A stretch of DNA of 64,000 nucleotides from Pecten maximus (taxonomy: Eukaryota), in assembly GCF_902652985.1 (NCBI RefSeq), contig NC_047020.1:7254001-7318000 (forward strand), written 5' to 3'. The position numbers and the translations under genes were made by a program. The notes under the pieces are model-generated. The model did not search any database and was not told where the DNA came from. It was given only the letters and a program-made list of their open reading frames with translations. Below, one piece after another: positions 1-64,000 of the stretch. Positions within the stretch are counted from its first letter, which is position 1. The number at the start of each line of letters is the position of its first letter.

Positions 1-250
1 GGTTGGTCCTATACAGGAATATGCATAACTAGGGATCAAGGCCTAGGGGAACCTACATATGAAACTTGAGAACTTAGCAGTCACAAACTTCAATTGTCGA
101 AATCCAAGATGGCCACCTGTCGTCAATGTTTTTTTCCTATTGGTATGTATACCAAATTGTAATATGCACAACTAGGAACCAAGGGGAACATGCATATGAA
201 ATTTGAGAAAGATCTCTTCGGTACTTTTTAGAAATAGCGGTAACAAACTT
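1..250. repeat. Degenerate interspersed-repeat remnant (~150-bp internal duplication) in TMEM184C intron 1
   Basis: Two similar blocks: aatatgcataactaggga...ggggaacctacatatgaaacttgagaa (18-72) and aatatgcacaactaggaa...ggggaacatgcatatgaaatttgagaa (161-209). Resembles Helitron/Helentron-associated repeats from memory only. Confidence 0.35.
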
Positions 251-1279
251 CATACATAATTGCATACCTAATGAGAAATGAACAGAAGGAGATATAAAAA
301 TATCTTCGGATACAGCAATTTCTTCTTGCACGTTCTTTGGGACATTACAGATGCACATCCCCCTGTAACGCTTTTCTAGAGTGGGCCAAACCTGGTTATC
401 CAGCATTGCATTGACACTTAAATTCCTGTGTCTATTACTGACAAGGCAGGCAGTCCTATAATGTCCTCTTTCTATTTGATATACATGTATATATAAGTAA
501 CACCTTATATTCCGAAGACTTAATTAATAATCTGAAGGTCTGTTAGACAGAAAACGTAATAATAGTTTGAAGGCCCATTAGTCAGAAAGCCTGATATTCC
601 AGAGACCTTATAGTTTGATGATGATGATGGTGATTGTAGCGTCGTTCAAGCTTGAATAGACAACCAGATTTGATGCTAATAACTTCAGTCGGCAGGTGCC
701 GGTGTATTCTTCACATTGTAAAAACAGGCATGGTCTTCACACAAAACTGATGACGTAGTTATCATGTACACAACAAGGGAGCACTCATTATACAGAATGG
801 GGGTGACCATTATTTATGTTAAAGTTTATACAATAACTATCGTCACAGTGATAATATGTCTGTAGAGCAAGATGTTCCATGTTATATACGGCCCGTTATA
901 ATAAGAAATTAGTAAGATGTTACATTGTTATATACAGTCTGTTATAATAGAAAATTGTGTAACGACCATTGAACAGATTATGTTGCTGATAATTATATTA
1001 TCATCAATTTCTAACAATTAATGTACATAAAGTCAGAAATCTTTTTAAATTGTATGTTTTTCACTCCTTATTGATCTGTTTCGGTCCGTTTCTGTGATTC
1101 TTGGTACCAGAGCCAGGCAGTCAGTGTTACAGTGCTAAAAGCTCTAGGGTTTTCTATAGCATTGCAGAATCACTATTTGATGTAATCGTACTTTTTTTTA
1201 TTTGAGATGTCTGTCTGGGTGGCACACAATCTGCACTAATCTGTTTGAGAAGCGTCCAGGGGTCGATAGTTATTCCTAC

Positions 1280-1524
1280 CTTATTATGTGTCGTTGAAGA
1301 TGTGGTTGCGTGTAGTTGACAAGATGCTGAAGAATACCCCACAGTGAGATAGGCACAGCACACATCACAAATATTCCACCGGCAAACCATGCTTGAACGT
1401 GGGTAGGTGCACCTTTGCTGTTCAGTTCAATAATACATAGCGGCAAAGAAATTATTGCTAAAATGAAATAGAGAGCTATAAAACCAGGACGAATCCATCG
1501 CTTCCATTGTCCCATGCAATCCAT
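1280..1524 (-). CDS. TMEM184C: Transmembrane protein 184C, first coding exon (gene continues left of the window)
   Basis: MDCMGQWKRWIRP...AWFAGGIF...PISLWGILQHLVNYTQPHLQRHIIR matches the TMEM184C N-terminus (WRQWIRP...AWFIAGIF...[25 protein letters not shown]). Ends at donor AG|GTAGGA (1280/1279). Confidence 0.92.
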
Positions 1525-1613
1525 GACATTGGCATAATTTTATCGGCGCTCTCGCAGACTGTTACTTAATATATCCAGAAGACAAAAGCTTTCTCAAACA
1601 CAAACTTTGACGT

Positions 1614-1647
1614 CCGCCATTTTTGATGTCATGTGATCGCATGTGAC
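1614..1647 (-). promoter_or_regulatory. TMEM184C core promoter motifs: YY1-type CCGCCATTTT and two CATGTG E-boxes (M-box TCATGTGA)
   Basis: ccgccatttt at about 1614-1623 and gtcatgtgatcgcatgtgac at 1628-1647, 90-120 bp upstream of the ATG. Confidence 0.5.
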
Positions 1648-2468
1648 TGAGGGTCGGTCCCCGTGATTTGTGTACGCCGCACCCGGTCCCGGACCCGATC
1701 CCCGTACCAGGAATATACATATTTTTTTTTTCTCAACAACGGCTCAATGAATAAATCTCATTTTTTTTTAATAAATTCATATTATTATTTTCAAAATCTA
1801 ACATTTTAAATGAAATGGAAGTAATACCTACAACTTTAGTAATCGTCGATTTACATTTTTCAGAGTGTGATTTTGTGTACGCCGCACTCAACCGTGAAAA
1901 GTTACGGTTTTTGGCTGTTTATTCGTAAATAAAGATTTACTTTTATGATATTTTCGATTCCATACATTAAGTAAACCTAGTTGTTGATACAAATATAAGT
2001 TTTAATTACACAAACTACTTATTTCATTTCAAATCTTGCCCTTTTTTTAGATCGCGGCGATGATCACGGGGGTTTTTGTTTACGCCCGGTCCCGTACCAA
2101 GGGCAGACTACTCCCGATCCACCGCCCCGTGCTAAGACTACTGGTTTATGAGTAGCGTGTATTGTCTAATACCAGATGTTTATATATTACTTTTATTCTA
2201 GATACATTAATTATCACTTATATCGAACGATTTTTGTGTGATGTAATATAATTTAACAAGTGAAAGATTTCGCGAAAATTACAATAGTGAAAAAGTGAGA
2301 AAAAATTAATATTGTATATACTACGAATATTTATATATATATAGTTATGCACCAAGTGCAATCTGGTATCTATACAAATACAAGCATATCAAGATCCTGA
2401 CGATGTACAGTTTCGAAAGATAGTTTGTCATCCTGATGATGTCCTAGATTTAATAAAGGGTAAGATAA

Positions 2469-2789
2469 ATGAGCGATACCGATATAGTTCCAGCACCAGA
2501 CAGTAAGATAATTAAGTTAGGCGAATCAGTACTTATGTGTTCAACACCAAGCAATACAATAGTTTCTCCTATAAAATCAGCATCAGCTTCTCTTCTCTAC
2601 GATATATCAGACATCGGTACTCCGAAAAAAACAAAACCTTGGTCGAGATTATCTTTAACACATAGGAAGTTATCAAATATCATAGAAGAGACAGAAGATC
2701 GTTCAAAAGAAGTAAGTATGAGACAGTCGGTAGAAGATACCCAAATTGATGAGCCCGTTATGAGCAATAGTCCTAATGTAGGTAGGTAG
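2469..2789 (+). CDS. Orphan 106-aa Ser/Thr-rich ORF inside the foldback element (possible cargo or remnant)
   Basis: ATG-to-TAG ORF in the non-repeated core. No recognisable motif. Confidence 0.25.
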   Translation: MSDTDIVPAPDSKIIKLGESVLMCSTPSNTIVSPIKSASASLLYDISDIGTPKKTKPWSRLSLTHRKLSNIIEETEDRSKEVSMRQSVEDTQIDEPVMSNSPNVGR

Positions 2790-2833
2790 GTTAGTTAGAT
2801 ACATAGATAGGTAGGTAGGTAGGCAGGTAGGTA
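2778..2833 (+). repeat. (TAGG/TAGA)n microsatellite
   Basis: gtaggtaggtaggttagttagatacatagataggtaggtaggtaggcaggtaggta. Confidence 0.8.
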
Positions 2834-2849
2834 AAACAAATATAGCAAT

Positions 2850-2921
2850 GGGCTCTCTGTAGAACTGCGTCCTCGTCGCAGAGCCCGGTAACATTCTTTA
2901 TATGTGGCTGAAAGTTCTACA
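2850..2921 (+). ncRNA. HDV-like (delta-like) self-cleaving ribozyme
   Basis: P1 GGGCTCT 2850-56 / AGAGCCC 2880-86; P2 TGTAGAACT 2858-66 / AGTTCTACA 2913-21; P3 GCG/CGC around L3 TCCTCGT; P1.1 CC 2871-72 / GG 2887-88; P4 TAACAT / ATGTGG; J4/2 CTGAA with the catalytic-position C at 2908. Confidence 0.85.
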
Positions 2922-4022
2922 CATATTAGATAAAGACATTTACATTCATACGACAGCTAGGTTGCCATATTATGTATCAAATGCTATAGAACATCTGGTA
3001 TATGTATACAGACAATACACGCTACTCATAAACCAGTAGTCTTAGCACGGGGCGGTGGATTGGGAGTAGTCTGCCCTTGGTACGGGACCGGGCGTAAACA
3101 AAAAAAACCCGTGATCATCGCCGCGATCTAAAAAAGGCAAGATTTGAAATGAAATAAGTAGTTTTTGTAATTAAAACTTATATTTGTATCAACAACTAGG
3201 TTTACTTAATATTTGAATAGAAAATATCATAAAAATAAACCCTTGTTTACGAATAAACAGTCAAAAACCGTAACTTTTCACGGTTGAGTGCGGCGTACAC
3301 AAACTCACACTCTGAAAAATGTAAATCGACGATTACTAAAGTTGTAGGAATTACTTCCATTTTATTTTAAATGTCAGATTTTTCAAATATTAATCAGGAT
3401 TTATAAGACAAACATGAGATTTATTCGTTGAGCCATTGTTGAGAAAAAAAATAATATGTATATTCCTGGTACGGGGATCGGGTCCGGGACCGGGTGCGGC
3501 GTACACGAAATCACGGGGACCCTGAGGGTCTTGGTAAATGTTTGAATAAAAACAATAACTGACCAGATTACAGTATGTCATCTAACTTGCAATATGTTCA
3601 CATCAATAACTTCTAACATAATCCATATTATACGTATATGGATTTAATAGAAATTAAAAGATTTTACAATAGTAACTTTAATTTAAAAGTAGACAAAACA
3701 GTTATCAACTAGATATAATCTTAAATAGGGAGATGGGAAATCGCTTCAACGCTGTTTTATCATTTCCCCATCTGCAAAATATTACATCAATGTGAATCAT
3801 CGATAGACTTGATTTGTTTACTGAAAGTATTAATTCAAATAAATAATGTCACTAAATCTATCCATATGATATAATATTAATATCCTATAGCTAGTTATGA
3901 TGTCCTCTGGTCAATTCTGGTGATTAATATGATTTTAGTACGTCCCAAAATTCTATGATCGGAATATTTTGGAATATACATACATTCTAATGTATAGCTC
4001 CGAAGTATTCCGAACTGTATCA

Positions 4023-4123
4023 ACTTCCGGATGATTCATGTTCACGCACTTTGCTATCATAACAGAAAATAACGTTATCCGTGTTTACAGCATTATAGAT
4101 TTTCTTCACGAGGAAATAAAAAG
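4023..4123 (+). other. SPART: Putative non-coding first exon/TSS region of spartin
   Basis: ETS-type ACTTCCGG at 4023-4030 followed by a strong donor AAG|GTAAGA at 4123/4124. The first coding exon begins at an acceptor (10164) 11 nt before the ATG, so an upstream exon is required. Confidence 0.45.
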
Positions 4124-6485
4124 GTAAGATAGCTCACTAATACATGATGTATCGTGTATTTTTTGTTTAACTGACAGTACAGCTGACTGTTACTGTGACA
4201 GCGGACAACCTTGGAAAGCACAACTTCTTGTTTCAGTTGCACTGAAACTTAAATATGTTCTCTCAACGCCAACACATTGTGTGACTGCGACAGACATACA
4301 CACCTATTATGGTAACAGCCAGGTGACAGCTGTGTGTTGGGTGCATGTATTGACAGTCTAATGAACAACTTTTGTGGACTACATTATATTCTGTTTTGAC
4401 ATACATTTTGTACATGTATAACTAGTCTGCATGCTTGGCTATATATCATAACTTGTATCCTCTCCATGGTACTTTTTGATAGCTAGAACTATCTCCCCTC
4501 AGATAACTTATACTCTCCAAGCTTAAGGATGCTTACTTTCTACAGTGACAGTCTTCTTTTTAGTAGGCTATTCAAATTGCTTTTCATCCAGCATCCATCT
4601 GTCCATTTTTTAACAATTCTTGTTATTACAATTCAACAGAAAAATCTTCATATTTCTCAAATATAATATGTTTCTCAGAAAGGCAAAAATTGATGATATG
4701 TGCTACACTTTGATTGATTTAGAGTACAGTGTATTTTACTTTGATTGCATTAGGCTATGGGCGGCCGTTTTAGGATAAAATACAGACACTACTTAAGTGC
4801 AAAAACTTTTGCACTTAAGTGCAAATCTTTTGCACTTAAGTGCAAAAAAATTAACATAATGGCAAAAAATTACATAATGGCAAAAACTTTTTCACTTAAG
4901 TGCAAAAACCACATAATGCAAAAAGAACTCTTTTGCCATTATGTAGTAATCTTTTTACATTATGTACCTGCGCACATAAGTACAAAAAATTTCTTCGTAT
5001 CCCTCTCTTCAAAATGGATCGTTCCAGTAATACTAGAACTCTTTAGCACTAAACAACACAAATGTTATCCTTGTCTGCGCATGTCGGGTGACCCTTAAAT
5101 ACATGTACGCCATAGGAAAATATACACCATAGGGGTTTTCGCACGCCATAGCAAAATGTTAACGATATATACACAAAATAACTTGTTTTTTTGCGTTGGT
5201 CTACCTCTTTTACAGGTTCTGATGAAGTTTCATTAAAAAAAATGTGCACTTTGTAAAAAAGTCGGTCTTATTTGCGTAGCCAGGATGAAGCGCTTTGCAC
5301 TACTATTCGGCATACGTGTTTCTGCACGCCATAGTAAAATTCAAGAGTTGTTTCTGCAAAATCAAAGGATTTTTCAAATTGTATGTGTATTATACATGAT
5401 ATAGTAAAGTTTCATTAAACAAAAATGTGTATTTTGTACGAATTTCGGTATTTTTTGTCCATCGTAATTTCAGGTCAATTCAAGGGAAGTAACTCTTACA
5501 AAGTCCTCAGAGACCATGAAACTGGACCAGAATGGGTATTAAAGGTGTTTATCGCTTATAAATTGTATTATTTCGCAGTGTTTTGATTCTATTACATATT
5601 GAAATACCTTTTTTTTTTACCAAAAATTGTTTTTAATTATGTATTTTAAAGGCATAACCCTTACATTTACAAAATGAACAAAATCAGATTGGACACTATT
5701 AAACACTTTTTATTTATAAAAAACAAAGATATTAATACAGTCCATATACTGCAACTTTGAAAACCAATCATGATTTATTGTGTTATATATTGTTATCAAT
5801 GGCAGATATATAGTTTTATATACAATAAAGTAGTACACAAAATATTTAAAGGAATTAAACATTTAAAAGGAATCGGATATTTATATTATTATATTATATA
5901 CACAAGCAGATAGATCTGAAATCAAAATATTAATATGACACAGACAAAAAATAATGATAATGGAAACAACATCAATCATAATGTTTACATTTCTAACTCA
6001 CAGCAATAAAGTTGATTGAATAATAAAATAAAATATATATGATTATCATGAAATGATTCTAATTAATAGTTATACATTTTTAAGATTAATCGCTTGAAAC
6101 ATATTATAAATTACAAAGCATAACATGACATATTAAAGATGTTTATCAATTTCAATCAATTATACAAAAATGGTCGTCTCAAAGCATGGAACTGGGTCCT
6201 GAGTCCTGAGTTGTTGAAATGCACTTGGTCACAGTCAAAGTCCTCTAGTAAGCAGTTGTTCATTTATCTTCCTCCGTTGTTTCTCAAAAGAGGTCGTTGT
6301 CAGGCCGGGGGACTTGTCAGAGTTACCACGTCGCACAATCTCTGAAAAGTACACCTTCTGAATTCCAGCGTGATGTAGGTCCACCTGCAGTGTCGGAAAT
6401 CTCTGGAACATGTAGCTGGGGATAATGTCGCCGAGATGTCATTTCCTCTTAGTTAGATGAGTACAACATCAGGGTTGTACTCTAT

Positions 6486-8308
6486 TGTTGGGAAAGTGTT
6501 AGAAAGGGTTATTTTTAAGCACTTGTATAATTATTTTTTTTGAAAATGCATTATTTTATCGGTTTCAAGCAGGATTTATGCCTGGAAATTCAGCAGTATA
6601 CCAACTAATGGAAATTTATCATAACATTTGTCTAAATCTAGAAAAAAAGAAACATACTTGTATGATTTTCTGTGACATTTCGAAAGCCTTTGACAGAGTC
6701 TGGCACAAAGGTCTCCTAATAAATGGGAAATATGGTATTTCAGGTAATCTCTTGTCCTGGATAGAAAACTATTTATGTAACAGACAACAAAAAGTATATA
6801 TTAACAGTTCATCTTCTGATGTTGGTATGATAATGGCTGGAGTTCCCCAGGGCTCAATTCTAGGACCTCTTCTTTTTTTAATATATATTAATGACATAGC
6901 TGATGAACTTGAGTCAACAGCACGTTTATTTGCTGATGACACTTCTCTTATAAAGTCGTCTTCTTCATGCCGAGAAATTGAATTAGTTTTAAACAGAGAT
7001 TTAGAAAAATTAAATCAGTGGGCAAAAACTTGGCTTGTTTCTTTTAATCCAAATAAAACTGAGATAATTTGTATATCAAACTCCGACAATATTGAAGAAA
7101 ATCTTGATTTAATTTTTGATGGAACCTTTTTAAATTTTAGTAGTTTACATAGACATCTTGGAGTCATATTTAATTCAAATGCTAAATGGTCTGACCACAT
7201 TTATGAGATATACAAATCAGTAATGAAAAAAATAAATGTTTTAAGGAAAATTAAATATATGTTTAAGCGTGATGCTCTTTTAAGAATTTATAAGTCATTT
7301 ATTTTACCTGTTCTGGAATATGCATGTGAGTTTTGGGACGGATGCTCTCAAGCTGACTCAGAAAAGTTAGAGCGGGCTCAGTTTGAAGCAGCTAGAATAA
7401 TAACTGGTCTACCATCTTATACAAGAAAAGAATTTTTATATTTTGAAACATCTTTGGAACCACTTTCAGACAGAAGAGCTAAAAGAAATCTTCAATTACT
7501 TTATAAAATAAAAAATAATATGACTCCAAGTTATCTATCTAACTTATTACATGTACCTCCTTCAGTGGGCAATAATAACCCTTACCCTTTAAGAAATAAG
7601 GACAATTTTAGAATTCCAAATTACAGACTCTCTTCTACAATAAACTCCTTCTTTCCCTCTACTTTAAGAAACTGGAACAATTTAGACGACAATGTTAAAT
7701 CTCTTTCTCTTTCTTCTTTCGAACTAGCTCTCTCTCAACCTATTTCTACTAGTCTGCCTTGCTACTATAATTATGGTGAAAGAAAGTTTAATATAATACA
7801 TACAAAATTAAGATATAAGTGTAGTTCTCTTAAGGATGATCTTTTTCGTGTAAATTTGGCAGAGGACTCTATTTGTGTAAACTGTGGTAACATTTGTGAA
7901 AATGCGCATCATTTCTTTTGTGAATGTCCAATATATGCTACTGCTCGTGCTGAAATGTTCCAATATTTTAATGATTTAAATATACATGTAAATTTAAATT
8001 TGTTATTATATGGTAATGAAAACTTGGCTTTGGAAGTGAATAGTTATGTATTTGGATATGTGCAGTCTTTCATAAAGTCCAGCAGAAGATTTTGAATATA
8101 TATACTTGTATCTCTTTATTATGTAAATGTACATTGTATGTTAGATTATCCATTTTTCCTCCTAAATGTTACATGATTTACTATATATTATACCTATGTC
8201 ATTACTTGTAAATATTAACATGTTGAGTGGAGAAGGCTTCATAAGTTGTAATAACTTGTGCCTAATCCTATTGTTCTTGTTTAGACAATAAAATATGTTT
8301 AAAGTAAA
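6486..8308 (+). mobile_element. 5'-truncated non-LTR retrotransposon (CR1/L2-type LINE)
   Basis: RT motifs. 9-bp TSD GTACTCTAT at 6477-6485 and 8309-8317. 3' stem-loop at 8234-8263, AATAAA at 8287 and an (AAAGT)2 tail. Confidence 0.92.
6578..8095 (+). CDS. LINE ORF2 C-terminal part: reverse transcriptase plus Cys/His finger (truncated)
   Basis: DISKAFDRVWH, GVPQGSILGPLLFLIYINDI, LFADDT, WLVSFNPNKT and C-terminal CVNC...HHFFCEC. Homology extends back to 6487 across a +1 slip in a T run. Confidence 0.9.
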   Translation: MPGNSAVYQLMEIYHNICLNLEKKKHTCMIFCDISKAFDRVWHKGLLINGKYGISGNLLSWIENYLCNRQQKVYINSSSSDVGMIMAGVPQGSILGPLLFLIYINDIADELESTARLFADDTSLIKSSSSCREIELVLNRDLEKLNQWAKTWLVSFNPNKTEIICISNSDNIEENLDLIFDGTFLNFSSLHRHLGVIFNSNAKWSDHIYEIYKSVMKKINVLRKIKYMFKRDALLRIYKSFILPVLEYACEFWDGCSQADSEKLERAQFEAARIITGLPSYTRKEFLYFETSLEPLSDRRAKRNLQLLYKIKNNMTPSYLSNLLHVPPSVGNNNPYPLRNKDNFRIPNYRLSSTINSFFPSTLRNWNNLDDNVKSLSLSSFELALSQPISTSLPCYYNYGERKFNIIHTKLRYKCSSLKDDLFRVNLAEDSICVNCGNICENAHHFFCECPIYATARAEMFQYFNDLNIHVNLNLLLYGNENLALEVNSYVFGYVQSFIKSSRRF

Positions 8309-8719
8309 GTACTCTATCAAGTCTCTAAGTAATTGTCTTTTGATCGAATCTGAACGCATGCCATCCTTCCCGAAGAATCTGACAGTGCCAGGAACATGCA
8401 TAAGAAACAATAGTATGAATAAATATAACATTTCCTAATAGTGGACAAGATTGGAAATTAAATTTAAATACTAACTTTGACAGTTATGATTTTTTTTTTT
8501 ATATATTACTTGCATTTTGGGAATTACTCAACAAATAGAGATTTTGATATTTTCTTTTCTAAAACACATTTGTTATCATTATTTTCCTTAAGGAAACCAT
8601 GATAATATCTCTCAAGAGGAGTAGCATAGCTGCTCCCAAATACTGCAAACTTGGCCATTGCTGAGTAATAGATGAGCATGAATTGGTATGTTTCTCTGTA
8701 GGGGGAAGGGAAAGTAGAG

Positions 8720-9026
8720 TTTTTTGCACTTAAGTGCAAAAACTTTTTTTACACTTAAGTGCAAAAAACTTTTTTTTTTTTTTTTTTACACTTAAGTGCA
8801 AAAAACTTTTTTTTACACTTAAGTGCAAAAAACTTTTTTTTACACTTAAGTGCAAAAAACTTTTTTTACACTTAAGTGCAAAAAACTTTTTTTACACTTA
8901 AGTGCAAAAAACTTTTTTTTTACACTTAAGTGCAAAAAACTTTTTTTTTTTTACACTTAAGTGCAAAAAACTTTTTTTTTTACACTTAAGTGCAAAAAAC
9001 TTTTTTTACACTTAAGTGCAAAAAAC
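8720..9026. repeat. 11 tandem copies of palindromic T(n)ACACTTAAGTGCAAAAAAC
   Basis: Counted directly. The same core occurs 4 times at each end of the host element. Confidence 0.95.
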
Positions 9027-9664
9027 TATAAATTTATCCCTAGATTATCATCCCTTTTCATTATCAGGCCTGGGCGGGGGGAGGAGGCTTTTACTTTATA
9101 TTTTTTACTAAGAATTTCCTGTAATTGTAAATATGTCTAAATTAATACATAGAAGCATGTGAAGTGTCCTTATTCCTTCACTGTTTACATTATTTTGGTC
9201 ATAAATGTTACAGGTAATCCCATTTATTATGCTACACTCCCGGAAATGTCGATATTCGCAATGACATGTGATACTCTTTGCAAAATAGGAATATTTCTTT
9301 AATCAATACTTAGGGTGTGACATAATAATTCAACCAGCACAGTTTCAAGCTCTGGTTTTCAGCTTTGCATTCAAGTCAAATGCAGTTGCATTTATTTCCA
9401 CAAAAAGTAAGTATAAATTCATAGATATTTGCGTGGTAAAGACAGTACTATGTAATATTACCATAACTTGTTACCAAACATACATGTATACTGGAAGACG
9501 TGGTCAAAGAAGGTCTACTGTAAAAAAAACCCTTCTATTATGGTTTATATTTCACATTGATCGATTGTACCATTTAAAACCAACAAAGCTTTTTCTTACA
9601 ATTGTTTCACTTCTATCAGCTGACGAGTCGCTCGGTTACAATATTTAACACGAGGTAATATAGA

Positions 9665-9790
9665 AGCCGCCATATTGTTTACGTATCGCTAGGGCACACT
9701 GCGACAGTATGCATGATTTGATTGGTCGATACGAAATTGATAGAACTTCGCCCATTGGTCGACCAATCATTGTACTTCATTTTGGACCAG
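9665..9790 (-). promoter_or_regulatory. Putative internal promoter of the TIR element (YY1-type site plus CCAAT boxes)
   Basis: gccgccatatt at ~9666-9676 with gattggtc, cattggtc and gaccaatc within 9719-9770. Orientation points toward the SGNH gene. Confidence 0.4.
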
Positions 9791-10174
9791 TCGAAAAAAT
9801 TACTTCGGTAGGTGAATTTCTTGTTGGAAACCGCTTCATTTTTTGCACTTAAGTGCAAATAATTTTTTTGACACTTAAGTGCAAATCTTTTGCACTTAAG
9901 TGTAAAAAGAACATAATGGCCATTTGGCTTTTTTTGCACTTAAGTAGTGTCTGTATTTTATCCTAAAACGGCCGCCCATATTAGGCTACAGCCTCTTACA
10001 CTTTTATTGAATTTGGGTACAGTGTGTTATACTTTGATTGAATTACTCTGCCTTAATGAAGATTATCTTCACTTGCTAAAATCTGAAGGTTTAGAATAGT
10101 AAGGCTCACCTTTTAACATCTTCACTGAAATTTTAAACTTTAATTTCCATCTTTTTATTGTAGTGTATCTTATT

Positions 10175-10979
10175 ATGGCTGAGTGCCAGTTGCCAACCCG
10201 ACCCCAGGGCCGAGAACGACCTGCCCGCCCACCTCCACCTGGTTGTAATCTTAGTCAGCAAACTTTCAGAACATTTCAAAAGTATCATGACAAGGCATAC
10301 CAGAACATAGAGCAGGGCTTGTCTTTAGACGAGCAAGGGCAGGTTGATGCTGCTATGAAGGCATATGAAGATGGTTTAAAAAATCTAGCACAAGGTCTGG
10401 AAATGAATGCGGAGAAGATTTGTGAAAAGGATGAGGATAAGGACACAGCTAAACAAATGCAGCAAAAAATGACAAAGACAAAATTACAGATAACATACAG
10501 ACTACAAACACTTCAGACTCAAATGATGTCGGAGATGAACAGCCATACAAACGGTCACAGTTCCTTGGAGACTGCCATGGATATGGACTCTCCGCCATCA
10601 TATGACCAAGCCATGTCTATGGCTAGTTCAGGCATCAGTGATGAGGCATTTGTTTCTATCGGTGACAGTATCATGGATGATTCACAGAGTGGATTAGACT
10701 CGTTGGAATCAAATGCAACTGAAATATTGTCAATTTCTGATGATGTCCAAATATTTTATATTTCCCCTGAGGGATATGTGAGTGCTCCATCTTACCCCTC
10801 TGCTCTAAGAATTGCCAAGTTTAATGAAAGCTTGACAAGTGAGGCGAGTAATTCACAGCGACCACCTGCTTTCCTTCAGGTACATGATTGGTACTACCCC
10901 TTAGTTCCCGGGACATCGCCTGCCCTGAGGGCTACAAATGGGGCCTACATCTTTCCTGATCTGTCGTCACAGCAGCAAG
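10175..10979 (+). CDS. SPART: Spartin (SPG20) coding exon 1: MIT domain, PPxY motif
   Basis: Acceptor at 10163/10164 and ATG at 10175. MIT-like helices, DSPPSY, VSAPSYP and RPPAFLQVHDWYYPL as in spartin. Donor after 10979. Confidence 0.92.
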
Positions 10980-11376
10980 GTACTCAAGATGTTTCATAAC
11001 AAAACCATAGATATTGGTGTTCAGGATAAATGCTGGAAATAAACAATCAGGAGAAATAATGAAGTCATTTTGAGAATGTACAGTGTATTGTATTTAAGTT
11101 AATTCTGACATCTGTGACCTTTATATTAAGACTGAAGTGTACTATAACATATAGTGTATACATACTGATGATAAATGCAGGGTAGACTTTTTGTTTTGCT
11201 TGTTTAATTGTTGTTTCTGTTTAGCTAGTTTACATTGTCAATATCAAAATCACTCAATTAATAGTTATTGTGTTGCACATATTTTTATCACAATCTTTTG
11301 ATTGTTAATATTTAAAACTAAGACATATTGTTACAAGTTGTACTTCACAAGTTAACTATGGTTTGATTTTGTGCAG

Positions 11377-11703
11377 GTGGAGCTGTGGGGCTTATGCTAC
11401 CAGAGAACATTTCTAGTGATGAGAGACAAAACTTTGAGAGAACACTGAGATCATTCACTGTACTCCAGGACCAACAGCCGTCCCCAGTTACTCCGTCCGC
11501 CCCACCACTGGCTGCTACAGGGGACAGTCATACTGGATGGTCATCAGAGGCTACAGCAGGAGAGAGGGAACAAACTAAGGGATCACAGGACAAAGTTGTG
11601 GGGGGCATCACCGACCAGGACAAGACATCAACAAGGACAGCTTCAGAGCAAGTAGCAGGGGAGACAACTACGACCGAGAAAATTACCAAAGGAATTAGTG
11701 TCG
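11377..11703 (+). CDS. SPART: Spartin coding exon 2
   Basis: gtgcag| ... G|GTAAGT, phase 1-1, GAVGLMLP. Confidence 0.88.
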
Positions 11704-12099
11704 GTAAGTAAATATGACAAGAAATACTTGTATATTTTGTTTGTGAGATTTTTTTCTTGAAGTTCATTACCTCCAATTTCAGTATCATTTTCAAGTAACT
11801 TCATCCTCTAAACTTAACCACAGCCTTATATATATTTAATAATATGATGATATAAGTCTATGCCTTAACAGAACTTGTTTTCTCAACCAATACAAGTTTA
11901 TATTTGTCTTACATGGAAAGAAGCTATAGATATTTTGTGATATTGTGGCCTAGATATGTAAGAATACATGGGGAATAATTCATTTATTATGTGTCATTAA
12001 TTTTCATTGAAGTTGTAGGTTTTTTTATACTTAAAGCATGAAAAATATATCTCTATACAGCAATGTTAAAGAAGAACTGTTTTCTTAATTTATTGGCAG

Positions 12100-12294
12100 C
12101 TGCTGATTGGATTTCTTGGGGAGTTGGAAAGGGTGCTGAGAAGACAAGTAATTTGATCAGATTTGGATCAGAAAAAGTGAGAGAGAAGCTGAAGCCAGAG
12201 GAAAAAGCTAGAGATATAGATCCTAGAATACAGACAGGGGCACGCTATGCCAGGTCAGGGGCCAATGTTGCTATCAAAGTTAGCTCATTTATAG
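12100..12294 (+). CDS. SPART: Spartin coding exon 3 (start of senescence domain)
   Basis: AADWISWGVGKGAEKT; ggcag| ... G|GTAAGT. Confidence 0.9.
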
Positions 12295-12718
12295 GTAAGT
12301 CAAGGTCAGTCGGATATAAATAAGTATGACAGAATTTGATCTTTATCTCTTCACCGTAGACCTACAACAAGATATACTGGTGAGTTTGTCCATCTCTAAG
12401 ACATGAGTTGGGTACTGGTTTAAATTTGAGATTTTTAAGTTAAACCTTTGCTACTGTCCCTACATTTGTAGTGGTTCCATCATTGAAGAAATGATCATTA
12501 GAGTGCTAGGGTCAAGGTTTTCATTAGAGTGCTAGGGTCAAGGTTTTTACCAAATTAACCTCATCTCACTTGGTAGTTTACAGATTCTTACCACAATATT
12601 CTTCACTTCCATTATGCATTAATCAACCATATGGTTACATCCAACAAGTTCATATCTCAGACCAAGGTTACTACAGCCCATTATTTGTAGAAACTCTAGA
12701 TCTTTTGATACATCCTGT

Positions 12719-12980
12719 ACTCTGGATGTGTATGTACTGTTGTCACGGGGTATGCCCTCTAACATACTGTTATAAAAACTCTGGATGTGTATGTACTGTT
12801 GTCACGGGGTATGCCCTCTAACATACTGTTATAAAAACTCTGGATGTGTATGTACTGTTGTCACGGGGTATGCCCTCTAACATACTGTTATAAAAACTCT
12901 GGATGTGTATGTACTGTTGTCACGGGGTATGCCCTCTAACATACTGTTGTCACGGGGTATGCCCTCTAACATACTGTTGT
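12719..12980. repeat. 59-bp tandem repeat, ~4 copies
   Basis: Unit actctggatgtgtatgtactgttgtcacggggtatgccctctaacatactgttataaaa. Confidence 0.9.
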
Positions 12981-13067
12981 GAGATTTCTATGTTTATGGT
13001 ACCTCGTGATAAACATTATCCATTACATCACATTGTCAACAAATGTATGTGTGTTTTGTCTCCATAG

Positions 13068-13229
13068 TAACCAAGCTGGGGGAGGCTACTGTGGCTGTTG
13101 CTAGAGAGGTAGCACCACACATCAGAAAACAGGGCCAGAAAGTCCTACCAAAATCTGTCACGCAAAAGTCTGCAGATGGCAAGTCAAAGGTTGATGATGT
13201 CATAGAGGTCGCTGCCACTGGAGTGAAGG
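13068..13229 (+). CDS. SPART: Spartin coding exon 4
   Basis: VTKLGEATVAVAREVAPHIRKQG; ccatag| ... G|GTACGA. Confidence 0.9.
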
Positions 13230-13312
13230 GTACGAAACTACATGTAATTCAATATCTAATGTCAGATTGGAAATGCGATGTAATGATTTGACATTTGAAT
13301 GTTTAGATGTAA

Positions 13313-15594
13313 GTATGGGAACTGTGTATGTACCTCTGTATGGGAACTGTGTATGTATCCTGTATGGGAACTGTGTATATATCCTGTATGGGAACTGTGT
13401 ATATATCCTGTATGGGAACTGTGTATATATCCTGTATGGGAACTGTGTATATATCCTGTATGGGAACTGTGTATATATCCTGTATGGGAACTGTGTATAT
13501 ATCCTGTATGGGAACTGTGTATATATCCTGTATGGGAATTGTGTATGTATCCTGTATGGGAATTGTGTATATATCCTGTATGGGAACTGTGTATATATCC
13601 TGTATGGGAACTGTGTATATATCCTGTATGGGAACTGTGTATGTACCCTGTATGGGAATTGTGTATGTACCCTGTATGGGAATTGTGTATGTATCCTGTA
13701 TGGGAACTGTGTATATATCCTGTATGGGAACTGTGTATATATCCTGTATGGGAACTGTGTATGTACCCTGTATGGGAATTGTGTATGTATCCTGTATGGG
13801 AACTGTGTGTATATCCTGTATGGGAACTGTGTATGTATCCTGTATGGGAACTGTGTATGTATCCTGTATGGGAACTGTGTATGTATCCTGTATGGGAACT
13901 GTGTGTATATCCTGTATGGGAACTGTGTATGTATCCTGTATGGGAACTGTGTATATATCCTGTATGGGAACTGTGTATGTACCCTGTATGGGAATTGTGT
14001 ATGTATCCTGTATGGGAACTGTGTGTATATCCTGTATGGGAACTGTGTATGTATCCTGTATGGGAACTGTGTATGTATCCTGTATGAGAACTGTGTGTAT
14101 ATCCTGTATGGGAACTGTGTATGTATCCTGTATGGGAACTGTGTATGTATCCTGTATGGGAATTGTGTATGTATCCTGTATGGGAACTGTATGTACCCCT
14201 GTATGGGAACTGTGTATGTACCCCTGTATGGGAACTGTGTATGTATCCTGTATGGGAACTGTGTATGTATCCTGTATGGGAACTGTGTATGTATCCTGTA
14301 TGGGAACTGTGTATGTATCCTGTATGGGAACTGTGTATGTATCCTGTATCGGAACTGTGTATGTATCCTGTATTGGAACTGTGTATGTACCCTATATGTG
14401 AACTGTGTATGTATCCTGTATGGGAACTGTGTATGTATCCTGTATGGGAACTGTGTATGGGAACTGTGTATGGGAACTGTGTATGGGAACTGTGTATGTA
14501 TCCTGTATGGGAACTGTGTATGTATCCCTGTATGGGAACTGTGTATGTACCCTGTATGGGAACAGTGTATGTACCCTGTATGGGAACTGTGTATGTACCC
14601 TGTATGGGAACTGTGTATGTATCCTGTATGGGAACTGTGTATGTATCCCTGTATGGGAACTGTGTATGTATCCTGTATGGGAACTGTGTATGTACCTCTG
14701 TATAGGAACTGTGTATGTATCCTGTATGGGAACTGTGTATGTATCCTGTATGGGAACTGTGTATGTGTCCCTGTATGGGAACTGTGTATGTATCCCTGTA
14801 TAGGAACTGTGTATGTACCTCTGTATAGGAACTGTGTATGTATCCTGTATGGGAACTGTGTATGTATCCTGTATGGGAACAGTGTATGTACCCTGTATGG
14901 GAATTGTGTATGTGTCCTGTATGGGAACTGTGTATGTATCCTGTATGGGAACTGTGTATGTATCCTGTATGGGAACTGTGTATGTATCCTGTATGAGAAC
15001 TGTGTACGTATCCTGTATGGGAACTGTGTATGTATCCTGTATGGGAACTGTGTGTGTATCCCTGTATGGGAACTGTGTATGTATCCCTGTATGGGAACTG
15101 TGTATATATCCTGTATGGGAACTGTGTATGTATCCTGTATGGGAACTGTGTATGTACCCTGTATGGAAACTGTGTATGTATCCTGTATGGGAACTGTGTA
15201 TGTATCCTGTATTGGAACTGTGTATGTATCCTGTATGGGAACTGTGTATGTATCCTGTATTGGAACTGTGTATGTATCCTGTATGGGAACTGTGTATGTA
15301 TCCTGTATGGGAACTGTGTATGTATCCTGTATTGGAACTGTGTATGTATCCTGTATTGGAACTGTGTATATATCCTGTATTGGAACTGTGTATGTATCCT
15401 GTATGGGAACTGTGTATATATCCTGTATGGGAACTGTGTATGTATCCTGTATGGGAACTGTGTATGTACCCTGTATGGGAACTGTGTATGTATCCCTGTA
15501 TGGGAACTGTGTATGTATCCCTGTATGGGAACTGTGTATGTATCCTGTATGGGAACAGTGTATGTATCCTGTATGGGAACTGTGTATATGTACC
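13313..15594. repeat. 24-bp minisatellite (~95 copies) filling a spartin intron
   Basis: Unit CTGTATGGGAACTGTGTATGTATC. Confidence 0.97.
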
Positions 15595-15609
15595 TTTTAA
15601 TTGTTGTAG

Positions 15610-15700
15610 GTTTTGGAACTGTGTATGTATCTTTAGAATCGGCTGCAAAGGTATTGGCCAAAAATATCGCTCAAGAAACTGTCCGAACTGTGGACCACAA
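15610..15700 (+). CDS. SPART: Spartin coding exon 5
   Basis: GFGTVYVSLESAAKVLAKNIAQETVRTVDHK; ttgtag| ... AA|GTAAGT. Confidence 0.9.
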
Positions 15701-16210
15701 GTAAGTAGTGCTGAAATGCTGATTTCTTAGAAAGTAAACTTATTGATATACTATAGGAATGCATAATCGGTTGATGGGTTTCTGTAAAAGGAAAATAATA
15801 TTAGCAGATTTCAATTGAAATACTCTATGGGAAAAATTGTTTCCAAATAAACATACCATATTATTAGTGATGAAAAAACTGTGTTATTTACACAACATTA
15901 TAAAATTTCCTTAGAATTTGTTATTGAAGAAAATAACTATTTAGAATATTTCAATTTTTATTTCTGATGTGAAAAAATCTGCCATTTTCAAAAGTCAGGC
16001 CTTGTTTTTATAAGAATGTGCTCATTATAATACCACAGACATGCAATGTTATAAAGAACTAGAACATGCTTTAGCATAAATAGATTCTGTCAGATACATG
16101 ATGAAATAGGGTAAAAAATTCAATGATGATGATGTGAGATGTGAAAATAGTTTGTAGAATTGGACGATGTGATAAAGATGAGATAATTTTGATATAAACT
16201 TATTGTCCAG

Positions 16211-16397
16211 GTATGGACCGAACGCCAGCCAGCTGACAGAGAACACCTTGTACACGGTGGGAAATGTTGCTATGACAGCTTATAATGTAGACCAGCTCGG
16301 GATCAAGGCCCTCGCCAAGCGTGCTGCCAAGGCGACGGGGAAGGAGGTGGTCAAGGATTTCTGTACTACACGATCTAACAACAGCACACGTCAATAA
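16211..16397 (+). CDS. SPART: Spartin last coding exon
   Basis: KYGPNA...LGIKALAKRAAKATG...stop. The six exons total 1767 nt, giving 588 aa with consistent phases. Confidence 0.9.
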
Positions 16398-16676
16398 ATC
16401 TCCCACCTTTAGGCTACAGATCTGTAAAAGGAACTTCCTACATATATCTCTGTTCATCAGGGCTGTTGTGTAATCACAAGAAATATTTACTAAAAGGTTG
16501 ATGCCCAGATTCCACTAATGGAACTAACAAGTTGGCAGTCATGACTCCTTAAGGATCTACAGTCCATCTTATGATAGATATGATTATAAGGTTCTTTTCT
16601 CCATAGAAAGAAGTCTGTGGCTTATAGTTCTACTTACCAGGGTTATCATGTTACATATATATACCGTCATACTATC

Positions 16677-19600
16677 AATGTCTGGCATTAGTGACATTAC
16701 TGGACGTGTAACCTACAATAATTAATGTCTGACATTAGTGACATGACTGGACATGTAACATACAATAATTAATGTCTGGCATTAGTGACATTACTGGACA
16801 TGTAACATACAATAATTAATGTCTGGCATTAGTACCTGACATTACTGGACGTGTAACATACAATAATTCATGTCTGGCATTAGTACATGACATTACTGGA
16901 CATGTAACATACAATAATTAATGTCTGGTATTAGTGACATTACTGGACATGTAACATACAATAATTAATGTCTGGCATTAGTGACATTACTGGACATGTA
17001 ACATACAATAATTAATGTCTGGTATTAGTGACATTACTGGACATGTAACATACAATAATTAATGTCTGGTATTAGTACATGACATTACTGGACGTGTAAC
17101 ATACAATAATTAATGTCTGACATTAGTGACATTACTGGACATGTAACATACAATAATTAATGTCTGGTATTAGTACATGACATTACTGGACATGTAACAT
17201 ACAATAATTAATGTCTGGTATTAGTGACATTACTGGACATGTAACATACAATAATTAGTGTCTGGTATTAGTACACGACATTACTGGACATGTAACATAC
17301 AATAATTAATGTCTGGTATTAGTACACGACATTACTGGACATGTAACATACAATAATTAATGTCTGGTATTAGTACATGACATTACTGGACGTGTAACAT
17401 ACAATAATTAATGTCTGGCATTAGTACATGACATTACTGGACATGTAACATACAATAAGTAATGTCTGGCATTAGTACATGACATTACTGGACATGTAAC
17501 ATACAATAATTAATGTCTGGCATTAGTACACGACATTACTGGACGTGTAACATACAATAATTAATGTCTGGCATTAGTACATGACATTACTGGACATGTA
17601 ACATACAATAAGTAATGTCTGGCATTAGTACATGACATTACTGGACATGTAACATACAATAATTAATGTCTGGCATTAGTACATGACATTACTGGACGTG
17701 TAACATACAATAATTAATGTCTGGCATTAGTGACATTACTGGACATGTAACATACAATAATTAATGTCTGGTATTTGTACACGACATTACTGGACATGTA
17801 ACATACAATAATTAATGTCTGGTATTAGTACACGACATTACTGGACATGTAACATACAATAATTAATGTCTGGTATTAGTGACATTACTGGACATGTAAC
17901 ATACAATAATTAATGTCTGGTATTAGTACACGACATTACTGGACATGTAACATACAATAATTAATGTCTGGTATTAGTGACATTACTGGACATGTAACAT
18001 ACAATAATTAATGTCTGGCATTAGTACACGACATTACTGGACATGTAACATACAATAATTAATGTCTGGTATTAGTGACATTACTGGACGTGTAACATAC
18101 AATAATTAATGTCTGGTATTAGTGACATTACTGGACATGTAACATACAATGATTAATGTCTGGCATTAGTGACATTACTGGACATGTAACATACAATAAT
18201 TAATGTCTGGTATTAGTGACATTACTGGACATGTAACATACAATAATTAATGTCTGGCATTAGTGACATTACTGGACATGTAACATACAATAATTAATGT
18301 CTGGTATTAGTGACATTACTGGACATGTAACATACAATAATTAATGTCTGGTATTAGTACATGACATTACTGGACGTGTAACATACAATAATTAATGTCT
18401 GACATTAGTGACATTACTGGACATGTAACATACAATAATTAATGTCTGGTATTAGTACATGACATTACTGGACATGTAACATACAATAATTAATGTCTGG
18501 TATTAGTGACATTACTGGACATGTAACATACAATAATTAGTGTCTGGTATTAGTACACGACATTACTGGACATGTAACATACAATAATTAATGTCTGGTA
18601 TTAGTACACGACATTACTGGACATGTAACATACAATAATTAATGTCTGGTATTAGTACATGACATTACTGGACGTGTAACATACAATAATTAATGTCTGG
18701 CATTAGTACATGACATTACTGGACATGTAACATACAATAAGTAATGTCTGGCATTAGTACATGACATTACTGGACATGTAACATACAATAATTAATGTCT
18801 GGCATTAGTACACGACATTACTGGACGTGTAACATACAATAATTAATGTCTGGCATTAGTACATGACATTACTGGACATGTAACATACAATAAGTAATGT
18901 CTGGCATTAGTACATGACATTACTGGACATGTAACATACAATAATTAATGTCTGGCATTAGTACATGACATTACTGGACGTGTAACATACAATAATTAAT
19001 GTCTGGCATTAGTGACATTACTGGACATGTAACATACAATAATTAATGTCTGGTATTTGTACACGACATTACTGGACATGTAACATACAATAATTAATGT
19101 CTGGTATTAGTACACGACATTACTGGACATGTAACATACAATAATTAATGTCTGGTATTAGTGACATTACTGGACATGTAACATACAATAATTAATGTCT
19201 GGTATTAGTACACGACATTACTGGACATGTAACATACAATAATTAATGTCTGGTATTAGTGACATTACTGGACATGTAACATACAATAATTAATGTCTGG
19301 CATTAGTACACGACATTACTGGACATGTAACATACAATAATTAATGTCTGGTATTAGTGACATTACTGGACGTGTAACATACAATAATTAATGTCTGGTA
19401 TTAGTGACATTACTGGACATGTAACATACAATGATTAATGTCTGGCATTAGTGACATTACTGGACGTGTAACATACAATAATTAATGTCTGGTATTAGTA
19501 CACGACATTACTGGACGTGTAACATACAATAATTAATGTCTGGTATTAGTACATGACATTACTGGACATGTAACATACAATAATTAATGTCTGGTATTAG

Positions 19601-22600
19601 TACACGACATTACTGGACGTGTAACATACAATAATTAATGTCTGGTATTAGTACACGACATTACTGGACGTGTAACATACAATAATTAATGTCTGACATT
19701 AGTGACATTACTGGACGTGTAACATACAATAATTAATGTCTGACATTAGTACATGACATTACTGGACGTGTAACATACAATAATTAATGTCTGGCATTAG
19801 TACACGACATTACTGGACGTGTAACATACAATAATTAATGTCTGGTATTAGTGACATTACTGGACATGTAACATACAATAATTAATGTCTGGTATTAGTA
19901 CACGACATTACTGGACGTGTAACATACAATAATTAATGTCTGGTATTAGTACACGACATTACTGGACGTGTAACATACAATAATTAATGTCTGACATTAG
20001 TGACATTACTGGACATGTAACATACAATAATTAATGTCTGGCATTAGTACACGACATTACTGGACGTGTAACATACAATAATTAATGTCTGGTATTAGTA
20101 CATGACATTACTGGACGTGTAACATACAATAATTAATGTCTGGTATTATGACATTACTGGACGTGTAACATACAATAATTAATGTCTGGCATTAGTGACA
20201 TTACTGGACATGTAACATACAATAATTAATGTCTGGTATTAGTGACATTACTGGACATGTAACATACAATAATTAATGTCTGGTATTAGTACATGACATT
20301 ACTGGACGTGTAACATACAATAATTAATGTCTGGCATTAGTGACATTACTGGACGTGTAACATACAATAATTAATGTCTGGTATTAGTGACATTACTGGA
20401 CGTGTAACATACAATAATTAATGTCTGGTATTAGTGACATTACTGGACATGTAACATACAATAATTAATGTCTGGTATTAGTGACATTACTGGACGTGTA
20501 ACATACAATAATTAATGTCTGGCATTAGTACATGACATTACTGGACATGTAACATATACAATAATTAATGTCTGGTATTAGTACATGACATTACTGGACA
20601 TGTAACATACAATAATTAATGTCTGGCATTAGTACACGACATTACTGGACATGTAACATACAATAATTAATGTCTGGCATTAGTACACAACATTACTGGA
20701 CATGTAACATATACAATAATTAATGTCTGGTATTAGTGACATTACTGGACGTGTAACATACAATAATTAATGTCTGGCATTAGTACATGACATTACTGGA
20801 CATGTAACATATACAATAATTAATGTCTGGCATTAGTACACGACATTACTGGACGTGTAACATACGATAATTAATGTCTGGTATTAGTACATGACATTAC
20901 TGTACATGTAACATACAATAATTAATGTCTGGTATTAGTACATGACATTACTGGACATGTAACATACAATAATTAATGTCTGGCATTAGTACATGACATT
21001 ACTGGACATGTAACATACAATAATTAATGTCTGGTATTAGTGACATTACTGGACATGTAACATACAATACTTAATGTCTGGTATTAGTACATGACATTAC
21101 TGGACATGTAACATACAATAATTAATGTCTGGCATTAGTGACATTACTGGACGTGTAACATACAATAATTAATGTCTGGCATTAGTGACATTACTGGACA
21201 TGTAACATACAATACTTAATGTCTGGTATTAGTACATGACATTACTGGACATGTAACATACAATAATTAATGTCTGGTATTAGTGACATTACTGGACATG
21301 TAACATACAATACTTAATGTCTGGTATTAGTACATGACATTACTGGACATGTAACATACAATAATTAATGTCTGGTATTAGTACATGACATTACTGGACG
21401 TGTAACAAACAATAGTTAATGTCTGGCATTAGTGACATTACTGGACGTGTAACATACAATAATTAATGTCTGGTATTAGTGACATTACTGGACATGTAAC
21501 ATACAATAATTAATGTCTGGCATTAGTACATGACATTACTGGACATGTAACATACAATAATTAATGTCTGGCATTAGTACATGACATTACTGGACATGTA
21601 ACATACAATAATTAATGTCTGGCATTAGTGACATTACTGGACGTGTAACATACAATAATTAATGTCTGGTATTAGTACACGACATTACTGGACATGTAAC
21701 ATACAATAATTAATGTCTGGTATTAGTACATGACATTACTGGACGTGTAACATACAATAATTAATGTCTGGCATTAGTACATGACATTACTGGACGTGTA
21801 ACATACAATAATTAATGTCTGGCATTAGTACATGACATTACTGGACGTGTAACATACAATAATTAATGTCTGGCATTAGTGACATTACTGGACATGTAAC
21901 ATACAATAATTAATGTCTGGCATTAGTGACATTACTGGACATGTAACATACAATAATTAATGTCTGGCATTAGTGACATTACTGGACATGTAACATACAA
22001 TAATTAATGTCTGGTATTAGTGACATTACTGGACATGTAACATACAATAATTAATGTCTGGTATTAGTGACATTACTGGACGTGTAACATACAATAATCA
22101 ATGTCTGGCATTAGTGACATTACTGGACATGTAACATACAATAATTAATGTCTGGTATTAGTGACATTACTGGACGTGTAACATACAATAATTAATGTCT
22201 GGCATTAGTGACATTACTGGACATGTAACATACAATAATTAATGTCTGGCATTAGTACACGACATTACTGGACGTGTAACATACAATAATTAATGTCTGG
22301 CATTAGTACATGACATTACTGGACATGTAACATACAATAATTAATGTCTGGCATTAGTACATGACATTACTGGACATGTAACATACAATAATTAATGTCT
22401 GACATTAGTACATGACATGACTGGACGTGTAACATACAATAATTAATGTCTGGCATTAGTGACATTACTGGACATGTAACATACAATAATTAATGTCTGG
22501 CATTAGTACATGACATTACTGGACATGTAACATACAATAATTAATGTCTGGCATTAGTGACATTACTGGACATGTAACATACAATAATTAATGTCTGGTA

Positions 22601-23383
22601 TTAGTGACATTACTGGACATGTAACATACAATAATTAATGTCTGGTATTAGTGACATTACTGGACATGTAACATACAATAATTAATGTCTGGTATTAGTG
22701 ACATTACTGGACGTGTAACATACAATAATTAATGTCTGGTATTAGTACACGACATTACTGGACATGTAACATACAATAATTAATGTCTGGTATTAGTGAC
22801 ATTACTGGACGTGTAACATACAATAATTAATGTCTGGTATTAGTGACATTACTGGACATGTAACATACAATAATTAATGTCTGGCATTAGTGACATTACT
22901 GGACGTGTAACATACAATAATTAATGTCTGGCATTAGTACACGACATTACTGGACATGTAACATACAATAATTAATGTCTGGTATTAGTGACATTACTGG
23001 ACGTGTAACATACAATAATTAATGTCTGGTATTAGTACATGACATTACTGGACATGTAACATACAATAATTAATGTCTGGTATTAGTACACGACATTACT
23101 GAACGTGTAACATACAATAATTAATGTCTGGTATTAGTACATGACATTACTGGACATGTAACATACAATAATTAATGTCTGGTATTAGTGACATTACTGG
23201 ACGTGTAACATACAATAATTAATGTCTGGTATTAGTACACGACATTACTGGACATGTAACATACAATAATTAATGTCTGGTATTAGTGACATTACTGGAC
23301 GTGTAACATACAATAATTAATGTCTGACATTAGTACACGACATTACTGGACGTGTAACATACAATAATTAATGTCTGGCATTA
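16677..23383. repeat. 6.7-kb satellite of 47/51-bp monomers with a 1282-bp higher-order duplication
   Basis: Unit AATGTCTGG(C/T)ATTAGT[ACAT/ACAC]GACATTACTGGAC(A/G)TGTAACATACAATAATT. Rare variants recur at +1282. Confidence 0.97.
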
Positions 23384-24589
23384 TTTTATCGATGAGTAAC
23401 AGGATATCAACATTTAACATGATATCCTTTCTAATTACGATATCCGTGATTAACATGATACCCATGATTGACATGATATCCATGATTTATGTACTGTATT
23501 TGTTTAAATATACTTGTACTCACCACTGCATATGAGTTTTCTGTAAATATGTAATAAAACATTAATGTTGTGAATGTTTTTGAAGTACATGTACAATCAA
23601 ACTGTTATTTTCAATTGATTTATTCTCTTTTTATTTAAAAAAAGCCAACATTTCTAGTTCTATGTCATTAGCAATATTTTACGTGAGGTGATAGTATTTT
23701 ATGAAGTACATAATTGATATAAAATACATAATTGATATACAATGTACATATATATTATAAATATCTTCATTTGTCCTATGCGTGATATCAAAATAATATA
23801 CGAACCACATTTATTGTGTTAAAAGTTTTGTTGTGTTATTAGTTTCATGTCTGGATGACATGATTGGCTTGTTGTAGTCACATAGACGGGTATCGACTTC
23901 AATACCAACCATAAAAATGTTGAGGATTGTCAGAGAAATGAAGATGTAAATCTGTTGTACTGATGTATTTAGAACAAATGTGGGTGTAAATCACATTGTT
24001 GGCCAGGACTGATGCTTCTCGTTTTAACAGCTGATATTCACTAAATCTATCATTCCCCTTGGTCTGTAACTGTCATATGTATAACATGTCATCTGATATT
24101 GTCAGTCAAGGTAAATCTACCCTGGTGTTGATGGAAGTTAAGCTCTTCTTATACTGTAGTCCTTCATCAGCTGGATAATAGATTAAATTTAGTTCTTTGT
24201 AGAAAAACATTTTGTCATTGACATGTATTCTATGTAATGTCGCTGTCATCATATCTCATCAGAGTATGAAATACTCCCTTTTTTTATTTTGATTCCATTT
24301 TTAGTTTGAAGTTTGTGTAATTATCTGCATTCAAGTTGGTAAAAGTCAGGACACTTGTCCTTCCAAGGTGAAGCTTGCAGTTAGAGTTACTTCCCTTCCT
24401 TCATTTGGGACAGTATAAAATTTTCTGGAAATTTGTGTGATTTTGATAGATTACCTCTCTAATTGAAACTTTACATGTGAATATTTCTAGAGCTGATTAC
24501 TGTTTACCTACTGTACTTATAAAAATGTAAGGTAGACTATGTAGCATGTAGCATGTAATGTACATAACGGTACATAACAGTACATATTT

Positions 24590-24833
24590 AGAGTGTGACG
24601 TACTGTCTACATAACGGTGTGTAGGTAGAGTGTCACGTACTGTCTACATAACGGTGTGTAGGTAGAGTGTCACGTACTGTCTACATAACGGTGTGTAGGT
24701 AGAGTGTCACGTACTGTCTACATAACGGTGTGTAGGTAGAGTGTGACGTACCGTCTACATAACGGTGTGTAGGTAGAGTGTGACGTACCGTCTACATAAC
24801 GGTGTATAGGTAGAGTGTGACGTACTGTCTACA
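24590..24833. repeat. 37-bp tandem repeat, ~6.5 copies
   Basis: Unit gtactgtctacataacggtgtgtaggtagagtgtcac. Confidence 0.92.
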
Positions 24834-25536
24834 TATATCTGTTTATCCACCTGTATGTCTACTGTACTCTATTCACAGATCTATATGAGTGTTTAATCAA
24901 TACTTGAAATGGTAATGTAAAGTTTCTGAATACGTCTGGACTTTTTTTTCACGCTGCCAATTGTTGCTTTCATACACCCCTAGATACAAGTGTTCTCTGC
25001 ACATGTCAAGGGGAATATCAATCTTAGGTACATGTAGTGCTTTGTTTATGGATGTTAATTAGGGAAATGGGTGGAAAACAAATTGATTATTAACATCAAG
25101 GTTTGGATCTTAAATTGAAAGTCTGGGTTATTGGTCCAGCCTTACACATTTCCTGTAAGTTAAACTCTCTGAAAATTGTAAGTTGTTAAATAGGACTGTG
25201 AAGTTGTTGATGTGATAATGTGTACTGTGATAATAAAATTGTTTTCTTAAACATCGTTTTCATCACTTTTGTTCTGTACAAGGTTTTAACTGAGCTTCAT
25301 TCAGTAAGGAAATGGTTTCAATACTTATCAAATCTGAAAACTGCCATTTTATGTTGACTTACAGAAGACATTTCTCATTTAACTACTGTATAAGTGAATC
25401 CATCATTGAAATTCTTAAAACAAAATTCTGTTGCCAGTATGAAATGTTATAAAAGCATAGATAACACATGGACAATACTATACATTTCAAGGGAGATAAA
25501 TCTTAGCATAGGACATTAAACAAAGTCAAACCCATT

Positions 25537-28502
25537 AATCCTTGTCAGAGTAACCCATCTTCCATCTATCCTTGTCAGAGTAACCCATCTCCCATCTATC
25601 CTTGTTAGAGTAACCCATCTCCCATCTATCCTTGTCAGAGTAACCCATCTCCCATCTATCCTTGTCAGAGTAACCCATCTCCCATATATCCTTGTTATAG
25701 TAACCATCTCCCATCAATCCTTGTCAGAGTAACCCATCTCCCATCTATCCTTGTCAGAGTAACCCATCTCCCATCTATCCTTGTTAGAGTAGCCCATCTC
25801 CCATCTATCCTTGTTAGAGTAACCCATCTCCCATCTATCCTTGTTAGAGTAACCCATCTCCCATCTATCCTTGTCAGAGTAACCCATCTCCCATCTATCC
25901 TTGTCAGAGTAACCCATCTCCCATCTATCCTTGTCAGAGTAACCCATCTCCCATCTATCCTTGTAAGAGTAACCCATCTCCCATCTATCCTTGTCAGAGT
26001 AACCCATCTCCCATCTATCCTTCTCAGAGTAACCATCTCCCATCTATCCTTGTTAGAGTAACCCATCTCCCATCTATTCTTGTCAGAGTAACCCATCTCC
26101 CATCTATCCTTGTTAGAGTAACCCATCTCCCATCTATTCTTGTCAGAGTAACCCATCTCCCATCTATCCTTGTTATAGTAACCCATCTCCCATCTATCCT
26201 TGTTATAGTAACCATCTCCCATCAATCCTTGTCAGAGTAACCCATCTCCCATCTATCCTTGTTAGAGTAGCCCATCTCCCATATATCCTTGTTAGAGTAA
26301 CCCATCTCCCGTCTATCCTTGTCAGAGAAACCCATCTCCAATCTATCCTTGTTAGAGTAACCCATCTCCCATCTATCCTTGTTAGAGTAGCCCATCTCCC
26401 ATCTATCCTTGTTAGAGTAACCCATCTCCCATCTATCCTTGTTAGAGTAACCCATCTCCCATCTATCCTTGTCAGAGTAACCCATCTCCCATCTATCCTT
26501 GTCAGAGTAACCCATCTCCCATATATCCTTGTTATAGTAACCATCTCCCATCAATCCTTGTCAGAGTAACCCATCTCCCATCTATCCTTGTCAGAGTAAC
26601 CCATCTCCCATCTATCCTTGTTAGAGTAGCCCATCTCCCATCTATCCTTGTTAGAGTAACCCATCTCCCATCTATCCTTGTTAGAGTAACCCATCTCCCA
26701 TCTATCCTTGTCAGAGTAACCCATCTCCCATCTATCCTTGTCAGAGTAACCCATCTCCCATCTATCCTTGTCAGAGTAACCCATCTCCCATCTATCCTTG
26801 TAAGAGTAACCCATCTCCCATCTATCCTTGTCAGAGTAACCCATCTCCCATCTATCCTTGTCAGAGTAACCATCTCCCATCTATCCTTGTTAGAGTAACC
26901 CATCTCCCATCTATTCTTGTCAGAGTAACCCATCTCCCATCTATCCTTGTTAGAGTAACCCATCTCCCATCTATTCTTGTCAGAGTAACCCATCTCCCAT
27001 CTATCCTTGTTATAGTAACCCATCTCCCATCTATCCTTGTTATAGTAACCATCTCCCATCAATCCTTGTCAGAGTAACCCATCTCCCATCTATCCTTGTT
27101 AGAGTAGCCCATCTCCCATATATCCTTGTTAGAGTAACCCATCTCCCGTCTATCCTTGTCAGAGAAACCCATCTCCCATCTATCCTTGTTAGAGTAACCC
27201 ATCTCCCATCTATCCTTGTTAGAGTAGCCCATCTCCCATCTATCCTTGTTAGAGTAACCCATCTCCCATCTATCCTTGTTAGAGTAACCCAACTCCCATC
27301 TATCCTTGTCAGAGTAACCCATCTCCCATATATCCTTGTCAGAGTAACCCATCTCCCATCTATTCTTGTCAGAGTAACCCATCTCCCATATATCCTTGTT
27401 ATAGTAACCATCTCCCATCAATCCTTGTCAGAGTAACCCATCTCCCATCTATCCTTGTTAGAGTAGCCCATCTCCCATCTATCCTTGTCAGAGTAACCCA
27501 TCTCCCATCTATCCTTGTTAGAGTAACCCATCTCCCATCTATTCTTGTCAGAGTAACCCATCTCCCATATATCCTTGTTAGAGTAACCCATCTCCCATAT
27601 ATCCTTGTTATAGTAACCATCTCCCATCAATCCTTGTCAGAGTAACCCATCTCCCATCTATCCTTGTCAGAGAAACCCATCTCCCATCTATCCTTGTTAG
27701 AGTAACCCATCTCCCATATATCCTTGTCAGAGTAACCCATCTCCCATCTATTCTTGTCAGAGTAACCCATCTCCCATATATCCTTGTTATAGTAACCATC
27801 TCCCATCAATCCTTGTCAGAGTAACCCATCTCCCATCTATCCTTGTTAGAGTAGCCCATCTCCCATCTATCCTTGTCAGAGTAACACATCTCCCATCTAT
27901 CCTTGTCAGAGTAACACATCTCCCATCTATCCTTGTTAGAGTAACCCATCTCCCATCTATTCTTGTCAGAGTAACCCATCTCCCATATATCCTTGTTAGA
28001 GTAACCCATCTCCCATATATCCTTGTTATAGTAACCATCTCCCATCAATCCTTGTCAGAGTAACCCATCTCCCATATATCCTTGTTAGAGTAACCCATCT
28101 CCCATCTATCCTTGTTAGAGTAACCCATCTCCCATCTATCCTTGTCAGAGTAACCCATCTCCCATCTATCCTTGTCAGAGTAACCCATCTCCCATCTATC
28201 CTTGTCAGAGTAACCCATCTCCCATCTATCCTTGTCAGAGTAACCCATCTCCCATCTATCCTTGTCAGAGTAACCCATCTCCCATCTATCCTTGTCAGAG
28301 TAACCCATCTCCCATATATCCTTGTCAGAGTAACCCATCTCCCATATATCCTTGTTAGAGTAACCCATCTCCCATCTATCCTTGTCAGAATAACCCATCT
28401 CCCATATATCCTTGTCAGAGTAACCCATCTCCCATATATCCTTGTCAGAGTAACACATCGCCCATCTATCCTTGTCAGAGTAACACATCTCCCATCTATC
28501 CT
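25537..28502. repeat. 30-bp satellite (~100 copies) with an 837-bp higher-order block
   Basis: Unit ATCCTTGTCAGAGTAACCCATCTCCCATCT. Near-identical ORF translations recur at 25695/26532 and 26024/26861. Confidence 0.96.
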
Positions 28503-28949
28503 GGTGTTCAATTAAAAAAATATCTGACAAGATGGTAGCCATTGTCCATCTGTTGCTCTAAAATTAAAATAAATGAGGTATGAAATACAATGTACACCTC
28601 AAATATCCCTGAATGACCATCTTCCTGTTCTTTTATAAGAGTGGCCTCCCTTATGCCAATTGAAAAGGCCAAGGACCAAGACATCATGAAGGCAACTGTT
28701 AATTAAAGACATGCATTTTATCGACAGTGATAAAAAGCAAAAAATCCAGAGGTTCGGACAGATGATTACAGTGTACTTAAACAGTTTGAAACTTTTGATC
28801 AACAGAAACTAGATGAACACTTATCTAACTTTCATATCCTGTGTTACAAAAATCTCTGTATAATATTTAACAAATGGTCCTTGATGAGATTTTGTTATAT
28901 TGTCGGTAACTGACCCCCTTAAAAACAATTAGGGTCAGTTCGATGTAAA

Positions 28950-29457
28950 GGAGGCTGGAGCTCTGACCTCAACCCTACAATTCCTATTGACCCTGGTTTT
29001 ATAGGGAGTCAGTAAAATATACAGGAGACTGGGGCTCTGACCTCAACCCTATACATCTTATTGACCCTGGTTTTATAGGGAGTCAGTAAGATATACAGGA
29101 GACTGGGGCTCTGACCTCAACCCTATACATCTTATTGACCCTGGTTTTATAGGGAGTCAGTAAGATATACAGGAGACTGGGGCTCTGACCTCAACCCTAT
29201 AAATCTTATTGACCCTGGTTTTATAGGGAGTCAGTAAGATATACAGGAGACTGGAGCTCTGACCTCAACCCTATAAATCTTATTGACCCTGGTTTTATAG
29301 GGAGTCAGTAAGATATACAGGAGACTGGGGCTCTGACCTCACCCCTATAAATCTTATTGACCCTGGTTTTATAGGGAGTCAGTAAGATATACAGGAGACT
29401 GGGGCTCTGACCTCAACCCCTATAAATCTTATTGACCCTGGTTTTATAGAGGGTCAG
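28950..29457. repeat. 74-bp tandem repeat, ~7 copies
   Basis: Unit ggagactggggctctgacctcaaccctata(c/a)atcttattgaccctggttttatagggagtcagtaagatataca. Confidence 0.93.
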
Positions 29458-31630
29458 ATAGAACATCCGCCAAGCCCAAACACCCAAATCATTACGAATA
29501 AGCATCTTTCTGATCGTAATGTGTAAACAGTATCTCTAGCAACGCCTAGATTTGAAGTCAGAAAGGTTCAACGAAATCTCCAATCAGGGTTTATGGTATA
29601 TAAAATAGCCTAAATGTGGTTCTTGTGGAGTATTCAGGTAACAAAACAATTGTTTCTTGCCTAATTAAACTGATAAGACATGAAACAACTGTATAATATG
29701 GACCATGGGTTGAGAATTTGTGCCAATTGCCCATCTGGTGGTACCCGTTATTTGTAAACAAGTGTTGCTGTGGTATCAATAGTAACAAACTACAAAACAA
29801 AGCTTGTATATTGATATTTGGTTTTTATTTTGTTCGTATAAAATCATGTCGATGACTCTGATATGTGACATATATTGCTAGAGCGAGAGTATAAGTAATA
29901 GGGACAACACAGATATATAGTGTCAGTACACAACACCTGATTCTAACAATCACAGGTCATATACAAATCTTTGGTAAAGATTTGATAACGTACAGCATAT
30001 CTTAAAGATTTTCAGAATTAAAGCAAAACTGATTTAGAAAAAATACCAATATATCTTGTAAAACAGGACATTTTAATAAAATTGTTATTGGTAAATAGAA
30101 ATAGTAAACATTTTTTTCATTACATATCTTGGAGCAGTGATAAAGGTAATCTTTGGAAAGGAGGAATAAACAAAAAATACATTTAAAGATTAATGCTGTA
30201 GATAAAGACATTTAAACTGTTAACGACAGAAGGAGAAAACTTATAAAACTTTACACAAATAATTTTTGATTTTGGTAAGTAATATCACATCTTGAGTTTC
30301 TGAGAACCACTCCTCACCAGTGAGTACAACATGCCATGATAGGCAGAAGAATTTGATTTACTGAGTCAATATGTATAAACTTCCTTAGATATTAGACATA
30401 CTATTAATTTGTGGAAAATTACTAAATCCAGAGAATGAAATGGAAGAATAATTACATCTGAAGGTATAATAAACTTTTAGTCAAGATGATTACAGAAATA
30501 CTTATTTAAAACAGTCCTGGGAAGTTTTGCCCTTTACAGGTGAAGAATAACAACTGACCACTACTTTGTTAGTCCAGCTGAACAGAGAGAAGATGTATGT
30601 CTGGATGGAATGTAAACTTTATGGTTTTGCTCCTTGAAAGACTTGGACCTATTACAGTACAAACTTTCGGTACAATTGCTGTAAAACTTGCTACACATAT
30701 ACACAAACTGCATGGCAGTCATATCAGAATCACAGCTCAGATACAAACACTCAACTGATACTACACTTCCACTCAAATCTAAGTCACATCAACACTTGTA
30801 CCAGTCATCTTATGACCAATACATATACAGTATGTATTTTTTTTTTTCAAAATACATTTTGACACCGCCACTCTTATTAGTAAACATACAAAGGAATTCC
30901 ATAAAGCTGGCGTAATCCTGGGCCCAAAGGCAACAGACTTATAATGGGGACACTAATATCTGCAGTGGAGAATCAATTTAATTAAAGTTCTGAAAATGAC
31001 TTAATTCCGAATCAATTTTAAAATGAAAAATCCTTTTATGCTAACATTTTGGTTATTTTTTCAGAAATTAGTATCGTAAGTTTGAAAAATACATGGAACA
31101 TGAGGACTAAGGAGAAGCATGGAATGGGAGATATTAAGTTTGTCGCCTGACAGCCCAATATTTTCTAAAACCAATACAAACTCAGATTACAAAACTTCTG
31201 ATTAGAAAAAGTAGTTCATGTTAACACACTCAGAAAAATGTTTCTGCACACCAAAGGTGAAATGAGGATTACAATGTAAAAATATTATTAAGTCTATACA
31301 CAAATTCATTTGCACCAAGTCATTTCACCTCACTCCATTTACTCACACTCATTTCATCAATCACATAAAAACCTTTTGTTCAATATTACATTGTTTACAA
31401 ATGCCTATGTACAAATTTCTCATTTCCTTTTTCATCATAACATTGAATGAGGAAATAATGAATTCTGAATTTACAAATTTATAAAATATTTCATGCAAAT
31501 GTTATTTATTTTTGCATAATTGATTTGAAAACATAATAATTACTGAATGCTTCACAAGTAAGGGAGACAATTCACATCTCCCAACAATAAAGGTATAATT
31601 CATAAATTAGACATATAGAGACCTGAGAGG

Positions 31631-33384
31631 TTATACATATTCCTCATCCTCCTGGTGAACTTCGACCTCTGGTGACCCGTCCAGATTGTCACCGTCTGGG
31701 AGGGATGCTATGTCACGAAACACACCTACTAATTTCTCAAAACTTGGGCCCCAGTTTAAGAATTCGTCCCAGTTAAATGAACCATTTATTGGCTTAGCAC
31801 CATTAGAGTGACCATCCTCTGAGGAGCCAAAGGAATCACCATTAGAAGTCCGTCCATCAGACATGAACTTTCTATGATTGTTATTGTTGTGTGTGTTATA
31901 ATCTTGATTTTCATTTTCCACTTCTGCCAGTTTTGATAAGATGATGTTGGATGAATCAAAATCATTTCGAGGCCTTTCACTCTCGTACTCAAACTCTGAG
32001 CATGTGAACGAGTCATTTGCACTTTCCTCAGAACTTGAATCTGGAGGTTCCAACCCAGAACTGTTGTGTATATATGGTGGATGATGTCCATGACTCGCAC
32101 TTGAGGAGGAAACCATTTCCACCATGCTCTCCGGACTGGGTGGCTGGGGGCGCGTATTAAGTTTTTGAATTTCCCCGATAGTGAGGCCCTTGACCTGGCG
32201 CGGCTGTGGGGGCTGCACCTTGACAAGGTTTCCACGTGAGGGGTGGCCCTTAGGAAGGGAGGGAGGACGGGCCACAGAAGAACTGGAGCTATGACTGTGA
32301 TGACTGGCAAGACTGTGCTCAGAGTCTGTCCGACTGTGATGTACATGGTCGGACAGTGGTGTCCCCCGCACATTAGGGTTTGTCATGGGACTGTACCTCA
32401 TGTGTGGCGACTGTCTAGAAAGGTGGTTCATAGGGCTGTTCCTGGCCCCAAGTACTGCGGGACTATTGCGTGCAGAGTTGTGTAGTTGAGAGGGGTCCAG
32501 CATAGCGGGACTGTGGGTCAGTCCCTGACGACCATAAGGAGAAGGACTCTCTCTGATAGGTACCGAGTTTCGGCCAGACACAGTCTGCGGACTCTGACCA
32601 TGCCTCGAGGAATGTTTATGAGGTTTGTGGTGCATGTTGTTTAGGTGGGAGTGATGGGGGTAGGGATGTTTGTTTACTCCACGGAAATCACGATAATGTG
32701 CCACCACATCAATGTCTGATGGAGCAATACTACTGGCATTGTCTATATCATAATGCTCCGGAATGTCTTCACTTGTTAAATGCATGTTAATAGCATCACC
32801 GTTGTCTATAATCACGGTTCCATCATCGATCTCCAGCGGTAACTGTCGGCGATGCTGCCTGTCCGAGCTGATGATATCTGGCCTACTGAACTGGTTGTTA
32901 GGCTGGTTACGTCGTGCAGAAAGTCCCTGGTCAATGTGTGAGCTAATGAAGTCTTCTTCTGTAGGGTGGTCACCATACCCAGAATCCTGATGACTGTTAG
33001 CACTACTGCTGGTGAAATTTTTATTCACATGTGCATTGCCATTCATTTTGGCTTGCCCAGATTTTGATTTACTCAGTTGCCTTCGTTTAAAGCGACAGAA
33101 GATAAACACAGCAATGATCACAATGATTAAAACTCCGAAGAATGCAATCACCACAATAACACCGATCCCAATACCAGAATCTGACTCGGCACCACTAACA
33201 GGACCACATTTCACTTCTTCCCCCACCGGGGTACACACACGATCCCCACAGGGGGAGTTAGAGCAAAGGGCAGAACAGCCATTCTCCACACCGCCTGATG
33301 GTTCCACTATAAATCGGTTAGTTGTACCATTGAGTGTGATTGGTTGGTTGTCCAGACGGAACACTGAGATACACCCGCCGAATC
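31631..33384 (-). CDS. FAT4: Fat/FAT4 protocadherin last exon: end of LamG, EGF, transmembrane helix, cytoplasmic tail
   Basis: TM IGVIVVIAFFGVLIIVIIAVFIFC. Fat4-type motifs EHYDIDNASSIAPSD, DSFTCSEF, FNWDEFLNWGP..VFRDIASLP and C-terminal EEYV. Confidence 0.93.
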
Positions 33385-33684
33385 CTGGTCAAAGGAGAGA
33401 AAAACTTAATTAGGACTAAATATTGACAAGTCACATATAATTGTACACAATGTTTTGTTTTAGTGTATTGTTACTATCCTCAACAATATTGGTAAAATGG
33501 TCTGATTTATGTCTCTATTTAAAAACTTTAATTTAATTTATGAGAACAATATAAAGCTATTTATCATTGAAAATAGAATGAGATTAAACACCATGGTCCA
33601 ATATTCCAGTTAGATGCTATATTACCAAACATGTCAGTTATGTGGGTAAGACTTTTATCCTAATGCCATCTTACACATCATATT

Positions 33685-33906
33685 TGTAGTTTTTTCTAGT
33701 TACGTGCACTTAATAATCATCTGATAATTCTGAATCAGTTGTACTGATGGAACAGAGCGCATGCTTAATTAAATTTAAATCACTGCCTCCACTAGGGATC
33801 GAACCCGGGACCTCTGACTTACTAGTCTTACACTAAACCGATCGAGCTAAAGAGAAGATCTCTCTAGCCGAGCGGTATATTGCGGCTAGTATTTACCAGG
33901 GTTACA
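33685..33906 (-). mobile_element. tRNA-derived SINE-like element (tRNA-like core ~33784-33855)
   Basis: Minus-strand A box TAGCTCGATCGG (33849-33838), anticodon-like arm GAC-TAGTAA-GTC and B box GGTTCGATCC (33805-33796). D arm and acceptor stem are degraded. Outer boundaries are approximate. Confidence 0.6.
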
Positions 33907-34047
33907 CTGAAGCAAGCAGATTTTCCTGGCATCATTGGCCAAGTATTAGAATGACATATATTTTTTTTTGTGAGGAACTCTTTTGAAAATGAGATTTACT
34001 ATAGGTAAGGCCTCATACTCCCTTAAGGTTTTATCAGGATTGCATAC

Positions 34048-34194
34048 CTTGTCGGCTGACATCTCCTACAGAGGACGGAGAGGGATCACCTCCTAAAGCT
34101 AGAGTTGTAACTTCAGGATCGGAGAAGAGGAAGGCTGAGGAAAGTTCCTTGGTAGTTCCTGTGTGTCCCTGTACAGCCAGGTTCACTTGTGTAC
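34048..34194 (-). CDS. FAT4: FAT4 exon (laminin-G 2)
   Basis: 147 nt, phase 1-1, open frame GTQVNLAVQG...TLALGG, GT/AG boundaries. Confidence 0.85.
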
Positions 34195-34228
34195 CTTTAG
34201 GGTAAATATAAAGTCATTAGTCTGGGTA

Positions 34229-34480
34229 CATACAGTAAATCACTACACTCACCTATATATGTATCTAATATACAGTAAATCATTACACTCACGTATATAT
34301 GTATCTAATATACAGTAAATCATTACACTCACCTATATATGTATCTAATATACAGTAAATCATTACACTCACCTATATATGTATCTAATATACAGTAAAT
34401 CATTACACTCACCTATATATGTATCTAATATACAGTAAATCATTACACTCACCTATATATGTATCTAATATACAGTAAAT
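34229..34480. repeat. 40-bp tandem repeat, ~6 copies
   Basis: Unit tacagtaaatcattacactcacctatatatgtatctaata. Confidence 0.93.
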
Positions 34481-34662
34481 CTGAAAAAACACCACTATGA
34501 ATAAGAAATCATTTCTCGTTACATTTGAACATGAAGATTTGTTCTCCTATTTTTGCCATTAATGTATTTACCTGTGCCCTGTTTTCACCTTGCATATGAT
34601 CGATGTGTACCTAAGTATGTATTTACCTGTTTTTACCTGTATAAATGATTGTTTGTATTTAC

Positions 34663-34777
34663 CTGTAACACTGACGGTGACGTTGTACCAGTTTCCGTCG
34701 GACACCTGGACAGACGACAGCTGTACGGTCTGAATCCCCTGCTGTAGTATACTGTACTGTAGCTTTCCTTCAATCAC
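34663..34777 (-). CDS. FAT4: FAT4 exon (laminin-G 2)
   Basis: VIEGKLQYS...VSDGNWYNVTV, phase 0-1. Confidence 0.88.
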
Positions 34778-35011
34778 CTGTGGGTCAAAGTCGATCACTC
34801 ACATAACTATCATAGCTAGGTCATAAACATCAACTCATAGAAATAACTGACCAGTACAGCAGTAATTTACCATTACATCACTTTATGTAACAATATTTAC
34901 ATTAGTTCCTTGAATTAACAGGACTTTCTATTAATTCTTTATTACATCTTTACATCATTTATTTACAACAAAACAACTTTACATCATTTGTAATAGGATA
35001 AGATCACTTAC

Positions 35012-35220
35012 AGATAGAAGGGCACTGTAGTCAGAGTTCTGAGCGGCATAAAACAGGAGACCATTTTGGGCTGTAGTACGGAATCTGATGAACACACTGG
35101 AAGTACCAATAGCACGTCTCTTTCTGTTTGTCGACGTGCCGACAACACTGTCTTTATAGTAACTGTCCCTCTGTGTGAATCGTACAAATGTGTTGGCACC
35201 AAACCCAAATGGTTTGATCT
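35012..35220 (-). CDS. FAT4: FAT4 exon (start of laminin-G 2)
   Basis: FIRFRTTAQNGLLFY, phase 1-0. Confidence 0.88.
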
Positions 35221-35340
35221 CTGAAACAATCAAAACAGTCATTATAAGTTTACCATCCACAACAAAAATACATCAAACTAAGCATCAAATCACTATGGCA
35301 ACGAAATCTACTAAAACATTATAAATACACAGATACTGAC

Positions 35341-35649
35341 CTGTCTGACACGAGGCACCACTGTATTTCTCAGAACAGCGACAATGGGCTTTGCTCCACT
35401 CATCAACACAGACACCACCATTGCTGCAGATGACACCTGTACATGCACTCTTCCCTTCTGACCTTGGGACATGTGTTTGTGACCTTGACCTTAGCCAGGT
35501 AATCTGATCGTGTTATTAGGTTGCTGTCATTGCAGTAGAAGTTCCTAATGCAGCCAATGAAATCATGTGTAACAATTTGGTTCCTGCTGGTGATTTCTGT
35601 GATGTCTTCTATTCCACCAATCCTCAACTCACCTTCTAGATACAAGGTC
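35341..35649 (-). CDS. FAT4: FAT4 exon (end of laminin-G 1 plus EGF), containing a +1 frameshift as assembled
   Basis: LRIGG...DFIGCIRN in one frame, then CSNGGVCVDEWSKAHCRC in the adjacent frame. 309 nt where the flanking phases require 308. Confidence 0.82.
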
Positions 35650-36626
35650 CTGTTGTCATCAAAAGAAAATATTGTCAATAATTTTGTTACAAAAAAACTA
35701 AAAAAATATTTGAAAATTTCTCAGACCATTGCATTGTCAAAGATGGATGACTGTATTAAAGTAGTCAGAAGATATTGTCAGATTTTGTCACTATTTTAGG
35801 ACTATACATGACATACGGAGGTCAAAACTAATTATTTAAACTACATACAGATTATACACAACATACGGAGGTCAAAACTAATTATTTAAATTCTTTAATA
35901 ATTCTCCAGTTTGATGATGGAGGATATTGTATACCCTGTTGTAAATAACACCATTAACTCAACCCAAGGTTCCTTTATTACATCTATACCGGAAACTCTA
36001 CACCTTAATCCAGGTACACATCAAATTACATGCCAACAGACGAAACCTCCACCAGTCATGTGACCCCTCCACTAGAATTGTACCCACACATAGCAGTAGA
36101 ATACCTAATGCAGAGGAAATACTGTTTAATGACGAATCGTGTGGCCTGTGTAACTAGATAGTGAGAATATGGTACCAGACAATACGTATAAGTGCTACAA
36201 TCACCACAAGGTGCGTGCATTCCACCATTAATTTCTAAGGCCGTCTTACAGAATCGCTCAGGCGTGCCTACAGCTTCCATTCACAGACAGATACAATGTA
36301 ACAGTAATCAAAACTTAAAACTCGTATAGGAAGTTTTCAGTTACATGTTACTGGTGAGATTAAAGGACAATCAAAGGCCCCACTATTTGGCTATAGGTAC
36401 AAACGTTTTGTCTCCCTGTGTATTTTATAGAACTTGTTTGTCATAAATATAAATAAGATATACTGAATCTCAATGGCTTCGTCTATTGTTACATCATAAC
36501 CGGGTCATATCAATTCTTCATTGTTTTCCCCCAAATTGAGCTGACGATGACCTGTTTGCTTTGTTGGTACATGTACACAGCTTTTTAACCGAATGTACAA
36601 GTGTTTTTGTTAAATTCTGTACTCAC

Positions 36627-36730
36627 CCTGCATTCTGTGAGTTGTAACCATGACAGAAGGAGTTACCATCCTCACAGGGCAGGCATTCTTCTCCAGTCGC
36701 TGGGCAGTCATGGACATGGACATCTACTCT
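36627..36730 (-). CDS. FAT4: FAT4 exon (laminin-G 1, Cys-rich)
   Basis: RVDVHVHDCPATGEECLPC..., phase 0-2, canonical splice sites. Confidence 0.82.
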
Positions 36731-36883
36731 CTGTCAAAATGTTATAAGGAAATCAAAATAAGTCTTGCAGAGACATTGCTGAAATGCACAATATATAAGT
36801 CCTAAACTTTTATAAAAATAAATGTTATTTGAAACCCTTTGGAATTAACTCAACTAAAGAAAATATCAAATGTTTCTACTGAC

Positions 36884-38625
36884 CTGTCCAACTCTAGTGA
36901 CTTTGACCTTGAACCACTGGCCAGTTGACACGTCCTTGTTGACCTTGATCTTGGTAGTTTGTGATGTGCCGATGTTGAAGGAGAACTGGATATGACCTCC
37001 AATGATTTCCAGGGCTACAAACTTATTTGTAAGGGTAGGGTTGTACAGGAGAAGAGCATTGGTCCTCATAGTAGAAAACGTAACATCGATCAAATTGTTG
37101 TACTGGACGGAGGGGAATAAGAACTTAGCGTAGGAACCTTCTTCAAACCCTACACTTGTGAACTGGCAGTTGTCTCCCCAGTACGTAAAGGGACACAAAC
37201 ATACATGTCCTTCCTGTTGGTTCTTACATGTGCCTCCATTCCTACATGGTGTGTTCCTACAGTGATCGTCTCCATTCTCACAGTGGTCACCATAGAAACC
37301 ATCAGGACACTGACAGTAGTAGGAGCCAGGAGTCTCTATACACTGGCCCACATTACAGGGTTTACTGTTACACTCCAAGACATCCGAGTCACAGTACGTA
37401 CCAGTCCAGCCCGGTGTACAGGCACACACTGGGTTACCAAAGTTATCCTTGACACAGGTACCAAAGTTCTGACAATAATCGCCACCACACATCTCCACGG
37501 TCTGGGTACACCTGTCCCCGGACATGTTGGGGGGACAGATACAGTAATACCCTAGGGTCAGACTAGGGGAGGTAATCACCTGATAACTTGAATCAGCTAC
37601 TGATGCTCCATTACCGACACTGATCTGATTCACACATTGTCCACCTTGGTCACTAGCACAGGATGTTGGGTCACACACTGAGTACCCGACTGTTGTTATG
37701 GTGATCCCGGCATCTGTTTGTAGCTTGGCCTGGTTGTTGAGTATCTTGTCGTTGAGGATGTCACCAAGGACATAGCCACCATCTGTCTTCTGTATGGCAA
37801 CGAATACTAGCGTGTCGTCACCGAGAGAGGTCAGGTGATAGACTAGGACAGTGTCCCCTACAGACAGCTGAGTCATGGAGGTGAGAAACAGGGGATAGGA
37901 ATTCTCCAGGAACGATCGGGGTGTCGTGTTCTCAATCCTTACTATAACTGTATTCTGGAGGGTGTCGTTGTCTATGGCCACCATGTTGATATTCACAGTA
38001 TAGTTAGCGTTAGGAGAATTGAGACCATCCGATCCCGTAACATCTAAGGTATACTGTGATGCGGTTGGTTTGTTTCGTATCCTAAGGTCACATGATTCTG
38101 ATGGAATTTCGAAGTTATTGTTACTGTCACTATGTAACCAACACTGGTACTGTCCAAGGGTGTCTCTGTCAAGGGGGCGGACATCTGCAACAGGCATCAC
38201 AGGAAATGCAGCCTCCATCACAGCAATCTGTACTGCCATGTTCCTAGGCGACGGTGGTTCATCGTTCATATCCTCCACAATCACATGGAATGTTAACGTA
38301 GAAGTTAACCTAGAGGGAGTACCAGAATCTGACACAATCACGGGGATACTGAAATCTAGATTCTGTTCCCGGTCAATGGCTACCTTGGTTTGTACAAGAC
38401 CAGTCGTAGGTGAGATGGAAAAGTTGTAGTCGTCCCCGGCCACTGTAGTGTAGGTATAAGTACCAGAGTTAGGAGGTAAGTCCTTGTCAAATGTATGACT
38501 CAGTAACATCATCACTGACGACCCTTTGGGACTGTTCTCCTTAATGTATCCAACTGGCATGAGAGGGTCAAAGTACGGTGAATTATCGTTGATATCCTCT
38601 AGGGTCACCCGAACAGTGGCCGAAC
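36884..38625 (-). CDS. FAT4: FAT4 exon (last cadherin repeats, EGF repeats, laminin-G 1)
   Basis: DINDNSP, IDRE, multiple EGF Cys patterns, LamG core. Confidence 0.93.
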
Positions 38626-38770
38626 CTGGAATTACAAACAAAATTGTCAACTAAATGGAAAGATGAACAATGTAAGCTAATGATAATGGAGATAAACATT
38701 TAATTAAAATTCAAATCTCAACAGAATGATGTGCTGCAATATGTGACAGATATATAACTGTTGTACTGAC

Positions 38771-40132
38771 CTGTCTGAGGTGGCACGCCCGAGTCTACAG
38801 CACCCACTGTAATGTTGTACATGGCATCGATTTCTCTGTCTAGATTTCCTGAACCAGATGTGCTCACGATTCCTGTCCCAGCGTTGATCTTAAATGCATT
38901 GTTAAGATTCCCTCCTAGAATGGTATAGTAGAATTGTGGATCAGATTTCTTGTTGTCGTTGTCAACAGCAAACACCTGAGTGACACTGACATCCCCTCCC
39001 GAGCCTTCCTTCACGGTCGCCAAGTAAACGCTCTCATTAAACACAGGGGCATCATTGGCATCAGTGACTTTGATGGACACAGTACATTGGTCAGTGTCAT
39101 CACCCTGGACACTGCCCCAGTTCTTGGCCAGGACTTTGAGGTCTATTTGAGGAGAACTTTCATAGTCAGGACGTCCGTTCACAGTGATGAGGCCGGAGCT
39201 GTAGTTTATCTTAAATCCTTTTGTATTACTGGAGCCAATCAGATAGTAGTATACAATACCATCTTCCCCTTTATCGTTGTCACTGGCATGCACACTGCCA
39301 ACCGACGAACCATCTGCCACAGACTCTGTGATGGTGAAAGAGTACTCCTTCTGCATAAAGCGTGGAAAGTACTCATTGACCCCGGTCAGATGGATATGGA
39401 TGTTTGTGGAGCCTTTCATTGTGGTGCCAGGGTTGATAGCCATTACTGTGACAGTGTACAGGGACTGACTCTCATAGTCTAACTGACCCTGGGACCGAAT
39501 GATTCCAGTCGTTAACTCGATACTGAATCGACTGGTATCATCAAGGTGATATTCAATAGCTGCATTGATCCCAGTGTCAGCATCTGTGGCAATCACTTGA
39601 ATCACCCTCTCACCACTTGGAGAATTCTCAGCAATGTAAGCATCATATTGAGTCTGATTGAATTCTGGGACCTGATCGTTAACATCTTGTACATTCACAG
39701 TAAAAATCCTCGATATTTCCTTGTAAAGAAGACCCTGATCCCTAACAGTGATGTTGAGGTGATGTGTTGCTGTCGTTTCAAAATCTAAGGCTTTCTCTAT
39801 TGTAAGGGCACCGTTTACACTGTTTAGAGCAAACAAGTTGTCAGGGTTACCACTGGTAATGCTGTACTGTACTCGACCATTAGGTCCTGTCATATCTGCA
39901 TCTGTGGCAGTTATATTTGCAATCTCTCGACCAATAGCCACATTTTCATCCACAAAGACCTGAAATACATTTGTGACGAACACCGGTGCATGCTGGTTGA
40001 CCCCTGTGATGCGCAGTCTCACCGTGGTAACAGAGGACATGACAGGAGTACCCTTGTCACGCCCCTCCACCATCAGTATAAAGTCAGTGTCCTGTTTATC
40101 AGAATTCAAGATAGCTGCCACCGTGATGAAGC
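38771..40132 (-). CDS. FAT4: FAT4 exon (cadherin repeats)
   Basis: LDFE, LDYE, LDRE and DxND motifs, phase 1-1. Confidence 0.93.
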
Positions 40133-40304
40133 CTGCAAAAACAAATTTATTTTAGATTTATTAGATTAATTTTAGTTCATGGGTTCAAAATTAAAAAAAG
40201 ATATCAGTAAGAATGTTTCCTTTTCAGATTAAAAAGATTTGTAATTAAATTGTTTCATATATAAATGAATCGAAATCTGGATTTAAGTCTTTTTACTTTA
40301 ACAT

Positions 40305-40545
40305 TACCGATAATTTTACCTGTCTGTAATAACATCACTGATAAGTTTACCTGTTGGTACTAGCATCACCGATACTTTTACCTGTCAGTGTTTACATATC
40401 TGATAGTTTTACCTGTCAGTTATAACATCACCGATACTTTTACCTGTCAGTGTTTACATATCTGATAGTTTTACCTGTCAGTTATAACATCACCGATAGT
40501 TTTACCTGTCAGCGTTTACATATCTGAAGTTTTACCTGTAATTCT
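40305..40545. repeat. Degenerate 31-bp repeat carrying copies of the adjacent splice donor
   Basis: ttacctgt at 40316, 40347, 40378, 40409, 40440, 40471, 40502 and 40532. Confidence 0.85.
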
Positions 40546-40577
40546 ATGGAAGTTTTCCTGTATATTGGAAGCCTTAC

Positions 40578-41445
40578 CTGTCCTTTTTTCCACTGTGAAG
40601 TAACCAGAGCCATTGCCAGACACCATGAAGTACTCCACTTCTGCATTGACACCGACATCGAGACTGTCTGTGGCCTGAACCTGAAGGATTCTGGCTCCGT
40701 GTTCTACTGTTACGGGTACAGCCGAGAAGTAACTATCCTTTTCAAATTCTGGAGCATGGTCATTGGCATCCAATATATTAATCTTAACCATTGTCTCTGA
40801 TGACAACGGAGGGATTCCTAGATCAGTAGCAATGACAGCAACTTCCAGGACATTAACATGGGTGGCTGTGATATTCTGCTCATACACGAGTTCGCGTTTG
40901 GAGGAGAGGCCCCCGTTGGTAGGGTTGATCACCACATCCTCAGAGGGGAACTTCAGGGTGTAGTAGACCTCGTTGTTAGGGGAGGTGCGGTCAGCATCTA
41001 AAGCGGTGACTGTCCCTATAGGAGTTCCAGATGACCGACGCTCAGGGAAAGTGAACACTGGATTCTCGGGCTGGAAGACAGGCACCTTATCATTGACATC
41101 CTTGAGATATATAATGACCTTGCTCACAACATCATTGTAGCCATCTGTGGCCTTCACATCTAGCATGTAAAATGTGGAGGTAATATCTTCAAGGTCAAGG
41201 TGACTCTTGGAGGAAATGTTACCACTCAGTGTGTCAATAGCGAATTTGTCGTGTGTCATGGAGTAGGAAACGTTGGCGTTGATGCCAATATCAGCATCCA
41301 CTGTAGTGACCTGTAGTATAAAGACACCCACATCTATGTCTTCATTAATGGTGGCACTGAACTGACGCTTAAACACCGGCGGGTTGTCGTTCTGGTCCAA
41401 GATGGTGATACGTACAGTGGTGGAACCTGTATTGGATCTGGAACC
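40578..41445 (-). CDS. FAT4: FAT4 exon (cadherin repeats)
   Basis: DQNDNPP, DVNDKVP, DANDHAP, phase 0-1. Confidence 0.92.
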
Positions 41446-41601
41446 CTGGGAAGGAAATCAAAACAGATGAAAATGTATATTCCTTTAATACAAGTAAATA
41501 TGTAATCTCTGAACTGTATCAAGGTCCTTTTTAATGAAAATATTTCTTTTTTGATTTGAAAATACAATATATGACTCTTATTAGACTTGATTAATACTTA
41601 C

Positions 41602-42410
41602 ATGATCCACTGCATAGACGATGAGATTGACAGTGTCTGTGACTTCACGGTCTAGCATTGTCCGTGTGCGAATGAGACCAGAAACAGAATCAATGGTGAA
41701 ATTGTTGTTGGGGTCACCACCCTGTATAGAGTAGGTTATCCGCCCATTTTCACCATCGTCAGCATCAAAAGCGGAGACTTTGATGACAGATGTAACGGTA
41801 GGCTGGTTTTCAGAAATCGTGTGGGAGTACACCATGAAGGTGAAGCGTGGTGTGTTGTCATTGAGATCTGTTACGTCTACATTGATGCGGGCATAAGATG
41901 AGAGGGCAGGGTTTCCTGTATCACGCGCCTCCACCCACAGCTGAAAGTTGGACGCCATTTCATAGTCAACCTGGTTACCAACCGTAATTTCACCGGTCTG
42001 ACCATTGATGGTGAAGGTGTTGGCTATGTTTCCCCCAGCAATAAGGTAGATAATGTTCCTCCCGAGCGGAGAGGTAGCCGAGACAGAGGTTAGAGGGGAA
42101 CCACTGATGACATTCTCATCAATCTGGAGGTTGGTGGGTATGTTGTTAAATGTTGGTTTGTTGTTATTTGCTGAAGCTACTGTTACCTCCAGATTCACAG
42201 CTGATTGTCTACTTTCACTGCCCTTGTCAGAGGCCTGGACAGAACACACATAACGGGCACCAGTGATGGAAATGTCCTGAGCGGCAGTGATGATACCGCG
42301 ATCAGCGTCTATTACAAAACGATCAGCATTAGTTCCAGTCAGCCGGTATGTCACCTGTCCATTTGAACTGGTGTCTTGGTCCACTGCCGTTACTCCTAGC
42401 ACAAAACCAC
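41602..42410 (-). CDS. FAT4: FAT4 exon (cadherin repeats)
   Basis: VDYE, DLNDNTP, LDRE, phase 1-0. Confidence 0.92.
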
Positions 42411-42897
42411 CTGAAACAATGGACATCAAATCTATATTATCTCAACCCAAAAACACCACATCGATATCACCTCAAACCAAGGGTACTACATCTTTATTAC
42501 CTCAAACCAAGGGTACTACATCTTTATTTCCTCAAACCAAGGGTACTACATCTATATTACCTCAAACCAAGGGTACCACATCTATATTACCTCAAACCCA
42601 GGGCACCACATCTATATTACCTCAAACCCAGGGCACCACACCTATCGTACCTCAAACCCAGGGCACCATATCTATATTACCTCAAACCAAGGGCACTACA
42701 TCTATACTACCTCAAACCCAGGGCACTACATCTATATTACCTCAAACCCAGGGCACCACATCTATATTACCTCAAACCAAGGGTACTACATCTATATTAC
42801 CTCAAACCCAGGGCACCACATCTATATTACCTCAAACCAAGGGTACTACATCTATATTACCTCAAACCCAGGGCACTACATCTATATTACCTCAAAC
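42408..42897. repeat. 30-bp tandem repeat (~16 copies) beginning at the splice acceptor
   Basis: Unit acctcaaacc(a/c)aggg(t/c)ac(t/c)acatctatatt. Confidence 0.93.
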
Positions 42898-43004
42898 TTT
42901 CTATGTTTTCTCCTGTCAAGAAAATATGTTATAATTGGGCACACTAATATGTAAGTAATATTAGATAGACCATTTGAACACCACTGACGTATAAAGTAGC
43001 CTAC

Positions 43005-43279
43005 CTGCTGGCGTAGGATTGTTGACCACTTGAGTGTAGCTAGGCCGGAGGAACAACGGATCATTATCATTGACATCATCAACATATATCACAATGTCAC
43101 TTGTGGTAAAGCGTGGCTGAGATCCACCATCTGATGCAATGACCTTGAGGTTGTACTGGTCAAGGACTTGTCCAGTGGTGGGGTCAACCTCCTCTCTGTC
43201 CAGCGCCTGTGTGGTTGACACTACTCCGGTGACAGGATTCACCATAAACTTGTTACCAGCAGTGTTCTCCAAACGGTAC
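43005..43279 (-). CDS. FAT4: FAT4 exon (cadherin repeat)
   Basis: ALDREE, DDVNDNDP, phase 2-1. Confidence 0.9.
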
Positions 43280-43369
43280 CTGTAACACAAGAGCAGGTGA
43301 TACTGTCTATACCAAATATATACAAGCCATATAATTCACACTTTTGGTTGACATTTGGCCATGGAAGCT

Positions 43370-43462
43370 TCTTGCCAAATTTCATTGAATTCGGTTCTGC
43401 GGTTTTGAGAAGAAGTCGAAAATGTTAATTGTTTATGACACAATTGCAATAGGTCACCTGAG
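43370..43462 (+). repeat. Fragment of an interspersed repeat (Helitron/Helentron-associated type)
   Basis: ccaaatttcattgaattcggttctgcggttttgagaagaagtcgaaaatgt...aataggtcacctgag; recognised from memory only. Confidence 0.35.
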
Positions 43463-43470
43463 ACAACCTT

Positions 43471-43656
43471 ATAAGCTGACAAAATATCCTATATCATAAC
43501 CTGACAAAATATCCTATATCATAACCTGACAAAATATCCTACATCATAACCTGACAAAATATCCTATATCATAACCTGACAAAATATCCTATATCATAAC
43601 CTGACAAAATATCCTACATCATAACCTGACAAAATATCCTAGATTATAACCTGACA
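43471..43656. repeat. 25-bp tandem repeat, ~7 copies
   Basis: Unit ataacctgacaaaatatcctatatc. Confidence 0.9.
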
Positions 43657-44553
43657 ACAATCTCTTCAACTAGTACTGATGGCAGCTATGTTGATATCAT
43701 CCTTAAGAAGAATATCTAGTATGTATTTATAGAAAACATACATATGTATATGTCTGCACTTAAATCACTTCAAAAATGAAAATGCTTTGTCACAATGCAA
43801 ACTATCAAGTTGAAGATCTTTGAGAAGAGGTCACCAAACAATGCATATACATGACCTAAATGTAAACAGTGTACATGGTGACAATCCCATACATAAACTG
43901 CATAAAAGGTAAACATTTGGACAACTTTGAGTGGATCTGTGTCATTGAGAAACTTGTCATTAGAACAGTCCCACATATTAGACCATGGATTATGAGGAGG
44001 GTGATCCAGCCTATGGTACAAACCCTGTCTGAACAACCTCAAAAACATGATATACTTATTAAGTTATCTCATTCATTGAAATAGTGAATAGACAATTTAT
44101 AGGATATAAATAAATGTATAGGCAGGTACACGATTGTTTATCTAGTGGGGCGGGCTAACCTCACTTTTCGTTGTGTTGATATAAACTAACATCTTTGGCT
44201 CATCCCTGTATTGCAGTCACTAATACTTTCTACTTTATCACCTCATTAAATCCATTCTATGGTCCACACTCATTTTTTTAGTTTTAGTTCAGCAAGCTTG
44301 TTAAAGTAGTCATATTGAATATCTTTTATTCCAATATTTAAAATGCAATCATCATGACAGACTATCAAAGGATAATTTCTTATAGACTTTTAAGGCATAT
44401 TAGCTGGCTCAACCACGACTTCCTGGAGCATGTAGTTTTAATGCAAATTGCATTTACAGGCAAAGATGTGTACGCTTACAGGTCAACAGGTTTGTTATAA
44501 GATTATCTGGTAAACAAAATCCACGTGAGACACAGGACGAGGCTATAACTTAC

Positions 44554-44743
44554 GTGACTTGTCCATTAGGGCCAGCGTCTGCATCAGTGGCTTGTACTGT
44601 CAATATGGTTGTCATTGGGTTCTCATTTTCAAGTATGTGTCCGACATAAGTTCCGAAGTGTTCAAAGATAGGCGAGTTGTCATTAACATCAGCCACAGTG
44701 ACTATTACCGTCCCTGTACCGGTTAATAGTGGACCCGGGTGGT
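44554..44743 (-). CDS. FAT4: FAT4 exon (cadherin repeat)
   Basis: DVNDNSP...ATDADAGPNGQV, phase 1-2. Confidence 0.9.
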
Positions 44744-45837
44744 CTGTAAATATACAATCAACAACCAATAAAACAAAAGGTATTTTTAAATCTGAAGAAA
44801 AATTCTAGAATATATTAAAATCAGAAAGGTGTGCCAAGTTAATGAGATGAATTAAAAATTTGATGAAATAAAATTTCACCTGTGTTCACAAGACATGTTA
44901 TGGATGATCACATGTCACCTGCAGCATAATATTACACAGATTGATCTGTTCCTAACAACAGACAACTGTTATACAGATGATTTTTACATCTGGTTTGTAA
45001 ATTACCTGTCAGGTTAATAAATTCTAAGAACATGAACAACCATAAGACAATTAAAGCTAGGATAATGACACTTTAGATTTTGTTCACATACATCATTTAA
45101 CTATTTTGAGGAATATTAATGCTACTCACAACTAAATTTTACATTGATCAAATTGTAATGACAGGAAACTGCAGAATGTGATCTGTTAAAGCACACACGC
45201 TACTGTATGATAAATAGAGGACTCAAAAGAGTCGAGTGAAAATCTCAGTTTTAGTACTACAGATAGAACAATGGTTTCCTGTATGACATCCCTGGAAGAC
45301 ATTTTGATAAGATGTGCTTCGTGTCCAACTATGAGAAAAGTTCACCTCAAGTAAAGATCTCAGAAACAAAAGCAACATATACGTTCAGTCATTAGCAACT
45401 CTGGTGAGATTTAGAGGAGAGACTTAAGGGGACAAGTCGAGTCCCTCCCCCACCACCAACAACCCCATTCCTCCAAAACCCAAACACTTAAGGTATGTGC
45501 AATGTGTTTCCTACTTGTAAACTTAGATGAGCTGTGTGGTAATAAGTTGTTTGACAGTTTAAGTTGCTTACATCACACATAGACATTTTCTGCCACATAA
45601 ACTACCTGCTCATGAAAGACTTATCAGATAAAAAGATATCAAGTCTAGAAATATGCATGACAATAAAATAGTGACCTACATTCCAGATGATACTGTCAAG
45701 GGAAGCTACGTATACCTAAAGCTACCTGTGTACATTACAGGTATCCGAGGTAATCAAAGTGTAGAGTTGTCTCCCCCTACAATACTGATATGATCAATAC
45801 AGGTAACTAAAATTAATCCTGATTATAACCAAGAAAT

Positions 45838-45980
45838 CAGAAACCTGTATAAACCAGACTTTTGTGTCCCACTAAATAAAGGTATCTAAACATCTGTCTA
45901 AACTGAACACCTAACACAGAAACCTGTATAAACCAGACTTTTGTGTCCCACTAAATAAAGGTCTCAACACATCTGTCTAT
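45838..45980. repeat. 79-bp direct duplication
   Basis: cagaaacctgtataaaccagacttttgtgtcccactaaataaaggt occurs twice. Confidence 0.8.
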
Positions 45981-46884
45981 ATATATATGTGTAGTGTTCC
46001 TGTTGTAATAATGATTTAGACATGTACAGTAGTCTTATATAAATTCTTGTCCTAGTATTACGTCTGGCTTTCATATCAAGCTTTTAAAATTAATTATAAT
46101 GAAAAATGTCCTTGAACCCCATAACCATTTATGTGTATCATTTCCAGACCTAAATTCAAAACCTGTGTGAAGTCATTAATAATAACACATTTTTTGTTTT
46201 GCCCTGTTTAGATAAGAGTCACTTTCTCAACATTTTGTTTAGAAAACTTCATGGTGTTCGTGTCCTTAAATTTACTATACAGCTGAATGTGATTCCATTA
46301 GCCTAGCTAGTCACTCTTATGCAATAGAAACTTGACACTTTTTCAGACCAGTACTATTTTTAATAAGTTAGAAATCTAACTTGGTGAATATTTTGTATGC
46401 TATTTCCCATCCAGTAGAGAGAAGTAAGTCTAGCTCCAAACATTCCACAAAGAGAGGATAAGTAACATCAAACTAGGGCCTCGACACACCTCATTTGTCA
46501 GGATATACCTGGTATTCTAATGGGCATGCTGTCCCCTAAATTTGGACGTAATCTCCTGCATCATTTACTTACTCTGAACACATGATATCCCATTATGTTT
46601 AAAAACAAACATTATGTCACTTTTCCTTAGAATTAAGCTATGCCAAACATTAACTTTGATGTATTACATAAAATACCAATACATTACGTATATTATTACA
46701 AATACACCTCACATTTTGTAACAACTTGGAATTTGAAGAATTTAATTTAACCAAAAATAAATTCATACTATGCAAATGGGTTTATTTTTGCTTTGAAAGT
46801 CAACAAATTGACATTCAAAGAATCTTAATGGCAACACAATCAATTAGGAAATTGCATGTAATAATTATTTATATATACTATATG

Positions 46885-49306
46885 TACTATCATTGTCATA
46901 TTGATGTATACAGTCTACCTACTATCAATATTATATTGATGTATACAGTCTACCTACTATCAATATTATATTGATGTATATACAGTCTACCTACTATCAA
47001 TATTATATTGATGTATACAGTCTACTAGCAATATTATATTGATATATACAGTCCACCTACTATCAATATTATATTGATGTATACAGTCTACCTACTATCA
47101 ATATTATATTGATGTATACAGTCTACTATCAATATTATATTGATGTATACAGTCTACTATCAATATTATATTGATGTATACAGTCTACTATCAATATTAT
47201 ATTGATATATACAGTCTACCTACTATCAATATTATATTGATGTATATAGTCTACCTACTATCAATATTATATTGATGTATACAGTCTACTTACTATCAAT
47301 ATTATATTGATGTATATAATCTACCTACTATCAATATTATATTGATGTATACAGTCTACCTACTATCAATATTATATTGATGTATACAGTCTACCTACTA
47401 TCAATATTATATTGATGTATACAGTCTACCTACTATCAATATTATATTGATGTATATACAGTCTACCTACTATCAATATTATATTGATGTATATACAGTC
47501 TACCTACTATCAATATTATATTGATGTATACAGTCTACCTACTATCAATATTATATTGATGTTTATACAGTCTACCTACTATCAATATTATATTGATGTA
47601 TACAGTCTACCTACTATCAATATTATATTGATGTATACAGTCTACCTACTATCAATATTATATTGATGTATACAGTCTACCTACTATCAATATTATATTG
47701 ATGTATATACAGACTACCTACTATCAATATTATATTGATGTATACAGTCTACCTACTATCAATATTATATTGATGTATACAGTCTACCTACTATCAATAT
47801 TATATTGATGTATATACAGTCTATCTTACTACCAATATTATATTGATGTATATACAGACTACCTACTATCAATATTATATTGATGTATACAGTCTACCTA
47901 CTATCAATATTATATTGATGTATACAGTCTACCTACTATCAATATTATATTGATGTATATACAGACTACCTACTATCAATATTATATTGATGTATATACA
48001 GTCTATCTTACTACCAATATTATATTGATGTATACAGTCTACCTACTATCAATATTATATTGATGTTTAAACAGTCCACCTACTATCAATATTATATTGA
48101 TGTATACAGTCTACCTACTATCAATATTATATTGATGTATACAGCCTATCTACTATCAATATTATATTGATGTATACAGTCTACCTACTATCAATATTAT
48201 ATTGATGTATATACAGTCTACCTACTATCAATATTATATTGATGTATACAGTCTACCAACTATCAATATTATATTGATGTTTATACAGTCTACCTACTAT
48301 CAATATTATATTGATGTATACAGTATACCTACTACCAATATTATATTGATATATACAGTCTACCTACTATCAATATTATATTGATGTATATACAGTCTAC
48401 CTACTATCAATATTATATTGATGTTTATACAGACTACCTACTATCAATATTATATTGATATATACAGTCTACTAGCAATATTATATTGATGTATACAGTC
48501 TACCTACTATCAATATTATATTGATGTATACAGTCTACCTACTATCAATATTATATTGATGTATACAGTCTACCTACTATCAATATTATATTGATGTATA
48601 CAGTCTACCTACTATCAATATTATATTGATGTATATACAGACTACCTACTATCAATATTATATTGATGTATATACAGACTACCTACTATCAATATTATAT
48701 TGATGTCTATACAGTCTACCTACTATCAATATTATAATGATATATACAGTCTACTTACTATCAATATTATATTGATGTATATACAGACTACCTACTATCA
48801 ATATTATATTGATGTATATAGTCTACCTACTATCAATATTATATTGATGTATACAGTCTACCTACTATCAATATTATATTGATGTATACAGTCTACCTAC
48901 TATCAATATTATATTGATGTATACAGTCTAATATCAATATTATATTGATGTATATAGTCTACCTACTATCAATATTATATTGATGTATACAGACTACCTA
49001 CTATCAATATTATATTGATGTATATACAGTCTACCTACTATCAATATTATATTGATGTATACAGTCTACCTACTATCAATATTATATTGATGTATATACA
49101 GTCTACCTACTATCAATATTATATTGATGTATACAGTCTACCTACTACCAATATTATATTGATGTCTACAGTCTAATATCAATATTATATTGATATATAC
49201 AGTCTACCTACTATCAATATTATATTGATATATACAGTCCACCTACTATCAATATTATATTGATGTCTACAGTCTATCTTACTATCAGAATTATATTGAT
49301 ATATAC
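46885..49306. repeat. 35/37-bp AT-rich satellite, 2.4 kb
   Basis: Unit TATTGATGTATACAGTCTACCTACTATCAATATTA, with an internal inverted pair ATATTGAT/ATCAATAT. Confidence 0.96.
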
Positions 49307-49613
49307 ATTTTAATATTCGATAATTTATCTTTAAAAGTTTTATTCAGTTTTAAATTAAGGTGATAATATTATTAAAATCTTAATGTGAAACATAAAATAC
49401 CTACATCCTGTTAAACTGAGATATAAACCGTTACATCACAATAATTCAGTGTCTTTAATATTCGATGTACAAGCTCCTGAGGTAATTGATTATATAACCA
49501 TTTGCATAATACCAATACAAAATATTCAGAGGTATCATTTAATATTTCTAGATGAAGAAAATTTATGAATTATAAAAGCAAATTGAAGAATTTTAGTTAC
49601 TTTTATTAAAGAA

Positions 49614-49748
49614 AACTTCCTCCTAATAACACCTACAGTCAAAGTAAATAGCTCCTCCTTTGTCACTGACCAAGGATAACTCCCTACTAATATCACCTAC
49701 AGTCAAAGTAAATAGCTCCACCTTAGTCACTGACCAAGGATAACTCCT
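49614..49748. repeat. 64-bp direct duplication
   Basis: acctacagtcaaagtaaatagctcc...gtcactgaccaaggataactcc occurs twice. Confidence 0.8.
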
Positions 49749-49917
49749 ACCTTCACCTGGCACAATCCTTCCATTTTTATTTGGGGTCTTGATTTAAATT
49801 GAGAAGTTTTATTTTCCAACATGTGTGGAAAAGTGTGTTTACTGTCAGGTACTGCAGCTGTTGTTTGAGAATTCTGAAGCCCACAGTTACCAGTGACAGC
49901 TATATGGTTTCCTTATA

Positions 49918-50484
49918 CCGTATATCGGGTTTTTTTAGCGAGCGTCTAATTTTCGCTATTTTCGCGACCTGACTCTGTCCCGAATTATAAGATATCGCTA
50001 AAATTTGTCATATTTTACAGTAAGAGCTAGCTCCCTTGTAGGTGTGTTGTCATTAACTGATCACCTGTTTACGCATGCCGTATAGAGGTGTGCTTAATTG
50101 GCCGTGACTGGACTGAACTGTTTTATTCAATACATATGTACTCACAGTTGACCATATGTTTTGTCCTTTGTATATAACTATTTGAAATCATAACGAGAGT
50201 GACATTGCTAAGTGAATATGGCAATGCTACGATTTGTAACCGTTACACGGAAGGACAAAGAAAATCCGGTCAGGGACAGACTTGAGTTTGCTGAAGCAAA
50301 CAAACGTGTACATAAATTATTATTACTGTACTTATTCGTTTTTGTTGTATATGAAATATATGTACGCTAAAATTTGAATTACATGTTGTGAAAACGCTAA
50401 AAATGAAATACGCTAAAAATAAAACGTGTCATTTTGTACAGAAAACGCGAAATTTGGCATACGCTAAAATAACCCGATATACGG
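49918..50484. mobile_element. Tc1/mariner-type MITE (567 bp) with TA target duplication
   Basis: TIRs CCGTATATCGGGTT(T/A)TTTTAGCG; TA at 49916-17 and 50485-86. Confidence 0.85.
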
Positions 50485-50922
50485 TAGTAATATTACTATG
50501 ACTTCAATGTCTATCTTTTATTTGAAAATATTCAGTCATCTGCCTCCTACAATCACTCAAATCTTAATCACACAGTCTGTAATGTACCTGGTCTTCTTAT
50601 AGATCTATATTAAAATTCACCTTGTAATCGATTGCGTTTTAAATGATATTCAAATTCCATAGGTGGAGTAAATTCTGACCTGTTCTTGCCTGTCTGTGTA
50701 TGTTTTACATTCTTAGTGTTTTTAGAATCAATATTTCACACACTTGAGAAGGACACTTGTCATCCTCAATAGCCGTCCTGGCAGAGCGTTGAGTGCTTTT
50801 TGGGGTGAATTTGTTGGATGTTACTGTAGAGTCTGCCACTTATCTAAGCTGTCCTAAGCCAGCCTATGATACAGACTATCAACATTCTCCAACATTATAA
50901 CACACCCCGACCAAATATGTAA

Positions 50923-51460
50923 AGGATACACTCAGAGAATGTCAACATACAGGATATACTCAGAGAATGTCTACATACAAGATACACTCAGACAATGTCT
51001 ACATACAGGATACACTCAGACAATGTCTACATACAGGATACACTCATGTCTACATACAGGATACACTCATGTCTACATACAGGATACACTCAGAGAATGT
51101 CTACATACAGGATACACTCAGAAAATGTCTACATACAGGATACACTCAGACAATGTCTACATACAGGATACACTCAGAGAATGTCTACATACAGGATACA
51201 CTCAGACAATGTCTACATACAGGATACACTCAGACAATGTCTACATACAGGATACACTCAGACAATGTCTACATACAGGATACACTCAGAGAATGTCTAC
51301 ATACAGGATACATTCAGACAATGTCTACATACAGGATACACTCAGAAAATGTCTACATACAGGATACACTCAGAAAATATCTACATACAGGATACACTCA
51401 GAGAATGGCTACATACAGGATACACTCAGAAAATGTCTACATACAGGATACTCAGAGAAC
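50923..51460. repeat. 28-bp tandem repeat, ~19 copies
   Basis: Unit aggatacactcaga(c/g/a)aatgtctacatac. Confidence 0.93.
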
Positions 51461-51930
51461 GTACACTGACACACTTAAAACTATTTTTTCAGGTATCTAT
51501 ACATGATGTGTATTGGCAGATAATCAAAAGCCTCAGTAGATATGTTCACAACATCGGTGTTTAACTATATAATAGTTTCTACATAATTTTCTTGTTTTAT
51601 TTCAAATTCCTTTCAATTAGCAGTAAAAGTTAATTATACATGTATTATAACAAAAACATTTTAATGGAAATTTTGTTTAAACAGGTTGACTAAAGAACGA
51701 TAGAAGCACATGGTGCCTGTATGTAATAGGCTGTTCTCTAGTTTTATTGTATACTGTGGACAGGGGTACATATATACACCTATAATTACAAACAGCATGC
51801 TTCTCACTTAACAATTAATGTTTTCTACTGCAAGAATCCATTAGGGTGCATTCTGCACACAAGTTACATATGAACTGTCGAAACAGATTACTGTAAATAT
51901 TCGCATATAGTGCACACAGAAAGGATGAAC

Positions 51931-51977
51931 GGGGAGGGAAGGAGGGAGGGAGGGGAGGGAAGGAGGGAGGGAGGGGA
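51931..51977 (+). repeat. GGGA-rich purine tract with G-quadruplex potential
   Basis: ggggagggaaggagggagggaggggagggaaggagggagggagggg. Confidence 0.7.
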
Positions 51978-54900
51978 AAAGAGAGCAGGGAAACAAGTTC
52001 CAGGTCCCTGTAAATCCCTTGAAACACATCAACTCCTTGAGCCCAGACATACACAATATGTCAGCGTGGGTATCACAACTATAACTATTTATACAGGCCT
52101 GCTGATGGAACACAAGTGGTTCTGCCCCCCAAACTACACTTGTTCTGGTGTAGTAGCCTTCCAATATTCATTAGCTGGCATTGATTAGAGAGCCGGCATG
52201 CATTATAATATGGCCAGAACTTGTACGGTTATGACGTTTATGATCTGTTTTATATCAATGCACTAGATCTACTGATCAAACAGCCAGGGAGTCTAGGAAA
52301 CCACCAATTACATGTGTCATTGGCATCTAAAACATCCCATATCTTACAGGAGCTTTTTAATCCATTTAACCTTTAACCTTTCTTTTTTGATTTTTTGGAA
52401 GGGATGTTTGTTTAAGGTTTTATTCTCAACTCAAGGTACATTCTGATATAAAACATATCTAAACCACAGTTAACTCTATTGATTTCCTTTACTATATTTC
52501 AATATTACTTATGTAGTAAATGTGTCTATTTTTTACCATTGACAAGTGTTTCCACGTTTCAAATGTCTGGTTCATATCCAACTGGCCAATAAATCTCTCA
52601 CTGTATAAACCAATGTTGACTACTTCACATATAAACAAAATTAAAATCCCTCTGGAAATCAAGTAAACATTTTTCCCCTGTATAGACTTTCTCCTATAAA
52701 CAAAGCAAGCTGGTGAGACTGACAGCAAAGGCCATCTAAGGTCACAGTGACCTATATAATTAGTCATACAAATGATGTCTCTACAACTGCACAGTGACCT
52801 AATTAACACCTACCGGTATTTAATAGTTATGTTTTAATTCAGAAAACATTTTAAGATATCATATTTTGTATACATGTATAACTCTAAAGTTATATATAGA
52901 TATATAGTCACCACTGATGAAATACCAAAACAGTCTTGTAGTTCCATCATCCTACCACTAACATAATGCCATTATCACTGGTAAGTTTAAGGTTTCACAA
53001 TAAATGCAGAACTGTTTTGTAAAGATTGAGATCCATAATCTCATTAGTAAATAGCATGTACCCTAACATTTCCAGGAACATAATTTAATGACTTTTCACT
53101 GAAAATACTCCGTTTATAAAATTGAAATGAGTTCTGACATTTACATGCCGAAGACATAAAATGTAACTTTCATTTCATCTCTTCAAAGCATGAATATCAA
53201 ATTTTGGTTCATTAATTCTGTCTCGTGAATTTACTTTTAGTCTTATTGATCAATTTCAATTACAAACAACAATAACAACCCTCACAAAAATAAAACAAGC
53301 AAATTTTTTTTTTTTATTTTATAATCAAACAACCCACCGATTGATTTATATTCTGCCTTCCGAAATATTTTCACCTAATAAATTAAATAGGTCAGACTTT
53401 AAACCTCTACAGGCAAGTAATTAAATTTCTATCTGAAATTTCTATCATTTAATAAAATGAAATCGTGAACACAAAAAGAACCAGAAACTATTTGCGATAA
53501 TCTTACTGCCATAAGACAGGTCTGTACTAATGAGCTGTGTGTATTAAAACTGGACCATGTGACAGTGATCCGATCTAGTCTGGCCATTAAAATCATATTA
53601 TGGTGTCAGTATGGTATGGTGAAGAATTACCCCAGAAAGACAGAACCCACAAAAAAAAAAACCACAAAAATACTGATGGCTATCTTTAGATTCCTAAAGG
53701 AACTGGGTGATGGGCCTTTTTTATAAGTATCTTAAATCAACTCTCTATTTGGTGTAATGTCACCAACCCAAAATAATTGGAATTTTCAATTAAAATGTTG
53801 TTCCTATTAGCTTATCTGAAATGCTGATATTATCTATAACCACGAGAGGAGTTTACTAATTAAACAATCTACATATCTCTACACCTTGGGCAACTATCGA
53901 CACCTTATAACACGTTACAACCTTCAGTCAAAACATACACCTAACTTTTCAATTTCCATGTTGTGAATTTCATTAATGTTTATCTGATAGGTAAGAATAG
54001 CCAGCAGCTCACAAACACCTTGGTACCTGTTGGATAGATCTGGTAGATAACAGTTAAACCTACTACCAGACTTGTGTAGAGTATGGGGCATCGTGAGGTA
54101 ATCGTAATTGGTATGGGCTAAAATACACTGATAATGCTCCAACACAGATATAATCCACACATAACGTTCTAGAGCCAACGGCATTTTGGAAAAAAAATGA
54201 GATAGTTTGTGGAAAAATATACACAAAACATGTAATTTTAAGTGTGTGGGCCATAGAGAATTGATTACTAACAGGGTTATCTGATAGTCCACATTCTTTG
54301 CCTATAGCTCTGAATTCTGACAACTGTGTTATATACATTTTTATTTTCCTGGACAGGTTAGGCCGCATGTACATAGCTAGTTTATAACTGATAACATTGT
54401 CGTCTTTATTGAAGCCTGTACAAATATAGACATGATAGACATACAATACACCAAGTACAGCCCTTGATAAATCTTACAAACAGCTTCGAGGAAGACCAAA
54501 AGGAAACAAATGTTTGTAATTCCTTTAAATTCTATTCAGCATTATACTGTACTTTTACCTCAAACCCTGACAATTTATACATGACAAGTTCTCTATACGT
54601 AAACTGACCCACCTTCTAAAACCTAGACAGGATATATGTGTAGTTCATTATCAAGCTGTAGTTATTTTAAGCAGTGTACAAATACATTATGTAAGGTCAA
54701 GACTGCAATGATATTCATGAAGGTTACCAAGTATTATGACATTTATGAAGGTCAAAGTTGTCATATGCATCTAGTTTAAGGTTGACAGAGGTCAAAGTTG
54801 CTTCAGGTCAAGGCAATCACCATGGAGATACATAATGCCAAATTTCTGTAGTTACAGAATGTATTGCTCATTCATTTTTGCAAATGATTTTCAAAGAATA

Positions 54901-55048
54901 GATCGTTAAAATTATATTCTTACATTTCAATATATATCTATATTTTTACTGAACAGAAAATAATTCTGTTCAGATTTTTAAAATTGATTAGAAGACACCC
55001 CTCAATATCCTGGACATGTTTAATACACAAGTAACTTTATAAACTTAC

Positions 55049-55955
55049 CGTAGTCTTTTCCGCGCACAACAAGTTGATATGACATGACAGTCTCCCGGTC
55101 GAGTAATTTGTTACAAGTTATCTCCCCTGTACTTTCGTTGATATGAAATATTTGTTCGTCATTCCCACCCAAAAAGGAATAAGATACTTTGTTGTACGGA
55201 GCCGAATCATCATCCTTCGCTGAAACAATGATGACACGTACAGGTGGCATGGCATTCTCCAACACTATAGGTTTGTATGGGGAATTTACGAACACTGGGG
55301 CATTATCATTGATATCCGTAACGGTGATTCTCACAAAAGCCTGGGCAGACCTTGTATCAGAGCTGCTATCTTCTGCCTGAATTGTGATGTTGTAAGAAGT
55401 TCTCCGTTCAAAATCTAGATTTTTCTTCACACGGAGAACTCCAGTGCTCTGGTCTACACTGAAATCAGAGTTATCTTTTCCTGCTATTATAAAGTAGCGT
55501 ACCAGGCCATTTGTGCCTGCATCTTCATCCTGTGCATGAACAGTGAGGATGGTTGAACCAACAGTTACATTTTCCTGTACTGTGGCTGTATATTCCGTCT
55601 GACTGAACACCGGACTGTTATCATTGACATCCTCAAGATGGATGGTCAAAGTCTGGTCTGTAGACCTCTGAGGAATTCCATTGTCAGTTGCCTTGACATT
55701 CATAGTGTACTGAGGTACAGTCTCCCTGTCAAGAGCTTGTGTGACCCGGAGTTTACCACGAATGTTTTCGATGGTGAAGGGTAGATTTGTACTGGTCGTG
55801 CTGTAGTAAACTAATCCATTGCCACCTTCATCCTGGTCTTCTGCTGTCACCATGGCAACTACCTCTCCGACCTGGGCATTTTCCTTGATCCAAATCTCGG
55901 AGGGCGACACAAACTTTGGATAGCTGTCATTGACATCTTCCACAATCACGGTAAT
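55049..55955 (-). CDS. FAT4: FAT4 exon (cadherin repeats)
   Basis: LDRE, LDFE and DxNDN motifs, phase 0-1. Joins 44743 across a 10.3-kb intron (GKDY|DHPGP). Confidence 0.92.
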
Positions 55956-56225
55956 CTGATGGGAAATTAAAGTGTGTTGTTATTTCACATCTGTTAAAAA
56001 TGTCGATTAAATTATCTATCCAGTCGTTACTGCCCATGATATATATCTGAATGTCCAATTTGGATATCTTTTAGAGAAAATACCACAAACCATTAAGCTT
56101 CTTCTCATAATAGTAAAATACTGGAAACACTCATTTTGCTTATAAGAATTTTTACAAAAATATCTATTATTATAGCATCACATATGTGCTTCATTATAAC
56201 AACTTTTCCAGGTCATTATCATTAC

Positions 56226-56417
56226 CTTAGTTGTGGCAGTGTTTCTGATACCGTGCGGGAACTGCCTGGTCTGTCGCGGTTACCTCCAAACTGTACAGCG
56301 CCACCTGTTCACGGTCAAGGAATCGGACTGTCCTCACCTCACCAGTGACCACATTGATAGAGAACTGGTCATATGGATCTCCTCCGACGATGTGATATCT
56401 CACCTCCCCATTCACGT
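56226..56417 (-). CDS. FAT4: FAT4 exon (cadherin repeat), containing a +1 frameshift as assembled; gene continues right of the window
   Basis: DVNGEVRYHI...FLDREQ...ATDQAVP. 192 nt where the flanking phases require 191. Confidence 0.82.
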
Positions 56418-57198
56418 CTGTAACATAGGTTTGTTAACACTGATTAGGTAAAAAATATAACAATTAGCAATTAAGAATGCATGTTGATGCAAAAAGATCA
56501 TGTATATTGAAATGAAATGTAACAATCAAATAAAATTCTGTCACCTTTACTTATCTAGTGATATGTTCTGGATTTGTAAAAACAACAGTAAATTAGAACA
56601 ACAGGCAGGTGTTAACGATGTTACAGGTGTGTTATCACATGTAGATACATTATTATGATATTTCTCCATCAAATGATGTAGGGTAGGAAACAGCTTGTAT
56701 ACACATAACTATCAGGAGAAATCATGTGTAAAACCTGGGATTGAGGTGACACAAAGCTAGAGCCTGAATATTAGATTCCACGGTAAAGATATAGAAATTA
56801 AAAAAAAAAGACAAGAACTTTAGATACAAAATGTGTTCAGGGCATAAAAGGCTGAACTTGGATGTAAATGTGGGATGTTTGGATGAGGGAGAAAAGAGGC
56901 TGAAACATGACCAGTTCAGTTGAGGAGGTGAAATTAATGCTGGAGTAAAGCATCAGAAACATCATGTCGGTCCTAATTAAGTAGTCAATGTTTGGACTGC
57001 TTCAGGAATGTGACTGGTGTTTACTTAGGCCTGATATGTTTCTACTTCAAGGTGATCGACTCTTCATCAACAATCCCCAGCAACTGTAAACAAATGGCCA
57101 CCCTTCTAACAAGTATCTCCTCCAACACTGTACGAGCCACCAGTATCTCCTCCAACACTGTACGAGCCACTGTGTACAGACTGATGTCTTGTTGCCAA

Positions 57199-58513
57199 TG
57201 CCACTGTGTATGTATGGCCACCCTTGTTGCCTTAGTGCCACTGTGTATGTATGGCCACCCTTGTTACCTTAGTGCCACTGTGTATAGATGGCCACCCTTG
57301 TTACCTTAGTGCCACTGTGTATATATGGCCACCCTTGTTACCTTAATGCCACTGTGTATAGATGGCCACCCTTGTTACCTTAGTGCTACTGTGTATAGAT
57401 GGCCACCCTTATTACCTAAGTGCCACTGTGTATAGATGGCCACCCTTGTTACCTAAGTGCCACTGTGTATAGATGGCCATCCTTGTTGCCTTAGTGCCAC
57501 TGTGTATAGATGGCCACCCTTGTTACCTTAGTGCTACTGTGTATAGATGGCCACCCTTATTACCTAAGTGCCACTGTGTATAGATGGCCACCCTTGTTAC
57601 CTAAGTGCCACTGTGTATAGATGGCCACCCTTGTTGCCTTAGTGCCACTGTGTATAGATGGCCATCCTTGTTGCCTTAGTGCCACTGTGTATAGATGGCC
57701 ACCCTTGTTACCTTAGTGCCACTGTGTATAGATGACCATACTTGTTAACTTAGTGCCACTGTGTATAGATGTCCACCCTTGTTAACTTAGTGCCACTGTG
57801 TATAGATGGCCACCCTTGTTACCTTAGTGCCACTGTGTATAGATGGCCACCCTTGTTACCCTTTGTCACTGTATATAGATGGCCACCCTTGTTACCCTTT
57901 GTCATTGTTTATGGATAGCCACCCTTGTTACCTTAGTGCCACTGTGTATAGATGGCCACCGTTGTTACCTTTTGTCATTGTTTATGGATAGCCACCCTTG
58001 TTACCTTAGTGCCACTGTGTATAGATGGCCACCCTTGTTACCTTAGTGCCACTGTGTATAGATGGCCATCCTTGTTGCCTTAGTGCCACTGTGTATAGAT
58101 GACCATCCTTGTTGCCTTAGTGCCACTGTGTATAGATGGCCACCCTTGTTAACTTAGTGCCATTGTGTATAGATGACCATACTTGTTAACTTAGTGCCAC
58201 TGTGTATAGATGGCCACCCTTGTTAACTTAGTGCCACTGTGTATAGATGGCCACCCTTGTTACCTTAGTGCCACTGTGTATAGATGGCCATCCTTGTTAA
58301 CTTAGTGCCACTGTGTATAGATGGCCACCCTTGTTAACTTAGTGCCACTGTGTATAGATGGCCACCCTTGCTACCTTAGTGCCACTGTGTATAGATGGCC
58401 ACCCGTTGTTACCCTTTGTCACTGTTTAGGGATAGCCACCCGTTGTTACCCTTTGTCACTGTTTAGGGTAGCCACCGTTGTTACCCTTTGTCACTGTTTA
58501 TGGATAGCCACCC
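57199..58513. repeat. 37-bp satellite, ~35 copies
   Basis: Unit GCCACTGTGTATAGATGGCCACCCTTGTTACCTTAGT. Confidence 0.95.
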
Positions 58514-61500
58514 TACTACAGGTATCCACACCAACAACACCAGATGTTTGTAGTGTGGATACTATTAAACAATCAACACAGAATCTCTATCCTACAGCCA
58601 CCACATATGGCGTCCTAGTGAATGGGACAATGTCAGCATTGTCAGCTTACACCTCAGGTAAACACTGTTACCATCAACTGGTTAAATGGTACAAGATGAT
58701 AAACAGCTTAACAGGTATTGAATTCTGCATGGTGTGTGACAGTACTTATGTTTGTCAGCTTAAAATATCACATGCCCAGTATCTTAAAATCACTGGCTAA
58801 ATGGATGTGTGATCCTTATATTTTTCTATTCTCCTCCCCATCTAAAATCTTCAGTTCCAGCACTGTAAATTTCTATATGAGTCTCTATATCTTTCTCTCA
58901 CACCTTACAAAAGTCCTATATGTTTTGTCAAGCTGACTAATCTTTTAGTACTGACAATGGAGTAGGTGGAGACTGTCCATCTGGACCAGGTATGTATAGG
59001 CCAGCCCCCACACAAATCAGTCCCACCAATCGATACCTGGGTCCTACTGAAGGGTGAACTGGTACACACCGAAAATCAATATCCAGTCAGATTCATGTTT
59101 ATTCTTTATTTATCATATCAAATAAAGTTTTCTTTTACACTGCAATAATCAGAGAGCAATATTGACATTCATCACACACAGCCTGAAAATGTATTCTGAT
59201 GATTTTAAATTAAATTCAGTTGTGTTCATTTAAGTTTTCCAGACAATTCTAAGTATTTTCATTATTACTACCAAATTAAAATCAACTGTCTGATACAAGT
59301 CTGAGGTTGGACCTTCCTGCCTTCTCCTCCCTACAAGTCTGAGATTGAACCTTCCATGTATTGTTGTGGATTAGTCTACTCCTGAGATTTGTCCCTGAAA
59401 CTCTGCACAATACTATCAACTCCCAGCCTCCCATCGTGCTGCTGAAGCTATTACTTTATAATAAATGTTAAATCTACAATTCTGTGGTGGGTAGAACTAC
59501 TTTTGAACAACTTGTCCAAGGACATAATTATAGTAACAACTAACTGGTGTAAAAAAGGCCAATTTTACCAAATTATTCCCAAATAATCTCAAGATTAAAT
59601 GTGTAAGAAATAAGAACATGAATAAGCATGTGTCAAATATTAATTTTTCTCCTGAAGAGGCCTATCAAGAAAACATACATATTAATCGTACAACAGAACT
59701 TTTGTAACCAGGGCAACTGTTAATAGCAGACTGTTAAACTACAGGATGAGAACTTGATATCCCACAATCCATCCCATCCATAGCATTCACAGTAATCACC
59801 CCAGGAAACCCGACATACATTAACAAACTTTTTAAAACTTTTATCAAATTGAAATAAATGTTTTTTTCTCTCAAATTATTGATAAGGTTTGTGTGTAATT
59901 CTCCACTTGAAGATAATGACTGTCAAAATTGGCAAAGGTTTAGATGGCGAGAAGCTGATAGCAAGTGCGGTTTTGAAGGTCTAATACGTTTTTATTGCTG
60001 AAGGTTTACTGTTGATTAAATGATGTGTAATAGTGTTAACTTGGGCTCACATCACAATCTTTACCACTTATTATCTTACCTCGGAGGTATCAGAGGTACA
60101 CTCAAGTTTGTGTAGGAATTCAAAAACATCAACTCTAACAAAGACAGACTTTTTCCTTCAATTCTTCTTAATTTGGACTTTGGCTAAAAGACAAATACCA
60201 TAAATTCTGGGGGAAGGAATTAATTTTTCAGTAAAGAAATAACTTTATTCAAGTAATTTTCTTTAGAATTTTAAGGTTGAAGATGTATTATAGTGTATAT
60301 ACATTGTTCAGTGAGATTGTTTGATGATAACAGGTTCCTTACACCAGCTTTCACTCTACACTACCACTAAACAATGAACTGCCAGGCACAATGAAACTGA
60401 GGCTGTAACCTCCAACCCAAATCTACTTTTTATGTCTTTACAATAGGGTGGGGTCATAAGGTCAAACTTTCATGTTGCTCCACATAAATAGTATAGATTG
60501 TAGATCCTGTGTACTGGCAGCTCTTTGTGTTTGATGAAAAATGAGAAAAGTCCACAAAGCCCATAGACTCCAATTGCATAAATATGTCATCAAAGTAAAA
60601 GAGAATTTTATTTTTGGTACTTTGTTAATATTTTTTTCTTTGAAACCTTGAAGGACAGTAACTCATATCTGTAATTCTAAACGATACAAGACATTTCTCT
60701 TGTTTTGTTAAATTTTACCTTCATACAGAAATAATGTAATGAGATTCTCTGGGTCATGAGCTAGAATCACAGCAGATCAACATTTTGTATTTAAACAACT
60801 CCTGGTAGTAGAAATATGTCAACAGTTAGTCTGTACCCATTTCCTAAAATTACAGATTTACATACCAACAACTGATGTCTGAATGTCTGAATATATCTAC
60901 CCCTAGATAAACATTGACTTAAATGGTGACCTGATCGAGCTAGCTTCCGTCCCTTACAGTGTTGTCACTATCTCCTATACCATCCCTCCCTGACACAGCA
61001 GTGTACAGTTGCACACATTACATTGAGATGTGATCAGAGTAATTAATCAGCTACGGCCGTGATTCAGGTGTGGAGAATGTATTTACCTTACAGGTAAATC
61101 TGTGTCACCTACCCAGGTACATACTCTATTGATCGATTGCCAGGTGTAGGATCTAATGAAATGTATTTTCTATTGATATATTTCTAATACAGAAACATTT
61201 TTATCAATTTAATATTCATGTCGCTGCCACAGAATATTTTTTTCAATCTTTGGTAACAAGATCCTGTGTAGACTACTACCCAGGAGGTAATGAAAACTGA
61301 TCAGAAAATTTACTTTGTAAATTGGAAGTAAAATACCGGCAATTGCTGGCCAGTAATGAGCGTAATCACCCTAAAAAAAAAGGTTGTTTTTTTTCTGTCA
61401 CTTCTGGTAAAGTTTTTTTAGTAGTCCAATTTGGAGTGAATGCCACAGAGACAATAATGTGAGAGAAATGCAGAATTCTCACTTTGTAGGAACGATCCCT

Positions 61501-63488
61501 ACAACAATGAGGTACTCCATTAGATAGGGTAAACCTCATTAAAATAGATCCCACACTATCCATCAGAAGAGCTGGCCAATCTTACACTAGTAATACAGAT
61601 GTACTACCCTGGACAGGGAGCTTTTTCCCATCACGTTCACAGCTATGCCAATCTAGTCGCCCACAAATCAATCGTCTTGGTCATTGCTTTCTGTTTGTAT
61701 TATCACATACAGATAAGGGTGCCTAGCAAGGGCCCTAATTTTACAGCCAGATCGGCAGGATCGGCTCATCACCACCCTCTAATATCACATAGTGGACTAA
61801 TAACCATGATAACACAAACAATGAACTCACTCACCCCCAAAATTCAATTTCCCCAATCAGACCCAATGCTCATCAGGACTGGGCAAGATTTGCAAGTTGG
61901 ATTAAGCCAATAGACACAGGGATGTTCACTTAATGAATGAAGTTTCCTCCAAATTGAACTAAATGACTGTAATGGCCGGCCTGAGATGGTCTATTATAAA
62001 TACATTTGGAGTCTGATTGATTTTTCCCTCAATTTCCTGGCTGAGTTGGCCCTGACAGATACAACGGTCTGTCTTCCGGTGCATCTGCTGAGAAAGTCGT
62101 AGGATAGACAGATGTGGCCATGGTAGGGTGACAGGGTGACGGGAGGGTCAAACTATATGTATCACTCACGTAACCTCTCGCTATATTAACACAAATTAGA
62201 CCTCTAAAGATCAACGATTGATGGTCAGTATTTTAAAACTGTCTATAGAATTTCTGTAGTCTGCTATTAGCAGTAATATATTGAGTTGTAATGGACCGAG
62301 TAGAGACAAGTGGGATTTTTATAGGCTTTGTTTGGTCCTCAGCTATCCCATTAGTTATCACTCCTAAAACACAATGACGCTCACAGTTTTAATTGAAATG
62401 AAACGTTCACAGCTCTATGGTTTAAATCTAATTTCTGCCATATTGGGCTGTCAGGAATTTAAATCTTTTGGTCAATGTTCGAAGTCTGCTACTTGACAAT
62501 TTATAAAAAAAAAGTCTCCCCATATCTTTATGTTTTCTTCTGCTGTTGGTTGTGTGGCCATTAGATTCTATACTAACAGTCAACCTCCAGATCAACATCA
62601 GGATGTAAGTCAAAGTAAAGCTGTAACATCACCATATGTATTTCATCATTGTGCTCCTTACTGTAATTATCACTGTCTAACCTTATTAAGACAGCTGTCA
62701 AAACAGTTTTTAAACATCCACAACATCCTTGGGAACACTACTTTTATTCAAAAGGTTTGCCAGTAAAATCTACAAGTTATTAGCCACACAATGTTTATTC
62801 AATCTCTCTGCCAGTTAAAGCTTCAAGAAGTTTTCCAAAAATGAAGATATTTTGCGAAACCTGAGAAAGTTTTGTATCTTTGCAGCATGTTTTCATAAGG
62901 CAGATTTCCCAGTACATACTACAAACTGTGTTTTGTTATGTCATCATGCCTGACGATGCTGGGGACAGATGGTGGTTACGTTCTCTACATACACTGCAGT
63001 TTGAGGAACTAATTGAGATATCCCACACGAAGGACTCTGTTGTAGCACTTACCACTCATACAGAAATTGGGTAGAAAATGATCAAACCATTTGGCTGCCT
63101 ACAATATCAGTATTAACACGATACATATGGAGCCAAAACCAACAAAACCAAACAAGTCACCAAACAGTACCTCTTAAGACCTCGGTTCTCACAAATATCT
63201 ACAATGTGGAAACATACAAGTGTGAACAACTCTGAGGTGCAGGTAATACTCTGAACACAAAGCTTACTCCACAATCAACAGTAGTCTGTGATTTCCTCAA
63301 TAAATTTTGAAGACTGTTGTATAGGTCAGAACTACGAGAGTTCAACTCGGGTTACAGTTAAATGATCCTAGTTTTCAATCAAGTAAGTGTAACATGTCAT
63401 TTACCTTTTCAACAACTTGTAAGTACATCAGGCCTTTGTAGTGTTTTGTGTGATCCACGAGTTCCTTCATAGCCTCAACTTCACAAAA

Positions 63489-63938
63489 TGATGCCACAAC
63501 CAAATAAATTGCGTTAACCAACTGATGCCACAACCAACTATATTGTGTAAACCAACTGATGCCACAACCAACTATATTGTGTAAACCAACTGATGCCACA
63601 ACCAAAGAAATTTTGTTAACCAACTGATGCCACAACCAACTATATTGTCTTAACCAACTGATGCCACAACCAACTATATTGTGTAAACCAACTGATACCA
63701 CAACCAACTATATTGTCTTAACCAACTGATGCCACAACCAACTATATTGTGTAAACCAACTGATGCCACAACCAACTATATTGTCTTAACCAACTGATGC
63801 CACAACCAACTATATTGTGTAAACCAACTGATGCCACAACCAACTATATTGTCTTAACCAACTGATGCCACAACCAACTATATTGTCTTAACCAACTGAT
63901 GCCACAACCAACTATATTGTCTTAACCAACTGATGCCA
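63489..63938. repeat. 34-bp tandem repeat (~13 copies) with partly alternating variants
   Basis: Unit aaccaactgatgccacaaccaactatattgt(gta/ctt). Confidence 0.93.
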
Positions 63939-64000
63939 GAAACATAGAAAAGGACCAACTTCACCTAGGCCATAATTTCAGAAACAAAGAATGACTTTAG

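Follow-up and report, generated by a model that had tools for sequence, protein, structure and literature searches.

A 72-base stretch in a jumping gene of the king scallop Pecten maximus has every hallmark of the self-cleaving ribozymes of the hepatitis delta virus (HDV) type and appears to be a regular module of a group of Mutator-like (MULE) cut-and-paste DNA transposons, in which it lies in sense orientation just downstream of the transposase gene and just upstream of the right terminal inverted repeat (TIR). In the literature searched no paper was found that links HDV-like ribozymes to DNA transposons, TIRs or Mutator elements. The reviews consulted list only retrotransposon, viral and CPEB3 contexts (PMC4908430; PMC7761336). 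The motif is located at positions 2850-2921 of the plus strand of the window, i.e. the whole stretch of 64,000 nucleotides that was analysed (contig NC_047020.1, positions 7,254,001 to 7,318,000). The fold, its conservation, the host element and the position of the motif rest on sequence and comparative data, whereas cleavage and its consequences are inferred.

The first-pass annotation had described at this site a complete HDV-like nested double pseudoknot within the loop of a long-TIR transposon, and all of its checkable claims held. The helix P1 is formed by 2850-2856 and 2880-2886 (GGGCUCU/AGAGCCC, 7 bp, beginning with G) and is followed by the single-base J1/2 at C2857. P1 encloses the 5' strand of P2 (2858-2866), P3 (2867-2869/2877-2879) and L3 with the sequence UCCUCGU (2870-2876). 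P1.1 is composed of C2871-C2872 and G2887-G2888, P4 lies in 2889-2907 and is shortened by a 1-nt deletion in this copy, and J4/2 starts at C2908, the predicted catalytic cytosine. The predicted cut is between 2849 and 2850, and the order of the helices agrees with the published topology (PMC4908430). One refinement concerns the 3' strand of P2, which had been placed at 2913-2921. Across families, position 17 of the motif (2866) co-varies with the last J4/2 base (2912) and not with 2913 (25/25 paired, UA/CG). Hence, J4/2 (2908-2911) is better read as four bases, C-U-R-A, with A2912 paired to U2866, A2913 bulged and the remainder of P2 at 2914-2921.

A descriptor asking only for G1, a perfect 7-bp P1, a 3-bp P3, L3 UCCNCGY and the following GG hits position 2850 alone in the window and gave no hit in 300 dinucleotide shuffles. 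A loose, purely structural descriptor without the L3 sequence is not rare (4.9 hits per shuffled window), so that the weight rests on the core sequence and on the comparative data. At gathering threshold Rfam gave no hit in the window. In E-value mode, however, the site aligns in register to RF02682 (21.8 bits), the HDV-like ribozyme of Faecalibacterium prausnitzii, and to the CPEB3 ribozyme (RF00622). A sister family of the motif (family C) reaches 33.5 and 26.6 bits, respectively, which is still below the gathering scores of 44 and 35 of these models, both built from narrow families. Over the sequences scored, the range is 21.8-33.5 bits for RF02682 and 10.6-26.6 bits for CPEB3. Common to the motif and these two best Rfam matches are P1.1 GG and the GGCUAA-type J4/2, and L3 is UCCUCGU or UCCACGU against UUCACGU in CPEB3, but the host and the genomic context are unrelated.

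A DNA search of the 918-Mb genome revealed many copies, and a covariance model built from them returned 150 scored hits, which fall into at least seven sequence families. As a MAFFT alignment misplaced the J1/2 insert, 25 distinct sequences were compared in an alignment guided by the covariance model. In this alignment 95.7 % of the helix cells pair, against 32-45 % when the partners are slid. P1 is 97 % and P3 96 % paired, the P1.1 C-G pairs are present in 24-25 of the 25 sequences, and the P4 loop runs from 4 to 14 nt with its pairing kept. Five pairs show changes on both sides, namely P1 3-35 (GC/GU/AU), P1 7-31 (UA/AU), P3 18-30 (GC/AU), one P4 pair and P2 17-67 (UA/CG). The covariation score of 0.162 exceeds that of all 500 shuffles (0.115 +/- 0.007). 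P1 was not part of the structure of the model, so its support is not circular. The catalytic C is kept in 24 of the 25 sequences, the exception being one sequence with U. The pair at the cleavage site is G.U in 14 sequences and G-C in 9: families C to G have the G1.U37 wobble, whereas families A and B, including the window copy (family A), have G1-C37, which may slow cleavage. In addition, seven of the nine P2 pairs never vary, and part of the conservation may therefore reflect recent spread and not selection.

It is very unlikely that the region is not a working ribozyme and is conserved for a DNA-level reason, such as a protein-binding palindrome that only mimics the HDV fold. The sub-threshold Rfam scores and the DNA palindrome formed by the P2 arms would be compatible with this view. 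The nested minimum free energy fold of the 72-mer is likewise not unusually stable (z = -0.54), but pseudoknots are not modelled in this calculation, so that it is not informative. On the other hand, the P2 arms (GTAGAAC/GTTCTAC) are not repeated in the TIRs, the changes keep RNA pairs including G.U, the core descriptor gave no hit in shuffled sequence, and L3, P1.1 and the J4/2 C match the catalytic core of HDV and CPEB3.

The host of the window copy is a TSD-flanked element of 1.87 kb (1652-3520). Its left TIR (1652-2167, plus strand) begins with GGTC(GGTC)CCCGTGATTT and its right TIR occupies 3010-3520 on the minus strand. The inverted arms 1667-2167 and 3010-3509 show 90-99 % complementarity. 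The element is flanked by the 9-bp target-site duplication (TSD) CTGAGGGTC at 1643-1651 and 3521-3529. Two near-identical copies elsewhere carry different 9-bp TSDs, so they are separate recent insertions. A 106-aa open reading frame (2469-2789, plus strand) ends 60 nt upstream of the ribozyme, and a (GGTA)n-type microsatellite specific to family A (2781-2832) lies between the stop and the ribozyme. The left end of the element lies about 127 bp upstream of the ATG of an organic-solute-transporter/TMEM184-like gene, in the likely promoter or 5' UTR region; the first coding exon of this gene is found at 1276-1524 on the minus strand (Pfam Solute_trans_a, E 2.7e-10). Further downstream in the window, a cluster of short palindromic repeats of the type TTTTGCACTTAAGTGCAAAA (4790-4907) lies at the edge of another TIR element, placed at 4756-9980 in a first-pass annotation. 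Contigs with 0-2 differences from the window element were also found in a sequencing run labelled as a different organism, which could reflect a sister species, a mislabel or a recent transfer.

The identity of the transposon was revealed by a 4.5-kb family A element at another locus (L099), which has TIRs of 521 and 534 bp, the TSD TATAAAAAT and a longer microsatellite. Its 940-aa open frame carries the Pfam MULE domain (PF10551; E 7.8e-11, 42.7 bits against a cut-off of 27.6), a Peptidase_C48 (Ulp1) domain above cut-off, a weak PHD hit and a SWIM-like motif. As the frame lacks about 86 N-terminal residues relative to its closest foreign homologue, the element is regarded as near-full-length. 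Blocks 741-825 and 824-1107 of the window element map to its coding region. The window element is thus a non-autonomous internal-deletion derivative that has lost the MULE domain, and its 106-aa frame, in which no Pfam domain is left, is a remnant of the middle of the transposase. TSDs of 9 bp were found in eight of eight elements read, and the TIRs measure about 490-530 bp. Internal deletions of non-autonomous family A copies sometimes end inside the ribozyme: one copy lacks the first 4 nt and another the 3' third, and such copies are natural ribozyme-dead controls.

In L099 the ribozyme is located in sense 141 nt after the stop codon and 46 nt before the right TIR. Genome-wide, 34 ribozyme hits have a transposase-homologue hit 140-1230 nt upstream on the same strand. 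Family B shares with family A only the ribozyme at about 90 % identity, while its TIRs are about 70 % alike. It also has TIRs of about 490 bp, related termini and 9-bp TSDs in four of four copies, and its right TIR starts at the last bases of the ribozyme. Family D has the same layout. A 99 %-identical 1.25-kb duplication of one family D element, which contains an assembly gap (1950-2071 of its locus, L096), may be an assembly artefact. In a rearranged family C copy both arms contain an outward-facing ribozyme. A hexamer AAUAAA or AUUAAA starts within 45 nt upstream of the cut site (7-21 nt in most families) in 29 of 44 distinct contexts, against 6 % of random windows. Family A, however, has the (GGTA)n tract there instead, and its first hexamer lies about 290 nt downstream in the TIR.

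HDV-like ribozymes with the same nested double pseudoknot and a cut at the first base of P1 are known from the 5' ends of the non-LTR retrotransposons R2, RTE and L1Tc (PMC3774820; PMC3185411; PMC4908430), where the ribozyme is the first sequence of an RNA-copied element and frees its 5' end. The scallop ribozyme is not the 5' tip of a nested LINE or SINE. Only 0-120 nt separate it from the right TIR, no reverse transcriptase or endonuclease frame follows, and the sequence upstream of the cut is conserved within each family. A tail-to-head junction of tandem retroelements was rejected as well, as the A-rich or microsatellite tract belongs to the transposase 3' UTR and is present in a homologue without the ribozyme.

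The established genomic roles of HDV-like ribozymes in mobile elements are 5'-end processing (PMC4908430; PMC7761336), and in analogy the downstream product, an RNA made of the ribozyme and the right TIR, could act as a regulatory RNA or a small-RNA precursor. A motif GAGTTAY(C/T)T.CCCTT recurs 17-35 nt downstream of the ribozyme, at the inner edge of the right TIR, in families B, C, D and F, which otherwise do not align, and could be a transposase-binding site or an extension of the RNA structure. Nevertheless, such a role of the downstream RNA is improbable, since no frame or known RNA follows, no Rfam hit apart from the ribozyme was found in the elements and the distance to the TIR varies.

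The transposases of families A and C are only 33 % identical, yet their ribozymes share 82-85 % of their nucleotides, whereas TIRs are about 70 % alike (A and B) or not alignable. Seven homologue loci from other sources, including Pinctada, Mytilus edulis, M. galloprovincialis and a 75 %-identical protein on a contig that is not from this genome, lack any HDV-like motif by full covariance-model scan and by descriptor, no other pectinid genome being included in this comparison. In the 75 % homologue the A-rich tract is followed directly by TIR-like sequence. A type I hammerhead match in the M. edulis locus (4494-4537, plus strand; 33 bits, gathering 34, E 2.5e-4), inside the annotated gene range, is probably a nested hammerhead-bearing repeat and is not at the position of the scallop ribozyme. 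A pattern scan of metagenomes returned only two 'invertebrate metagenome' contigs, one about 97 % identical to family B and one matching family C, and a scan of viral contigs returned nothing. In the transposase tree, families A and B lie in one well-supported clade and family C in another, each next to ribozyme-less relatives, and monophyly of the ribozyme-bearers is rejected (AU test, p = 3e-51). The module therefore moved between co-resident MULE lineages or was lost repeatedly, and it always ended up at the same junction.

These data bear on the possibility that the ribozyme is a mere passenger, captured once, for instance from the 5' end of a LINE in the same genome, and persisting because it sits next to the cis-required subterminal region and was copied between co-resident MULEs by recombination. 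The ribozyme-less homologues show that the transposon works without it, and the largely invariant P2 and the high identity between families fit a recent common origin. However, this view is considered unlikely, because the module occupies the same junction in the same orientation in two distant MULE clades, the compensatory changes in P1, P2, P3 and P4 indicate selection on pairing after divergence, and the module is far better conserved than the adjacent TIR and UTR sequence.

The favoured explanation, held with moderate confidence, is that the ribozyme cuts sense transcripts at the boundary of the transposase frame and the TIR. An HDV-like ribozyme needs no sequence upstream of its cut, so it can define the 3' end of whatever precedes it. 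As inferred here, the RNA polymerase runs from the left end through the frame, and once the 3' strand of P2 emerges the double pseudoknot folds and cuts 5' of G2850. The upstream RNA with the left TIR, the frame and the A-rich tract would be released with a 2',3'-cyclic phosphate, while the ribozyme and the right TIR would stay on a separate 5'-OH RNA. This would give the sense transcript a defined 3' end that does not depend on, or backs up, the poly(A) machinery. It would also keep the two complementary TIRs of about 520 nt off one molecule, so that a long foldback dsRNA that could trigger silencing is not made; silencing by hairpin RNA from inverted transposon ends is probably exemplified by Mu killer and maize MuDR and by read-through dsRNA from Tc1 TIRs. 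Both ideas, blocking of read-through into the second TIR and formation of a 3' end, had been put forward in the first-pass annotation. They remain inference, but the sense orientation after the transposase stop and the poly(A) hexamer just upstream fit both. The public RNA data, contigs of uncertain type that show no ends and break at the microsatellite, were uninformative on expression and cleavage. Furthermore, the ribozyme cannot protect against antisense read-through, and after cleavage the two RNAs could still pair in trans. As an alternative, the ribozyme may cut the transposase pre-mRNA upstream of its functional poly(A) site and lower transposase output by removing the tail. The position in the 3' UTR and the lack of a hexamer between stop codon and ribozyme in family A are in line with such a negative autoregulation. 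It is nevertheless doubtful, as in the other families the hexamer is 1-15 nt before the cut site and the ribozyme there coincides with, and does not precede, the expected poly(A) site.

A more far-reaching and only tentative reading is that the ribozyme is an adaptive module of eukaryotic cut-and-paste transposons, acquired and passed between distant MULE lineages because it ends sense transcription products exactly at this boundary. This would be the first small self-cleaving ribozyme shown to serve a DNA transposon and the first natural use of an HDV-like ribozyme to make a 3' end and not a 5' end.

In cellular genomes HDV-like ribozymes are known from retrotransposon 5' ends, the CPEB3 intron and scattered loci of unknown role. 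Here the same predicted fold is a fixed part of a DNA transposon, on the 3' side of its gene, and standard Rfam annotation misses all of the approximately 150 copies. The polyphyletic spread of one 73-nt module among transposases that are only 33 % identical makes it a tidy case of modular exchange between mobile elements. If cleavage is confirmed, the biology of small ribozymes would be extended to cut-and-paste elements, with a natural example of the ribozyme as 3'-end maker used in synthetic constructs and a testable answer to how long-TIR transposons avoid making their own hairpin RNA.
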